Positions 1 to 38,395 of a stretch of DNA of 38,395 nt are shown one piece after another (positions within the stretch are counted from its first letter, which is position 1; each line of letters begins with the position of its first letter). The DNA comes from a virus. Made by a program: the position numbers and the translations under genes. Under the pieces are notes generated by a model. The model was given only the letters and a program-made list of their open reading frames with translations. It was not told where the DNA came from and ran no database searches. The stretch is taken from the UHGV virus genome UHGV-0217314; one strand, written 5' to 3'.

Positions 1-173
1 CTGATATACACTTTTGTTTGTTTGACGATAGATCAACATTATTCGGTCATTGTTAATAGCCACTAAATCTAAATATTCAAAAACGTCATCTGGATTTTTT
101 TCTGCCTGATCTTTAAAAAGATCAGTTATCTGAGCATCAATAGATGGTGCTAAAAATTCCTTGAATTTTGTCA
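1..173 (-). CDS. Hypothetical early protein, partial. The ATG is at 173 and the ORF runs off the left edge of the window.
   Basis: Open frame from the ATG at 173-171 to position 1 with no stop. The ATG overlaps the stop of the 174..548 gene (ATGA). The ORF track missed it because it is partial. Confidence 0.4.
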
Positions 174-548
174 TCACTCTTCCTCCTGTTCCAAAGCCCA
201 AGCAATCAATATACTAAGAACTTGATAAAACTCTTCGTCATTTTTCAAATGATCCTTGTAATACCCAGTTGCGTAGGTGGTAAAGGCTAAATGAATTGCA
301 TTGAACTTCGGAATACCATAATTTTCATGATCCTGCTTAACATCATTAACCACAATCTGCTGATTCTCGTTGAGTTGCGGTTGATCTAATTGATACACGT
401 CGCATTTATCAAGATCTAGCACATCAATATGATTACCGAAATGCACGGCGAAACCATTTTTCGGCTCAAACTCGTATTCCCCAAACGTTCTTCGGCCAGA
501 CAATTTAACTTTCAGAAATACTTCTGTATCGTTTTTTAGCAATTTCAT
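174..548 (-). CDS. Hypothetical protein (124 aa)
   Basis: ORF in the early minus-strand operon, translationally coupled to the downstream ORF. No recognisable motif. Confidence 0.5.
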   Translation of the reverse strand: MKLLKNDTEVFLKVKLSGRRTFGEYEFEPKNGFAVHFGNHIDVLDLDKCDVYQLDQPQLNENQQIVVNDVKQDHENYGIPKFNAIHLAFTTYATGYYKDHLKNDEEFYQVLSILIAWALEQEEE

Positions 549-616
549 CTAACTTGCTACTGTATCCAGTTGTTTCAAGTTTCTTTAATTCACTCACATT
601 CATTCCTCGCTTTCTG

Positions 617-1378
617 CTATATCGTCGGATTACTAACTAAACCCATCGCCAGAACTTTATGAAATATGTCCTCTACTAATGCAGCCGGTATATTTGATCG
701 CTCGTTATAGTCTCTACTAAAGCCAGACTTAAACTCAACTTCATTTGGGATAATATCTTTTTTTAGGTCTAAATCTATATTGCTTTTGAATTTAGTAGGT
801 TTTTTAATTGGATAATCATAATTGTTGTAATAAGTGAGATTCTCATAGGGAATCTCAAAGCCTAGAATCTTCTCAATATATTCCCACAAACGGCCATGAG
901 CCGGATTCTCTATGATGTAAACGTTTGGTTGATATCGTTTGATGATTTCAATCGTGTTAAATGCACAAAGCTCGCCATTTATTCGCGTCATTAGTGACTT
1001 TTCTGGCTTGAATTGATACCGATCGTAGTCACTCCTGTATCTGATAGTAAAGCGAGATAAAGGTACTTGCGGCTCAAAGAGTCCATCTCCCTTTTCTTGT
1101 TTCCAACAGGCATTCCCATTATCCATAGCACTTGCCACAGACCAGGATTCACACGGCGGACTTGCAATGATAAGATCTGGATTTGGCAAGCTATCTAAGT
1201 GATCGAATAAAGTATTATCTCCAAACAACCTAGAATAATCTGCTAAGTTCAGATTGATAAAATGATTACTCTTGTTCTTGCGGTCAATTCCAATCGAATA
1301 AATCTCAATATCTTCAAACTTTTTTGCAGCTTTTGAATAACAACCATTTCCGCTGTCGAATAGCGCCCAAACGATCAT
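617..1378 (-). CDS. DNA (cytosine-5) methyltransferase, orphan and phage-encoded (253 aa)
   Basis: Motif I-like LFDSGNGC. PC catalytic motif ASPPCESWSVA (the PCQ-type Cys). The ENP motif (ENV-type, motif VI) appears in IIENPAHGRL. The protein is small, and no restriction endonuclease partner was identified. Confidence 0.7.
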   Translation of the reverse strand: MIVWALFDSGNGCYSKAAKKFEDIEIYSIGIDRKNKSNHFINLNLADYSRLFGDNTLFDHLDSLPNPDLIIASPPCESWSVASAMDNGNACWKQEKGDGLFEPQVPLSRFTIRYRSDYDRYQFKPEKSLMTRINGELCAFNTIEIIKRYQPNVYIIENPAHGRLWEYIEKILGFEIPYENLTYYNNYDYPIKKPTKFKSNIDLDLKKDIIPNEVEFKSGFSRDYNERSNIPAALVEDIFHKVLAMGLVSNPTI

Positions 1379-1420
1379 TGGTGCCCTCCTTTCAGTTTGC
1401 TATTTTGGTGGTTAGTGGAA

Positions 1421-1849
1421 TCAGCTCACACTAATTTCATCAATTTCATAAATGTTGTACCAGTTAGGTAAATATTTGTGCTTTATGAACCAGTTTTGAA
1501 TTAAGTCATCTAGTTCTTCCCTGTGTTCTTTTGTTACATCATCTAAATAGTTTTCGGCAAATTCTCCTCCGTCTTCATAAGCAGCTTCCTGTACACGTTC
1601 TAGTAAATCATCAACGCTGAAAGGTAATCCCGGACAGAACGCTTGTCCCACATAAAAGCTAGTTACAACTTCTTCTGGCGTACTTCCCATTTCATCATCC
1701 AAACACCCGTCTTCTGGATTCTTGTTAAATGTTTGAATTGACTCGATACCAAATTTCACAGCCTCTTCTTTAGTGTCAAAATATTCAGTGGCTTGCCATC
1801 GTTCTTCGTCAACAGAACACATCCATTTTTCGTGCATTTCTTTACTCAT
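1421..1849 (-). CDS. Hypothetical acidic protein (142 aa)
   Basis: ORF with consistent codon usage. No motif recognised. Confidence 0.5.
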   Translation of the reverse strand: MSKEMHEKWMCSVDEERWQATEYFDTKEEAVKFGIESIQTFNKNPEDGCLDDEMGSTPEEVVTSFYVGQAFCPGLPFSVDDLLERVQEAAYEDGGEFAENYLDDVTKEHREELDDLIQNWFIKHKYLPNWYNIYEIDEISVS

Positions 1850-1861
1850 TTTCTTCTCCTC

Positions 1862-2086
1862 CTAGTTGGTAATTTCTTCCAATTGCTGACTTGCCATTTC
1901 ATCATCCAACTGCTCAAACAAAATAGAATAATCATCAATATCCAATTTCTTTGCGATTTCTCCAACCGTCCTAAGTGTGACGCTAGTCCTTTTGCTTTTA
2001 GCAATCATTTGCGTTTTGCTTAAAACAAGATTTTTATTTTTCATATGCCAATCAACGTTTGCCCAGAAAACTTCCGTGATGCCCAT
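1862..2086 (-). CDS. Small putative HTH DNA-binding protein. The ORF-track start at 2125 is probably too long; start refined to Met14.
   Basis: RBS AAGGAG sits 8 nt upstream of the ATG at 2086 (MGITEVFW...). There is an HTH-like segment, LSKTQMIAKSKRTSVTLRTVGEIAKKL. The longer N-terminus would overlap the zinc-ribbon ORF in another frame. Confidence 0.4.
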   Translation of the reverse strand: MGITEVFWANVDWHMKNKNLVLSKTQMIAKSKRTSVTLRTVGEIAKKLDIDDYSILFEQLDDEMASQQLEEITN

Positions 2087-2219
2087 GTTCCCACTCCTTT
2101 GTTTCTTTCCGAACCGCGATTCCATTTCTATTGCAATCCGGGCAGTTGATTGCTACTGCCCGGCCAAATTTATCTTTTCCCCAAATGATACGTTCACCTT
2201 TACATCTGCTGCAGGTCAT
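2052..2219 (-). CDS. Zinc-ribbon small protein (55 aa, CxxC...CxxC). Not in the ORF track.
   Basis: ATG at 2219 is preceded by RBS GAAGGTGA. The translation is MTCSRCKGERIIWGKDKFGRAVAINCPDCNRNG..., with a four-Cys pattern. Confidence 0.4.
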   Translation of the reverse strand: MTCSRCKGERIIWGKDKFGRAVAINCPDCNRNGIAVRKETKEWEHGHHGSFLGKR

Positions 2220-2223
2220 ACGA

Positions 2224-2430
2224 TCACCTTCTCAATTGTTTTGTTTCCAGCAAATGAAGATATACTAACCCGATATCAATCACTTTTTCGTTCATGATTT
2301 CCGCAACCTGTGACGGCTTAAATCCCTTTTCAAACAAATCTTTTGCCTGATTGATTACAGCGATACTCCAATAAAACTTTGCATTTTGTAAGATTATGAG
2401 CTTGTCATCATTCTTCCTCATCTGGATCAC
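2224..2430 (-). CDS. Hypothetical small protein (68 aa), possible HTH
   Basis: ORF. Weak HTH-like segment PSQVAEIMNEKVIDIG. Confidence 0.35.
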   Translation of the reverse strand: MIQMRKNDDKLIILQNAKFYWSIAVINQAKDLFEKGFKPSQVAEIMNEKVIDIGLVYLHLLETKQLRR

Positions 2431-3019
2431 CAGAATCAGCCTTTAAGTTTCTGTCTTGAAAAATCACATCATCTTTGATTTTGCTCCAGGTATCTGCAAA
2501 AGGTGCAAAATATTGGCGAGCAAATTCAATTTGATCAATCAGTGCCGTTTCGGACATTTCCCAATCAGCAGCAACATCATTAATTTTTTCTCCTTGCTCA
2601 AGTTGAATCAGAACGTCACGCGGATTGATAGTAATCTCATCTGGAAGTTCTAACGATACAGCTTTCTTGATGAATTCATCGATCGTATCTTTAGAAACTT
2701 GAATTTCAACTACTTCCACTTCTTCCACGCCGTCGCCGACATCAAGTGATGTTTGCTCTTCTTTTTGCACTTCGACCGTTCCGTCAGCATTTACAATGTA
2801 GTTGACGTTCGGACGTTTCGTTTGTTTGTTGATAGGAAGCTGATAGCCGATAGTTTCGGGCTGGATTGTTACTGATACCGTTTTGCCCAGAAAGTCGCTC
2901 AAATCGTCGTATTTTCCCTTTAAAGAGCCATTGTTCACGACTAGTAATACTTCTACGTTTCCGTTTGATTTGCTCGTTGCTTTTTTTACTTCCGGTCTGA
3001 AATTTACTTGTTTAGTCAT
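2408..3019 (-). CDS. Hypothetical acidic protein (203 aa)
   Basis: ORF with a strong RBS (GGAGG) upstream of the ATG at 3019. Confidence 0.5.
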   Translation of the reverse strand: MTKQVNFRPEVKKATSKSNGNVEVLLVVNNGSLKGKYDDLSDFLGKTVSVTIQPETIGYQLPINKQTKRPNVNYIVNADGTVEVQKEEQTSLDVGDGVEEVEVVEIQVSKDTIDEFIKKAVSLELPDEITINPRDVLIQLEQGEKINDVAADWEMSETALIDQIEFARQYFAPFADTWSKIKDDVIFQDRNLKADSGDPDEEE

Positions 3020-3039
3020 TATGTTTTTCCTCCAATTTT

Positions 3040-3243
3040 TTATAGACGATTACGTCTTGATCTTATTGATTTACCTTTTTCCTTATTCACTCGTTCGTTT
3101 GCTGGCCTTGTCCGCCATCTTAGTTCTAATTTACGAGCCAATTTAACTGCTTTGTCTTCTGTGCCGAAGGTACTGATTTGATACTTCACATTATCGTTCA
3201 CGTCCAAAAACTGAATGTTCCAACCTTTCGGCTGTTCCATCAT
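3040..3243 (-). CDS. Hypothetical basic small protein (67 aa)
   Basis: ORF, 4-nt overlap with the upstream gene. Confidence 0.4.
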   Translation of the reverse strand: MMEQPKGWNIQFLDVNDNVKYQISTFGTEDKAVKLARKLELRWRTRPANERVNKEKGKSIRSRRNRL

Positions 3244-3707
3244 TTCGCCCCCTCGGATTGTTTTTTCTTCCGCCGATCAGTCGCTCGCTTGCGTTGTAGA
3301 CGAGCCGATTCAAAGCAACTCATTTCCTCAAATTTGTTTGTCTTTGAGTTGAATTTCGCAAAAGTTACTGGAAAACCATATCGACTAGCAAACATTTTCA
3401 TTTTGAGCATTGATATTGCATCTTGATAACCTTTGACATCAACTACTTTTTTTACTTTCCCATCTTCATACAAAACGAAATCGGCTCTATAGGTGATTGC
3501 CGCAATTTTTTGACCTTCGCAATAGAAAGAATCCTGTAACAAGACATTTTCTTGCATGGCACAGTAGGTTCCTGATAAAGGCATAAAACTCATGCCTTTT
3601 CGCTTTAAGATTTTGTAATATCTAGCTTCTGCTTTCGAATCAAAAGTGATTCCATCGACTACTATTTTTGTATTTCCATACTTGGCTCTTTTTACTCCTT
3701 CTGCCAT
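3240..3707 (-). CDS. DUF1064-like phage protein (155 aa)
   Basis: N-terminal KYGNTKIVVDGITFDSKAEARYYKILK, then ADFVLYEDGKVKKVVDVKG. This pattern is typical of the DUF1064 family found in phage replication modules. Confidence 0.5.
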   Translation of the reverse strand: MAEGVKRAKYGNTKIVVDGITFDSKAEARYYKILKRKGMSFMPLSGTYCAMQENVLLQDSFYCEGQKIAAITYRADFVLYEDGKVKKVVDVKGYQDAISMLKMKMFASRYGFPVTFAKFNSKTNKFEEMSCFESARLQRKRATDRRKKKQSEGAK

Positions 3708-3709
3708 TA

Positions 3710-4549
3710 CTACACCGCCTTTAACCGCTTATCTGATGTGGTTTCAAACTTAAAAGCAAATCCTTGCGAATTTTTGAAAATACGTGAAACAATCCTTTCC
3801 CCATAAGCGTTTTTCATTTCTTTTCCTGTTAAATTCGTTGTTAAAATTATCGCCTGATTTTGTCTTGCTTCAAGAATTGAATTAAGTGTGTCATTGTTGA
3901 AATTTGTACTGTTTGTGTACGTTGATCCACCCAACTCTGCGCCTAAATCATCAATGACAACTAGATCTGCAGTCTTAATGTCTTTCATTAACGAACCTTG
4001 AATTTCTTTTCTCAATTGCTCGTCGTTAAAAGAGAACTTGATTTGCTCTAATAATTCCCGATAGCTAATAAACAAACATTTTTTGTCGTAGTCTGATTGT
4101 TTGATTATTTCCCAAGTAGCTGCCATAGCCAGATGACTTTTACCGCTTCCGGATTTTCCATTTAAAGCTAAATGCTTAGGTTCTCCATTTAGAACTGCTT
4201 TAACAAAATTTTTAGCAATTGCTGCAGCTGATTCAGTCTCTGCATCAATGATTTTGTAATTATCGAAAGAACAATCAAATAAGCTCTTATCTGTGATTAC
4301 CGAACCATATTTAAAGAAATTAAGTGTTTTACTTTTCAAACTATCGCTATAGATTTTCTCAGTCTGTAAATCTTCTTTACGCTTAAGATCGTAATAGCCA
4401 CAAGCCATACACGTTGGCGCACATCGCTCTGATCCGTCTTTGTTTTTTGCGCGATAAGCATATAGGTTGCCCCCGCACTCTGGACACTTACCACGTACTA
4501 CTAAAACTTTTGGGATCAACAACTCCATGCCTTTTGCTAGACTTTCCAT
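3710..4549 (-). CDS. DnaC/IstB-like helicase-loader ATPase with an N-terminal zinc ribbon
   Basis: Walker A GKSGSGKSHLA. Walker B VVIDDLGAE. N-terminal CPECGG...CMACGYY. Confidence 0.7.
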   Translation of the reverse strand: MESLAKGMELLIPKVLVVRGKCPECGGNLYAYRAKNKDGSERCAPTCMACGYYDLKRKEDLQTEKIYSDSLKSKTLNFFKYGSVITDKSLFDCSFDNYKIIDAETESAAAIAKNFVKAVLNGEPKHLALNGKSGSGKSHLAMAATWEIIKQSDYDKKCLFISYRELLEQIKFSFNDEQLRKEIQGSLMKDIKTADLVVIDDLGAELGGSTYTNSTNFNNDTLNSILEARQNQAIILTTNLTGKEMKNAYGERIVSRIFKNSQGFAFKFETTSDKRLKAV

Positions 4550-4557
4550 ATTTCACC

Positions 4558-5361
4558 TCATATAGGCAAATCATCATATTCATCTGATCCTGTATTTTGT
4601 AATTTGTTGGCTCCACTTGTTGTTCTAGGCTTAACCTTTTGAGCCTTCATTGTGTCGTAGTGCTTTCTTAGACTTGACGGAGACAATATCACATTGCCCC
4701 AAAATTCATGCTGTGTTGCCCAGACAATCATTTCCTGCACATCTTTACCTGTCCGTTCATCTCTTTCGATTGTTAGTCGAATAGTGTTTGCCCAATCATT
4801 CAAGTTTGGTTCCTTGATTTCATGATTTTTTTTAATTAACTTCAAAAAAGTTTTTGCAAGAATTTTATTTGGATCGTCGTCTTCGTAGACACGCTTTTTG
4901 CGTGTGTTACGAGGACTATTATTATTGTTATCATTGTTATTCATTGTTTTATCATTGTTGTTTGTGTGTTTCTGCGTCGTTTCTGCGTCGTTTTGCTGTC
5001 GTTTCTGCGTCGTTTCTTTAGATTCGTAACGTTGATAAAAGTCATAGTTGACAATGGATATAGCCGTTTTTTTACTGTCGCTTTTTCGAATCAACATTTG
5101 ATCATCTTCCAACATTTTTAAAAATCTATTTACTTTGGTGTTTGACCAACCCCATCTTTCACATAACTGTCTTACTGATGTAATAAATTCCCCACGATTT
5201 ACCTCTATTAACTGGCCGTCAAACAAGAATTTATTTTTCTGGTGATTGGCATCCATCAGCAAATCTAGCCATGCTTCATATTTAGAGAAAACTCTTTTTT
5301 CTTGATATACCCAATGCTCCCGGATATTTCGGTGAAGTGCTATCCAGCCTTTGTCTGCCAT
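4558..5361 (-). CDS. Phage replisome organizer / replication initiator (N-terminal replisome-organizer domain), with an N/D-rich linker
   Basis: KGWIALHRNIREHWVY...FSKYEAWLDLLMDANH...RGEFITSVRQLCERWGWSNTKVNRFLKMLEDD matches the Phage_rep_org_N pattern. The gene contains the iterons listed in the next feature. Confidence 0.7.
   Translation of the reverse strand: MADKGWIALHRNIREHWVYQEKRVFSKYEAWLDLLMDANHQKNKFLFDGQLIEVNRGEFITSVRQLCERWGWSNTKVNRFLKMLEDDQMLIRKSDSKKTAISIVNYDFYQRYESKETTQKRQQNDAETTQKHTNNNDKTMNNNDNNNNSPRNTRKKRVYEDDDPNKILAKTFLKLIKKNHEIKEPNLNDWANTIRLTIERDERTGKDVQEMIVWATQHEFWGNVILSPSSLRKHYDTMKAQKVKPRTTSGANKLQNTGSDEYDDLPI
4919..5020. repeat. Candidate phage origin of replication. An AT-rich ATTGTT-type repeat tract is followed by about 4.5 tandem copies of the 11-bp iteron GTTTCTGCGTC.
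   Basis: Directly visible: gtttctgcgtc at 4968-4978, 4979-4989 and 5001-5011. A degenerate copy lies at 4990-5000 and a partial copy at 5012-5016. Confidence 0.5.
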
Positions 5362-5375
5362 CTACTCACCCACCT

Positions 5376-6215
5376 TTACAAGTCGTTCATGTTTGTAAAT
5401 CCGGTTATTCGTTGATTTGCCCGGCAATATTCGCAAGTCCCACAAGCTTCCGGTTGCTCCTCACCCATCTTTATCCGTTGGATGTGTTCGATATTGTCTC
5501 GCAGATTGATCAGCTCGAAAGCCATTTTGTCCTCGTCCAACGTGATCAACTTAGCCTCGCTAGGTGTTTGCTTAGAAACTGCAGCAATAATGGGAACAAA
5601 CTCTTTTCTGTACTGCTGTTTGAGTAGTTCACAATAAACAGCCATTTGTAATACATACCCGAAGTTTTCAATGAAAGTGCATCGTTTACCGTATACTTCG
5701 TTCCATTCGCGCTTATGCATGTCCCGATTAGTTTTGATGTCTACAAAATAGTTGTCTTCGAGATTTAAGCAATCAATCTTACCCTTCCACTCAACACCAA
5801 ATAATTCGCCTGTTACGATCGTTTCTTTCTCGCCTTGATAGAGATTCATGAATGCCTCTTCTTGTTCCAGTCGTTTGATCATTTGCTCGGCTATCTTGAA
5901 ATCTTTCAATAATCCGTAAGGCTTCCTAGAAGAGAACATTTTCTCTTTATTCTCTTCTTTAAAGCGCTCATGTATTTCTGGCGATTCAAAATAAGTGTGA
6001 ACGTAGTTACCGACTAACAAAGCAACCGGATCTGATATTGGCTCCCATTCACCTTTTAATTTAGCCAAAGCTGCTACAGGACATTTGAGAAAGTTTTTGT
6101 ATTGAGATACCGACATGTACTGCCAGTCCGCTTCATTGCCATAGTAATTATCATCAGTGAGCTTGATCTTAGAACGGGTAATCTTCTTCTGGGAGGATTC
6201 CTTCATCATCGACAC
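5376..6215 (-). CDS. PD-(D/E)XK-family exonuclease (Cas4/RecB-nuclease-like, with a C-terminal Cys cluster)
   Basis: GKIDCLN...FVDIKT fits the D...(D/E)XK pattern. C-terminal CGTCEYC cysteine cluster. It pairs with the upstream RecT-like gene. Confidence 0.6.
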   Translation of the reverse strand: MSMMKESSQKKITRSKIKLTDDNYYGNEADWQYMSVSQYKNFLKCPVAALAKLKGEWEPISDPVALLVGNYVHTYFESPEIHERFKEENKEKMFSSRKPYGLLKDFKIAEQMIKRLEQEEAFMNLYQGEKETIVTGELFGVEWKGKIDCLNLEDNYFVDIKTNRDMHKREWNEVYGKRCTFIENFGYVLQMAVYCELLKQQYRKEFVPIIAAVSKQTPSEAKLITLDEDKMAFELINLRDNIEHIQRIKMGEEQPEACGTCEYCRANQRITGFTNMNDL

Positions 6216-7197
6216 CTTCCTCTCTGCCGAAATTTGGAATCAGCCCCAGGTCATCTTGGATTGATTCGACATCGTTTGCCACTTGTTCGATTTCATCAAG
6301 GTCAAGCGGTTCTGGTTCGATTGCTTGTTCTTTCGGTTTTATCAAATCCTCGATCGGAGTCGGTTCTTCGATCGGTTTTTCTTCGATGGGTTCGGCTTGC
6401 TTAATGCCTAACTTTTGCTGTAACTTGTTTTCGATCGCTTGTACCTTCACAGGTTCGGCTTGTTTGATTTCGTGATCATAGTCGCCTTCTGTTGTTCGAT
6501 TGAAAGCATCGGAAAATAGTTCTGCATCGTCACTTGTATTGATGAACTGCTTCGCTGCTCGATTGATTACAGTTCTTTTCGCCATTTCTTCCGGAAAATC
6601 GATTTGCACTGATTTAACTTTCGCCTTCGACCACGATTTATCGATTTGTTTTTTCGTCATAATCGTGTAAACCTTCGTGCCGTCTGACTTTGTAATCGTT
6701 GCAAAAGCCCCGATGATTTCGTTATCCATGTTTTCAAAGCTTGGTTCAAACTCTGTCACTACTGTTTCGTTATCTACTGAACCAATTCTAAAAACATCGC
6801 CTTTTCTAATCACTTCCGCTTTTACGTTTTCGATTTCATCAAGTCTTTTCAATGCTACTTGTGTTCCAAAGTAAGAGCGTGACATTTGAAGCTTTTGACC
6901 ATAAGCAATGAAATAGCATTGGTTCTTTCCGGGATTCAATCCCTGTTGAATCATGTCAAGCAATGAATTGGCAATACTGGCTTTCCCTACTGCTGTATTT
7001 CCGTATTTTTCCATATACAAACCGCCACCCTCGTTGCGGCTTAACTGAACTTCGTTAATTTTGAAGAATGCCTGTTTCAAAGCGTTCGCAACATTGTAAT
7101 TGCTCGGCAGCTGAACCCCTTGTGCTTCTAATTCGGTTACTTTACCCAAAACAACATCGGTAATATCTTTTTGTAGAACTGCCATTTCGTTAGCCAT
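6169..7197 (-). CDS. RecT-like single-strand annealing recombinase with an acidic repetitive C-terminus
   Basis: The core ANSLLDMIQQGLNPGKNQCYFIAYGQKLQMSRSYFGTQVALKRL fits the RecT family pattern. The C-terminal PIEE repeats are encoded by tandem DNA repeats at about 6290-6410. Confidence 0.5.
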   Translation of the reverse strand: MANEMAVLQKDITDVVLGKVTELEAQGVQLPSNYNVANALKQAFFKINEVQLSRNEGGGLYMEKYGNTAVGKASIANSLLDMIQQGLNPGKNQCYFIAYGQKLQMSRSYFGTQVALKRLDEIENVKAEVIRKGDVFRIGSVDNETVVTEFEPSFENMDNEIIGAFATITKSDGTKVYTIMTKKQIDKSWSKAKVKSVQIDFPEEMAKRTVINRAAKQFINTSDDAELFSDAFNRTTEGDYDHEIKQAEPVKVQAIENKLQQKLGIKQAEPIEEKPIEEPTPIEDLIKPKEQAIEPEPLDLDEIEQVANDVESIQDDLGLIPNFGREEGVDDEGILPEEDYPF

Positions 7198-7200
7198 TTT

Positions 7201-7461
7201 CTAAATTCCTCCGATTTCAATTTTTCTGTAATTTTCGTTCACATAGTCCATGATTTGGTCCTCGTGAACTAGCCCTAAATCAGTTGAGTAGACGGTGTCC
7301 CCTTTGTAAAGTGGTTCGCCCTTCCAATCAGAAGCGATTGGTTTTGGATCGATTTCCGGTTGTTGACGAGCACCTAATGAATCGAAATCATTCATTTTGC
7401 CCCTCCTAAAATTCCCAAAATAGTTTGAATCGTCCATCTGCTTCAATAATGTGATCCACAC
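7201..7461 (-). CDS. Hypothetical protein (86 aa)
   Basis: ORF only. Confidence 0.35.
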   Translation of the reverse strand: MWITLLKQMDDSNYFGNFRRGKMNDFDSLGARQQPEIDPKPIASDWKGEPLYKGDTVYSTDLGLVHEDQIMDYVNENYRKIEIGGI

Positions 7462-7630
7462 CTTCTTCTCGTAGCTGAGCTAAAAAAGTCGGTGTCAATC
7501 CCTTACTTGCTGACGATATACTTGTTCTACCCATTCTTGCGGCAGTCAATACTTCACTAACAATTTTTTCTTGTGCGTTCGTTAGCATAGCGGTGTAAAT
7601 ATCGTCATTCAGTCCAGAAACGGAAATCAT
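7406..7630 (-). CDS. Hypothetical protein (74 aa)
   Basis: ORF only. It overlaps its neighbour, so the start is uncertain. Confidence 0.3.
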   Translation of the reverse strand: MISVSGLNDDIYTAMLTNAQEKIVSEVLTAARMGRTSISSASKGLTPTFLAQLREEGVDHIIEADGRFKLFWEF

Positions 7631-7965
7631 TTGAAATCACCTCGAATGATTTGATTTAAAATATCCGGAATGTCTTGGAGATCGTCTATTACGAATGTAT
7701 GTGTATGTTTAGATGTCTCTTCTTCCTCAATATCAAATAAAGCTTTTAACATCCGATGTTTTGAGCAGTCACAATCTAACTTGATTAATTCTTCTTTTAC
7801 TTTGTTGTACTGTTCGAGAACAGCGATTGCGATAAGAGAATCACTTCCTACTTGTGCGAATCCCATATCACCTATAACATCTAGCGTTGCTAAAGATAAA
7901 CTCACATTTTCTTTCTGACATTCTTTTGCCAGTTCTTCGATTAAGTTTTGAATTTTTTCATTCAT
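7627..7965 (-). CDS. Hypothetical protein (112 aa)
   Basis: ORF, 4-nt overlap coupling. Confidence 0.4.
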   Translation of the reverse strand: MNEKIQNLIEELAKECQKENVSLSLATLDVIGDMGFAQVGSDSLIAIAVLEQYNKVKEELIKLDCDCSKHRMLKALFDIEEEETSKHTHTFVIDDLQDIPDILNQIIRGDFK

Positions 7966-8144
7966 TTTGTTATACTCCTTTTGTGTAATGTATTCATTGT
8001 TCGTCTACACTAGCTGGAACTGGTGTAGGCTTTTTTTATATCTCTCATCTCTTGATCTCCCTCAGACGTCTGCCACATTTCTTGCAATATGGACCATTCC
8101 ACGGCTCGCATTTTTTCAATTCCGTAGCATTGATAAGCGTTTTT

Positions 8145-8369
8145 CTATTGCAGCTCTTGCATTGGAACTGATGAGGCTTTTCTTCTATCAGCATTTTCTA
8201 TTCCCCTCCTTAACCGTCTTCTATAAGCAATATCGTCATACTTTATTAGCCACCACATGATTGATACTGGTAATGCAATAAGTGCCCAATCTGGTAATTG
8301 TCGACTACTAAACCAAACACCTAGAAAGAATATGGTGATCAAGAATGCTGATCTTCGTAAACTTTTCAT
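8145..8369 (-). CDS. Small membrane protein (74 aa)
   Basis: Two hydrophobic segments (FLITIFFLGVWF and LIALPVSIMWWLI) followed by a basic tail. Confidence 0.35.
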   Translation of the reverse strand: MKSLRRSAFLITIFFLGVWFSSRQLPDWALIALPVSIMWWLIKYDDIAYRRRLRRGIENADRRKASSVPMQELQ

Positions 8370-8444
8370 AAAATCACTCCTACCTGTTGTATAATCTCCT
8401 TATCAGTCAGTGGTCGGCTGAAATAATCAAAAGGAGATGATTAT

Positions 8445-8645
8445 TTGTTTGTTGATGCAAAAGAGTTTGCTTTAGCTGTTGTTTCTTCCTCTAATCCAAA
8501 TTTGACAATCCAAGAGAAATTTGAATTATACGAAGCAGCTTATTCGCTTGCCGATTCAAAAATTAGGCAAGTAAATGACGAGCGGAAGAAAAAACAACCT
8601 TCGGTTAAAGATAAAATTAACGCTGCAAAACAGTTGGGGCTGTAG
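8445..8645 (+). CDS. Small plus-strand protein (66 aa) embedded in the minus-strand early region
   Basis: TTG start with RBS AAGGAG 8 nt upstream. A TATAAT element lies at 8391-8396. It is convergent with, and overlaps, the 3' end of 8617..8835. Confidence 0.35.
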   Translation: MFVDAKEFALAVVSSSNPNLTIQEKFELYEAAYSLADSKIRQVNDERKKKQPSVKDKINAAKQLGL

Positions 8646-8835
8646 CTAAAGCTTTGAGGATTTCTGCAATTGTGCGGATTTCCTCTTTTTCGAATTGATC
8701 AATCAATCGATTAAAGGTCCCTACAGCTGCTAAAGATAGCTGTTGTTCGGATCCCGAAAAGGCAGATTCATACATTTCTAACAAATCTTCACTCTCATTT
8801 TTTTCTATTCCTTTGATTTCTTCCATTTCTCTCAC
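8617..8835 (-). CDS. Hypothetical protein (72 aa)
   Basis: ORF only. Confidence 0.35.
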   Translation of the reverse strand: MREMEEIKGIEKNESEDLLEMYESAFSGSEQQLSLAAVGTFNRLIDQFEKEEIRTIAEILKALATAPTVLQR

Positions 8836-9029
8836 CTCAAATCTATTTGCCGATTCAATCTATTTTGATAAAGTAGTTCTTGATACTGCTTAAGTTCCTT
8901 TCTAGCATTTTCTTGCTGTCGATCACTTACCACATTTTTCTTATCATGCAAGAGTCGGTGCAAATCTTGAATCTTTTCTTTTATGAGATTGTTAATGAGT
9001 AACTCTTGGTCTAGTGAATACTTCATCAA
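8832..9029 (-). CDS. Hypothetical protein (65 aa)
   Basis: ORF, 4-nt overlap coupling. Confidence 0.35.
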   Translation of the reverse strand: MMKYSLDQELLINNLIKEKIQDLHRLLHDKKNVVSDRQQENARKELKQYQELLYQNRLNRQIDLR

Positions 9030-9301
9030 CTATCACCTCGAAATTTATTCGCGTCTTTCCATCTCAAGAACTGTTCAAATTTATCAATGTCAATCAATAC
9101 ATATCCACCAGTTGGGTTAATATATCCGGACCCGAAATCTTTATGTTGTTTGAATTCTGCTAAATATCTCTGAAAAGTAGCTGTACTTTTCTTAGCAAAT
9201 CCGAAATATTCCATTGCTTGTTCTTTGTTGGCAAATTTTTGAACAACGTTAATCACATTAACCTTGGAAATTTCCATCTCCATGACACTTCCTTTATTCA
9301 T
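9026..9301 (-). CDS. Hypothetical protein just downstream of cro-like. Possibly a DNA-binding or excisionase-like protein.
   Basis: Position immediately after cro. No firm motif. Confidence 0.35.
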   Translation of the reverse strand: MNKGSVMEMEISKVNVINVVQKFANKEQAMEYFGFAKKSTATFQRYLAEFKQHKDFGSGYINPTGGYVLIDIDKFEQFLRWKDANKFRGDS

Positions 9302-9552
9302 TTGTTATTTAAAGAAAAAAGTCCGTTCTCTTTATTTAGTAGTATAAACTCGTTTTTAGAACCAAAAAAAATATTTTCTACAGGGATACCATAAATTTCA
9401 GCAATTTTCTTTACATCCCTTTGTTTCATTTTCGATGGGTCTTTCTCCCAACGAGATAACGTTTCGGGGTGCACACCAAAGCTTTTTGCAGCTTCTCTAA
9501 TTGACAAATCGGCCATAACTCTCGCTGCTTCTAAAGTAATTTTGAAAACCAT
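9298..9552 (-). CDS. Cro-like XRE-family HTH repressor. Start refined to MVFKI.
   Basis: HTH: LSIREAAKSFGVHPETLSRWEKDP. RBS GAGAGGAG lies upstream of the ATG at 9552. It is divergent from the cI-like gene. Confidence 0.6.
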   Translation of the reverse strand: MVFKITLEAARVMADLSIREAAKSFGVHPETLSRWEKDPSKMKQRDVKKIAEIYGIPVENIFFGSKNEFILLNKENGLFSLNNK

Positions 9553-9719
9553 CTTTTTTTCAACTCCTCTCTTGTGATACAACTATAATACGAGTTTATA
9601 CGAGTTGTCAACGTATTTGTCTTGTTTTTTTATTAAAAAACATAGTTATTGTACGCGTTTATACTTGTTTTATCCGATTTTATACGATATTATTAACAAA
9701 AAAAGGAGGTCAAAATAAC
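9553..9719. promoter_or_regulatory. Genetic-switch intergenic region with divergent promoters and operator-like repeats
   Basis: A leftward -35 TTGACA is visible as tgtcaa at 9606-9611. Direct repeats ATACGAGTTTATACGAGT lie in that promoter's spacer. Further TTTATAC-containing repeats sit near the rightward promoter (TTGTTT-17-TATTAT) for the cI-like gene. Confidence 0.5.
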
Positions 9720-10568
9720 ATGGCAAGAAAACCACTTTCTCAAGAAGATAAAGAAATCCGACGAATCATCGCAGAAAACTTGAAAAGAATCACTCATGGC
9801 TATACTCGCGCCCAGGTATCTGAGAAAACTGGAATTCCAACCTCAACACTTTCTGGATATTTTATAGAAAAATCAACAATAAACAAAGAAAATGCCGAAG
9901 CAATAGCTGCAGCTTTCAATGTGGATAAAGCAGATATTGATCCGAGGTATTCGCGAAATTACGATTTACACGACATGAAGAAAGAAGTTTTTGACGAGTT
10001 ACTTAATTCGAAAAGTAGTTCTCAAGAGGAACAATTCGAAAAATTTCTTGAGCTTAGCAATAAAGCTAATAAAGCGGGCATGAATTTAAGTCGTATGAAT
10101 ACTGACAGAGGAAACAATATAACAGCTTTTTATCACGATACACATGACTATAATTTTTTCGATACTAGCATTGCAGCAGGCCTTCCAACATCTATTGAAG
10201 CCTTTGAGGAAGATCACATTGAGCAAATAGCTATTCCTGATTACGCTATGGGGAAATATTCTGGAATGACAGATATATTTTTTACAAAAACAAATGGAGA
10301 TTCAATGAACAATGTGATTCCTAACGGATCACTTATTGCAGTAAAACGCATAGATGACTTTTCAGAGTTGAAGAACGAGGATATTGTTGTTTTTAGTAAT
10401 GATAATGAGTTTTCAGTAAAGAGATTCATTAACGATAAAGAAAATCAGAGAATTATTTTTAGACCTGATTCCAGTAATATCGCCTTCACAGATATAGTGG
10501 TAAGTTACGAGGATGCAAAAGAATTAAGAATATATGGAAAAGTTGTGGTTTATATTGTACAGCTATAA
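9720..10568 (+). CDS. CI-like repressor: N-terminal XRE HTH plus C-terminal S24 (LexA-like) peptidase
   Basis: HTH segment RAQVSEKTGIPTSTLSGYF. Ser in GDSM and Lys in VKR form the S24 Ser/Lys dyad. Strong RBS AAGGAGG. Confidence 0.8.
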   Translation: MARKPLSQEDKEIRRIIAENLKRITHGYTRAQVSEKTGIPTSTLSGYFIEKSTINKENAEAIAAAFNVDKADIDPRYSRNYDLHDMKKEVFDELLNSKSSSQEEQFEKFLELSNKANKAGMNLSRMNTDRGNNITAFYHDTHDYNFFDTSIAAGLPTSIEAFEEDHIEQIAIPDYAMGKYSGMTDIFFTKTNGDSMNNVIPNGSLIAVKRIDDFSELKNEDIVVFSNDNEFSVKRFINDKENQRIIFRPDSSNIAFTDIVVSYEDAKELRIYGKVVVYIVQL

Positions 10569-10599
10569 AAAAATGCACCCCACCGTCGAAAGTAAGAGT

Positions 10600-10636
10600 G
10601 CATTAGCTAAAAAGGCATAGCTTTTTTCATTATGCC
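10600..10636 (+). terminator. Putative intrinsic terminator after the cI-like gene
   Basis: Hairpins AGCTA-loop-TAGCT and GGCATA...TATGCC with a TTTTTT run. Confidence 0.3.
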
Positions 10637-10667
10637 TATTTTATCATAAATAGGAGTTGGTTTCACT

Positions 10668-11816
10668 ATGTGGATGGAAGAAACATCTAAGGGGAAGTTT
10701 AAGTTTATCGAAAGATACAAAGACCCTTATACTGAAGAACTAAAAAAAGTAAGTATTACATTAACTAGCAAATCAAATGTAGCCAAAAAGCAAGCACAAA
10801 AAGAACTAAACGAAAAAATCAACAGGATACTAACTGCGAAAAAAAAATCAGACCACACATTGCAAGAGCTTCTGGATGAATGGTGGGATTTTCATTCTCA
10901 AACTGTACGATCAAATACTATTCGTAATTATACAAACATTATGAAGGCTTTTAAGAAGAATGATAATCTTAATTTGAAAGCAAAAATAAGAAATACAGAT
11001 AGTCAATTTTTTCAAAAGTTTATTAACTCACTGACCTTTTCACACGTTCAAAAATCAAAATACAAATCAGTCTTAAATATGGCTTTCGATTACGCTGTAA
11101 ATATGCAGTATGTAAAAGATAATCCATTGAGGAAGGTAATTATACCTAAACCACCTAAAACGCTTGAAACATTCTCTAGAGTCCAAGATTTGTACCTTGA
11201 AAAAGAAGAAGTTAATCGATTATTAACAGCATACTATTCGTCTCATCAATCTAAAAGAATGGGAAATCTAGTAGAGTTTATGTACTTAACAGGTGTTAGA
11301 ATTGGTGAAGCAATAAGTTTACAAGTAAAGAATTATAGAAAAGAAGAGAAGCTCCTAGATATTCACGGCACACTAGATTACTCAAAAGGCTATAAGAATG
11401 CAACAAAAGAATTGCCAAAAACTGATGCATCTTATAGAACAATAGGAATATCTAATCGAGTTATTGAAATTTTGGATGAAGTTATTTTAGAAAATAAATT
11501 GAAGTATGATCATTATGATAACGACAGCTACATTTTTATAGGCAAAACGGGATTACCAATCCAAGTGAATACATTCAATGCCGCTCTAGATTATAATAAT
11601 GAGAAGCTTGGGGATAAAAAAATAAACAAAAAGCTGCATTCTCACATTTTTAGGCATAGCCACATTTCTTTATTATCTGAATTGAACATACCCATAAAAG
11701 CTATAATGCAAAGAGTAGGCCATGACGATGAAAAAACTACATTGAAAATTTATACTCATGTAACTGAAAAACAAAAAACCGATATTGTAGAAAAATTAAA
11801 TAACCTAGGATTCTAA
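10668..11816 (+). CDS. int: Tyrosine recombinase (phage integrase)
   Basis: C-terminal catalytic region HSHIFRHSHISLL...LGHDDEKTTLKIYTHV, matching the R...HxxR...Y pattern. N-terminal SAM-like domain. RBS AGGAG. Confidence 0.85.
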   Translation: MWMEETSKGKFKFIERYKDPYTEELKKVSITLTSKSNVAKKQAQKELNEKINRILTAKKKSDHTLQELLDEWWDFHSQTVRSNTIRNYTNIMKAFKKNDNLNLKAKIRNTDSQFFQKFINSLTFSHVQKSKYKSVLNMAFDYAVNMQYVKDNPLRKVIIPKPPKTLETFSRVQDLYLEKEEVNRLLTAYYSSHQSKRMGNLVEFMYLTGVRIGEAISLQVKNYRKEEKLLDIHGTLDYSKGYKNATKELPKTDASYRTIGISNRVIEILDEVILENKLKYDHYDNDSYIFIGKTGLPIQVNTFNAALDYNNEKLGDKKINKKLHSHIFRHSHISLLSELNIPIKAIMQRVGHDDEKTTLKIYTHVTEKQKTDIVEKLNNLGF

Positions 11817-11848
11817 TCACTAGGTTATGGTTTAAATTATTAAATTTT

Positions 11849-12085
11849 CAATTCTGCCCCTTTTTTGCCCCTTGACCTGTTATCTATTCAAAATAGGTCT
11901 TTCAAAAGGCTATCTAATAGGGATTCAATCAGACACATGGAGACTCCTGCTTAAAATACTTAACCAATGTATATGGACTATCTATTACTATCACAGCAAT
12001 AATTTTCGCTGTTTCTAGATAAAATATAATTGCACTAATTATCATGAATTATCATTTTCTTACCCCTTTTTTGCCCCCAATATTA
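11849..12085. other. Candidate attP region flanked by direct repeats TTCTnCCCCTTTTTTGCCCC
   Basis: Repeats at 11851-11876 and 12057-12082. The non-coding region lies immediately downstream of int and contains the short inverted repeat CTATTcaaaATAG. Confidence 0.3.
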
Positions 12086-12129
12086 TTGTTCTAAAAAATA
12101 ACATCTTCGGTTAATAAACGATTTTATTG

Positions 12130-12175
12130 TTGAAATGTTTTTTATTCTTACAATATTTTCTGATACAATAAAAGA
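12130..12175 (+). promoter_or_regulatory. Candidate promoter for the moron operon
   Basis: TTGAAA at 12130-12135. TACAAT at 12149-12154. An extended -10-like TGaTACAAT lies at 12161-12169, upstream of RBS GAGGAG. Confidence 0.3.
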
Positions 12176-12196
12176 AAAAAGTGAGGAGTTTTTAAA

Positions 12197-12943
12197 ATGG
12201 GACTGTTTGATAAGGTAAAAGACAAAGCTACAAAAGCCATGTCAGAACAAATAGATAATTTGAAATCCAAAGATATTGCTGGTAAAAACATTGGTAATAT
12301 GATGAAGCCAATTGAAAATGCAGCTAGTACCGCTCTTTCTAATCATCAAGAAAACAAGAAAGAACAAAAGATTGTCTTGCCTGTGAAAAAACCATTTATG
12401 AAACAATTAGATTCGATTACTTTAAGACGAGATATTAATGATTATTTTTACGTTTCCAAAAAATATGATCCAAATGCAACTAAATATCAATTTGAGCGTT
12501 TTGAGTGGAATGGGAGCACTATAACCCAAGAAACAACAACTACAGGTAATATTAAAACAAAAGGTAGGACAGGACAAACTATTGCTGGTACGGCACTATT
12601 AGGACCAGCAGGAGCAATTATTGGTAGTGCTGGAAAACGAAAAAGTAAGGTTGATACTAAATCAACCACAACTATAAAAGAAGTTGGCAGTGAAGGGAAA
12701 ATATTTTTACGAAATTTAGAAAATGGCTCTATAGAAGAAATAAAAGTTTTTCTTGAGTCGGCACAAGCGAGTAACCTAGAACGCTTTATTGCAAATGTTG
12801 ATTATACAGAAGATACTACTGTTGAAAAATCAAATGAACATTCTTCTACACAACGATTAAAAGAATTAAAAGAATTACTTGATTTGGGGATTATTACACA
12901 AGAAGAATTTGAGTTGAAGAAAAAAGAGATCTTAGAACTATAA
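12197..12943 (+). CDS. SHOCT-domain protein with a glycine-zipper segment (248 aa); moron
   Basis: C-terminal LKELKELLDLGIITQEEFELKKKEIL is a SHOCT-type motif. GTALLGPAGAIIGSAG is a glycine zipper. N-terminal MGLFDKVKDKA. The gene has its own promoter and RBS. Confidence 0.55.
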   Translation: MGLFDKVKDKATKAMSEQIDNLKSKDIAGKNIGNMMKPIENAASTALSNHQENKKEQKIVLPVKKPFMKQLDSITLRRDINDYFYVSKKYDPNATKYQFERFEWNGSTITQETTTTGNIKTKGRTGQTIAGTALLGPAGAIIGSAGKRKSKVDTKSTTTIKEVGSEGKIFLRNLENGSIEEIKVFLESAQASNLERFIANVDYTEDTTVEKSNEHSSTQRLKELKELLDLGIITQEEFELKKKEILEL

Positions 12944-12957
12944 AAGGATTGCTTAAC

Positions 12958-13227
12958 ATGAACAAGAAAATATCTATTGTAACTGGTTCCCACCCGACAA
13001 CAAAAGAAGAACGAATAAAAGAAACTATTCAATATTCTGTCCTGCTCATTGTACTTATTGCTGTAGTAACATGGTTGCTTCATTTAACCGATGGTTGGTT
13101 AGTGATATTAGCATGGGGAATTCTATTGTTTTTTTATTTTGTTCTGATGGTTAATACATGGACCAGACAAAGTACAGAAGATCATGAAATTATTGATAAT
13201 CCTGTTTGTGAAAAGGATAAGGAGTGA
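12958..13227 (+). CDS. Small two-TM membrane protein (89 aa) co-transcribed with the SHOCT protein
   Basis: RBS AAAGGA lies 9 nt upstream of the ATG at 12958. Hydrophobic helices VLLIVLIAVVTWLL and WLVILAWGILLFFYFVLMV. Confidence 0.45.
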   Translation: MNKKISIVTGSHPTTKEERIKETIQYSVLLIVLIAVVTWLLHLTDGWLVILAWGILLFFYFVLMVNTWTRQSTEDHEIIDNPVCEKDKE

Positions 13228-13369
13228 TTTTGTGGGAGTTAAAAATGTTAGAAAGAAGATCCATGAAGATGTTTCTCTTTTTAGGGGTAGGGTAACATTG
13301 TGGATTGTAATAGACATAATATTAATAGACATGATTTTAACCCACATAGTCTTTAAATAGAACTATTAA

Positions 13370-13396
13370 GCCCACTCAAACGAGTGGGCCTTTTGC
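13370..13396 (+). terminator. Intrinsic terminator (bidirectional context) between the moron operon and the endolysin
   Basis: GCCCACTC-aaac-GAGTGGGC followed by CTTTTGC. Confidence 0.5.
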
Positions 13397-13399
13397 ATA

Positions 13400-14290
13400 T
13401 TATAGAATATTTCCCCAATCTGACAACTTACCTATAGCAATATACCCCTTCTTGTAAGAATCATTTCGCGGTTGTACACCCCAAATATAGCCTGAACCAG
13501 TTACAATATCATTAAACTCAACTTTACTGCCCTTTTTTAAGGTTGCAATAATCTTGCTATTAGTATTTGCGCTAACACGTAAATTAACATTGTCTTTTAA
13601 AGTTACAGTTTTCATTTTTATTTTTCCTCCTATCGTCGAGTTATTAGATGACCCATTGTTGTTTGAACTAGCAGAATGCTTACCAAAAAGATATTCAAAT
13701 CCTTTGCGAACAATCCGATTCAAGTCGAGCGGTCCGGAATAGCCACTTAGTTTTCCATTTGATGTGTACTGATGGAGATCATAGTTAGAAGTAGCTGTGG
13801 GATTCGAACCATTATACTGGCCATTGTTTGAACCGTATGAGGGAATCCAGATACCATCAAATTTTGAAGTATCTAAATTAAAGTTTGCATACAAATGATT
13901 AGCAATATATGCCCCAACTTTCTTAGCACCTAGAGATTTCAATTTTGCTCGGTACTTTTCAATCCCAGTTCTCATATCGCTCATTGATTTTTCTTCCACG
14001 TCAAGCCACCAGAACGTTGGATTATATGCTTTCGCACGGTTATAGAAGTCTGTCGCCTCTTTCTCCATATCCGAATTAGAAACTCCTCGAACCCAAGCGT
14101 ACACCGCTACTGGAACACCACGTTTTTGAAATTCTGCAATATGAGTTTTGTAGTGCTTGTCGATATACCTTGATCCATACTGTATACGAACAATTACACC
14201 GTCAATAGCACTGGCCAACTTATCATAATTGATAGTGTTTGGCGTTTGCCATTCACTAATATCCAAAATAACTGGTGTTGGAATACTCAT
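13400..14290 (-). CDS. Endolysin: GH25 muramidase plus C-terminal SH3b cell-wall-binding domain
   Basis: N-terminal ILDISEWQ...IDGVIVRIQYG is GH25-like. The C-terminus is SH3_5-like, with an S/N-rich linker. RBS AAAGGA favours the start at 14290 (MSIPTPV). The ORF-track start at 14362 would overlap the holin. Confidence 0.8.
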   Translation of the reverse strand: MSIPTPVILDISEWQTPNTINYDKLASAIDGVIVRIQYGSRYIDKHYKTHIAEFQKRGVPVAVYAWVRGVSNSDMEKEATDFYNRAKAYNPTFWWLDVEEKSMSDMRTGIEKYRAKLKSLGAKKVGAYIANHLYANFNLDTSKFDGIWIPSYGSNNGQYNGSNPTATSNYDLHQYTSNGKLSGYSGPLDLNRIVRKGFEYLFGKHSASSNNNGSSNNSTIGGKIKMKTVTLKDNVNLRVSANTNSKIIATLKKGSKVEFNDIVTGSGYIWGVQPRNDSYKKGYIAIGKLSDWGNIL

Positions 14291-14291
14291 T

Positions 14292-14603
14292 TTAATCATC
14301 CTTTCGCTCAGTGAATTCTTGGCCATCTCCATAATCGACTGTATCTTTCTTTGGCTGTTCATAGGTTAATACTTGCTTGCTATCAGTAATACCTGTAGTT
14401 GTTGGATCATTGACGATGCCAATAATCACCAGAACTGCAAAAACTGTATTGACTACTACGATCAGTTTGTTAACCAGGTCGCCAAAATCATACTCAAATC
14501 CAAATACTGCAGCAATTGCTTGCACAGCTAATGCCAATGCTGGAATCACTGCCAACCAAAATGCCTTGCTTTTCAAACGTAATTTCCAATTAATGTTGTT
14601 CAT
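14292..14603 (-). CDS. Holin
   Basis: Two or three TM helices followed by a charged C-terminus. Sits immediately upstream of the endolysin. Confidence 0.65.
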   Translation of the reverse strand: MNNINWKLRLKSKAFWLAVIPALALAVQAIAAVFGFEYDFGDLVNKLIVVVNTVFAVLVIIGIVNDPTTTGITDSKQVLTYEQPKKDTVDYGDGQEFTERKDD

Positions 14604-14605
14604 GT

Positions 14606-14968
14606 TTATCTACCTCCAAAAAATTTGATTAATTCTAAAACAAATGCAAATACAGCTCCTGCTGATGCACCAATACCAAGGATCATTTTCCACATGTTAG
14701 TTTTATCAACCATCTTTAGTTCATAATCCCGTTCTTCTGATTTTTCATTTCTATTCAAAACAGCACGCAGGATTTCAGCATTTTGTTCGCTCTGTCGTGT
14801 GTTTTGCTCACGTAAGAAGCGATTTGATTCATCAACTCGTGCAAGTCCTTCGTTCATTGACTTTTGCATTTCTAATGTAATGTCATTAAGACGCCCCAAC
14901 TCTTTGTCATGCTGTTTTAACCGCTCCTCATGCGCTTGGACCTGCTTTTCTATTTCCACATATGCCAC
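14606..14968 (-). CDS. XhlA-like lysis-associated protein (coiled coil plus C-terminal TM)
   Basis: N-terminal coiled coil and C-terminal TM ILGIGASAGAVFAFVLELI. Sits upstream of the holin. Confidence 0.5.
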   Translation of the reverse strand: MAYVEIEKQVQAHEERLKQHDKELGRLNDITLEMQKSMNEGLARVDESNRFLREQNTRQSEQNAEILRAVLNRNEKSEERDYELKMVDKTNMWKMILGIGASAGAVFAFVLELIKFFGGR

Positions 14969-14997
14969 CTGCTTTCATAAACTAAAAAGAGCAAGCT

Positions 14998-15246
14998 TTA
15001 CGCCTGCTCCTCCACTTCATTTAATAAATCATCCTCAATTGCCCAAACCTTTGCTTGAAAATCATCAATATCTTTACGACATTCGACGCGATTTTGACGG
15101 TACAGATTTTGGTCAGTAATCGATTGGTTAATATTTGTATTTCCAGCACTATCCGTTGTGACATTAGCATTTAGGTAAATAACTTGCTGCCCATTAATTT
15201 TCGATTCTCCTGTAATGCTGATTGATTTTTTAGTATTTAATGCCAT
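14998..15246 (-). CDS. Hypothetical small tail-associated protein (82 aa)
   Basis: ORF between the Tal and the lysis cassette. Confidence 0.4.
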   Translation of the reverse strand: MALNTKKSISITGESKINGQQVIYLNANVTTDSAGNTNINQSITDQNLYRQNRVECRKDIDDFQAKVWAIEDDLLNEVEEQA

Positions 15247-15279
15247 GATAAATTCCTCCTGTTTATTTAATAATACTGA

Positions 15280-15693
15280 CTATTCAGCAATTTCTTTTTC
15301 AAATTCATCTAACAACCGATCATAGATCTCGGCATCTTTACCAGATAACATGCCATCGTACTCATTCAAAATCCGTGGAACTTCATCAAAGTTTCGGGCA
15401 TACATACCGCCCTCAATCACAATTTCTTCATCCATCAAAATTCCTTGTTCTTTATTGAAAGCAGCCACATCTTTTGCATCTTGATCTTTGCCCTCTTTGA
15501 GTTGGCCACTCTCATCAAGCAGATTGAATTTTTCCATCAGAGACTTTTCCTCATCAGAAAGCTCTGTAAAGGCTTCTCGAATACGCTTTACCAGTTTTGT
15601 ACGGTGTCGACTGTCCTTATTCGCTTTAAGCGTCATACCTTCTAAAAAATTGATTGCTGGTGCTAACTCGTTGTTCTTCAATGTGATTTTCAT
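15280..15693 (-). CDS. Hypothetical phage protein (137 aa)
   Basis: ORF downstream of the Tal gene. Confidence 0.4.
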   Translation of the reverse strand: MKITLKNNELAPAINFLEGMTLKANKDSRHRTKLVKRIREAFTELSDEEKSLMEKFNLLDESGQLKEGKDQDAKDVAAFNKEQGILMDEEIVIEGGMYARNFDEVPRILNEYDGMLSGKDAEIYDRLLDEFEKEIAE

Positions 15694-15725
15694 ATAATTT
15701 CCTCCATTAAAACAGGAGTTAGAAA

Positions 15726-18700
15726 CTAAGCAGCTTCCAACTCCTGTATTCTTATTTTTAATTGTTCCACTTCTTGCTTCAGCAATTGAACTTCACGTTC
15801 GTGATCAGAGAGTATTACGTTGTGGTACATCGTCAATCGATCATAGGCTAATCCTTCAACTTGACCTTTCTCATCGTAGAATACAACTTCTGTCATCCCT
15901 TTTTCGTGAAATTCATCAGCAATAAACCCATAGTATCGGCCTTTTACGTTCCCCGAACTCAATTCAAATTTATCAATCCATGATACTGGATTGATTTCCA
16001 AAATTTTCTTGGCATCAGCTACTATCTTATTAGCTACTTGAATATTCATTTTATACTTACGAGCAGAGGTAATCCGACCAAGGGTCCCGTAACTTGTGAC
16101 GCATACTTGCGGCCCACTTGAATAGGTTTTATTATAGATCGATTTAGACCATACACGGGCACCATTAGAGTCTGCACCAAAACTTATACCACCATATAAC
16201 GAGGAATCACCGCCACCATTTATATCTGTACGTTGTGCATTTAGAGTTATTTCTCCGGAATCACCAGCCCATAAGTCAATATATTTCGACTGCATAGCTA
16301 TTTTGTATCCAGCAGTTATCGTTGCTGTTGAAGCCATTTGCTTAATGCTTTCAGTAGCACCACTATTTACTCTTGTGGTACCGAGCCTAATAGTAGGTGC
16401 TAAATATCTGCGTCCACTAATCGTAGAATCATAAGCATAACCGCTAGCTAAGTAAACACCATGTCTCGCTATAACCCAAGCTTCCGAAAACAAACCGCCA
16501 GACTCATCTTTGTTGACGTCTGATCCAGATTGTTTTACGCCAATACCAGCACCACGGATATTCTGTTTAGTATCAGCACCGCTTTTATCCCCATAACCTA
16601 ACCATGTAGCATCAGTAAAAAAACTACTCGAGAATGGTTCTTGGTATTCTGTTGATGATAAAAGAACGGCTCTGTGTACAGATTGCCATACGCTTGTATT
16701 TGGATTAGCCATTTTCAAAGCAATTGCGGGTCTATTTCCTGACCACATGCCAGCTTGCCAGATACCATTTTCTTTATACTGACCAGAATGTGTTTCGGTT
16801 GTCAACCCACCATAAGATGCAGTCGCTTCGCCAAATGTTCCAGTATAAAACTCAATTTTACCGTTCATCAGATTATAACCTGCTGCTAAAGTGTTACCTG
16901 TATCATTTGGCGATAAATATTCACCTCTAGATGCAGTTACTCCAGTAGTAATGTTCATTTGAAAAGTATCATCTAAGTTTTTGATGATTCCCTTGTTGAA
17001 AATGACTTCACCAGTAGCAAGGTTTATAGATAAGTTAGTCCCACTGATCGTTCCCGTAGTAATACTATTTGCATTCAAATTAATAATATTAACATTTGCA
17101 GCATTTAGTGTTCCTGTAGTAATTTTAGTCGCTGATAGACTACCGATTTTTGCATCAGTAATTGCAGCATTCGCAATTTTAGCAGTTGATACAGAAAGGT
17201 CTGCAATTTGTGCATTTTTGATCACTCCGTTATCAATTGTTGTCTGACCTGTAATGTGAACTTTATTACCGGAAATCAGTATTGATTCAGTTGATACATT
17301 GATTTGGTTGATAACATCACCTTTAGACACTTTAAAATTGATCGTGTCGGACAGTTGGGTAAACTGAGCAGATGTAACATCTGTATTTGCTTCATAGATA
17401 TATAATTCTCGTAGCCTTACTGCTTTGCCGGCTTCTACCCAAATACTAAAAGCAGTGTATGTTGTGGCTTTGATAGTACCTTGAACCCATGTGAGATATC
17501 CTGCTTGAGGTGTAACCTTAATGTTTTCTCCCTCAGCTGAGCCAATTTCTACTGTTCCGCCAGAATTTCCTGTGTTCATGTATAATTTGATGTTATAGGT
17601 TTTTCCGACAGTTAAAGCAACAGGTGTAGCTCCCCAATAAACCCTTTGCTTAGTGGTTCCTGAGGAATTATCAATAACAAATCCATTTGCATCATATTGC
17701 GCAGTTATCCCATACCCTTCTACTGTAGGCTTTGGATTCTGCTTCTGGAAGTCTGGATCAGGAAATTTATTGACTAGGTCTGCAATGCTTCCTTGCATTT
17801 CGGTCACAGTCTGTCTAATGCCGTTGGCGGTAGTTTCGACCTGCGTAGCTTTTGTAAGAGCTGAATTAGCTGTTGTCTCAACGCTAGAAATCGTTGTTTT
17901 CAAACCATTGGCTGTTGTCTCGACTTGAGTTGCTTTCGTAAGAGCTGAATCGGCGGTATTCTTGACACTAGCTATGGTTTGAATAGTGCCATTTACAGTG
18001 GATTCAATTTGATTGACTTTCGAGACAGTTGCTAAATCTGCTGGTGCTGGTGACCAATCTTTGAACACTACGTTTGATTTAGTAAGCTTTGCCCATTCGA
18101 TTGAGCTAGTTACTCCTGTAACAGAACCTTCTCCCACATAAATATAAATAATATTTGTTACTGTGTTTGTGCCTTTTTTTCCTTTAAATTTAGCATAGTA
18201 GGTTCCATCTGTATCTTTAGTTAATCGTCCTACTAATGAAATGAGACCACCATCTAACCATATGCCAGCCCATGTTTTTCCTGCACCTAAAGTCATCTTT
18301 GCTCTAAATACGTAATCTTCGCCCTCAACCATCAATTCACTCATAGCAAACGTGCTAATCAAATAAGACTCATTAGAAGCTGGAACATTTGAATTCAGAA
18401 ATAGATTTCGATCGCTGGTTACCTGGTTAGCAAGGTTTGTCTCAACACTTGTCAACGTCTGCTTAACACCGTCAACGGTTGATTCCAAAACGTTCGCCTT
18501 ACTCAAGGCGCTGTTAGCAGTGTTAGTCACCGTTGCTATGGTTTGTTTTTGACCATCCACTGTGACGACTAAATCATTCAGTTTCTTCGTGGTACTTGTG
18601 GCAGTCGATTCAACATCCGTGATCCTTCCGGTTAAACCAGTGACTGAGGTTTCAAGCGTTGCCGTCCTACCTTCGACAGCATTCGCCTTATTATAGGCTT

Positions 18701-20087
18701 CGTTAGCTTTACTACTAATAGAATTAACTGCCCCATTGATCGTAGTAACATCGGAAACAAGACCATTGACATCAATCTGGATTTTATCGGCTTTAGCCTG
18801 TGCAGACTGTGCATCAGCTTTTGCTTGATCAGCGGCTTCTTTTGCTTCGTCTCCGGCTTTTTTTGCCTCATCGACTGATTCTTTTACTGCATCCGGATTG
18901 ATAAATGGTACCCAATCAAAGCCATCCCAGTAATTCATGATGGTTTGTTCACCATCTACCTGATACCAGATATCGCCTTTATTTGTAGCTGTAGGTCTAT
19001 CCGGACCTTGAAAAACCTTATTTTTCCCATCTGCGGATATCCAAGCTTGATTTGCTGTACTTATTGCATTTTCTAGACCAGCTTGAACTTCCTTACGGTA
19101 TTCATTTTCTTCATTGATATTCTTTTGGATAATATTGTCAGATCCACATGATACATCGTGATCAATAATGTTCCCTTCAGTATCATAGCTTGTGGTATAT
19201 GACATGATTCGAATTTTTTGCTCAAATCCCAAGTCTTTGTTAATTGCCATAATATAATCACCTTCATGAGGTTGATCATATTCATAACCAGCTTTCGTTA
19301 AATCTTCCATATCGATATCAACTGATATCCCATAAGAAATTTCCACATCATTTTTTAGACGATCAATAAAATTACTTTCAACTTTATACCGTTCATCAAC
19401 GATAGGATCGCCCTCAAGTTTTCCGTATAACTCAGCAAGCGGACTCAAATACTCAACTATTAATCTCCCCTTAGATTCATCATCGGGATCAAAAAAAGCA
19501 CCATATCCTCTCAAATAGGTAATGAAAGAACCCGGATCCTTTTCTATCCTAAGCTCATTCAAATTGAATCCTTTTTTTACTATTGTTGAAAGATTTGTTC
19601 CAACCTTTTCAAGAATACGGACAATTTTCCCATTTACCGAAAACTCAACACCTGTAGAAGAAATAAAATCTTTGAATAAATCAAGGCGATTCTTCATTCC
19701 AAAACTTTCTTTTTCAAAAGATGGTATGGTTACTTCTAAGCGATATTCATAACCACTACCATTGAAAATGAATTGCAGATAGGCATTAGCAGTATTTGAA
19801 CCATTCATTTCGGAATAAATTACAGATTTTCTCAAATCAAAAAAGAATTCATGAACCGCATCGAACTCAACAACAATACGATTACCTTCGTCAATAGGAT
19901 TTACATAGGTTAAACAATAATTTTCCTCTTCAAACTGTAATCGCCATCCACGACCAATACCTTCTAAAATTTCATCGTTTGTATAGATAGTACCGGATAA
20001 AGATTTTTCGCCATTCACGCCCTTTGTTTTCTGACACTCAACAATTGCAGCGTGTTGTTTACCGTATTCATCAATAAAATTAATCAC
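15726..20087 (-). CDS. Tail-associated lysin / receptor-binding protein (Tal; prophage tail endopeptidase-type N-terminus; 1453 aa)
   Basis: The N-terminal region is conserved with Tal proteins of siphophages. It follows Dit and the TMP. There are internal repeated segments and a C-terminal coiled coil. Confidence 0.75.
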   Translation of the reverse strand: MINFIDEYGKQHAAIVECQKTKGVNGEKSLSGTIYTNDEILEGIGRGWRLQFEEENYCLTYVNPIDEGNRIVVEFDAVHEFFFDLRKSVIYSEMNGSNTANAYLQFIFNGSGYEYRLEVTIPSFEKESFGMKNRLDLFKDFISSTGVEFSVNGKIVRILEKVGTNLSTIVKKGFNLNELRIEKDPGSFITYLRGYGAFFDPDDESKGRLIVEYLSPLAELYGKLEGDPIVDERYKVESNFIDRLKNDVEISYGISVDIDMEDLTKAGYEYDQPHEGDYIMAINKDLGFEQKIRIMSYTTSYDTEGNIIDHDVSCGSDNIIQKNINEENEYRKEVQAGLENAISTANQAWISADGKNKVFQGPDRPTATNKGDIWYQVDGEQTIMNYWDGFDWVPFINPDAVKESVDEAKKAGDEAKEAADQAKADAQSAQAKADKIQIDVNGLVSDVTTINGAVNSISSKANEAYNKANAVEGRTATLETSVTGLTGRITDVESTATSTTKKLNDLVVTVDGQKQTIATVTNTANSALSKANVLESTVDGVKQTLTSVETNLANQVTSDRNLFLNSNVPASNESYLISTFAMSELMVEGEDYVFRAKMTLGAGKTWAGIWLDGGLISLVGRLTKDTDGTYYAKFKGKKGTNTVTNIIYIYVGEGSVTGVTSSIEWAKLTKSNVVFKDWSPAPADLATVSKVNQIESTVNGTIQTIASVKNTADSALTKATQVETTANGLKTTISSVETTANSALTKATQVETTANGIRQTVTEMQGSIADLVNKFPDPDFQKQNPKPTVEGYGITAQYDANGFVIDNSSGTTKQRVYWGATPVALTVGKTYNIKLYMNTGNSGGTVEIGSAEGENIKVTPQAGYLTWVQGTIKATTYTAFSIWVEAGKAVRLRELYIYEANTDVTSAQFTQLSDTINFKVSKGDVINQINVSTESILISGNKVHITGQTTIDNGVIKNAQIADLSVSTAKIANAAITDAKIGSLSATKITTGTLNAANVNIINLNANSITTGTISGTNLSINLATGEVIFNKGIIKNLDDTFQMNITTGVTASRGEYLSPNDTGNTLAAGYNLMNGKIEFYTGTFGEATASYGGLTTETHSGQYKENGIWQAGMWSGNRPAIALKMANPNTSVWQSVHRAVLLSSTEYQEPFSSSFFTDATWLGYGDKSGADTKQNIRGAGIGVKQSGSDVNKDESGGLFSEAWVIARHGVYLASGYAYDSTISGRRYLAPTIRLGTTRVNSGATESIKQMASTATITAGYKIAMQSKYIDLWAGDSGEITLNAQRTDINGGGDSSLYGGISFGADSNGARVWSKSIYNKTYSSGPQVCVTSYGTLGRITSARKYKMNIQVANKIVADAKKILEINPVSWIDKFELSSGNVKGRYYGFIADEFHEKGMTEVVFYDEKGQVEGLAYDRLTMYHNVILSDHEREVQLLKQEVEQLKIRIQELEAA

Positions 20088-20099
20088 TCAATCACCTCC

Positions 20100-20939
20100 C
20101 TACTTATAGAGTTCAACGAAATTGAGTAGTTGAATTGACCCTTTAAAATTTGTTGTCAAAGCGATTTTCCCACTTGCAGATGGTGTTAAAATAAAGTGCT
20201 CGTAATTCGTTTTATCATTGACATTCAACGAATTTAGTGTTGTTTCTATCCCTTTAATCATCAATACATCACCACTTGCCATAGGTGTTACAGCATGATA
20301 GATAAATGTTCTATCCCCAACTTTTACAGTCACATCACCGTTTTGGATAGCATTCGACGTGAGCTTCATTATCCATGGCCATTCTAATTGGCTACATTTT
20401 GCAGTTCCTGCGTAATCAATAGTTGATGAAACAGTAACTGATCTTGGAATAGTCTCCCCAAATGGAAGCTCTGCCGTTCTTCCTTCAAAGGAAAATTTCA
20501 TTCTTAAACCTGCAGCCGATAATCCGACAAATGTATATGAAATTTCGTTTTCTACGATTATTTTGTATCGATACTTATACGCTTGATGTGGAATAGCAAG
20601 TAAATTTAAATCGCTTGTTTTTTGACCAGGTAATTCAAAATCATACAGTCCAGCAGTAGGGATTAATTTGGTAATATAAAAAGGCTCATCATTGCTGATA
20701 AGCCCATTTATTTGGTCCTTCTTTTCTTCTAATGCATATGCACTTTGAACAACGAAAGTTCCTGAAATAACGATTCGTTTTTCTTTGTGTACTGCCCCGG
20801 AGAATATATATCCACTTCGGTTTGTTACTTCTCTTTTATTCGTGATTATAGAAGATGAACTGTCTTGAAAGTCAGTGACAAGTAACCCAATGGAGGAAAG
20901 TTTCGTTTCAACTCCATCTTTTGTGATCAAAGCATCCAT
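20100..20939 (-). CDS. Distal tail protein (Dit)
   Basis: Size and position between the TMP and the Tal. Confidence 0.6.
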   Translation of the reverse strand: MDALITKDGVETKLSSIGLLVTDFQDSSSSIITNKREVTNRSGYIFSGAVHKEKRIVISGTFVVQSAYALEEKKDQINGLISNDEPFYITKLIPTAGLYDFELPGQKTSDLNLLAIPHQAYKYRYKIIVENEISYTFVGLSAAGLRMKFSFEGRTAELPFGETIPRSVTVSSTIDYAGTAKCSQLEWPWIMKLTSNAIQNGDVTVKVGDRTFIYHAVTPMASGDVLMIKGIETTLNSLNVNDKTNYEHFILTPSASGKIALTTNFKGSIQLLNFVELYK

Positions 20940-20951
20940 GATCTTTCCCCC

Positions 20952-23900
20952 TTAGTTAAAATAATCGTTTTTATTTTTATCACGTGCTTCTTTACGTTTA
21001 ACTGTCGTGTAAATCTTATCTCCAACAATTTCATTGTGGACATAGATTTCATCCTTTTTGAGTTCTGATTCTGCGATATCTCGATCCATTTCATCAGTCA
21101 GGGTACTGATATTTTTATTAGTGAAAGTAGTATCACCAACCATAACTGCTTCTGCTTGATACTGCTGCGCTTTGATAATGGATCCGAACTCGTTAGCTTG
21201 TTTGGCTACAAATCCAAACATTGACTGCATCCCTAGCCCAAGCCCTTTACCTAGCATTTCCCCCATCCAAGCAGTGACTCTGGAAGGTGAATGGATATCC
21301 AATGCCCTTTGAAGCGTTCTTCGTACATTAGCAGCGATACTATTTGCTACACTATAAATATATCCCGACGAACTCGAAAGCCCACTAGCAAGCCCAGAAC
21401 CAGCGTAATAACCGATACTGTTCATTTGGTATCGCAGACTTGAAAAGGCTGATACTATACGCGAAGATGCGCTTCTTGCTGTAGAAACCATCTTATTCAT
21501 TCCATTGCTAAAGGCAGAAGCCATTTGAGAAGTGCTGCTGCTAATTGAACGAGTTGCTTGGCTCATCGACTGCGTGCTTGCTTTACTTACGCTAGAAAAA
21601 CCTTTGTTAACCGTACTTGATACTCTTTGCATTGCACTTGAAGCAGTTTGCTCCATGTTCTGCATAGACTGACCCACATTACGAGCCATTGAAGTGATCT
21701 CTTTTGTCGAATTCTGATTAATTCCAGAAGTGCTACTGTTTACATTATTTTGCATCGTATTCGCAGCACTTGTAGCGTTCTGTGTTGCTGTATTCATGTT
21801 GCTAGTAACGCTAGATTGTAGACTACCTAAAGAGCTTGTTACATCACTGGCCATCGCAGAATAGTCACTAGTCGTATTAGATTTTGCATTCTTAGCGGCT
21901 TTTGTTGCATCCACCGAAGCAATGCTGCTTAAATCTGATACTGAGTTTTGCATGCTAGACATTGATTTACTAACGCTAGAGTTTGCTGTACTAAAACTGC
22001 TTGCGACTGATTGAGTAGCTGACTGTGTATCAGAATCCATTTCATCGCCTTTGGATTTTGATTTGCCGGTGATTGTATCCCACAAACTACCAAATCCATT
22101 CTTGATTCCATCCCATGCGCCTTTTAAAACTCCAGGGATAGCTTCTAGAACACCGCTCGCAAGAGATTTAACAATATCCCAACCAGCAGCTAAAATACTA
22201 GGCAACATTTGAATGATAGTTGCTACCAATGACATGATAATTTGAATACCACTTGAAATGATATTAGGTAGATTTTGTACTATACCACTAACTAAAGCTT
22301 GGATAATCTGAACCGCTGCTTGTAAGATCATTGGTAAATTTTGCACAATGAAATTACATAAGGCTTGAACGATTTGAACTGCACCGTTCAACAATTGAGG
22401 AATGTTAGCCATCAATCCATTGATTAAAGTCAAGATCGCATTCAAAGCTACTGGGAGTAACTGAGGTAACAATTGTGTTAATCCATTAATTAAACTTAAT
22501 AGAATTTGAATACCGGTCTGAATAATCTGTGGTAGATTTGAAACAATATTTCCAACAAAAGCTTCTAGAATTTGTTGCACTGAACTAACGATTTGCGGAA
22601 TGTTTTCTACAATACCGTTGATTAAGCTTAACAATAAATTCATACCCATGACAATTAGCTGAGGTAACGCGCTAGCTAAAGAAGTCAATATAGTAGTAAT
22701 GATGGTCAATGCTGAACTAATTAATGATGGTAAATTTTGTGCTACTCCTCCAACAAGTGAACCTATTATATCAACACCAGCTTGCACAATAACAGGCAAC
22801 ATTGTTGCAATCGTATTGGCCAACTTACTAATTAATTGAGTTCCGCTTGTAATTAGTTGCGGTAGCTGTGAAGTAATCCCTTTGACAAAATTTGAAATAA
22901 CTTCGGGTCCCTTTGTTGTGACCATTTTTAACAGTTGATCAATTTGATCCCCGAATTGATTGTTTACTAAACCAAGCCCTGCAACAACTAATCCTAGTAT
23001 TGCGGCTGGTCCTATAGATGCTAGTGCAACTTGCATAATCGTTGCCATCGCAGAAGTCATACCGCCCAAGGCGCCCATTCCAACCGTTGCCGCAGACGAA
23101 AGTCCACCGCCAATTTTTGGAAAAAGTCCAATTAAACCACTGACACCACCGGAAACTATTCCAAATGCTGAACTTAAAGGGCCGGATAAAATACCGGAAA
23201 ATTTAATGAACCCGCCTGTCAGCTTTGATAACATTGGTAAAGCGCCACTCAACGTCAACGCGCCACCAAGCAAAGCAACAACTGGTAAAATTCTGGAGAT
23301 AGCACTCTGCATGTTCTTCAGCGCATCACCTGACAACTTTGTCCCATTGATAAAATGATCCAAAATTGGGATCACACTGTCGATGGCTTTGTTAATCTTA
23401 TCCATGTTGAAATCGCCGATTTTATCAGTAATTTTACTGATAGCATCGATTCCGACTTGCGAAAGCTTATCAAAAGAAGGCTGTAGCTTGTTCGTCAACG
23501 TCTCACGTAACCCGTCCATAGCTTGACCGACAGTTTTATATTCTGTTGCCATTTTGCTGAATGTTTTATTTGTACCAACTTTAGTAATAGCATCAAAGAA
23601 ATCCTGTGTTTTAATCGTACCGTCTTGAACAGCCGTAACCATTTCAGACGTTGACATTCCCATTTGTTTCGCAACAGCAGCGATCCCGGCAGGTGTTTGT
23701 TCTAACATTAACTTAAAGTCTTGCCATTGAACCATTGGCTTCGCAGCCATTTGAGTAGCTTGTTGACTTAAAGTCGTCATAGCTTGTGTTGGATTTTCCG
23801 CTGCGGCTGCAAGTCCACCAAATCCCATAACTAATTTATCCGTGTTTTTAATACCAACTGCCGCCAGCTGACTATATGTCGTAGCCATTTCGGAAGCTGA

Positions 23901-24635
23901 ATAGATTGTTTGAGTTGCGAAGTCTTGTAATTCTTTTTTTACACTAGCAATTTCCTTTTTCCCCATGCCAATGTTTTCCATATTGGCATTGAACGTTTTC
24001 CACGTTGCAGATCCTTCATTGAGATCTCCAACTAATCCTGTAATAGCACCCGAGATCATTGATATTCCCTTTTGTGCTATTGCATAGGCTGCACCAATTC
24101 CAGCAACTTTTTTGATTAATCCGCTAGTGGCATCTGTTACATCATTTGTTTTAGATCCCATTTTGCTTAGTGCAGATGCTGCTTTCGTTCCAGCTTTGTT
24201 GAAAGCATTAGTTAACCCACTACCAACCTTGGTACCAATTGAGGTTGTAGTTTTCACTATCCCATTCAAGCCTTTTGCAACTAGGCTCGAAGTTTCGCTT
24301 GCAGCTTTTGAGACAACTCCAAAGCCTTTTTTTATGGGCTGAGGAATTTTTTCACCGATAGATGCGATTACTCGTTGAATTTGACCCCCTGCAGCACTAA
24401 AAGGAGCAACCATGCTTGTTTTTAATCCGTTTAATTTTGAAGGAATAGTAGAGCTTAATTGTCCCATAATACTTCCAACCCTTGAAACAATGCTATTTGT
24501 ACTATTAGTCATGCTAGACTGCACTTTACTCATTGCCGAAGTAGTGCTACTAACGACCTCTGACATTGCCTTTTTATAGTCTCCAGTATCTGCTCCAATC
24601 AAAGCCTTAATGGATCCGGTAATGCTTCCTGACAT
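20952..24635 (-). CDS. Tape measure protein
   Basis: 1227 aa with Gly/Ala/Ser-rich helical repeats and hydrophobic segments. Positioned after the tail chaperones. Confidence 0.85.
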   Translation of the reverse strand: MSGSITGSIKALIGADTGDYKKAMSEVVSSTTSAMSKVQSSMTNSTNSIVSRVGSIMGQLSSTIPSKLNGLKTSMVAPFSAAGGQIQRVIASIGEKIPQPIKKGFGVVSKAASETSSLVAKGLNGIVKTTTSIGTKVGSGLTNAFNKAGTKAASALSKMGSKTNDVTDATSGLIKKVAGIGAAYAIAQKGISMISGAITGLVGDLNEGSATWKTFNANMENIGMGKKEIASVKKELQDFATQTIYSASEMATTYSQLAAVGIKNTDKLVMGFGGLAAAAENPTQAMTTLSQQATQMAAKPMVQWQDFKLMLEQTPAGIAAVAKQMGMSTSEMVTAVQDGTIKTQDFFDAITKVGTNKTFSKMATEYKTVGQAMDGLRETLTNKLQPSFDKLSQVGIDAISKITDKIGDFNMDKINKAIDSVIPILDHFINGTKLSGDALKNMQSAISRILPVVALLGGALTLSGALPMLSKLTGGFIKFSGILSGPLSSAFGIVSGGVSGLIGLFPKIGGGLSSAATVGMGALGGMTSAMATIMQVALASIGPAAILGLVVAGLGLVNNQFGDQIDQLLKMVTTKGPEVISNFVKGITSQLPQLITSGTQLISKLANTIATMLPVIVQAGVDIIGSLVGGVAQNLPSLISSALTIITTILTSLASALPQLIVMGMNLLLSLINGIVENIPQIVSSVQQILEAFVGNIVSNLPQIIQTGIQILLSLINGLTQLLPQLLPVALNAILTLINGLMANIPQLLNGAVQIVQALCNFIVQNLPMILQAAVQIIQALVSGIVQNLPNIISSGIQIIMSLVATIIQMLPSILAAGWDIVKSLASGVLEAIPGVLKGAWDGIKNGFGSLWDTITGKSKSKGDEMDSDTQSATQSVASSFSTANSSVSKSMSSMQNSVSDLSSIASVDATKAAKNAKSNTTSDYSAMASDVTSSLGSLQSSVTSNMNTATQNATSAANTMQNNVNSSTSGINQNSTKEITSMARNVGQSMQNMEQTASSAMQRVSSTVNKGFSSVSKASTQSMSQATRSISSSTSQMASAFSNGMNKMVSTARSASSRIVSAFSSLRYQMNSIGYYAGSGLASGLSSSSGYIYSVANSIAANVRRTLQRALDIHSPSRVTAWMGEMLGKGLGLGMQSMFGFVAKQANEFGSIIKAQQYQAEAVMVGDTTFTNKNISTLTDEMDRDIAESELKKDEIYVHNEIVGDKIYTTVKRKEARDKNKNDYFN

Positions 24636-24640
24636 CTATC

Positions 24641-24916
24641 TCACCTCCTATTTCTAAAGTGTTCCAAAGCTTTCAAAGCTTTATCCAAGCGCTTGTTACC
24701 TTTTTTCGTTTGTTTAGCATTTCGATCAAATGCTTTCTTAATTCGATTTTCTGCTGATTTTTTATTAATAATTTTTTTCATTTGTGGCTTTTTAGCATTT
24801 AAGATATAGCGCAAATTAAATCCAAAAATAGCATTTTGTTCCTGTTTGTCTAATTCACGCAAACTCAAGCCTTCAAGAATTGCTTCGAGTTCCCATAAGT
24901 AACAATTCATAATCAA
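24641..24916 (-). CDS. Tail assembly chaperone, frameshift extension (gpT-like). Expressed as a G-T fusion through a -1 frameshift.
   Basis: The frame stays open upstream in the -1 frame relative to the G ORF, across the G stop and back to about 25125. Confidence 0.5.
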   Translation of the reverse strand: MIMNCYLWELEAILEGLSLRELDKQEQNAIFGFNLRYILNAKKPQMKKIINKKSAENRIKKAFDRNAKQTKKGNKRLDKALKALEHFRNRR

Positions 24917-24951
24917 ATCAATATCAGTTAAACCATACCTTGCACAGTTGA

Positions 24952-25425
24952 CTATGAGATCTCTTTCGTGATTCTTTCCGCTAATTTCTTCAACTCGTCC
25001 GCTTGAAGCTTCGACTCTTCCGTTTCTCGAGCCGCTATAACTTTGTGAGCTTTCTCCAGATTCTCCTTGTATTTGCGGATCTTGCTCACGAAAAAACCTG
25101 ATGCTAACATTTCTTCTTTCAGATCAGCAAAAATTTGATTATAGGCTTCCTCTTCACCCATTCCGCTATTAACAAGATTGTCTGTATAATTTTGTACAGC
25201 TTCTAAAACATCATTTTCGGTAAAATTCTTATCGACAAGTTGTAACAAGTTGACTAAAGCATCATCTTCTTTCTCTAGAACTTGAACAAAAAGAATCCCG
25301 GCACCATCGTTTTGAGAATTTCCATCCGCATCTTTAGTTCCCAATTTTTTATTGGCTTTAAAATTTAAAGCGTAGTTGAATTTGATATTGCAATCTTTGT
25401 TTTTTACTTTGATATCAAAAGACAT
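24952..25425 (-). CDS. Tail assembly chaperone (gpG-like)
   Basis: N-terminal MSFDIKVKNKDCNIKFNYALNFKANKKLG is typical of tail assembly chaperones. Positioned upstream of the TMP. Confidence 0.65.
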   Translation of the reverse strand: MSFDIKVKNKDCNIKFNYALNFKANKKLGTKDADGNSQNDGAGILFVQVLEKEDDALVNLLQLVDKNFTENDVLEAVQNYTDNLVNSGMGEEEAYNQIFADLKEEMLASGFFVSKIRKYKENLEKAHKVIAARETEESKLQADELKKLAERITKEIS

Positions 25426-25458
25426 TTAACCATTCCTCCTAAATAAAAAAGAGCCAGT

Positions 25459-26343
25459 CTAACGACTAACTCTTTTAATTGCTTCCACATATTTTGCTGA
25501 CGCTTTTCTTTTATTAACAAAAGATAGATCATCTTCAAATGGTGATGTATCAACGTACTTGCCTTTAAAGAATAGATCGCGATCTTTTTCGGTTACTCCT
25601 GCATTATGAAGAATTTTTACTTGTTTACATTTCTCAATTGAATCCGTAGAAAAGCAAAAAGATAATTCTTCGTGGATTTTAGGTCCAACATTGAAATACA
25701 TCATATTCCAAAGTTGCGCCCACATTTCAGCAGTCCATTTTTGAATGTTGCTATTCACTTTTTTAAAGTATTGATAAAGACGATTTGAATCGAAATAAAC
25801 TTTTTTCCAATACTCCGCTCTAGGATTCTTTATAACCCACTGTGCACCACCAGAATTAAAATTAATGGTTTCCAACGATTCCACTGAAACATTTACGATC
25901 TCAGCCATACCTTTCAAAATAGATTCTCCATTTTCACAACTGCGAATATAATCAAGATTTAGGTAGTGGTTGCAATCACTGCAATACCAAACATCTTCTT
26001 TTGAAGTCATTTTACGCAAATCAATCTTTTGATTGAAAATGACATCCGAATCAATATAAACATACCGCTCTTTTTCACGTTTAGGATCTTCTTTCAAGTA
26101 TTGCCACCACAGATAAGGCTTGATAGAAGGAATATAACCTTTATCCTCTCTATCATCTCTATATACGTGAACTTCAACATTGTATTTATCAGCTAAATAA
26201 GCAGGAATTGTTGAATCATGTTCGCTAAAAAGCAGTACAATATCATTGATACCGAACGACTTCAAGTTAGTTAAACAAACTTCAAGTTCCCACTTGAAAC
26301 GATTGATAGCAGGTTGACAAAGAATATATTTCATTTTTCCCAC
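25459..26343 (-). CDS. Putative GT-A-like glycosyltransferase (DxD motif) inserted between the major tail protein and the tail chaperones
   Basis: YVYIDSDVIF is a DxD-like motif sitting about 100 residues in. The fold and family could not be verified from sequence alone. Confidence 0.4.
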   Translation of the reverse strand: MGKMKYILCQPAINRFKWELEVCLTNLKSFGINDIVLLFSEHDSTIPAYLADKYNVEVHVYRDDREDKGYIPSIKPYLWWQYLKEDPKREKERYVYIDSDVIFNQKIDLRKMTSKEDVWYCSDCNHYLNLDYIRSCENGESILKGMAEIVNVSVESLETINFNSGGAQWVIKNPRAEYWKKVYFDSNRLYQYFKKVNSNIQKWTAEMWAQLWNMMYFNVGPKIHEELSFCFSTDSIEKCKQVKILHNAGVTEKDRDLFFKGKYVDTSPFEDDLSFVNKRKASAKYVEAIKRVSR

Positions 26344-26967
26344 CTACTCCTGCGTCGTTGTGGTGGTAGTTGCTTGTGTTGTGGTCGTAGTCGTTTGAAT
26401 ATCATCGTAGTCTCCAGTTGTTTCACCTGGGTTTTGGTAATCATACAGTGCTTCAATTGCTGAAATATCGTCATTTGATAATGGGAATTTACCTTCTTGA
26501 AGTTTTCCGATAATGTTTAATGTGTAAGAAGCTTCCACAAGATCATCACCGTCCGCAATCTCCACATCATCGGGCATACCGTAGCCGAATTCCGCTGGAT
26601 ATAGCTTTACATCAGTTTCTCCTTCGGCTTCTTCAGCAACAGAATCATCAATTTCCACACGCCAAACTTTTACAGACGTTCCATTTTTCTTTGCATCTTT
26701 GACAACTTTGATCGCTTCGTCTTTCGGTACAAAATATTGTGTCAAATCAATCGAATGCTCGTCAGTTGATTTGATGATAATACGCCCCATTTTAGTTTGC
26801 TCATCAATATTTTCTCCGCCATATGTTACGCCCCCTTCTGTTTGAAAAGCAGGCAATAGCGCAGGTGAGCCAATTTCTGCAGAAACTGATTGGATAAAAT
26901 ACCAGACTTTCTTAGCAGTCAATGCTTTACCTGTAGTTTTTTTGACGCCATTATTTACAATAGCCAT
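26344..26967 (-). CDS. Major tail protein with a C-terminal poly-Thr tail
   Basis: Position and size. The C-terminus is TTTTTQATTTTTTQE. Confidence 0.6.
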   Translation of the reverse strand: MAIVNNGVKKTTGKALTAKKVWYFIQSVSAEIGSPALLPAFQTEGGVTYGGENIDEQTKMGRIIIKSTDEHSIDLTQYFVPKDEAIKVVKDAKKNGTSVKVWRVEIDDSVAEEAEGETDVKLYPAEFGYGMPDDVEIADGDDLVEASYTLNIIGKLQEGKFPLSNDDISAIEALYDYQNPGETTGDYDDIQTTTTTTQATTTTTTQE

Positions 26968-26979
26968 GTTTCATTCCTC

Positions 26980-27330
26980 CTAAATTATTAGTTCGTTGAT
27001 TCTGAAAACTACATGATAGACTTCTCGACCAACTGAGCTATCAATAAGTACTTGGTGAGTAAGTCGCTTGTTTAACGCAACTTTCGTTTTAAAAATAGCT
27101 TCTTCTAAATTTGTTCGACTGTTAATCGGATAAAATAAATCGATCTGCAAACTTGTATCAACGATCGCTGGTCCAAATTTAGCACTAGGTGAATCATCCC
27201 CGGTGTGTGTGCCTATCACATAAAAAGGCTCCTTGACTTCAGGATCAGGGAGCTTAAATTCTACTGAAATTCCAGTGGTAGATAGCTTTTGAGATACATC
27301 TTTAAGGTATTCTGTCATAGGAGAGTACAT
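26980..27330 (-). CDS. Tail completion / head-tail joining protein
   Basis: Position in the conserved block between MCP and MTP. Confidence 0.4.
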   Translation of the reverse strand: MYSPMTEYLKDVSQKLSTTGISVEFKLPDPEVKEPFYVIGTHTGDDSPSAKFGPAIVDTSLQIDLFYPINSRTNLEEAIFKTKVALNKRLTHQVLIDSSVGREVYHVVFRINELII

Positions 27331-27334
27331 GCAA

Positions 27335-27712
27335 TCACCCTCTCACTAGCTTTGTAAGCCGTTTTTGCAGGATTGGCCAATCTGCCTTTAATGCTGGGAA
27401 TAGAAATGGCTGTGCAAACATGAATCGAGTGCCCATCTCAACAAAGATAGAGTATTCAGCTGGCGAGATAACTTCTGCTTGCATCAAACCAACTACACTG
27501 GCATAGATATTGTTTGACATCCAACCAGTATCCCAAGCCGCCAATTTCTTACTGCGTTTTTCCACACGCAAGCTTGAAAGCTTAATTTCCTGATCAATGG
27601 CTTTATCCAACTGAGGTGCTTTTCGCTGAACGTTTCGAATAAATTGCTTCATGCCTTTTATTTTCACGCTTTTACTCATGTCAAAATCACCACCGTTGAA
27701 TTTCGGTGCCAC
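27335..27712 (-). CDS. HK97 gp10-like tail component
   Basis: Position and size only. Confidence 0.4.
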   Translation of the reverse strand: MAPKFNGGDFDMSKSVKIKGMKQFIRNVQRKAPQLDKAIDQEIKLSSLRVEKRSKKLAAWDTGWMSNNIYASVVGLMQAEVISPAEYSIFVEMGTRFMFAQPFLFPALKADWPILQKRLTKLVRG

Positions 27713-27957
27713 TTCGTCTGATAAACAGATCGTTCCAAACCGTCGTATTCAATTTTAGAAAAACCTTTGTGGATCCCTTGAATATGCAATTTGAACGCCT
27801 TCTGATTGTACTTTCCAAAGATTCCTATTTGTTCATTATTTGATAATCCAGTTTTGCCGCATGGTTCAATTGTTTCCTTTTCTTCAATGACATCATCTCC
27901 AAGATAACCAGGGACTTTTCTTTCATAGGTTATCTTGACGCGATCATTGTAATTCAA
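27676..27957 (-). CDS. Head closure / head-tail adaptor protein
   Basis: Position and size only. Confidence 0.4.
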   Translation of the reverse strand: MNYNDRVKITYERKVPGYLGDDVIEEKETIEPCGKTGLSNNEQIGIFGKYNQKAFKLHIQGIHKGFSKIEYDGLERSVYQTKWHRNSTVVILT

Positions 27958-28307
27958 CTAAAAAACCTCGTGATACCTTTGCCGGCACGAATTGTGGGCT
28001 TAGTATACTCATCGAAAATATCCAGATACTCATTCAAATAAGATGGTTCCCAAGAATAGGAACGACCTTCCTCACTATCTGCAGTAGTCCCCTCACTGTT
28101 GCGTTTATTAAAACGTTTGATAGCGACATCCCTTTGAATATAGATCAGGTCTGTTGGAATAGTCTTGTGCTTGTCAGTATCATTTTTTGCAGCAAATTGA
28201 TTTAAAACGGATAAGATCCGTTGCTCGCTATCCTCAATAATCAAATTAAGCAACGGATCTTGTAACGCATCTTGAATACCTAGAAACAGCTTGATGTCTT
28301 CTAGCAT
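27954..28307 (-). CDS. Head-tail connector protein (gp6-like)
   Basis: N-terminal LEDIKLFLGIQDALQDPLLNLIIEDSEQRIL is typical of gp6-like connectors. Confidence 0.5.
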   Translation of the reverse strand: MLEDIKLFLGIQDALQDPLLNLIIEDSEQRILSVLNQFAAKNDTDKHKTIPTDLIYIQRDVAIKRFNKRNSEGTTADSEEGRSYSWEPSYLNEYLDIFDEYTKPTIRAGKGITRFFS

Positions 28308-28321
28308 TTCTATCCCCTACC

Positions 28322-29281
28322 TTATCCTTCGGTCGTTGTAGTCGTTGTAGTTGGCGCTACGGCTTCGATAGTTGCTTCTACTACGCCAGCAGGAATTTCT
28401 GGGAACAAGACTAATGCATTCATGAATAGTGATTCGTAAGTTGCATTGCGCAATGTACGTCCGCGAGTAGCAGAAATGAACCCTGTTTCATCTGTGAAAT
28501 CTACAAAGATATCACCTAGATCGCTAGCTTTCATATCCAAATAAGCTAATACGAGATTGTCAACCGCAGTTGAATAAACTTTACCTTCTGGAATTGCGTT
28601 TAATACAACAACGTTAGTAGCTCCCAAGAAGTTTTTCAGCAACGTCATTCCAAAAACATTCGATGCATCAGCTAAGACTTTTGTGTCACCAAGATATGTC
28701 GCTGCATCCATTGGATTAATAAATGAAACGAATTGTGCACCGTCAAACTCTTCAAATGTGCTTAATTTTCCCCAAGATTGAGCCAATGCTTTTTGCAATC
28801 CATCTGCGGTAATTTTTGTTGGCGCTGTGCCTAAAAAGTCAACAAATTTTGTTTTAATTCCACCTTGGATTTGACGTAATAATTTATTATCAGCTTGATC
28901 AATTGCTAATGAGGCTCCATGACGAGCAATCGATTCAGCAGTCACAGCACGACGCCATTTGTTAAACGTTACTTGATAAGACTTATCTTTTGCACGAGTA
29001 ACTTTAGATAGAGGAATGTCTTCACCTTCTGCGACATTTCCAGATTTTAAATCAGTCGTCCATTTGTACATTTGGATTTTCATATCACTCGATAATGGTT
29101 CTAAACGTGTAACGCCCAACAGTTCAAGTAATTCTTTGATACCGGCTTCAAATCGGTTAACAAAATCGATCGACTTGATTTCCCCAAGATCGTCCATGGT
29201 TGTTAATCCATCTTCTGCAGCAAAAAATTGTAGTTGCATTTTCATGAATCGTTTTTTATTTGTTTTTGACATGTTTTTCAT
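28322..29281 (-). CDS. Major capsid protein with an L27-like N-terminal motif and a C-terminal poly-Thr tail
   Basis: Size and position after the scaffold. N-terminal ...FMKMQLQFFAAEDG. C-terminal APTTTTTTTEG. Strong RBS AGGAGG. Confidence 0.8.
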   Translation of the reverse strand: MKNMSKTNKKRFMKMQLQFFAAEDGLTTMDDLGEIKSIDFVNRFEAGIKELLELLGVTRLEPLSSDMKIQMYKWTTDLKSGNVAEGEDIPLSKVTRAKDKSYQVTFNKWRRAVTAESIARHGASLAIDQADNKLLRQIQGGIKTKFVDFLGTAPTKITADGLQKALAQSWGKLSTFEEFDGAQFVSFINPMDAATYLGDTKVLADASNVFGMTLLKNFLGATNVVVLNAIPEGKVYSTAVDNLVLAYLDMKASDLGDIFVDFTDETGFISATRGRTLRNATYESLFMNALVLFPEIPAGVVEATIEAVAPTTTTTTTEG

Positions 29282-29293
29282 TTGTTGTTCCTC

Positions 29294-29911
29294 CTAAAAT
29301 AGTTCTCTATTTGCAGCAATCATTCGTTGACGTTCAGTAGTATCTTTAATCGCCATAATTTCTGCTTTAGTCATTTGTCCACCTGCAGTACCAACTTTCG
29401 TTTTGTTTTTCGAAGCCAATCGTTCATTGACCTTTGCTTCTACTGCCTTATCCCATTCTGCACGGAAAGCCTTAACATCCTCTAGGATTTCTTCAGCAGT
29501 ATCGCCAGCAATCCGATGCGCAAAATCAGCTGGTATTCCTTGAGCCGTTAGTTGTTTGCCTTTTTCAACATACAATTGCTCTTTCCGGAATTCTTCTTTT
29601 TCTTTCTCGAACTCCTCTTTTTCCTTTTGAATCAAGGCTTTTTGACGATCTTCTTCAGAAAGCTTCGCCAATCTAGCAGCTTCATTTTTTTGTTCTTCTA
29701 ATTCTTTTTGCCATCTTGATTTCTTGTTTTTAATGATAGAATCAACATCTTTGTCATCTTTAAAACCAAATTTTTCCTTAATGGCTGCCAATTGTTCTTC
29801 ATCTAATTCATCCACGTTGAAATTTGGTGTTGGATCTCCCGGGTCGTTTCCTCCACCATCTTCAGCGAAAAATTGTAGATTCAATGGCATAAATAACTTC
29901 TTTTTCATCAT
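29294..29911 (-). CDS. Scaffolding protein
   Basis: Helical, charged, coiled-coil-rich protein immediately upstream of the MCP. N-terminal MPLNLQFFAEDGGG. Confidence 0.7.
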   Translation of the reverse strand: MMKKKLFMPLNLQFFAEDGGGNDPGDPTPNFNVDELDEEQLAAIKEKFGFKDDKDVDSIIKNKKSRWQKELEEQKNEAARLAKLSEEDRQKALIQKEKEEFEKEKEEFRKEQLYVEKGKQLTAQGIPADFAHRIAGDTAEEILEDVKAFRAEWDKAVEAKVNERLASKNKTKVGTAGGQMTKAEIMAIKDTTERQRMIAANRELF

Positions 29912-29986
29912 ATGTTGCTCCTTCCATAGCTTTTAACGTGGATCAATGCTTGCACTTCCGATGCTTTTAATGTCATCACGCTTGGA

Positions 29987-30019
29987 CAAAATAAAAAGCC
30001 TTAGTCAGTAACTAGGCTT
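29987..30019 (-). terminator. Intrinsic terminator inside the head operon (minus strand)
   Basis: AAGCCTtAGT-cagta-ACTAGGCTT followed by TTTTATTTT on the minus strand. Confidence 0.4.
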
Positions 30020-30233
30020 CCATTTCCTGTATTAGTTGTTGTTTCGCTACTTCCATCATGCCGATAGCGTTGAGGGACGTACTTTGTGTGTAAAAGGACG
30101 AGATAATTCCATTCTGATGTACACCAACCACAACAATACTTTCCGCATCTTTAAAGAATTCTTTTGATTGATCCATGAACTCTTCATTGCTCACACCACG
30201 TTCTTTCTTACGCTTCAATTCTTTGAAATTCAT
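30012..30233 (-). CDS. Hypothetical small head-module protein (73 aa)
   Basis: ORF only. Confidence 0.4.
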   Translation of the reverse strand: MNFKELKRKKERGVSNEEFMDQSKEFFKDAESIVVVGVHQNGIISSFYTQSTSLNAIGMMEVAKQQLIQEMEA

Positions 30234-30251
30234 GGGTACCTCCTATAATCG

Positions 30252-30449
30252 CTATTTAACGCATAACTGCGAGATACGTGGATCACCATCACTTTCCGCC
30301 ATGCTGGCTTTTGGATTCCGTTGTATCAAAATCAGGTGGTTCTTTTTATTAATTATGTTCCATCCAGTTTTTAAAATTGTAATTGTAATAACCAACGATA
30401 ATGCTATTAAAGGCACTCCAACAAGCATTAGGACAAATTTCATCATCAT
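30252..30449 (-). CDS. Small membrane protein (65 aa). Start refined to the ATG at 30449.
   Basis: RBS AGGAGTG lies 8 nt upstream of ATGATGATG. N-terminal TM segment. Confidence 0.4.
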   Translation of the reverse strand: MMMKFVLMLVGVPLIALSLVITITILKTGWNIINKKNHLILIQRNPKASMAESDGDPRISQLCVK

Positions 30450-30460
30450 AGATATCACTC

Positions 30461-31384
30461 CTATTCTTCATAACCTATTTCTGAATCGTCCGGAACAATT
30501 CCAGTTCGGCATCCCACGTGATAAGGTGGCGCTGTGATACCGGGTTGATATTCAACTAACAAAAATGTTTTATCTTCTCGATTCACTCGTAAGCATATTT
30601 CAGTGGTCCGATCGTCAACATGAACATTGTTTTTGTACTTGGTCAATCCAAAATCTTCAAAGCGTTTAGCAGCTGATAGATTCACAACATTTGTTCCATC
30701 TGTACGCACGATAGCTTCTGCCCTGCTCTTGGCCACGTTGTATTTTTTACGCAATTCACGAGCCATATCTGCTGGACCAGATCCACGAATAAATCCTTGA
30801 GTAAGAACTTTTTTTAGGTCTTTGGCAAGATCATCTGTATTCCCCCAAATGCTGGAAGAATAATTTTTCCCATTAAATGGAGTTTTTACAATCTGTTCCA
30901 AAGCAGCTTTGTTCAATGTGCTTTTAGAGTTTCCGCCAATTATTTTACGATAGGCATATTGAGCTACTTCTTTTAGATATCGATCGAACGACTTATGCAA
31001 TGCTCCGCTCATTTTTCCTAGGCGCCATTCCATATCTAGATGCAACGCTTCAAGCCGTGTCACTTTTCCGGCTTTGTACTGCTCATTCAGCCGCTTCAAT
31101 AGTTCGGGATCTTTTTCAGCTTGTTTGAAATACTTCTCAGCATTTGCTCGATAATCAGACAGATCTTCTCGCATGAGCCGTTTCTTTGCTTCCTGCATAG
31201 AGATATTGTTTTCTTTGGAGTATTTAGCGTAGAAGTTGTAAATCTCCTTCTGGATGTTCTTACGGCCTTCTGTGTAAATAGTCTGCAACTCATCGAAGAA
31301 ATCGATATCCGTTCGATCAACATAAGCCATGATTTCATCCATACGACTTGACCAATAATTTGGAGATTTATTGAGTTTAGCCAT
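30461..31384 (-). CDS. Head morphogenesis protein (Mu F / SPP1 gp7-like minor head protein)
   Basis: Position after the portal. Conserved C-terminal region. Confidence 0.6.
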   Translation of the reverse strand: MAKLNKSPNYWSSRMDEIMAYVDRTDIDFFDELQTIYTEGRKNIQKEIYNFYAKYSKENNISMQEAKKRLMREDLSDYRANAEKYFKQAEKDPELLKRLNEQYKAGKVTRLEALHLDMEWRLGKMSGALHKSFDRYLKEVAQYAYRKIIGGNSKSTLNKAALEQIVKTPFNGKNYSSSIWGNTDDLAKDLKKVLTQGFIRGSGPADMARELRKKYNVAKSRAEAIVRTDGTNVVNLSAAKRFEDFGLTKYKNNVHVDDRTTEICLRVNREDKTFLLVEYQPGITAPPYHVGCRTGIVPDDSEIGYEE

Positions 31385-31398
31385 TTAGGATCAGCTCC

Positions 31399-31602
31399 TT
31401 ACTTCGCGGCACCAGTTAGAATACCAATCGTAAATTTTAATGCTTGTTCTTCGTTAAATCCTTCCGCTATACAATTATCAAATAAGCATTTACCTTGTTT
31501 AGCTATATACTCTAAACTGCGTTGCATTTCAAAGAAAGTGGCTTCAAGTGTTTGATTGTTCTCATTCATCTTCATTAGTTCTTTTAACTGCTTTTCATTC
31601 AT
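31399..31602 (-). CDS. Small protein (68 aa). Start refined to MNEKQ.
   Basis: RBS GGAGG lies 9 nt upstream of the ATG at 31602. The longer ORF-track N-terminus overlaps the portal. Confidence 0.4.
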   Translation of the reverse strand: MNEKQLKELMKMNENNQTLEATFFEMQRSLEYIAKQGKCLFDNCIAEGFNEEQALKFTIGILTGAAK

Positions 31603-33106
31603 CGTCTTCATCCTCCGTTTCAGGTCGTCTTGGCGATGGCTTCTCCCCAACTTCTTCTTTAATTCGTGCCAACTCAACTTCTGGATCTACACCAGTGACT
31701 GTTTTCAGAATTTCAAAGAGTGTCTCATCAGAAACTTGCCCCACAAGCTGACTTGCCAATGCAACAATTTCACTGTCTGACTTAGGAACATTGGCTGTAA
31801 ATATGATATTTGTATCATTGATTTGATCATAAGCAATAGAATCATTGCCTTTGATTCGCCAAATATTAACAGCTAGCCTCAAACGTCGCATCAAACCTTT
31901 TTCAAATAAACGCTGCTGCATCACACGACGATTATCGGCTGCCATCAATTTATATTTCATGCTTTCTCCAGACTGGACACCTGAAAAATTATCATCCGTT
32001 ACATCCGGAGTAAATGTGAAGCGCAAAATATCATTCACTAAGCGTTTCTTGTAGGCTTCAGCGCCTTCAGTATCGTATTCTTTTACAAGGTAAAAGGCAT
32101 TTGGCTGTGCGCCATTTGGATTCGGATTATCATCTAAGTACATCAATTTCGCACGTTTGAACGCTAATGAAACAGCAAGCCGCGAATTAGGAACGATATT
32201 CCCTTCTTCGTCTAAGTCGTTTTGAGCAGTACCGGTATATGGATTTCCAGCAATTACAAGGATTGCATCCATCGTGTCTTGCTGATAATTTGCTAGTTCG
32301 GATTGCGAAAGATCATATGCATCGATCGAATCTAAAACTGGCTCAAACGCACCAGTTCGATCTTCGTTGTTCGCAAACTCATTAACAGGAACGCCGTCAA
32401 ATGCATAATCGTCAAAATCGACTAGATGCATGCCCTTTTCCTCTTGATTGCTGTTTACATACATATAAACCATATCTGACGTGTATACATTGATAAAATC
32501 TTTGCGAACGCCGTCACCATAATCAAGTGTGTAATAATAAACACCGAATAAAGAATTACTGTCAGTTGTGTCATCGTAAACAACAAATGTTTGTTCCGGA
32601 TTTAGTTTAACTAATTTGACATAAGCACTTCCTGATTCGTCTAACACTGTAGTCTCCAGTTCATAGGCCCTACCATAAATAGATAAATCCGTCTTTATCA
32701 ACACGTTATGATAAGTTTCGTTGTTCCTATTATTGAAATCGTCAATGTGTGCTTGGATATTATCGTCATTGTTTTTGTATTGAATAGGTTTACCCAACAT
32801 GTATCCTTGCTCGAAAATGGTGATATAACGTGCAAAATCGCTAGCAATACGATTATCTGCTGCAAACTCATCCGTTTTAGCTGGACGATATTTGATATTG
32901 TTGTCTGATAAAGAATACCGTTTGAGTTCTTTTAATCTAGGTACTTGTTCATTTTGATGTCGATTAATGAATTTTTCTAGTCGGGAAATCCAAGTCTTGC
33001 TATCAAATTCCACCGAATCGAAATCTTCTTGTGCCATTCTAAAAATAGCATTTGCATTTTTGTGGTAGCGATGGTTTCTCAAAAATGTAATGTTTTTACT
33101 ATCCAT
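31595..33106 (-). CDS. Portal protein
   Basis: 503 aa. Positioned after TerL. Acidic C-terminus. Confidence 0.8.
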   Translation of the reverse strand: MDSKNITFLRNHRYHKNANAIFRMAQEDFDSVEFDSKTWISRLEKFINRHQNEQVPRLKELKRYSLSDNNIKYRPAKTDEFAADNRIASDFARYITIFEQGYMLGKPIQYKNNDDNIQAHIDDFNNRNNETYHNVLIKTDLSIYGRAYELETTVLDESGSAYVKLVKLNPEQTFVVYDDTTDSNSLFGVYYYTLDYGDGVRKDFINVYTSDMVYMYVNSNQEEKGMHLVDFDDYAFDGVPVNEFANNEDRTGAFEPVLDSIDAYDLSQSELANYQQDTMDAILVIAGNPYTGTAQNDLDEEGNIVPNSRLAVSLAFKRAKLMYLDDNPNPNGAQPNAFYLVKEYDTEGAEAYKKRLVNDILRFTFTPDVTDDNFSGVQSGESMKYKLMAADNRRVMQQRLFEKGLMRRLRLAVNIWRIKGNDSIAYDQINDTNIIFTANVPKSDSEIVALASQLVGQVSDETLFEILKTVTGVDPEVELARIKEEVGEKPSPRRPETEDEDDE

Positions 33107-33121
33107 TTTCTCTTTTCCTTT

Positions 33122-34585
33122 CTAGCCAAAAAAGAACTTGGCTGCTTCCATTCGTTCCTCTAAGCTTTGAGGATTTTGTATTTGAAGTGTTTCGGCGATA
33201 CCTGTAACTGAATCCGGCGCATCATCATGTGCGTTTTTACCCTCACGCTGATAAGTGGTCATGGCTTCATAGAATTCCGGCCATCGAATTGCCCAATCTT
33301 CCGGGTAGTAGACGTTGTTTTCGACCCAAGCGCTGTTGGACAGGATCCGCGATTGTTTATTCGCTGATTGGTGGAAGTCTTCCCAATACGCACCATAATA
33401 TCCGATTTCTTTTGCTTTTCTTTCAGAATTCCGTTTAAAGCCACGGCCGCCATTATTACCTTCAATTCGTACTTGATTAACTTTATTTCTAGCAATCATG
33501 TTCGCATGCGCGTTCTCCGTAACTTCCATCGGTTCCTTCGTATAAAGAACATCAATTATATAAGCCTTGTGATCGGATGTTTCTGCCCAAACAGGAGATG
33601 ATAGATAGTCTGCACCTTTATCGGCAGTATCTGTATAGTTCCAAATCTTAATGATGTTGTCTGGTAATTTATCATATGTCTGAAACTTTTGATAAAGCCG
33701 CCCTTTTTGGTCAATCGGTTCTTGCTGATAGTTCGCATTTGCGATTGCCGTTCCCATTGCTGCACGTTTCTTTTTGAAATCCTCATAAGATAAAATATCT
33801 GGGCAAAGCATTTCATGCGTTTCTTCGTTAATAAGGGCTTTTTTTATAACAACGCGTAATTTATAACCCATCGCAGGCATCTCATCAATGATACGTCCTG
33901 CCAGATCTTTCGAATGCCATCTAGTCATAATGACTATGATTTTTCCGCCTTTTTCAACACGAGAAAGCATTTGTTTTGTGAACCAGTCCCAATGCTTTTG
34001 TAGTTCATTTTCGTTAGTTGCTTCTACAATCCCTTTGATTACGTCATCAACTATGAGTAAATCAAAGCCTTTACCAGTTGCGGATCCTCCTGGTGATGTC
34101 GCCAGATAGGAAAGCTTGCTTCCTTGTAGCGCCCAACGTTTAGCTGCTGCTGATCCTTGTTTCAATTTTGCTTTCGGAAAGATATCCGTATAAACAATTT
34201 GATCATCTATTACTCTTTCTTCAGCGATGTTTTCCCTCACGTCTTTTGAAAAATCGGTCGCCATATCTTCGTTATATGAACCAGTAGCAACTCTTAATTT
34301 GGGATTTTTTCCAAGTTCCCACTCAACAAAACAGCCAGCAGTCGTTGATTTTGCATGACGTGGCGGCAGATTGAGCAGCATGATGTCGTCATCAGACTTC
34401 ATGAATTCCTCAAAATCCTGGCAAAGATCTTTCAAATATTTCCTGTCACTCTTATAGAGGTCCGGTATTCGTAATTGACAATAAGAAAAGAAGTCATCAC
34501 GCGCTTCGCGTAACAACTTCTCTCGCTTTAATTGCTTCAATTCTTTTAAGTAACGGTATTTTTGAATCCTATCCATCTTCATCAC
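33122..34585 (-). CDS. terL: Terminase large subunit
   Basis: Walker A-like LPPRHAKSTTAG. Walker B LLIVDD. C-terminal nuclease region. Overlaps TerS. Confidence 0.85.
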   Translation of the reverse strand: MMKMDRIQKYRYLKELKQLKREKLLREARDDFFSYCQLRIPDLYKSDRKYLKDLCQDFEEFMKSDDDIMLLNLPPRHAKSTTAGCFVEWELGKNPKLRVATGSYNEDMATDFSKDVRENIAEERVIDDQIVYTDIFPKAKLKQGSAAAKRWALQGSKLSYLATSPGGSATGKGFDLLIVDDVIKGIVEATNENELQKHWDWFTKQMLSRVEKGGKIIVIMTRWHSKDLAGRIIDEMPAMGYKLRVVIKKALINEETHEMLCPDILSYEDFKKKRAAMGTAIANANYQQEPIDQKGRLYQKFQTYDKLPDNIIKIWNYTDTADKGADYLSSPVWAETSDHKAYIIDVLYTKEPMEVTENAHANMIARNKVNQVRIEGNNGGRGFKRNSERKAKEIGYYGAYWEDFHQSANKQSRILSNSAWVENNVYYPEDWAIRWPEFYEAMTTYQREGKNAHDDAPDSVTGIAETLQIQNPQSLEERMEAAKFFFG

Positions 34586-35027
34586 TAGCCGATGCTAATT
34601 CCTTTTCAAGCTCGGCAATGCGTTCTTCCAGTTCTGTATCGGTCAATCCGTCTGCGTTGATGTTAACAGTAGATTGGATCTCATGGACATCAACTGCTTT
34701 GTAGCCAGCACGATCAAGTAAATCTTTCGCTGCATTGATACGATCGGCATCTTTACTAGCTGGATTATTGACAATATCAGATAATACTTTTCGAGCATCT
34801 ATAGCATCAAAGAAAAACTCACGTTTCAATTCCTTTTCCAACTGCTTTTCTCGTTTTTCAAGATATTCTAAAACTATAGGATTTTGAAGGAGTTGATAAG
34901 CTTGTGAGCTCGCAGATGCAGGACTATAGCCAGCTTCAATGGCAGCCTGCGTCTGGTTCTTTTTTCGGTTTTTAAGGTAATTATCTACGAAAAGTTTCTG
35001 TTGCCTTGTAGGGCCTCTCACAGCCAT
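34569..35027 (-). CDS. terS: Terminase small subunit
   Basis: QTQAAIEAGYSPASASSQAYQLL is the Terminase_2-type HTH. Sits upstream of terL. Confidence 0.7.
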   Translation of the reverse strand: MAVRGPTRQQKLFVDNYLKNRKKNQTQAAIEAGYSPASASSQAYQLLQNPIVLEYLEKREKQLEKELKREFFFDAIDARKVLSDIVNNPASKDADRINAAKDLLDRAGYKAVDVHEIQSTVNINADGLTDTELEERIAELEKELASASDEDG

Positions 35028-35072
35028 TTAAAATCACACTCCTTTGCACAACGTCTCTAAGGTAGATAAAAA

Positions 35073-35939
35073 TTATTCATTTGGATTATTAATAATAAAA
35101 AATCGAATAAAATCTCTGCCAAATTTAGATATTTTCAATCTATCTTTCGCTTTTAGTCTAACTTTACTTTTATTTGACAAGGTTTTAATTTTAGCATTTC
35201 TCGCACCAGATAAAGCTTTTATGATACTCTCCGTAGACCCTCTGATTTCATCAATTGCAACTTGAAGATTATTTATATCTTTAACAAGCTTATCATCATA
35301 CTCATTTTCCATCAGACCTAATCTATTTAAATTCTCCCTTATTGCAACATATTGATCGTAGTTAATATCAAAAGCTTTAAGTAACTCTTCATAATTGCTA
35401 TACCCGTCAATATCCTCAAGTGTATTAGCTCTATAAGATAATTTAAGAACCGAAATATCTAAAATAGTCAATTTATCTAGGGTATCAAAGTATAAATAAG
35501 CCACATCAAAAGATGGATTATCCAAATTTAAGAATTCTGAATAACCATTGATCATAAACTCAATTTTTTCCGATTGACTGGTAGATTCAATTTTTCTCAT
35601 AACCATTTCAAAAATTTCATCTAAAATTTGTTTATTCTTCAAAGTTTGTTTTTCGAATTTTTCTTTTAGCTCTTCATCTCTTTTGCTAATAGCTTGAACC
35701 ATTACCTCTAAATTTTTAATTTTTTTATTTGTTCTAAATTCGGTTATAGCTCCACCTATACCTGGTATCAAACTAGCTCCATAATCAATCAAAATATCAC
35801 CACCTTGTCTTGCAAGTTCATTTGTTATAAGAGGTACGACATTTTCTTTTAAAATATCTTTTCCTTGTTCAGAAACAACAGATAGAACATTTTCAAATAA
35901 AAATCCTTTGATTGCATCAATTTTTTCTCCCATAATCAT
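35073..35939 (-). CDS. Hypothetical AT-rich protein (288 aa) between the late activator and terS; moron-like
   Basis: ORF with RBS AAAGGAG. GC is lower than the flanking genes. No recognisable motif. Confidence 0.5.
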   Translation of the reverse strand: MIMGEKIDAIKGFLFENVLSVVSEQGKDILKENVVPLITNELARQGGDILIDYGASLIPGIGGAITEFRTNKKIKNLEVMVQAISKRDEELKEKFEKQTLKNKQILDEIFEMVMRKIESTSQSEKIEFMINGYSEFLNLDNPSFDVAYLYFDTLDKLTILDISVLKLSYRANTLEDIDGYSNYEELLKAFDINYDQYVAIRENLNRLGLMENEYDDKLVKDINNLQVAIDEIRGSTESIIKALSGARNAKIKTLSNKSKVRLKAKDRLKISKFGRDFIRFFIINNPNE

Positions 35940-35979
35940 TAATCTCCTTTATAAATTTATACTTAAAGGATAACCGATT

Positions 35980-36058
35980 ATGGAAATAATAAAAAGACAG
36001 CACTAGCGAATTTCGAAATGAGATGATCCACCTCTTTCAAAAAATTGTGCTGTCTTTC
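35980..36058 (-). terminator. Terminator-like long inverted repeat downstream of the late-activator gene
   Basis: AAAAGACAGCAC (35992-36003) and GTGCTGTCTTT (36047-36057) form a stem of about 11 bp around a 43-nt loop. On the minus strand it is followed by UUUAUUAUUU. Confidence 0.4.
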
Positions 36059-36221
36059 GTATCTGTCAAAGAAGTAAAGCGATTAGGAGACTGCCTCCTT
36101 TCGGTATTTGGATTATTGTGAGTAGCCCAATAACCGACTCTCCGTTTCTTCTACGCTATTACTATAACCCGTTTAAATCAAGAAATATACACAGTCTTTG
36201 AGGTCGCATTTTGTGACAATG

Positions 36222-36728
36222 TCAAAACAAGCTCAACTGATCTTGATCCGCTGAATAGTAGTCCATTTCTTCTTGTTTCTTCAAGCGTTCTTCTCGCCGT
36301 GCCTCATACTCATCCACGAATGATAATGTCTTGCGAATCTCTGTATGCCGCTTTCTGATATAGGATACGCTGTAACCTGTCTCATCTGCTATATCATAAA
36401 CATCCATGTCATCAATATACTTTAATTTAACAATTTGATTGTCTGCACCGCTGAACGAATCAATCAATTCCATCAGTTCAACTTTTTCTTTTTCAAGCAG
36501 CTCTAATTCATTCTCTATGATTCTGATGTTTTCTTCCAACGATGATGATCTTGAATTTTTTTCAAGGCGCACGTTTGCTAAATCACCGTTGACCCATCGA
36601 TCTAATTCCAACCTACTCTTGTTAAGATTCCATTTCATGAAGAGTATTTGTTCTTCTAAGTCTTGGTAGTTTTTAAGCCAATGAAATCTCACAAACGCCA
36701 CCCCTTTATGGTAAAATAGTCTTGTCAC
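36222..36728 (-). CDS. ArpU/RinA-like late transcription activator (sigma region-4-like HTH)
   Basis: IVKLKYIDDMDVYDIADETGYSVSYIRKRHTEIRKTL is a region-4-type HTH. Sits upstream of the packaging genes. An alternative start is the GTG at 36692 with RBS AAAGGGG. Confidence 0.55.
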   Translation of the reverse strand: MTRLFYHKGVAFVRFHWLKNYQDLEEQILFMKWNLNKSRLELDRWVNGDLANVRLEKNSRSSSLEENIRIIENELELLEKEKVELMELIDSFSGADNQIVKLKYIDDMDVYDIADETGYSVSYIRKRHTEIRKTLSFVDEYEARREERLKKQEEMDYYSADQDQLSLF

Positions 36729-36874
36729 AGGTCACTTACCCAAAAGGTAGTGGCTTTTTTTATTTATCAAAATGTGAGCCATGTTGATGTTCTTCATCAA
36801 TGATCAAACTCTTCAAGGTCTTACCAAGTACTTTTTTATTTATGGTTCCGTTCGCCTTGGCTTTTTCTAGTAAC

Positions 36875-37012
36875 TTACGCTTCTTCTTTTTTACTTTCGA
36901 TTTTTTCTTTGGCAATGGCTTGCTTCTCCTTTTCATCTAATTCTTTCCCGAAAATCACACTTGCGAATACTGCCGCTATTACGGCAACAAATATTAAAAC
37001 CGCTTCTGTCAT
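36875..37012 (-). CDS. Small membrane protein (45 aa). Not in the ORF track.
   Basis: The ATG at 37012 overlaps the upstream stop (ATGA). Translation: MTEAVLIFVAVIAAVFASVIFGKELDEKEKQAIAKEKIESKKEEA. Confidence 0.35.
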   Translation of the reverse strand: MTEAVLIFVAVIAAVFASVIFGKELDEKEKQAIAKEKIESKKEEA

Positions 37013-37209
37013 TTTAGTACCTTCTCAATTTCCTGCTCTAGCCATTCATCTTTCGTTGCTAGCAAGGTGCCTTCTTTGGAATAATATTCATCGATCAACC
37101 TTGCTGGATTTTCTGTGGTTCCCTCACCTTCGAACGAAACCACATGAATAACTTCCATCATTTTAACTTCACGAACATGTTTTGATTTCTTAGGTAGTAC
37201 CATTTTCAT
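37009..37209 (-). CDS. Hypothetical protein (66 aa)
   Basis: ORF with overlap coupling to its neighbours. Confidence 0.4.
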   Translation of the reverse strand: MKMVLPKKSKHVREVKMMEVIHVVSFEGEGTTENPARLIDEYYSKEGTLLATKDEWLEQEIEKVLK

Positions 37210-37394
37210 CCCCCACTTTCTATAGCTTTACTGACAATCGGATCTCGATATAACATTTTGTACTTGAGTTTTTCATGCTGCAGTTGTTCTTGTAACTGCT
37301 CAATTTGTTCCTGTTGGTCCACTATTGTATAGGACATGATAATAACTATAGTCCCCAATAAAAGTACGGCAATACCAATAATCCTTCTTCTCAT
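37206..37394 (-). CDS. Small membrane/coiled-coil protein (62 aa)
   Basis: RBS GAGAGGTG. N-terminal TM IIGIAVLLLGTIVIIM. Confidence 0.45.
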   Translation of the reverse strand: MRRRIIGIAVLLLGTIVIIMSYTIVDQQEQIEQLQEQLQHEKLKYKMLYRDPIVSKAIESGG

Positions 37395-37445
37395 TCAAAC
37401 ACCTCTCGTTATTTAATATATTTTCCAAACATTCCCTGACACTCT

Positions 37446-37473
37446 TATATAAGCTACTTTCGCCTATTTTTGA
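37446..37473 (-). promoter_or_regulatory. Candidate minus-strand promoter (TTCAAA-16-TATATA) for the small-gene/late-activator operon
   Basis: Read on the minus strand: -35 TTCAAA (plus 37468-37473) and -10 TATATA (plus 37446-37451). Confidence 0.3.
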
Positions 37474-37537
37474 ACCACTATGATCCTCTATGATATTCTA
37501 ACGGCTTCTAATCCTTTGTCATCTTTAAATCAAGTTC

Positions 37538-37723
37538 TTGCCAAAAATGGGGATTGCTGTTATATTATTGGTGAGGATATAGATCTTACTCCTCGCCAAG
37601 CCTGAATCTGGATCATTCGTGATCGAAGTGGGAATTGAGTGCACCCACGTTCCCCCGCGGGCGGGTTAGCCTAGCGTTTGTCTGCATGGGACGGTATCCA
37701 TGCTTTGCACTCTTATTTTTTTT
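37538..37723 (+). ncRNA. Candidate structured leader / small RNA. A promoter (TTGCCA-17-TATATT) is followed by a GC-rich multi-hairpin RNA of about 150 nt that ends in a hairpin with a U-rich stretch downstream.
   Basis: -35 at 37538-37543 and -10 at 37561-37566. Hairpins GGTGAGGA...TCCTCGCC, GTGGG...CCCAC, the palindrome CCCGCGGG, and GCATGG-gacggtat-CCATGC. A T-run lies about 12 nt downstream of the last hairpin. Confidence 0.35.
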
Positions 37724-37743
37724 GTACATTTTTGGAGGTTAGA

Positions 37744-38295
37744 ATGAATACAGATTTCTCTCTCACTTATAATCAGTATCTTTCTAACTTTGATGGAAAG
37801 ATGGCTATCCTAACAACAAAGTTTGAACCTTTAGATAGGTTTTATATTAAGTTCGATATAAAGCAATTACCTCACTTATTGGGTCTTCAATACATCTACA
37901 CCGATCCGCCCCAAACATTATGCGAAATGCTCTGCAACAAGGACATAACTTACGAAAAACTGCAGCGTCATCAAAATTTCGTGAAAATTAAAGATCGTAT
38001 CACATTGTTTCCGTATATACTAAATATTTTTTTAGAAGACTATAATGCCTCGGTGATATATGTCTCTGAGCAAGATCGTCATGGATCTTCAATGAAGTTA
38101 GATATCGTGTTTGCCCATCCACATAAAAACAAATATCTGAACTTAGGACTGAGAGAAACGAGAGAATCAATTTATTCACCCGTAACTTTCTATGTCTTTA
38201 AGAAAGGGCGGCATCCAGTTATGCCTTCTTCAAAAAGGGCAAAGGTTGAAACAATAGAATTTATCAACCCAACTAGACAAATACAACTCTTTTAA
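37744..38295 (+). CDS. Hypothetical plus-strand moron protein (184 aa). Start refined from the ORF-track start at 37678.
   Basis: RBS GGAGG lies 6 nt upstream of the ATG at 37744. It is on the opposite strand to the surrounding genes and has its own terminator. Confidence 0.55.
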   Translation: MNTDFSLTYNQYLSNFDGKMAILTTKFEPLDRFYIKFDIKQLPHLLGLQYIYTDPPQTLCEMLCNKDITYEKLQRHQNFVKIKDRITLFPYILNIFLEDYNASVIYVSEQDRHGSSMKLDIVFAHPHKNKYLNLGLRETRESIYSPVTFYVFKKGRHPVMPSSKRAKVETIEFINPTRQIQLF

Positions 38296-38305
38296 GTTTT
38301 AGTAG

Positions 38306-38331
38306 ACCATCGTAAGCGATGGTTTTTTTGA
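38306..38331 (+). terminator. Intrinsic terminator after the 37744..38295 gene
   Basis: ACCATCG-taagc-CGATGGT followed by TTTTTTT. Confidence 0.5.
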
Positions 38332-38395
38332 TGTCTGAATTCCGTTATCGCTGACGATTGCGGAATTACTGCACACTTTTTACTAAAGACTTAAA

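What the first reader, a model, noticed from the sequence alone, without database searches (positions are those of the whole stretch)
25459..26343. Glycosyltransferase-like gene next to the major tail protein: candidate virion glycosylation system
Siphovirus late operons normally run MTP, gpG/gpGT, TMP with nothing in between. Here a 294-aa protein with the DxD-type motif YVYIDSDVIF, at the position expected for GT-A sugar-nucleotide transferases, is inserted directly downstream of the major tail protein. The two most abundant surface-exposed virion proteins, the major capsid and major tail proteins, both end in poly-Thr tails. That combination suggests enzymatic O-glycosylation of capsid and tail-tube C-termini. 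O-glycosylation of this kind was reported in mycobacteriophages (Che8-type). This phage appears to be a Firmicutes (Lactobacillales-like) phage. The GT assignment is inference from a single motif and from context.
Basis: partly seen in the sequence, partly recalled or inferred. Interest (0 to 1): 0.8.

Follow-up and report, generated by a model that had tools for sequence, protein, structure and literature searches.

The report
Phage glycosyltransferase paired with poly-threonine tags
This Enterococcus-type phage carries an unannotated sugar-transferring enzyme that occurs in phage genomes only together with poly-threonine tails on the capsid and tail-tube proteins, so it most likely coats the virus particle with sugars, something so far shown only for a few mycobacterial phages that use unrelated enzymes.

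Summary
A 294-codon ORF lies at 25459..26343 (-). Its real start is probably the ATG at 26334, giving 291 aa. It sits directly after the major tail protein (MTP), and MTP and the major capsid protein (MCP) both end in poly-Thr.

The decisive evidence is comparative:
- Of 154 loci with the enzyme, 149 have poly-Thr C-tails on virion proteins. These proteins fall into 26 unrelated families.
- Of 59 loci scored without the gene, four were flagged and all four are artefacts.
- Within the window's own MTP family, enzyme and tail coincide on all 72 evaluable tips, across at least 7 independent gains or losses.
- A relative with 97% identical MTP lacks exactly the MTP tail plus the enzyme gene, as one 945-bp cassette. 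Its MCP also has no tail.

The best explanation is a one-enzyme 'tag plus writer' O-glycosylation system for virions. It is analogous to mycobacteriophage Che8 but uses a non-homologous enzyme, a different tag and a different gene layout. Glycosylation itself is not shown.

The parts
25459..26334 (-). Glycosyltransferase gene. 291 aa from the ATG at 26334; the mechanical ORF extends to a GTG at 26343. Sequence-orphan family phrog_4417 with a GT-A, GT8-like fold.
26035..26064 (-). YVYIDSDVIF, a beta-strand plus DxD motif (D98, D100). Predicted Mn2+/UDP-sugar site.
   Evidence: Y96, D98 and D100 are invariant in 35 homologues of 53-99% identity. The motif follows strand E93-96 in the model. The only block aligned by hhalign places it on glycogenin's CVFMDADTLV, but that alignment is not significant.
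25606..25608 (-). His246, in KILHNAG at the end of a beta-strand. Candidate third metal ligand, as in GT8 enzymes (glycogenin KVVHFLG).
   Evidence: H246, A248 and G249 are invariant. Strand E244-246. Equivalence to the GT8 His is inferred from motif and position; no superposition was checked.
26344..26967 (-). Major tail (tube) protein gene, 207 aa.
   Evidence: phrog_238 at E 9e-50; Pfam Phage_tail_2.
26347..26394 (-). MTP C-terminal tag TTTTTTQATTTTTTQE (12 Thr). Predicted acceptor.
   Evidence: The tag is absent from relatives without the gene that have up to 97% identical MTP. In other relatives without the gene a Big_2 Ig-like domain occupies the same position.
28322..29281 (-). Major capsid protein gene, 319 aa.
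   Evidence: phrog_544 at E 2e-70.
28325..28351 (-). MCP C-terminal tag TTTTTTTEG (7 Thr). Predicted acceptor.
   Evidence: In relatives without the gene whose MCP is 85-90% identical, the MCP ends e.g. APTVPDDGGAGE instead.
25454..26398 (-). Contiguous cassette, MTP poly-Thr tag plus GT gene, that is present or absent as a unit relative to close relatives without the gene.
   Evidence: blastn against L165: homology (87%) stops at window 26399 and resumes (97%) at 25453. L165 has 87 nt in its place.
25447..25476 (-). Terminator-like hairpin (13-bp stem followed by a T-run) straddling the GT stop codon, at the cassette's downstream edge.
   Evidence: This is a consensus scan only; function was not tested.
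24952..25425 (-). Tail assembly chaperone. It is the gene that directly follows MTP in relatives lacking the cassette (context only).
   Evidence: Pfam Phage_TAC_12 and phrog_183.

Best explanation
The gene encodes a cytoplasmic, metal-dependent, probably retaining GT-A glycosyltransferase of a sequence-orphan family (phrog_4417). The enzyme is made in small amounts from the late operon together with the virion proteins. It uses a nucleotide sugar, most likely a UDP-hexose or UDP-HexNAc as its structural neighbours do. [quoted passage not shown]

Each particle would then carry thousands of O-linked sugars on flexible tails projecting from head and tail, forming a mucin-like coat. The tag (a T-run followed by 1-6, usually 2-3, small residues at the very C-terminus) and the enzyme form a portable two-part module that moves between phages and can be appended to unrelated virion proteins.

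Shown here: the fold, the conserved DxD and His, the strict tag-enzyme co-occurrence with joint gain and loss, the cassette structure, and expression of the VPE25 homologue. Inferred: catalytic activity, donor sugar, that Thr in the tags is the acceptor, one sugar versus a short chain per site, and the biological role. For that role I suggest a hydrophilic shield or decoration that replaces the Ig-like domains of relatives.
For: Fold and active site:
- AF2 pLDDT 95.4, pTM 0.92.
- Foldseek against PDB and BFVD agrees.
- D98xD100 and H246 are invariant in 35 sequences.

Fusions: family members are fused to Glycos_transf_2, Glyco_transf_7C, Methyltransf_24 or radical-SAM domains.

Co-occurrence with the tails:
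- 149 of 154 loci with the gene have at least one same-strand ORF with a poly-Thr C-tail, and 105 have at least two. The five without are explained or marginal.
- 4 of 59 loci scored without the gene were flagged, and all four are artefacts. Fisher p = 5e-40.
- Among 80 loci found with a tail-trimmed MTP profile, 24 MTPs have the tail: 23 have the gene and one is at a contig edge. The other 56 lack the tail and none has the gene.
- On a tree of 74 unique MTP cores, both characters need at least 7 changes and coincide on all 72 evaluable tips.

Nature of the tags:
- They sit on 26 BLAST-unlinked families, including MCP phrog_544/10/840, MTP phrog_238/117/88 and small Ig-like proteins.
- The gene always lies 0-135 nt downstream of a tagged gene.
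- Within one phage, the residues after the T-run are identical in 40 of 95 pairs, against 6.3% between phages, and are encoded by different codons.

Cassette and expression:
- The MTP tag plus the gene form one indel.
- The VPE25 homologue is transcribed and detected at roughly 1% of MCP spectral counts.
- The family occurs in strictly lytic phages as well (VPE25, Herelleviridae).
Against: - There is no biochemical evidence in any member; nothing was found in 8 literature searches.
- There is no sequence-level link to any CAZy or Pfam GT family.
- The active-site equivalence (DxD, His) rests on motif and position, not on a checked superposition.
- Part of the MTP association could be physical linkage, because tag and gene are contiguous here. 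This does not explain the MCP tags 2-3 kb away or the other gene orders.
- VPE25's MCP has no poly-Thr tail; only its MTP does.
- L097 has only a weak tail, QTTPATTAG.
- Most protein-directed GT8 enzymes extend an existing sugar rather than start on Ser/Thr, so a host enzyme might be needed to prime.
Confidence: 0.75

Rival explanations
1. The enzyme glycosylates a host envelope polymer (wall or lipoteichoic acid, cell-wall polysaccharide) or the phage receptor, as prophage-encoded GT-A enzymes such as S. aureus TarP do. The purpose would be superinfection exclusion or serotype conversion. The poly-Thr tails would then be unrelated flexible linkers.
For: Many members are in prophages of Gram-positive bacteria. 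GT8-like enzymes such as LgtC and WbbM build cell-surface glycans. The enzyme has no signal or membrane segment, which is also true of cytoplasmic teichoic-acid glycosyltransferases.
Against: - The gene sits inside the late structural operon, not in a lysogeny or moron position.
- It occurs in strictly lytic phages: VPE25 and the Herelleviridae Semele, Iacchus and Bromius.
- This reading does not explain the all-or-none coupling with poly-Thr tags on 26 unrelated virion protein families, or the at least 7 joint gains and losses.
- It does not explain the peptide-level conservation of tag ends within a phage.
Confidence: 0.07
2. The enzyme glycosylates phage DNA, for example a hydroxymethylated base, to evade restriction, as the T-even glucosyltransferases do.
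For: Phage-encoded sugar transferases acting on DNA are well known (my own knowledge). The window also has a partial C-5 cytosine methylase match, so DNA modification is in its repertoire.
Against: - No hydroxymethylase or other base-hypermodification gene was found among the window's ORFs.
- The gene is in the virion module, whereas DNA-modifying enzymes sit with replication genes.
- The nearest structures are protein and glycan transferases, not DNA glucosyltransferases.
- The coupling to the poly-Thr tags is unexplained.
Confidence: 0.02
3. The poly-Thr tags are modified, but this enzyme is not the initiating transferase. A host O-glycosyltransferase adds the first sugar and the phage enzyme extends it. 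Alternatively the enzyme transfers something other than a simple hexose.
Against: - The system is found in hosts as different as Enterococcus, Lacticaseibacillus, halophilic Bacillaceae, Clostridium, Staphylococcus and a Saccharimonadales MAG. A common host priming enzyme is therefore unlikely.
- Glycogenin, the top match, does initiate on a protein hydroxyl (my own knowledge).
- Single-gene cassette mobility argues for a self-sufficient enzyme.
Confidence: 0.12

Closest known systems
Mycobacteriophage Che8-type virion O-glycosylation (Freeman et al. 2023, Cell Host Microbe 31:1216; known to me only through citing papers PMC11256854, PMC13313380, PMC12894461 and my own memory, because the paper itself is not held)
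   Same: Phage-encoded glycosyltransferases modify the major capsid and tail-tube subunits of a siphovirus at their C-termini. This gives a glycan coat that alters antibody recognition. In Che8 too, the two substrates end alike (...TGS and ...DGS).
   Different: - Che8 uses three enzymes: gp108 (GT2 plus methyltransferase), gp109 (GT2) and gp110 (GT25). They lie about 50 kb from the structural genes, at the right genome end.
- None is detectably related to this family (hmmsearch scores below 0). No Mycobacterium phage is named among the 77 tblastn hits (10 genus names listed).
- Che8 MCP and MTP have no poly-Thr tail.
- Here there is one GT8-like enzyme, embedded directly downstream of a substrate gene, with a long homopolymeric Thr tag, in Firmicutes phages.
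GT8 retaining glycosyltransferases: glycogenin, LgtC, Skp1 alpha-galactosyltransferase AgtA, GlyD/GlyE of serine-rich-repeat adhesin glycosylation
   Different: - Only 9-15% identity, with no Pfam PF01501 hit even at E = 1; hhalign probability 0.3%.
- About 60-80 residues of the 291 lie outside the aligned core.
- The acceptor would be a C-terminal poly-Thr peptide, which is not known for any GT8.
Chlorovirus PBCV-1 A64R and other virus-encoded capsid glycosyltransferases
   Different: It is a eukaryotic giant virus with atypical N-linked glycans on Vp54 built by several enzymes. There is no terminal tag and no tail protein.
Ig-like decoration domains on phage tail-tube and capsid proteins (lambda gpV C-domain, T4 Hoc, Big_2 domains)
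   Same: They occupy the same place. Relatives of this very MTP family that lack the gene carry a Big_2 domain at the C-terminus where the poly-Thr tag sits here (L182). Both are dispensable surface decorations that are gained and lost.
   Different: Those are folded protein domains that bind carbohydrate. Here the decoration would itself be carbohydrate on a disordered tail, and it needs a dedicated enzyme.

Membership tests
GT-A fold nucleotide-sugar glycosyltransferase superfamily | Single Rossmann-like alpha/beta/alpha domain with a central mixed beta-sheet | tested here: met
GT-A fold nucleotide-sugar glycosyltransferase superfamily | DxD motif after beta-4 that binds the divalent metal and the diphosphate | tested here: met
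   D98-S-D100 directly follows strand 93-96 and is invariant in 35 homologues. Metal binding itself was not tested.
GT-A fold nucleotide-sugar glycosyltransferase superfamily | Catalytic transfer from a nucleotide sugar | not testable with these tools
   Needs an enzyme assay.
CAZy GT8 / Pfam Glyco_transf_8 (PF01501) | Significant sequence match to the family profile | tested here: not met
   No Pfam hit at E <= 1 other than a spurious zinc-finger match. No NCBIfam hit. No PDB sequence hit with single sequence or profile. hhalign against glycogenin gives probability 0.3%.
CAZy GT8 / Pfam Glyco_transf_8 (PF01501) | Closest fold neighbours are GT8 enzymes, with a DxD plus distal His metal triad | tested here: inconclusive
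Che8-type phage virion glycosylation system | Phage-encoded glycosyltransferase(s) | tested here: met
Che8-type phage virion glycosylation system | Enzymes homologous to Che8 gp108-110 (GT2, GT2, GT25, plus methyltransferase) | tested here: not met
   Pfam assignments of the Che8 enzymes. hmmsearch with the family profile gives negative scores. No Mycobacterium phage is named among the tblastn hits (10 genus names listed).
Che8-type phage virion glycosylation system | Capsid and tail-tube subunits carry C-terminal O-glycosylation sites | tested here: inconclusive
   Candidate sites (poly-Thr tags) are present and tightly coupled to the enzyme. Occupancy by glycans is not shown.
Che8-type phage virion glycosylation system | Glycans demonstrated on virion proteins (glycostain, MS) | not testable with these tools
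   Experimental.
PHROG phrog_4417 | Full-length profile match | tested here: met
   E 9.7e-149, residues 4-293 on profile positions 1-292 of 293. The family is annotated 'unknown function'.

The most novel reading that the evidence does not exclude
The reading has four parts.

1. phrog_4417 is a previously unrecognised family of protein O-glycosyltransferases, with more than 860 clusters at 50% identity. It recognises a minimal, transferable C-terminal tag: (Thr)n followed by 1-6, usually 2-3, small residues.

2. Tag plus enzyme travel as a mobile cassette. This cassette has repeatedly turned unrelated capsid, tail-tube and decoration proteins of Firmicutes phages into mucin-like glycoproteins. 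The phages include sipho- and myoviruses, temperate and lytic, with hosts from the gut to salt lakes.

3. Virion glycosylation would then be common in phages of Gram-positive bacteria rather than an actinobacteriophage curiosity. Therapy-relevant Enterococcus and Staphylococcus phages would be included.

4. The pair would be a ready-made one-enzyme glyco-tagging tool.
Probability: 0.6. Interest if true: 0.85.

Novelty: new variant of a known kind. Interest (0 to 1): 0.75.

Why it matters
- Extent of virion glycosylation. If confirmed, it would give a function to a large 'hypothetical' phage protein family. It would also show that covalent sugar coats on virions are widespread among phages of Enterococcus, Lactobacillaceae, Lactococcus, Listeria, Staphylococcus, Clostridium and Bacillaceae. 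These include model and therapy-candidate phages such as VPE25 and the phiFL phages.

- Practical consequences. Glycan coats change antibody recognition and clearance in the one system studied (Che8). That bears on phage therapy, on phage behaviour in mucus and dairy environments, and on the interpretation of virion mass spectrometry and cryo-EM.

- A natural experiment. The system is unusually simple: one enzyme plus a short C-terminal tag. Near-isogenic relatives with and without the cassette, sharing up to 97% identical MTP, already exist in nature.

- A possible tool. The pair could be used to glycosylate arbitrary proteins or to engineer phage surfaces.

Tried and rejected
Searches that led nowhere:
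- Sequence searches gave no family name: Pfam, NCBIfam, PDB by phmmer and by profile, and hhalign against glycogenin.
- Megablast of the region against the phage collection found nothing.
- The afdb50 fold library was unavailable.
- Eight literature searches found no description of this family or of virion glycosylation in Firmicutes phages.
- The paper hits I checked (L. crispatus M247, PBC2, TP901-1, VPE25) were about host enzymes or reported negative glycostains of other phages.
- The Freeman 2023 paper is not held.

Explanations considered and rejected:
- The poly-Thr runs are slippage-prone DNA repeats. The codons are mixed.
- The shared tag ends within a phage come from recent gene conversion. 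Identical peptides are encoded by different codons.
- Co-occurrence is mere physical linkage or shared ancestry. MCP tags lie 2-3 kb away, the gene order differs between lineages, 26 unrelated carrier families exist, and there are at least 7 independent transitions.
- A second sugar enzyme exists in the window. None was found.
- The apparent exceptions are real. L130, L131 and L133 are tiny contigs or a 29% homologue. L103 has TSTTTSTTT tails that the strict rule missed. L132 has a truncated gene. L201 and L207 are at contig edges. L188 is a false positive. Only L097 remains, with a weak tail QTTPATTAG.

Full report
**1. The observation**

The window is a complete temperate siphovirus genome. 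It has an integrase, a CI-like repressor, RecT, terminase, portal, a GH25 lysin and more. The closest protein relatives are from Enterococcus gallinarum.

On the minus strand the late operon runs in this order:
- scaffold;
- MCP (28322..29281, phrog_544);
- four head-tail genes;
- MTP (26344..26967, phrog_238 / Phage_tail_2);
- the ORF in question (25459..26343);
- tail assembly chaperone (24952..25425, Phage_TAC_12);
- tape measure (20952..24635).

The ORF begins one base after the MTP stop. Homologues all align from Met4, and an AGGTGG lies 5 nt before that ATG. The real product is therefore probably 291 aa, starting at 26334. YVYIDSDVIF is residues 94-103.

MTP ends TTTTTTQATTTTTTQE and MCP ends TTTTTTTEG. 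No other ORF of at least 90 aa in any frame of the window has such a C-terminus. The Thr codons are mixed ACN, so the runs are selected at the protein level and are not DNA slippage products.

**2. What the protein is**

Sequence methods give nothing. There is no Pfam hit at E <= 1, no NCBIfam hit and no PDB sequence hit with one sequence or with a 35-sequence profile. The only family match is phrog_4417, 'unknown function' (E 1e-148).

The family is large and unusually conserved:
- 741 proteins in the 90%-clustered database, 53-76% identical across Enterococcus, Lacticaseibacillus, Listeria, Lentibacillus and others;
- 866 clusters at 50% identity;
- 77 deposited phage genomes, nearly all labelled 'hypothetical protein'. 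These include phiFL1A/2A, VPE25, iLp84, PLE3, the L. plantarum Herelleviridae Semele, Iacchus and Bromius, Lactococcus CHPC836 and 90-kb Mammaliicoccus phages.

D98 and D100 follow strand 93-96 and are invariant. So is H246, at the end of strand 244-246 in KILHNAG, which resembles KVVHFLG around the metal-binding His of glycogenin.

I checked my recalled glycogenin-1 sequence against the PDB and it was identical to 3t7m. An hhalign against it was not significant (probability 0.3%). The only block it aligned superposed YVYIDSDVIF on CVFMDADTLV. The protein is therefore a sequence-orphan GT-A enzyme, GT8-like at fold level. It is not a member of Pfam Glyco_transf_8 by the sequence test.

Fusions give independent support. 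Longer family members carry a second domain: Glycos_transf_2, Glyco_transf_7C, Methyltransf_24 or radical-SAM/SPASM. This is the company expected of a glycan-building enzyme.

**3. What it acts on**

(a) Diverse loci with the gene. I examined 52 loci from one genome per species. Nearly every locus with enough flank has two or three same-strand virion genes ending in poly-Thr. These are typically a 390-400-aa HK97-type MCP, a 205-215-aa MTP, and in Bacillaceae a 105-aa protein (phrog_749). Most of them show no BLAST similarity to the window's MCP and MTP. The gene always lies 0-135 nt downstream of one tagged gene. That gene is MTP in most lineages; it is MCP in Lacticaseibacillus, Lactococcus, Anaerorhabdus and an Enterococcus lactis prophage.

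(b) All loci together. Over all 213 loci fetched, 149 of 154 with the gene have at least one tagged ORF, and 105 have at least two.
- The five without: three are tiny contigs or a 29% homologue; one (S. aureus, L103) has TSTTTSTTT tails that my strict rule missed; one (L097) has only QTTPATTAG.
- Of 59 loci scored without the gene, four were flagged and all are artefacts: a truncated gene, two contig edges and one false positive.
- Fisher p = 5e-40, uncorrected for relatedness.

(c) A matched control. A profile of the window's MTP family with tails trimmed (A2) retrieved 80 viral loci.
- 24 MTPs carry a poly-Thr tail. Of these, 23 have the gene. In the 24th the contig ends 441 nt upstream of MTP, where the gene would lie in that phage type.
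- 56 MTPs lack the tail, and none has the gene.
- The MCPs follow suit. With the gene they end in poly-Thr. Without it, MCPs up to 90% identical end e.g. APTVPDDGGAGE.

(d) Correcting for phylogeny. On a neighbour-joining tree of 74 unique MTP cores, tail and gene each need at least 7 parsimony changes. They coincide on all 72 evaluable tips.

(e) The indel. The nearest relative without the gene (L165) has 97% MTP identity. Nucleotide homology stops at window 26399, exactly where the T-run begins, and resumes at 25453, just after the gene's stop. The MTP tag and the gene are therefore one 945-bp cassette.

(f) Carrier proteins. The tagged proteins fall into 26 BLAST-unlinked families:
- three MCP families (phrog_544, 10, 840) and protease-MCP fusions;
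- at least three MTP families (phrog_238, 117, 88);
- small Ig-like proteins (phrog_14018);
- others.

In the myovirus Semele the gene is directly preceded by two small proteins with long tags, (TVKPTTTTTSTTT)x3.

(g) Tag ends. Within one phage the 1-6 (usually 2-3) residues after the T-run are identical between different proteins in 40 of 95 pairs, against 6.3% between phages. Examples are ...TTTTTTSGAGA on both MCP and MTP of L116, and ...SHA on both in Lacticaseibacillus phages. They are encoded by different codons. This points to selection on a C-terminal recognition peptide, not to recent DNA exchange.

(h) Position of the tag. In relatives of the window's MTP that lack the gene, the same C-terminal position carries a Big_2 Ig-like domain (L182). 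In other phages that is an exposed decoration of the tail tube, so the tag is likely on the outside.

(i) Expression. In published VPE25 infection omics, the homologue SCO93502.1 is transcribed. It is detected at about 1-18 spectral counts, against about 1000-1477 for MCP and 168-314 for MTP (supplement of PMC11100838). These are enzyme-like, not structural, amounts.

**4. Mechanism proposed**

The steps inferred from the above and from the known chemistry of GT8/GT24/GT6 enzymes are:
- The enzyme is made in the cytoplasm with the late proteins.
- It binds Mn2+ and a UDP-sugar through D98/D100/H246.
- It recognises the free C-terminal tag.
- It transfers sugar, with retention, to Thr hydroxyls. 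This could be a single sugar on many Thr, or short chains as glycogenin makes.

My own rough estimate, not a tool result: with 7 Thr on each of about 415 capsid subunits and 12 Thr on each of a few hundred tube subunits, a particle would carry several thousand sugars on flexible tails.

The role is unknown. Hosts range from gut enterococci to halophilic Bacillaceae, so a general physical role is more likely than a mammal-specific one. Candidates are a hydrophilic shield against proteases, aggregation or non-productive sticking, or a carbohydrate decoration replacing Ig-like domains. It would still affect antibody recognition, as reported for Che8.

**5. Rivals**

- Modification of host wall polymers (TarP-like). 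This is unlikely because the gene sits in the late operon, occurs in lytic phages, and is coupled to the tags.
- DNA glycosylation. This is unlikely because no hypermodification genes are present, the fold neighbours are of the wrong kind, and the coupling to the tags is unexplained.
- An 'extender' needing a host priming enzyme. This cannot be excluded, but it fits poorly with the host range and with single-gene cassette mobility.

**6. Comparison with the known**

I fetched Che8 itself. Its enzymes are gp108 (GT2 plus Methyltransf_24/TylF), gp109 (GT2) and gp110 (GT25). They lie at the far right genome end, and none matches this family's profile. Its MCP and MTP end ...FNKTGS and ...EQYSDGS, with no poly-Thr.

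The present system therefore does the same kind of thing with a non-homologous enzyme, a different tag and a different genomic logic, in a different bacterial phylum. I file it as a new variant of a known kind: phage-encoded virion glycosylation. I found no paper describing it in the held library, but subscription journals are largely missing from that library, so prior description cannot be excluded.

**7. Verdict**

| Claim | Confidence |
|---|---|
| Observation | confirmed |
| GT-A assignment | about 0.95 |
| An active glycosyltransferase whose acceptors are the poly-Thr tags of MCP and MTP | about 0.75 |

Nothing chemical is shown. The decisive tests are simple and are listed under next steps.

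Noticed in passing
window ~29215-29245 (-) and ~29860-29890 (-): The MCP N-terminus (MKMQLQFFA|AEDG) and the scaffold N-terminus (MPLNLQFFA|EDGG) share an LQFFA motif. It resembles the site cut by the host Prp (ribosomal protein L27) protease in Staphylococcus phage 80alpha capsid and scaffold proteins. That resemblance is from my own knowledge, not a tool result.
   Followed up: no
window 25447-25476 (-): A terminator-like hairpin (13-bp stem followed by a T-run) straddles the stop codon of the glycosyltransferase gene, at the downstream edge of the cassette. It could attenuate transcription into the chaperone and tape-measure genes.
   Followed up: no
P0164, P0168, P0177, P0255: Many family members at the 50%-cluster level are 500-780-aa fusions. 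The partner domain is a GT2 domain, a Glyco_transf_7C domain, a radical-SAM/SPASM domain or an N-terminal Methyltransf_24 domain. Che8 gp108 is likewise a GT2 plus Methyltransf_24 fusion.
   Followed up: partly
L101:7912-8226, L105:7714-8037, L121:7872-8207 and similar: Bacillaceae prophages with the enzyme carry a third poly-Thr-tagged protein of about 105 aa (phrog_749, unknown function), encoded immediately after the MCP gene. It may be a head decoration or connector protein.
   Followed up: partly
L213:10994-12879 (Lactobacillus phage Semele): In this Herelleviridae myovirus the enzyme gene is preceded by two small poly-Thr proteins: 168 aa (phrog_21586) and a 115-aa Ig-like protein (phrog_14018). 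The group sits next to a sigma-factor gene and among replication genes, not in the main structural block.
   Followed up: partly
L212:6119-7297 and 7287-8489 (Enterococcus phage VPE25): VPE25's 400-aa MCP has no poly-Thr tail, although its MTP ends ATTTDTTTTTTTTTTAGK. The 392-aa protein upstream of MCP has an internal PETTTTTTKKP run about 30 residues from its C-terminus.
   Followed up: no
L214:5051-5872 and 7613-8422 (Mycobacterium phage Che8): Che8's MCP and MTP, the known glycosylated proteins, end in ...KTGS and ...SDGS. They share a terminal GS, which echoes the within-phage concordance of tag ends seen in the Firmicutes system.
   Followed up: no
L126 (Saccharimonadales MAG) and L133 (Bacteroidota MAG): A 45%-identical family member sits after a 283-aa protein ending AASTTTTT on a contig binned as Candidatus Saccharimonadales. 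A 29% homologue is embedded in a very long ORF of a Bacteroidota MAG. The family therefore reaches beyond Firmicutes, or these bins are contaminated.
   Followed up: no
window 617-1378 (-), 37678-38295 (+), 12197-12943 (+): Accessory genes elsewhere in the phage: a fragmentary C-5 cytosine DNA methylase match, a PBECR4 (Barnase/EndoU/RelE-like) nuclease domain protein, and a SHOCT-domain protein next to the integrase. The SHOCT protein has the only other TTTT run in the window, and it is internal.
   Followed up: no

What the first reader, a model, noticed from the sequence alone, without database searches (positions are those of the whole stretch)
26347..28357. Poly-threonine C-terminal tails on both the major capsid protein and the major tail protein
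The MCP ends ...APTTTTTTTEG (coding about 28325-28357). The MTP ends ...TTTTTQATTTTTTQE (about 26347-26391). No other structural protein in the window has such a tail. Homopolymeric Thr tails sitting exactly at the C-termini of the two lattice-forming proteins are unusual. They are plausible O-glycosylation acceptor sites (see the GT-like gene) or flexible surface decorations.
Basis: seen in the sequence. Interest (0 to 1): 0.65.

Follow-up and report, generated by a model that had tools for sequence, protein, structure and literature searches.

The report
Poly-threonine tags with a dedicated glycosyltransferase

Summary
The major capsid protein (28322-29281, minus strand) ends APTTTTTTTEG. 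The major tail protein (26344-26967, minus strand) ends QTTTTTTQATTTTTTQE. No other ORF in the window has a Thr run of 5 or more.

The 294-aa gene directly after the tail protein has no Pfam, NCBIfam or PDB sequence match. It models confidently as a GT-A fold resembling retaining glycosyltransferases (GT8, GT24, GT6), with an invariant DxD motif.

Within this capsid and tail protein family, 10 distinct prophages have both tails and the enzyme gene. Another 35 have neither, including relatives about 90% identical. None is discordant.

Against a tail-less relative, the tail-protein Thr tail plus the enzyme gene form one 952-nt insertion.

Among 120 distinct enzyme sequences, 110 have an adjacent upstream gene that ends in a Thr run. 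These loci include capsid and tail proteins with no detectable similarity to the window's.

The best explanation is a portable "poly-Thr acceptor tag plus dedicated O-glycosyltransferase" module that glycosylates exposed C-termini of virion proteins. It parallels mycobacteriophage Che8 glycosylation but uses a different enzyme, tag and gene layout. No biochemical evidence exists. I rate it a new variant of a known kind, interest 0.7.

The parts
28322..29281 (-). Major capsid protein gene (319 aa, HK97 fold)
   Evidence: phrog_544 at 2e-70. The AF2 model matches HK97-fold capsids by Foldseek, top hit NF5 9m66. The N-terminus carries MQLQFFAAEDG, a motif shared with the scaffold protein.
28325..28357 (-). 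MCP C-terminal tail APTTTTTTTEG (T7 run at 28331-28351), predicted O-glycosylation tag
   Evidence: Read directly from the sequence. It follows the last conserved strand VVEATI. Residues 309-319 have pLDDT below 50. The tail is absent from MCPs about 85-94% identical.
26344..26967 (-). Major tail (tube) protein gene (207 aa), SPP1 gp17.1 / TP901-1 family
   Evidence: PDB 5a20/6yeg at E 2.5e-24 over residues 18-186. TIGR02126 at 2e-28. phrog_238 at 9e-50.
26347..26394 (-). MTP C-terminal tail TTTTTTQATTTTTTQE (two T6 blocks at 26377-26394 and 26353-26370), predicted O-glycosylation tag
   Evidence: Read directly from the sequence. It begins after the conserved GETTGDYDDIQ, where homology to SPP1 gp17.1 ends. 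Tail-less relatives end ...GETTGDYDDIKTTPTP.
25459..26343 (-). GT-A-fold putative protein O-glycosyltransferase (phrog_4417). The ORF starts at GTG 26343; the likely true start is ATG 26334 (MKYILCQPA, the family consensus). The DxD motif is D98-S-D100, at 26052-26044.
   Evidence: AF2 pLDDT 95.6. Foldseek against PDB: WbbM, UGGT, glycogenin, GTA/GTB, LgtC, at E 5e-9 to 2e-6. BFVD: viral GT8 proteins. D98, D100 and H246 are invariant in 30 homologues. Distant members are fused to Glycos_transf_2 or Glyco_transf_7C domains. No Pfam, NCBIfam or PDB sequence hit.
25442..26393 (-). 952-nt indel cassette (MTP poly-Thr tail plus GT gene) relative to a tail-less, GT-less relative
   Evidence: blastn of the window against L082: 87% identity over 29398-26394, resuming at 25441-24629 at 84%. 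The intervening 952 nt replace 96 nt in L082.
24641..25425 (-). Tail assembly chaperone genes (24952-25425 and 24641-24916), marking the downstream border of the cassette
   Evidence: PF12363, phrog_183 and phrog_2567. In GT-less relatives the TAC directly follows the MTP.

Best explanation
The two poly-Thr tails are acceptor tags for the product of the gene immediately downstream of the tail protein. That product is a cytoplasmic, metal-dependent GT-A-fold glycosyltransferase of an uncharacterised family (phrog_4417).

Proposed mechanism:
- The enzyme is made from the late structural operon. Its start lies 9 nt after the MTP stop, with the ribosome-binding site inside the tail-coding codons.
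- It transfers a sugar from a nucleotide sugar onto the Thr hydroxyls of the disordered C-terminal tails. The linkage is probably alpha, given the resemblance to retaining GT8/GT24/GT6 enzymes.
- Both C-termini should project from the particle surface, so the assembled virion would carry a mucin-like glycan brush on head and tail.
- There are 7 potential sites per MCP and 12 per MTP, which is roughly several thousand per virion (inferred).
- Tag and enzyme travel together as a small cassette placed at the 3' end of a structural gene. Extra tags on other virion proteins arise or are homogenised by intragenomic copying.

Shown here: the tails, the fold and DxD motif, the cassette boundary, and the strict co-occurrence. 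Inferred: catalytic activity, the sugar and linkage, surface exposure of the MCP tail, and the biological benefit. That benefit might be shielding from antibodies, proteases or defence sensors, mucus adherence, or prevention of sticking to cell-wall debris.
For: 1. Fold. The model has pLDDT 95.6, and all top PDB matches are GT-A retaining glycosyltransferases, several of them protein-modifying (glycogenin, UGGT, Skp1 alpha-GalT). Viral GT8 proteins match in BFVD. D98xD100 and H246 are invariant.
2. Domain fusions. Distant family members carry C-terminal Glycos_transf_2 or Glyco_transf_7C domains above Pfam cut-offs.
3. Co-occurrence within the window's own MCP/MTP family. There are 6 distinct tail+/GT+ MCPs and 31 tail-/GT- ones (Fisher p = 4e-7). 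Eight targeted look-ups add 4 and 4. None is discordant. Tail state changes at least 6 times on the MCP tree.
4. The MTP tail and the GT gene form one 952-nt indel.
5. Generality. All 80 closest IMG/VR loci with the GT have Thr-tailed ORFs. These include the E. faecalis-type prophages, whose 386-aa MCP and 201-aa MTP are not detectable homologues of the window's and where the GT follows the MCP instead. Of 120 distinct GT sequences, 110 have an adjacent upstream gene ending in a T5+ run, and 118 have a C-terminal Thr-run ORF somewhere in the locus. The same holds in Lactococcus CHPC836, Lacticaseibacillus iLp84, Enterococcus VPE25, Clostridium FA88 and the 90-kb Staphylococcus siphoviruses.
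6. Reverse test. Of 120 arbitrary IMG/VR stretches coding T8, 6 carry a GT-family gene, against a base rate of at least 551 matching stretches among 2.9 million contigs. In all 6 the Thr-run protein is the gene directly upstream of the GT.
7. Exposure. MTP homology to SPP1 gp17.1 ends exactly where the tail begins. From my own knowledge of the SPP1 literature, that C-terminus is where gp17.1* carries its externally displayed FN3 domain.
8. Precedent. Mycobacteriophage glycosyltransferases modify capsid and tail tube proteins (Freeman et al. 2023, as cited in PMC11600133 and PMC11256854).
Against: - There is no biochemical or mass-spectrometric evidence for any member of this enzyme family.
- Fold matches have modest TM-scores (about 0.5), and there is no sequence-level link to any characterised glycosyltransferase. 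Donor, acceptor and even the reaction class are therefore unproven. A Stealth-type sugar-phosphate transferase (CpsY) also appears among the fold hits.
- The co-occurrence statistics are not phylogenetically corrected.
- Some GT-bearing E. faecalis prophages have only a degenerate MTP tail (TSVVTTTATQSQ).
- In the 86-92 kb siphoviruses a Thr run lies inside the protease/scaffold protein rather than on the MCP.
- Two distant GT-GT2 fusion loci have no C-terminal Thr-run ORF; one has none at all and the other only internal runs.
- Poly-Thr C-terminal ORFs also exist in unrelated viral contigs with no member of this family in the fetched stretch.
Confidence: 0.7

Rival explanations
1. The tails are unmodified, flexible, hydrophilic bristles or spacers on the particle surface. 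The GT-fold enzyme acts on something else, for example host teichoic acid or enterococcal polysaccharide antigen, giving superinfection exclusion as some prophage glycosyltransferases do. On this view the tail next to the enzyme gene hitch-hikes as part of the inserted cassette.
For: The MTP tail and the GT gene are physically one indel, so adjacency alone could be hitch-hiking. Prophage-encoded GT-A enzymes that modify wall polymers are known (my own knowledge). No modification has been demonstrated.
Against: Tails also occur on genes 2-3 kb from the GT: the MCP in the window, and the MTP in E. faecalis-type and CHPC836-type phages. They vanish together with the GT. The gene sits inside the late structural operon and is also present in phages with no detected lysogeny functions, such as the Lactiplantibacillus myovirus Semele. 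The terminal residues of the two tails co-vary within genomes.
Confidence: 0.12
2. The enzyme modifies the Thr tails but is not a simple glycosyltransferase. It could attach a sugar-1-phosphate, as Stealth-type enzymes do, or another nucleotide-activated group. Alternatively it could only prime the tails for host enzymes that build a longer polymer.
For: CpsY, a Stealth-type phosphotransferase, is among the fold hits. P0301 gives a weak Stealth_CR2 hit at E 0.038. Other family members are fused to radical SAM/SPASM or methyltransferase domains. There is only one enzyme gene here, against three or more in mycobacteriophages.
Against: The best and most numerous fold matches are retaining hexosyltransferases of GT8, GT24 and GT6. 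A DxD motif plus a distal invariant His fits the metal-binding site of those enzymes (inference).
Confidence: 0.1
3. The Thr tails are substrates for a host glycosylation or other modification system, or serve assembly or stability roles unrelated to the neighbouring gene, which would then have an unrelated function.
For: Gram-positive hosts do have Ser/Thr O-glycosylation systems for serine-rich adhesins and autolysins (my own knowledge). The MCP model is of low confidence (pLDDT 64), so exposure of its tail is inferred.
Against: Co-occurrence with the phage gene is perfect across hosts of at least eight genera. Tail-less relatives infect the same host genera.
Confidence: 0.05
4. The tracts are mutational hot spots (slippage or phase variation) with no function of their own.
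For: Low-complexity tracts are often unstable. Tail length does vary between relatives.
Against: Codons are mixed, so there is no nucleotide homopolymer or short tandem repeat. All tracts stay in frame. The same architecture, T5-7 then a two-residue spacer then T6-7 then 2-3 residues, recurs in unrelated proteins.
Confidence: 0.03

Closest known systems
Mycobacteriophage virion O-glycosylation (Che8, Corndog/cluster O and others; Freeman et al. 2023, Cell Host Microbe 31:1216)
   Same: Phage-encoded glycosyltransferases act on both the capsid and the tail tube subunit (PMC11600133). From my memory of the abstract, the attachment is at the C-termini. In Che8 the two proteins share a terminal motif: the MCP ends ...KTGS and the MTP ends ...SDGS. 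This echoes the matched termini seen here.
   Different: Che8 has no poly-Thr tract. It has three glycosyltransferase genes (gp108-110) at the far right end of the genome rather than one inside the structural operon. None of the three is detectably related to this family (hhalign probability below 1%). The hosts are Actinobacteria rather than Bacillota. The original paper could not be read here.
GT-A retaining glycosyltransferases of CAZy families GT8, GT24 and GT6 (glycogenin, LgtC, UGGT catalytic domain, GTA/GTB, alpha-1,3-GalT)
   Same: Same overall fold by Foldseek (probability 1.00, E 5e-9 to 2e-6). A DxD motif after a beta strand (YVYIDSDV) and an invariant distal His. Glycogenin, UGGT and the Skp1 GalT act on proteins or glycoproteins (my own knowledge).
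   Different: No sequence-level membership: no Pfam Glyco_transf_8 hit or any other Pfam, NCBIfam or PDB sequence hit. TM-scores are only about 0.5. Activity, donor and stereochemistry are untested.
SPP1 gp17.1* and similar tail-tube C-terminal decorations (FN3 or Ig-like domains added by programmed frameshift)
   Same: The MTP is a gp17.1 homologue, and the Thr tail is appended at the same C-terminal position from which SPP1 displays its extra domain on the outside of the tube (plus my own knowledge). An E. faecium relative has both a Big_2 extension ORF and a Thr tail.
   Different: Here the decoration is a short disordered Thr tract presumed to carry sugars, present on every subunit and needing no frameshift, rather than a folded protein domain on a fraction of subunits.
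Chlorovirus PBCV-1 capsid glycosylation by virus-encoded cytoplasmic glycosyltransferases
   Same: A virus encodes its own glycosyltransferases to decorate its major capsid protein independently of host secretory machinery (my own knowledge).
   Different: A eukaryotic giant virus with N-linked, complex glycans made by several enzymes, no terminal tag, and an unrelated capsid fold.
Mucin-type and bacterial Ser/Thr-rich O-glycoproteins (serine-rich repeat adhesins with GtfA/GtfB)
   Same: Dense clusters of hydroxy-amino acids in disordered segments serve as multi-site O-glycan acceptors. The enzyme acts in the cytoplasm (my own knowledge).
   Different: Those systems use GT-B-fold initiating enzymes, very long repeat regions and dedicated export. 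Here a GT-A-fold enzyme pairs with a 7-20 residue C-terminal tag on virion proteins.

Membership tests
Phage virion glycosylation of Che8 type (Freeman 2023) | Glycans covalently attached to capsid and tail tube subunits | not testable with these tools
   This needs MS or glycoprotein staining. Only the sequence proxy is seen: Ser/Thr acceptor tails on both proteins.
Phage virion glycosylation of Che8 type (Freeman 2023) | Phage-encoded glycosyltransferase(s) homologous to Che8 gp108-110 | tested here: not met
   hhalign of the family profile against gp108, gp109 and gp110 gives probabilities of 0.2%, 0.5% and 0.04%. No Mycobacterium phage is among the 77 tblastn hits.
Phage virion glycosylation of Che8 type (Freeman 2023) | Several tandem glycosyltransferase genes (with or without a methyltransferase) located away from the structural genes | tested here: not met
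   There is a single GT-fold gene between the MTP and TAC. No other glycosyltransferase appeared among the 30 window proteins scanned. Che8 layout is; cluster O layout is from PMC11600133.
GT-A fold, metal-dependent glycosyltransferase | Single Rossmann-like nucleotide-binding domain of GT-A topology | tested here: met
   AF2 pLDDT 95.6 and pTM 0.91. 257 PDB matches at E <= 1e-3, and those listed are almost all GT-A enzymes.
GT-A fold, metal-dependent glycosyltransferase | DxD motif following a beta strand | tested here: met
   Y94-V-Y-I-D98-S-D100-V; strand E93-96. D98 and D100 are invariant in 30 homologues at 54-76% identity.
CAZy GT8 (Pfam Glyco_transf_8) | Sequence match to the family model | tested here: not met
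   No Pfam hit even at E <= 1. The profile search of PDB sequences finds no glycosyltransferase.
CAZy GT8 (Pfam Glyco_transf_8) | Retaining transfer of a hexose from a UDP-sugar | not testable with these tools
   This needs an enzyme assay and linkage analysis.
SPP1 gp17.1 / TP901-1 major tail protein family | Sequence homology over the tube-forming domain | tested here: met
   PDB 5a20/6yeg/6yq5 at E 2.5e-24. TIGR02126 at 99.3 bits against a cut-off of 37. PF06199 at 27.6 bits against a cut-off of 23.8.
HK97-fold major capsid protein | HK97 fold and position after a scaffold gene | tested here: met
   phrog_544 at 2e-70. Foldseek hits are all capsids or encapsulins, but the model is only pLDDT 64. 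The scaffold (DUF4355) lies upstream.
Serine-rich repeat glycoprotein system (GtfA/GtfB) | GT-B-fold initiating enzyme and long Ser-rich repeats | tested here: not met
   The enzyme has a GT-A fold. The tags are 7-20 residues long and rich in Thr, not Ser.

The most novel reading that the evidence does not exclude
Phages of Bacillota (Enterococcus, Lactobacillaceae, Lactococcus, Listeria, Staphylococcus/Mammaliicoccus, Bacillaceae, Clostridium) widely carry an unrecognised virion-glycosylation system. It consists of an orphan GT-A enzyme family (at least 740 clusters at 50% identity) and a short, transferable poly-Thr C-terminal tag. The tag can be copied from one structural gene to another by gene conversion, so any virion protein with an exposed C-terminus (capsid, tube, portal, decoration protein, fibre) can be given a glycan brush. 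This would overturn the current view, recalled from the abstract of Freeman 2023, that there is little evidence of virion glycosylation outside actinobacteriophages. It would also supply a minimal, genetically encodable cytoplasmic O-glycosylation tag-and-enzyme pair.
Probability: 0.6. Interest if true: 0.8.

Novelty: new variant of a known kind. Interest (0 to 1): 0.7.

Why it matters
Virion glycosylation has been demonstrated only in mycobacteriophages. There it alters antibody production and recognition, and it is considered relevant to phage therapy (PMC11256854, PMC11600133, PMC12691614).

If the module described here is active, glycosylated particles would be common among phages of enterococci, staphylococci, listeriae and dairy lactic acid bacteria. 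That includes model and therapy-candidate phages such as VPE25 and industrially important lactococcal and lactobacillal phages.

- It would give a function to a widespread family now annotated only as "hypothetical" (phrog_4417, also labelled "prophage pi2 protein 34").
- It would explain a recurrent low-complexity feature of capsid and tail proteins.
- It would affect how virion masses, cryo-EM densities, immunogenicity, mucus binding and sensing by bacterial defences are interpreted.
- The one-enzyme, short-tag design could serve as a tool for site-directed cytoplasmic O-glycosylation.

The prediction is directly testable with existing phages.

Tried and rejected
- A megablast of the structural region against 50,697 phage records found nothing. 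Protein-level searches were needed.
- Pfam, NCBIfam, and single-sequence and profile searches of PDB sequences gave no name for the enzyme. Only fold comparison did.
- The MCP has no solved sequence homologue apart from a weak NF5 Gp6 hit. Its AF2 model is mediocre (pLDDT 64), so I did not try to derive the tail's orientation from it.
- The genome-contig scan with the MCP alignment returned mainly Streptococcus prophages because of the peptide patterns chosen. These were useful only as tail-less controls.
- My first "nearest upstream ORF" script picked spurious alternative-frame ORFs across the (ACN)n tracts and wrongly reported 36 loci without a tail. One search corrected this.
- Freeman et al. 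2023 is not held in the library. Details of that paper rest on citing papers and on memory.
- Ten literature searches found no report of virion glycosylation or poly-Thr tails in phages of Bacillota. One study found no glycoprotein staining in ten other phages (PMC12894461).
- Slippage or phase variation was considered and rejected because of the mixed codons.
- A DNA- or wall-polymer-modifying role was considered less likely because tails on non-adjacent genes co-vary with the enzyme.
- Pfam scans of neighbours of poly-Thr ORFs in unrelated contigs (L139, L174, L234) found no glycosyltransferase in the short stretches available. This is inconclusive.
Full report
**1. The observation**

The window is essentially a complete temperate siphophage. 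It encodes an integrase, a CI-like repressor, RecT and an exonuclease, DnaD/DnaC loaders, a methyltransferase, terminase, an SPP1-type portal, a minor head protein, scaffold, MCP, connectors, MTP, chaperones, tape measure, Dit, Tal and an endolysin. The GT-like protein is 99% identical to an Enterococcus gallinarum protein.

- The MCP (28322-29281, minus strand, 319 aa, phrog_544 at 2e-70) ends ...GVVEATIEAVAPTTTTTTTEG.
- The MTP (26344-26967, minus strand, 207 aa) ends ...GETTGDYDDIQTTTTTTQATTTTTTQE.
The only slip is that the first MTP block has six threonines, not five.
- Thr codons are mixed, so these are not slippage-prone nucleotide repeats.
- No other six-frame ORF of 60 aa or more has a Thr run of five or more.
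- With 6.2% Thr in 11,872 coding residues, about 6e-4 runs of six or more are expected. Three are present, all at the C-termini of these two proteins.

**2. The neighbouring gene**

Directly after the MTP stop lies a 294-aa ORF (25459-26343). Its likely start is the ATG at 26334, because the family consensus begins MKYILCQPA.

- It belongs to phrog_4417, annotated "unknown function" (1e-148).
- It has no Pfam, NCBIfam or PDB sequence match.
- Every named homologue listed is called hypothetical, uncharacterised, "bacteriophage protein" or "prophage pi2 protein 34".
- An AlphaFold2 model built from 30 homologues is very confident (pLDDT 95.6, pTM 0.91).
- Foldseek against the PDB returns GT-A glycosyltransferases, nearly all of the retaining type: WbbM, the UGGT catalytic domain, glycogenin, GTA/GTB and alpha-1,3-GalT, LgtC and the Skp1 alpha-galactosyltransferase. 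E-values run from 5e-9 to 2e-6, with TM-scores of about 0.5.
- Against predicted viral structures, the nearest matches after its own family are viral GT8 proteins.
- YVYIDSDV supplies a DxD motif. D98, D100 and a distal H246 are invariant across the alignment.
- An exhaustive profile search finds 867 clusters at 50% identity (743 at E <= 1e-10).
- Many distant members are two-domain proteins whose C-terminal half is a Pfam-significant Glycos_transf_2 or Glyco_transf_7C domain. This is a classic fusion clue to a shared pathway.

**3. Are the tails tied to this gene?**

*Within the window's own MCP and MTP family.* After the conserved GVVEATI, each MCP homologue carries a short variable tail. 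Poly-Thr occurs in only seven of the 120 listed homologues and is missing from relatives about 85-94% identical. On a neighbour-joining tree of 65 MCP cores, the tail state changes at least six times.

In loci anchored on the MCP, every locus with a tailed MCP also has a tailed MTP and the GT gene between the MTP and chaperone. Every tail-less locus lacks all three.
- By distinct MCP sequence the table is 6 tail+/GT+, 31 tail-/GT-, and no discordant cases (Fisher p = 4e-7, not phylogeny-corrected).
- Eight further targeted look-ups add four concordant positives, including Listeria kieliensis and E. faecium, and four concordant negatives.
- In 625 kb of GT-less loci, not one of 1,687 ORFs has a T5 run.
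- Aligned to a tail-less relative (87% nucleotide identity), the window differs by a single 952-nt segment, 26393-25442. It starts at the first Thr codon of the MTP tail, ends just past the GT stop, and replaces 96 nt. The MTP tag and the enzyme are therefore one cassette.

*Beyond this family.*
- All 80 closest IMG/VR loci carrying the GT have Thr-tailed ORFs.
- Most of these loci are E. faecalis-type prophages. Their 386-aa MCP and 201-aa MTP are not detectable homologues of the window's proteins, and the GT follows the MCP rather than the MTP. Even so, the MCP ends ...TTTTTTKPTTTTTTTQA and the MTP usually ends ...SSTTTTTTTQA.
- Lactococcus CHPC836, Lacticaseibacillus iLp84, Enterococcus VPE25, Clostridium FA88, the roughly 90-kb Staphylococcus/Mammaliicoccus siphoviruses and the Lactiplantibacillus myovirus Semele all pair the gene with Thr-run proteins. 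These include portal, small head proteins and small Thr-rich ORFs just upstream of the GT.
- Across 120 evaluable distinct GT sequences, 110 have an adjacent upstream gene ending in a T5+ run, and 118 have a C-terminal Thr-run ORF in the locus. The two exceptions are distant GT-GT2 fusions.
- In the reverse direction, 6 of 120 arbitrary IMG/VR stretches that encode T8 carry a member of this family. The base rate is at least 551 matching stretches among 2.9 million contigs. In all six the Thr-run protein is the gene immediately upstream.

**4. Anatomy of the tags**

The usual form is T5-7, a two-residue spacer (KP, QP, QA or RP), T6-7, then two or three terminal residues. The window's MCP has the single-block form.

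- The terminal residues after the last Thr run are identical between the MCP and MTP of the same genome in 11 of 19 distinct combinations: QA/QA, KKV/KKV, KKA/KKA, SHA/SHA, SK/SK and QG/QG. About 2.8 matches are expected under shuffling, and none of 10,000 shuffles reached 11. This test is not phylogeny-corrected.
- In two lineages the last 30 nt of the two genes are identical, synonymous sites included. In a Listeria prophage the last 12 residues are identical.
- So the tags are copied or homogenised within genomes. Selection for a shared recognition motif is an additional, untested possibility.

**5. Exposure**

The MTP is a clear homologue of SPP1 gp17.1 (E 2.5e-24), and the alignment ends at GETTGD, where the tail starts. 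From my own knowledge, the gp17.1 C-terminus is where gp17.1* carries an FN3 domain on the outside of the tube. An E. faecium relative has an overlapping Big_2 extension ORF that itself ends in poly-Thr directly before the GT.

The MCP has an HK97 fold, and residues 309-319 are predicted to be disordered. That its C-terminus points outward is an inference from other HK97-fold capsids, where C-terminal fusions are displayed on the surface (T7 and P22, my own knowledge).

**6. Mechanism proposed**

A late-expressed cytoplasmic GT-A enzyme uses a nucleotide sugar and a divalent metal bound by the DxD motif. It O-glycosylates the clustered threonines of the disordered C-terminal tags on MCP and MTP subunits, before or after assembly, giving head and tail a dense glycan brush.

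- With one enzyme gene, the simplest product is a monosaccharide per threonine, probably alpha-linked.
- The fold, motif, cassette structure and co-occurrence are shown.
- The activity, the sugar and the benefit are inferred.
- Rival readings are given with their tests: unmodified bristles with the enzyme acting on wall polymers, a sugar-phosphate or other transfer, host-mediated modification, and mutational hot spots.

**7. Comparison with what is known**

The only documented virion glycosylation in phages is in mycobacteriophages, where phage glycosyltransferases modify capsid and tail tube proteins (Freeman et al. 2023, via PMC11600133 and PMC11256854).

I fetched Che8. Its MCP ends ...FNKTGS and its MTP ends ...QYSDGS, with no poly-Thr. 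Its three glycosyltransferase genes lie at the far right end of the genome, and none is related to this family (hhalign below 1%). The window's system therefore works like the Che8 system but is not a member of it. The enzyme family, acceptor tag, gene number, gene position and host phylum all differ.

Ten literature searches found no description of it.

**8. Caveats**

- No chemistry has been done for any member of this family.
- Fold similarity is moderate.
- The association statistics are not corrected for shared ancestry. They are nevertheless backed by several independent contrasts between close relatives and by unrelated MCP and MTP families.
- Some GT-bearing prophages have a degenerate MTP tail.
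- In the large siphoviruses one Thr tract lies inside the protease/scaffold protein.
- Poly-Thr C-terminal ORFs exist in unrelated viral contigs whose glycosyltransferase content could not be assessed.

**9. Verdict**

This is a new variant of a known kind, with confidence of about 0.7 that the tails are glycosylated by the adjacent enzyme, and interest 0.7.

Noticed in passing
window 29294-29911 (scaffold) and 28322-29281 (MCP), N-termini; locus L341 5045-5344: The scaffold (MMKKKLFMPLNLQFFAEDGG) and the MCP (..RFMKMQLQFFAAEDG) share an N-terminal LQFFA motif. From my own knowledge, this resembles the ribosomal protein L27 / Staphylococcus phage 80alpha cleavage site of the Prp cysteine protease. 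A tail-less relative (L341) encodes its own Peptidase_Prp (PF04327) between the portal and minor head genes.
   Followed up: partly
loci L048, L059 (E. faecalis-type prophages), L132 (iLp84), L335 (Listeria kieliensis): The last 27-30 nt of the MCP and MTP genes of one genome are identical or nearly so, synonymous sites included (for example ACA ACC ACA ACA ACT ACA ACG AAA AAA GTG). This indicates gene conversion or cassette copying between the two tail-coding ends.
   Followed up: yes
L132 6504-6881 (iLp84), L128 18994-19996 (Semele), L131 19563-19925, L062/L063/L070 ORFs upstream of the GT: Small proteins (about 117-168 aa) made largely of repeated T5-T12 blocks sit immediately upstream of the GT gene in several phages. 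They may be dedicated glycoprotein decorations, or frameshift extensions of the MTP. Their identity is unknown.
   Followed up: no
L127 6119-7297 (VPE25), L131 13047-14162 (vB-SscS-F1), L133 14179-15300 (TPWB06): In the 86-94 kb siphoviruses the Thr runs lie inside the protease/scaffold-like protein, 22-48 residues before its C-terminus, rather than on the MCP. The MTP still ends in T9-T10. A particle-internal protein carrying the tract does not fit a simple surface-coat model.
   Followed up: no
proteins P0279, P0290, P0301, P0302, P0373 (distant family members): Members of 480-780 aa fuse this domain to Glycos_transf_2 or Glyco_transf_7C. One is fused to radical SAM plus SPASM domains and one to a methyltransferase plus GT2. 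This suggests more elaborate modification pathways in other lineages.
   Followed up: partly
L139 (4640-7255), L174, L234 (2080-12711): Unrelated viral contigs (GC 44-57%) have several consecutive structural-region ORFs that end in T8-T17 runs reaching the stop codon. No member of this GT family lies in the fetched stretch. Poly-Thr C-terminal tags may be more general and may be served by other enzymes.
   Followed up: partly
L332 5051-5872 and 7613-8422 (Mycobacterium phage Che8): The Che8 capsid and tail tube proteins both end in Gly-Ser (...KTGS and ...SDGS). This shared terminal motif parallels the matched termini found here.
   Followed up: no
L336 10872-11567 (E. faecium prophage): An ORF overlapping the 3' end of the MTP gene carries Big_2/Big_15 domains, probably a frameshift extension as in other siphophages. 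It also ends in TTTTTSQSTTTTTTTTQKE directly before the GT gene. This phage has three Thr-tagged products.
   Followed up: no
L013, L016, L009 (E. faecalis-type prophages), MTP at about 12330-12938: A subset of GT-bearing prophages has an MTP whose tail has decayed to ...KKTSVVTTTATQSQ, while the MCP keeps its full poly-Thr tail. Tagging of the tube therefore appears dispensable or in flux.
   Followed up: partly

What the first reader, a model, noticed from the sequence alone, without database searches (positions are those of the whole stretch)
37538..38331. Second moron locus: a GC-rich structured RNA leader ending in a hairpin with a U-rich stretch, immediately upstream of a plus-strand 184-aa gene
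Among the minus-strand genes, a plus-strand unit has a near-consensus promoter (TTGCCA-17-TATATT, 37538-37566). It is followed by about 150 nt of unusually GC-rich sequence (CCCCCGCGGGCGGG) that can fold into three or four hairpins. The last hairpin (GCATGG...CCATGC) is followed about 12 nt later by a run of T's. An RBS GGAGG and a 184-aa ORF (37744-38295) come next, ending at a strong terminator. A promoter, structured leader with a terminator-like hairpin and a gene is the layout of a riboswitch/attenuator-controlled gene. It is also the layout of a type III toxin-antitoxin locus (RNA antitoxin, terminator, toxin), although no tandem RNA repeats typical of ToxI were seen. No known riboswitch consensus was recognised, and the protein has no recognisable motif.
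Basis: partly seen in the sequence, partly recalled or inferred. Interest (0 to 1): 0.7.

Follow-up and report, generated by a model that had tools for sequence, protein, structure and literature searches.

The report
Pseudoknotted phage RNA paired with PBECR4 RNase
The plus-strand unit is a real two-part prophage cassette, a roughly 150-nt pseudoknotted small RNA (a distant relative of Listeria rli62 and Staphylococcus SprY) followed by a terminator and a predicted PBECR4 ribonuclease gene, and it most likely works as an RNA-antitoxin/protein-toxin anti-phage module.

Summary
One claim is wrong: the 183-aa protein does have a recognisable domain, PBECR4, a predicted BECR-fold RNase.

The GC-rich leader is a conserved structured RNA. 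It has two variable 5' hairpins and a core H-type pseudoknot (P0/P1) that encloses hairpins P2 and P3. The 3' strand of P1 abuts the U-run. In the core, 15 of 24 pairs covary and 97.6% of cells are paired.

Rfam does not recognise the window copy. A model built from its relatives does hit Listeria phage A500 rli62. The same topology occurs in S. aureus phi12 SprY and in the Streptococcus Bacilli-1 region.

Every solo PBECR4 gene whose upstream region could be read had this RNA directly upstream, except one 29%-identity outlier. These genes came from Enterococcus, Tetragenococcus, Carnobacterium, Lacticaseibacillus, Listeria, Staphylococcus and Streptococcus. The RNA, in contrast, often occurs without PBECR4, and a 72-nt piece of it sits inside a non-coding region of lytic-type E. 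faecium phages.

Best reading (about 0.48): a type III-like toxin-antitoxin or abortive-infection module. No function was tested. It is a new variant of a known kind.

The parts
37538..37566 (+). Sigma-70-type promoter: -35 TTGCCA (37538-37543), 17-nt spacer with an extended -10 TG (37558-37559), -10 TATATT (37561-37566). The predicted transcription start is about 37570-37573.
   Evidence: Promoter scan, (10 of 12 matches, TG present). An equivalent TGnTATATT box sits upstream of every Enterococcus-clade relative (alignment A1).
37570..37723 (+). Predicted small RNA of about 150 nt, running from the transcription start to the end of the U-run. It is a distant homologue of rli62 and SprY.
   Evidence: The covariance model R1 scores 124 bits here, and this is the only copy in the window. 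The S. aureus homologue SprY is Northern-verified as a stable sRNA of about 125 nt with its own promoter (PMC8501977).
37570..37597 (+). 5'-terminal hairpin HP1 (GGUGAGGA / UCCUCGCC). It is variable in sequence between relatives, but a hairpin is always present.
   Evidence: fold_alignment pairs show compensatory changes. The sequence was read.
37611..37624 (+). Hairpin HP2 (GAUCA-UUCG-UGAUC). It is variable in sequence and conserved as a hairpin.
   Evidence: fold_alignment: 2-3 sequences have changes on both sides at the inner pairs.
37628..37648 (+). Pseudoknot helix P0: GUGGG (37628-37632) pairs with CCCAC (37644-37648). Its loop holds the 5' strand of P1.
   Evidence: P0 was not part of the model, yet it covaries: GUGGG/CCCAC, GUGAG/CUCAC, GUGGC/GCCAC, GUGAC/GUCAC, UAUACAA/UUGUAUA, CAUAUAAU/AUUAUAUG.
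37637..37712 (+). Closing helix P1: GAGUGCA (37637-37643) pairs with UGCACUC (37706-37712). It encloses P2 and P3 and directly precedes the U-run.
   Evidence: Six of seven pairs show compensatory changes and 100% of cells are paired. The topology is conserved in 10 of 10 clades.
37657..37675 (+). Hairpin P2: GCGGGC / GCCU-A-GC with bulged A37673 and loop GGGUUA (37663-37668). The loop is invariant in the Enterococcus-type clade.
   Evidence: helix 3: 99.1% paired, 3 pairs with compensatory changes. The Carnobacterium (L084) and Staphylococcus (L104) copies confirm the outer GC/GC register.
37684..37703 (+). Hairpin P3: GCAUGG / CCAUGC with loop GACGGUAU.
   Evidence: helix 4: 4 of 6 pairs with compensatory changes.
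37713..37723 (+). U-run UUAUUUUUUUU immediately 3' of P1. It is a terminator-like element expected to end most transcripts before the gene.
   Evidence: Sequence read. The run is conserved in the Enterococcus, Tetragenococcus, Carnobacterium and Streptococcus copies, absent in L021, L035 and L054, and replaced by a separate terminator hairpin in Staphylococcus. The simple terminator scan does not call it because the enclosing stem is long-range.
37734..37738 (+). Ribosome-binding site GGAGG, 5 nt upstream of the ATG.
   Evidence: Sequence read. The scan lists no + strand promoter between 37566 and the ATG, so the gene should depend on read-through from the RNA promoter.
37744..38295 (+). Gene for a 183-aa solo PBECR4-domain protein, a predicted metal-independent BECR-fold endoribonuclease and the presumed toxin or effector.
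38304..38331 (+). Intrinsic terminator of the cassette: a 9-bp stem followed by a T-run.
   Evidence: Terminator scan.

Best explanation
The unit is a two-component, type III-like toxin-antitoxin / abortive-infection cassette carried as a prophage moron.

Proposed mechanism:
1. One constitutive promoter makes an abundant, stable, pseudoknotted RNA of about 150 nt. The stability is suggested by the 5' stem-loop, the compact core and the 3' helix plus U-run.
2. Most transcripts end at the P1/U-run.
3. A minority read through and are translated into the PBECR4 RNase.
4. The RNA binds the RNase and keeps it inactive.
5. When an infecting phage shuts off host transcription or degrades the RNA, the RNase is freed. 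It then cleaves cellular or phage RNA and aborts the infection.
6. Copies of the RNA without the gene, in other temperate phages and embedded in a non-coding region of lytic-type E. faecium phages, would act as antitoxin-only immunity or decoys.

What is shown: the anatomy, the RNA structure, the linkage pattern and the identity of the protein domain.

What is inferred: toxicity of PBECR4, RNA-protein binding, the trigger, and the decoy role.
For: 1. The RNA is real and structured. All four core helices covary, including a pseudoknot helix that was not in the model.

2. The RNA and gene form one unit.
- DNA-pattern searches for the RNA returned 42 loci: 25 and 27 viral (25 shared, so 27 distinct), 5 genome and 10 metagenome.
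- 37 of these 42 are followed by a PBECR4 ORF.
- One locus, and one further copy, are cut off by their record or stored stretch. The three copies that lack the ORF all lie in the phage non-coding region.
- The cassette sits at different places: after the lysin next to the tRNA attachment site, between the early and late modules on the opposite strand, and in a chromosomal islet next to AbiH.
- No conserved protein neighbour was found.

3. The linkage is asymmetric.
- PBECR4 homologues down to about 27% identity have the RNA directly upstream: Carnobacterium and Lacticaseibacillus-type loci, Listeria phages in 9 of 9 records by coordinates, Staphylococcus and Streptococcus in 3 of 3 read.
- The RNA occurs without PBECR4 in most of 121 Staphylococcus phage records and in 13 of 22 Listeria records.
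- A toxin found only with its partner, and a partner often found alone, is the pattern expected of a toxin and its antitoxin.

4. PBECR4 is always coupled by terminator-then-RBS, with no room for a promoter of its own. The unrelated cargo in phi12 has its own promoter-like site.

5. The orphan SprY core in phi12 is identical, from AGCCCGG to CAUCACUC, to the PBECR4-linked core of the commonest PBECR4-linked Staphylococcus type (L105).

6. Phages of the lytic E. faecium siphophage type carry a 72-nt piece of the core, 97% identical to a prophage clade, inside a transcribed non-coding region. This parallels PhiTE pseudo-ToxI (PMC3475682).

7. The catalytic-type residues His44 and Thr148 are invariant, as expected for active PBECR RNases (PMC5512222).

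8. A direct functional precedent exists with the same layout in a prophage: RCd22/AbiF of C. difficile (PMC12373285).
Against: - Nothing functional was tested: not toxicity, not binding, not a defence phenotype.
- The RNA core is much better conserved than the protein (69-92% against 35-79% identity). This is unusual for type III antitoxins and could mean that the RNA contacts a conserved cellular partner.
- There are no tandem repeats.
- In Staphylococcus the RNA mostly stands alone or precedes unrelated cargo. SprY also has a different published role, as an RNAIII sponge.
- PADLOC has no model for the protein.
- The lytic-phage capture rests on two distinct metagenomic sequences.
- One 29%-identity homologue (L089) has a different or unrecognised upstream RNA.
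Confidence: 0.48

Rival explanations
1. The RNA is a cis-acting leader or attenuator. It is a regulatory 5' leader whose P1/U-run terminates transcription unless a signal (a small ligand, a protein, or PBECR4 itself) changes the fold. Its job is only to set when PBECR4, or another moron, is expressed.
For: - The layout is promoter - structured RNA - U-run - RBS - gene.
- Junction and loop nucleotides are strongly conserved, as in riboswitch aptamers.
- Rfam files rli62 as cis-regulatory.
- S629/SprY was first annotated as a 5' UTR.
- The RNA also precedes other cargo genes in Staphylococcus.
Against: - No mutually exclusive alternative pairing was found. P0 and P1 share no nucleotides and both covary, which indicates one pseudoknotted fold.
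- The U-run is absent in the L021, L035 and L054 clade.
- The P2 loop changes from 6 to 9 nt, and CCCC changes to GCCU, in step with protein divergence. This is unlike a ligand pocket.
- The non-PBECR4 cargo in phi12 has its own promoter-like site after the RNA terminator.
- SprY accumulates as a free, stable sRNA.
- Orphan copies have no downstream gene, for example in phage ROSA.
Confidence: 0.2
2. The RNA is an RNA partner or substrate of the RNase rather than its inhibitor. PBECR4 and the RNA form a working ribonucleoprotein. The RNA could act as scaffold, specificity factor or sensor, or PBECR4 could process it. The pair acts together on phage or host RNA.
For: - The gene is strictly linked to the RNA across Bacilli.
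- The RNA is more conserved than the protein.
- The invariant single-stranded stretches (AAGUG, CACG, CCCC, GGGUUA, AGCGUU) look like recognition surfaces.
- The 3' strand of HP1 often reads like the 16S rRNA 3' tail, which hints at contact with the ribosome or with Shine-Dalgarno sequences.
Against: - The 5' variable region is held in hairpins, so it is not a free guide.
- Orphan RNAs are common and work without PBECR4, as SprY does.
- A lytic phage would gain nothing by copying an activator of a host defence.
Confidence: 0.14
3. The RNA is an independent trans-acting phage sRNA that regulates host transcripts, as SprY sponges RNAIII. PBECR4 is just one of several morons that land in the same hot spot.
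For: - SprY has a published base-pairing target.
- The RNA sits in the classical moron position between lysin and integrase, with varied neighbours, in Staphylococcus and Listeria phages.
Against: - In the Enterococcus-type clade the RNA and PBECR4 move together to different genome positions and orientations.
- PBECR4 was never found without the RNA in the groups read, apart from the unresolved L089 outlier.
- There is no promoter between the RNA and PBECR4.
- RNAIII is specific to Staphylococcus, so sponging it cannot be the function of the whole family.
Confidence: 0.1

Closest known systems
RCd22 / AbiF of the C. difficile phi027 prophage (type III-like; PMC12373285)
   Same: It is a prophage moron with a SigA-type promoter, a structured ncRNA of about 100-130 nt, a Rho-independent terminator, an RBS and a toxic RNA-targeting protein. 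Short transcripts dominate and read-through gives the toxin mRNA. The RNA neutralises the protein in cis and in trans.
   Different: The toxin there is an Abi_2/HEPN-like protein, not BECR. The RNA carries two abiF motifs (RF03085), not a P0/P1 pseudoknot, and Rfam finds no abiF motif here. Nothing has been tested for the present system.
Classical type III toxin-antitoxin systems ToxIN, CptIN and TenpIN
   Same: The RNA gene lies upstream of an endoRNase gene, under one promoter with an internal terminator. The RNA is a pseudoknot, the systems are phage-defence modules on mobile elements, and phages can escape with RNA mimics (PMC3475682).
   Different: There are no tandem repeats here. The toxin is PBECR4/BECR rather than a ToxN/Kid-like fold. 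The RNA unit is about 100-150 nt rather than 34-45 nt.
Listeria rli62 (Rfam RF01486)
   Same: It has the same topology and the same position: after the lysin and directly upstream of a PBECR4 gene (A500 gp26; Lmo2277-type proteins). The Enterococcus-derived model R1 hits A500 rli62 at E 1.9e-5 and PSA at E 0.009.
   Different: The Rfam model does not detect the window RNA at all. The Rfam model stops inside P3 and annotates neither P1 nor the pseudoknot. The function of rli62 is unknown.
S. aureus SprY (S629) of phage phi12 (PMC8501977)
   Same: It has the same pseudoknot topology (P0 UAUAUAG/CUAUAUA, P1 GAGUGA/UCACUC, L3 of 57 nt), its own promoter, a terminator and the same prophage-end location. 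This gives experimental proof that a family member is a stable free sRNA.
   Different: In phi12 there is no PBECR4 downstream. The published function is sponging of RNAIII through the 5' hairpin. No direct sequence match to the window was found, and R1 scores only about 11 bits.
Bacilli-1 RNA motif (Rfam RF02931)
   Same: In Streptococcus prophages it lies upstream of PBECR4 and covers HP2, P0 (with the 5' strand of P1 in its loop) and P2 of the same architecture.
   Different: It is a 65-nt partial motif. The Streptococcus RNA has an insertion of about 50 nt. There is no hit in the window.
PBECR domains of polyvalent phage proteins (Iyer et al. 2017, PMC5512222)
   Same: It is the same Pfam family, with the predicted His and Thr/Ser active-site residues conserved.
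   Different: Here the domain is a solo protein expressed from a lysogen-type moron with an RNA partner. It is not a virion-packaged polyvalent protein. The papers found in the searches describe no RNA partner.

Membership tests
Pfam PF18813 PBECR4 | The profile score is above the curated cut-off. | tested here: met
   43.2 bits against a cut-off of 27, E 7.3e-11, residues 18-154. All 36 homologues found carry PF18813, apart from one fragment.
Pfam PF18813 PBECR4 | [quoted passage not shown] | tested here: met
   His44 (QLPHLLGL, helix 39-45) and Thr148 (PVTF, strand 143-153) are invariant or nearly so in 35 sequences.
[quoted passage not shown] | Structural similarity to solved BECR RNases. 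| tested here: inconclusive
Type III toxin-antitoxin (ToxIN / CptIN / TenpIN) | An RNA gene directly upstream of the toxin gene, with one promoter and a terminator between them. | tested here: met
   Promoter at 37538-37566, P1/U-run at 37706-37723, RBS and ATG at 37734 and 37744, and no internal promoter.
Type III toxin-antitoxin (ToxIN / CptIN / TenpIN) | The antitoxin is a tandem array of 34-45-nt repeats. | tested here: not met
   Tandem Repeats Finder finds no repeat in 37560-37730. Relatives also have a single unit.
Type III toxin-antitoxin (ToxIN / CptIN / TenpIN) | A toxin of the ToxN/AbiQ family. | tested here: not met
   Pfam gives PBECR4 only. PADLOC, which holds Abi and TA models, gives no hit.
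Type III toxin-antitoxin (ToxIN / CptIN / TenpIN) | The RNA folds as a pseudoknot. | tested here: met
   P0 and P1 both covary and the H-type topology is conserved in 10 clades.
Type III toxin-antitoxin (functional definition) | The protein is toxic and is neutralised by direct binding of the RNA. | not testable with these tools
   This needs expression, rescue and binding experiments. Only indirect support exists, from the asymmetric linkage.
Rfam RF01486 rli62 | The covariance-model score is at or above the gathering score of 83 bits. | tested here: not met
   There is no hit at E<=10 on the 191-nt leader. Staphylococcus copies score 29-49 bits. Listeria A500 and PSA score 142 and 100 bits.
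rli62 / SprY / Bacilli-1 wider family (proposed here) | Shared architecture: P0 5' strand, 2-5 nt, P1 5' strand, 0-1 nt, P0 3' strand, then a segment of about 56-60 nt holding P2 (bulged A) and P3, then the P1 3' strand. | tested here: met
   The regular-expression and complementarity check succeeded in all 10 clade representatives. R1 hits A500 rli62 at 30.6 bits, E 1.9e-5, and Carnobacterium L084 at 65 bits.
Riboswitch / transcription attenuator | Mutually exclusive terminator and antiterminator structures, and a terminator conserved with the aptamer. | tested here: not met
   P0 and P1 use different nucleotides and both covary. The U-run is missing in L021, L035 and L054. No alternative pairing was found by strand folding or fold_alignment.
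Riboswitch / transcription attenuator | Ligand-dependent change of structure. | not testable with these tools
   This needs in-line probing or a transcription-termination assay.
abiF motif RNA (Rfam RF03085, RCd22-type) | A match to the abiF covariance model. | tested here: not met
   No Rfam hit of any family in 37300-38395 at E<=10.

The most novel reading that the evidence does not exclude
rli62, SprY, Bacilli-1 and this Enterococcus RNA would be one ancient family of pseudoknotted RNA antitoxins for solo PBECR4 RNases in phages of Bacilli. The many orphan copies, including SprY and the piece captured by lytic-type E. faecium phages, would be antitoxin-only immunity or decoys in phage-against-phage conflict. 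SprY's effect on RNAIII would then be a secondary, species-specific role.
Probability: 0.33. Interest if true: 0.85.

Novelty: new variant of a known kind. Interest (0 to 1): 0.72.

Why it matters
If the reading is right, four things follow.
- PBECR4, until now only a predicted RNase domain, gets a first functional context, and a BECR-fold toxin is added to the RNA-antitoxin (type III-like) class.
- Three separately catalogued RNAs of unknown or species-specific function would be joined under one structure and one partner gene: Listeria rli62, S. aureus SprY/S629 and the Bacilli-1 motif.
- The RNA's presence at the lysin-integrase end of more than 140 sequenced Staphylococcus and Listeria phages would be explained.
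- A natural example would be suggested of lytic enterococcal phages copying a defence RNA, which matters for phage therapy against E. faecium and E. faecalis.

The predictions can be tested directly with simple toxicity, rescue and plaque assays.

Tried and rejected
- Rfam, on the window region at E<=10 and on the leader alone, gave nothing, so this is not a catalogued riboswitch, ribozyme, tRNA-like element or abiF motif.
- ARAGORN found no tRNA or tmRNA.
- The minimum free energy z-score is uninformative (-0.21).
- blastn of the locus against 50,697 phage records found no match. Relatives had to be reached through protein searches, degenerate DNA patterns and a covariance model.
- PADLOC and NCBIfam gave no useful hit.
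- The PDB sequence profile search gave nothing, and structural searches gave only weak BECR and RelE-like hits. The afdb50 library was unavailable.
- A conserved protein antitoxin or immunity gene next to PBECR4 was rejected, because downstream neighbours differ between loci.
- The longer 205-aa ORF from TTG 37678 was rejected. It overlaps the conserved RNA, and N-terminally extended gene calls in relatives (P0020, P0031) translate the RNA core.
- The outer extension of P2 proposed by RNAalifold (CCCC with GUUUG) is not supported. The Carnobacterium and Staphylococcus copies support the GC/GC register with a bulged A instead.
- For L089 (29% identity) no convincing homologous RNA was found.
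- The bioRxiv paper on BECR classification could not be read, and the SprY supplement is not held.
Full report
**1. Observation.**
- The promoter scan finds TTGCCA-17-TATATT at 37538-37566. It matches 10 of 12 positions and has an extended -10 TG.
- GC content rises to 58% at 37600-37699, against about 33% around it.
- The GCATGG/CCATGC hairpin lies at 37684-37703, and the T-run at 37713-37723.
- GGAGG lies at 37734-37738, the ATG ORF at 37744-38295 and a 9-bp terminator at 38304-38325.
- There are no tandem repeats, no tRNA and no Rfam match even at E<=10.

The corrections are these. The protein has 183 residues. It is not motif-free: it matches Pfam PBECR4 (PF18813) with 43.2 bits against a cut-off of 27. 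The predicted folding energy of the leader is ordinary (z = -0.21), so energy alone says nothing about whether the structure is real.

**2. Context.**
The window is an Enterococcus prophage.
- The terminase, head, tail and lysis genes lie on the minus strand.
- A sigma-70 region 4 / DUF1492 (ArpU-type) late regulator lies at 36222-36728.
- A cI-like repressor and an integrase lie at 9720-11816.
- The identical PBECR4 protein occurs in many Enterococcus assemblies.

The plus-strand unit lies between the early genes and the late regulator, in the opposite orientation.

**3. The leader is a conserved structured RNA.**
Every homologue of the protein that was fetched has a gene-free gap of 250-600 nt upstream. 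Aligning these gaps showed a core of about 100 nt that is far better conserved than the protein. RNA core identity to the window is 69-92%, where protein identity is 35-79%.

The core has four helices:
- P0 (37628-37632 with 37644-37648).
- P1 (37637-37643 with 37706-37712).
- P2 (37657-37662 with 37669-37675, bulged A37673, loop GGGUUA).
- P3 (37684-37689 with 37698-37703).

The 5' strand of P1 lies in the loop of P0 and abuts the 3' strand of P0. The core is therefore an H-type pseudoknot whose third loop carries P2 and P3.

The covariation counts are as follows.
- On a plain MAFFT alignment, 93.5% of cells pair and 10 pairs show compensatory changes.
- On the alignment to covariance model R1, 97.6% of cells pair and 15 of 24 pairs show compensatory changes. 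None of 500 shuffles did as well, and slid controls gave 29-56% paired.
- P0 was not part of the model and still covaries.

Two 5' hairpins (37570-37597 and 37611-37624) vary in sequence but are kept as hairpins.

**4. The RNA and PBECR4 are one unit.**
DNA-pattern searches for the RNA, which are independent of the protein, returned 42 loci.
- The two viral scans gave 25 and 27 loci, of which 25 are shared, so 27 are distinct. The genome scan gave 5 loci and the metagenome scan gave 10.
- 37 of the 42 loci are followed by a PBECR4 ORF.
- L053 ends at the end of its 448-nt record.
- L092 has only 179 nt stored after the match.
- L049 and L093 carry the same copy without the ORF. L092, L049 and L093 all lie in the phage non-coding region described in section 8.

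The cassette occupies different places:
- After the lysin and next to the tRNA attachment site (L009-L025).
- Between the early and late modules (the window and L001-L008).
- Beside a cro/cI-type gene (L026).
- In a chromosomal islet next to AbiH (L086-L088).

No protein-coding neighbour is conserved. No promoter-like site lies between the U-run and the ATG.

**5. The family is much wider than Enterococcus.**
- More distant PBECR4 homologues carry recognisable copies of the RNA. These are L082 and L083 at 35% identity, L086 and Carnobacterium mobile L084 at 42%, and the Lacticaseibacillus-type loci L021, L035 and L054 at 39-42%.
- A Staphylococcus chromogenes prophage-like plasmid has a PBECR4 gene (28% identity over the first half of the protein). 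Its upstream RNA has the same topology but entirely different P0 and P1 sequences.
- A pattern taken from that clade found 55 true loci in viral contigs. blastn found the clade in 121 Staphylococcus phage records, including phi12, 47, 53, 80, ROSA, phiNM1, phiNM4 and TEM123.
- Rfam rli62 (RF01486) matches the Staphylococcus copies below threshold, at 29-49 bits. It matches Listeria phages A500 and PSA above threshold, at 142 and 100 bits.
- Model R1, which contains no Listeria sequence, hits A500 rli62 at the same coordinates with 30.6 bits and E 1.9e-5, and PSA with E 0.009.
- A500 gp26, directly downstream, is a PBECR4 homologue (30% identity, E 9e-19).
- In phi12 the RNA lies after SprX2 and upstream of the truncated 60-aa ORF. 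This is the position published for SprY/S629, an RNA of about 125 nt with its own promoter, a Northern signal and a 23-min half-life (PMC8501977).
- In Streptococcus prophages PBECR4 lies between the lysin or integrase and paratox. The 5' half of its upstream RNA is the Rfam Bacilli-1 motif.
- A scripted check found the same order of strands in all ten clade representatives: P0 5', 2-5 nt, P1 5', 0-1 nt, P0 3', 56-60 nt (110 nt in Streptococcus), P1 3'. All helices were complementary.

**6. The linkage is asymmetric.**
Every solo PBECR4 gene whose upstream region could be read had the RNA directly upstream, apart from the outlier described below.
- The Enterococcus-type loci, including the Tetragenococcus, Carnobacterium and Lacticaseibacillus-type copies.
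- Nine of nine Listeria phage records, by coordinates.
- The Staphylococcus records that could be cross-checked. 12 records hold the gene, and 13 hold the full RNA-plus-terminator type.
- Three of three Streptococcus records that were read.

The exception is L089 (29% identity). Its upstream region has a promoter, about 130 nt and a terminator, but the fold was not recognised.

The converse does not hold.
- Only 27 of the 55 Staphylococcus viral-contig copies are followed by PBECR4.
- The other copies precede unrelated proteins or nothing. Phage ROSA, for example, has lysin, RNA and then integrase.
- 13 of 22 Listeria records have the RNA without the gene.

Where PBECR4 is present, it follows the terminator and RBS with no room for a promoter. 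The unrelated cargo in phi12 has a promoter-like site of its own.

The phi12 SprY core is identical, from AGCCCGG to CAUCACUC, to the PBECR4-linked core of the commonest PBECR4-linked Staphylococcus type (L105). The two differ only by compensatory changes in P0.

**7. The protein.**
- An alignment of 35 homologues shows invariant QLPHLLGL (His44), R85, D120 and PVTF (Thr148), and a conserved SKR motif. This matches the His-plus-Thr/Ser active site predicted for PBECR domains (PMC5512222).
- The AlphaFold2 model is confident, with pLDDT 89.
- The RNase assignment therefore rests on the Pfam family and its published analysis.
- The papers found describe no RNA partner and no experiment on PBECR4.

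**8. A captured copy in lytic-type phages.**
- Three metagenomic or viral contigs carry a 72-nt piece of the RNA: L049 and L093, which share one sequence, and the variant L092.
- The piece runs from the 3' half of P0 to the 3' strand of P1 and is 97% identical to the L029/L051 clade.
- It sits inside an ORF-free region of 550-800 nt between terS (or a methyltransferase) and terL.
- That region has its own promoter-like site and terminator. It occurs without the insert in 24 named Enterococcus phage records, mostly E. faecium phages such as BUCT630, 9184, IME-EFm1, IME-EFm5, dArtagnan and Aramis. It has no Rfam match.
- The insertion follows the native sequence CAAAGCAGUUAG(U/C)CAC.
- It survives in two different genome arrangements, which argues against an assembly artefact.

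**9. Mechanism.**
The best-supported reading is a type III-like toxin-antitoxin or abortive-infection cassette. An abundant, stable pseudoknotted RNA restrains a read-through-expressed RNase. Infection would upset that balance.

Shown:
- The anatomy of the cassette.
- The RNA structure.
- The co-mobility of RNA and gene.
- The asymmetric linkage.
- The conserved catalytic-type residues.
- The stand-alone stability of a homologue.

Inferred:
- Toxicity of PBECR4.
- RNA-protein binding.
- The trigger.
- The decoy role of orphan copies.

The closest functional precedent is RCd22/AbiF in a C. difficile prophage, which has the same layout. The phage-capture observation parallels PhiTE pseudo-ToxI.

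Points against this reading:
- The RNA is much better conserved than the protein.
- Orphan copies dominate in Staphylococcus.
- SprY has a different published role.
- There are no repeats.
- No functional data exist.

Rival readings are a cis-acting attenuator or riboswitch, an RNA cofactor or substrate of the RNase, and an unrelated sRNA that merely shares a hot spot. They are listed in the Rival explanations section with the results that would refute each.

**10. Novelty.**
The window RNA is not in Rfam 15. Relatives are catalogued piecemeal (rli62, SprY/S629, Bacilli-1). The entries and papers consulted give neither the pseudoknotted closing helix nor the link to PBECR4. The system works like known RNA-antitoxin modules but fails two defining features of the classical type III families, namely the repeats and the ToxN-like fold. 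I therefore rate it a new variant of a known kind. The literature check was limited to the held library.

Noticed in passing
L102 1050-1680 (phage BUCT630), L103 900-1545 (phage 9184), L093 1230-2300, L092 about 6240-6737: Lytic-type Enterococcus siphophages (24 phage records, mostly E. faecium phages) have an ORF-free region of 550-800 nt between terS and terL, with its own promoter-like site and terminator. It holds modular hairpins with the conserved loop AGUUGGAAACCUUAG, a repeated unit of about 125 nt, and a terminal hairpin with loop UUAACGUAGGGC. It has no Rfam match. It looks like an undescribed large phage ncRNA or an RNA array.
   Followed up: partly
L049 283-350 (- strand), L093 1935-2031, L092 6508-6604: A 72-nt fragment of the PBECR4-associated RNA, lacking the 5' strands of P0 and P1, is inserted in that lytic-phage non-coding region. 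It may be an RNA decoy or pseudo-antitoxin. It rests on only two distinct sequences, all from metagenomes.
   Followed up: partly
L035 about 3925-3945, L021 about 3865-3885, L082 2303-2312, L169 about 525-540; weaker in window 37588-37597: The 3' strand of the 5' hairpin plus the following linker often reads (A)UCACCUCCUUUCUA(A). From my own knowledge this is identical to the 3' tail (anti-Shine-Dalgarno region) of Firmicute 16S rRNA. It recurs in separate clades (Lacticaseibacillus-type, Streptococcus suis phage). It could be chance arising from a purine/pyrimidine hairpin, or a hint at a ribosome or SD-related target.
   Followed up: no
window 37678-38295; proteins P0020, P0027, P0031: Gene callers sometimes extend the PBECR4 ORF upstream through the RNA. 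Examples are the 205-aa TTG ORF in the window and the 211-245-aa calls in relatives. These translate the conserved RNA core and hide the non-coding element.
   Followed up: yes
L086-L088 1536-2756: In one clade the RNA-PBECR4 cassette lies immediately downstream of an AbiH-family gene and a 728-aa protein, next to rhamnose-biosynthesis genes. This is a defence-islet context outside a prophage.
   Followed up: no
L166 1750-1931 (phi12), compared with L113 and L119: The 60-aa ORF SAOUHSC_A01455 downstream of SprY appears to be the start of a protein of about 280-295 aa that is cut off at the end of the phi12 genome map. The full-length protein is present in related phages (phage 47 ORF014 type) and has an N-terminal hydrophobic segment.
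   Followed up: partly
L163 2537-2588 (Listeria phage PSA); L162 3216-3299: In PSA the rli62-type RNA lies between the ArpU-like activator gp53 and gp54. It is followed by an mcrA RNA motif (RF03010, 72.9 bits). A500 has rli34 nearby. Several catalogued phage RNA motifs cluster in these intergenic regions.
   Followed up: no
L041 1-42: The IMG/VR contig IMGVR_UViG_3300045988_138840 starts with CACTGCATATCGTCGGCAGCGTCAGATGTGTATAAGAGACAG. From my own knowledge this contains the Nextera transposase adapter, so it is untrimmed adapter at a contig end. It replaces the 5' part of the RNA there.
   Followed up: no
window 37495-37522 (- strand): A promoter-like site ATGACA-16-TAGAAT (10 of 12 matches) points away from the RNA promoter, towards the minus-strand small genes at 37394 and below. 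The 140-nt spacer would then hold divergent promoters.
   Followed up: no
window 9720-12943: A cI-like repressor (HTH plus S24 peptidase, 9720-10568) and an integrase (10668-11816) lie on the plus strand next to the lysis end of the late genes. The arrangement fits a circularly permuted complete prophage or two adjacent elements.
   Followed up: no
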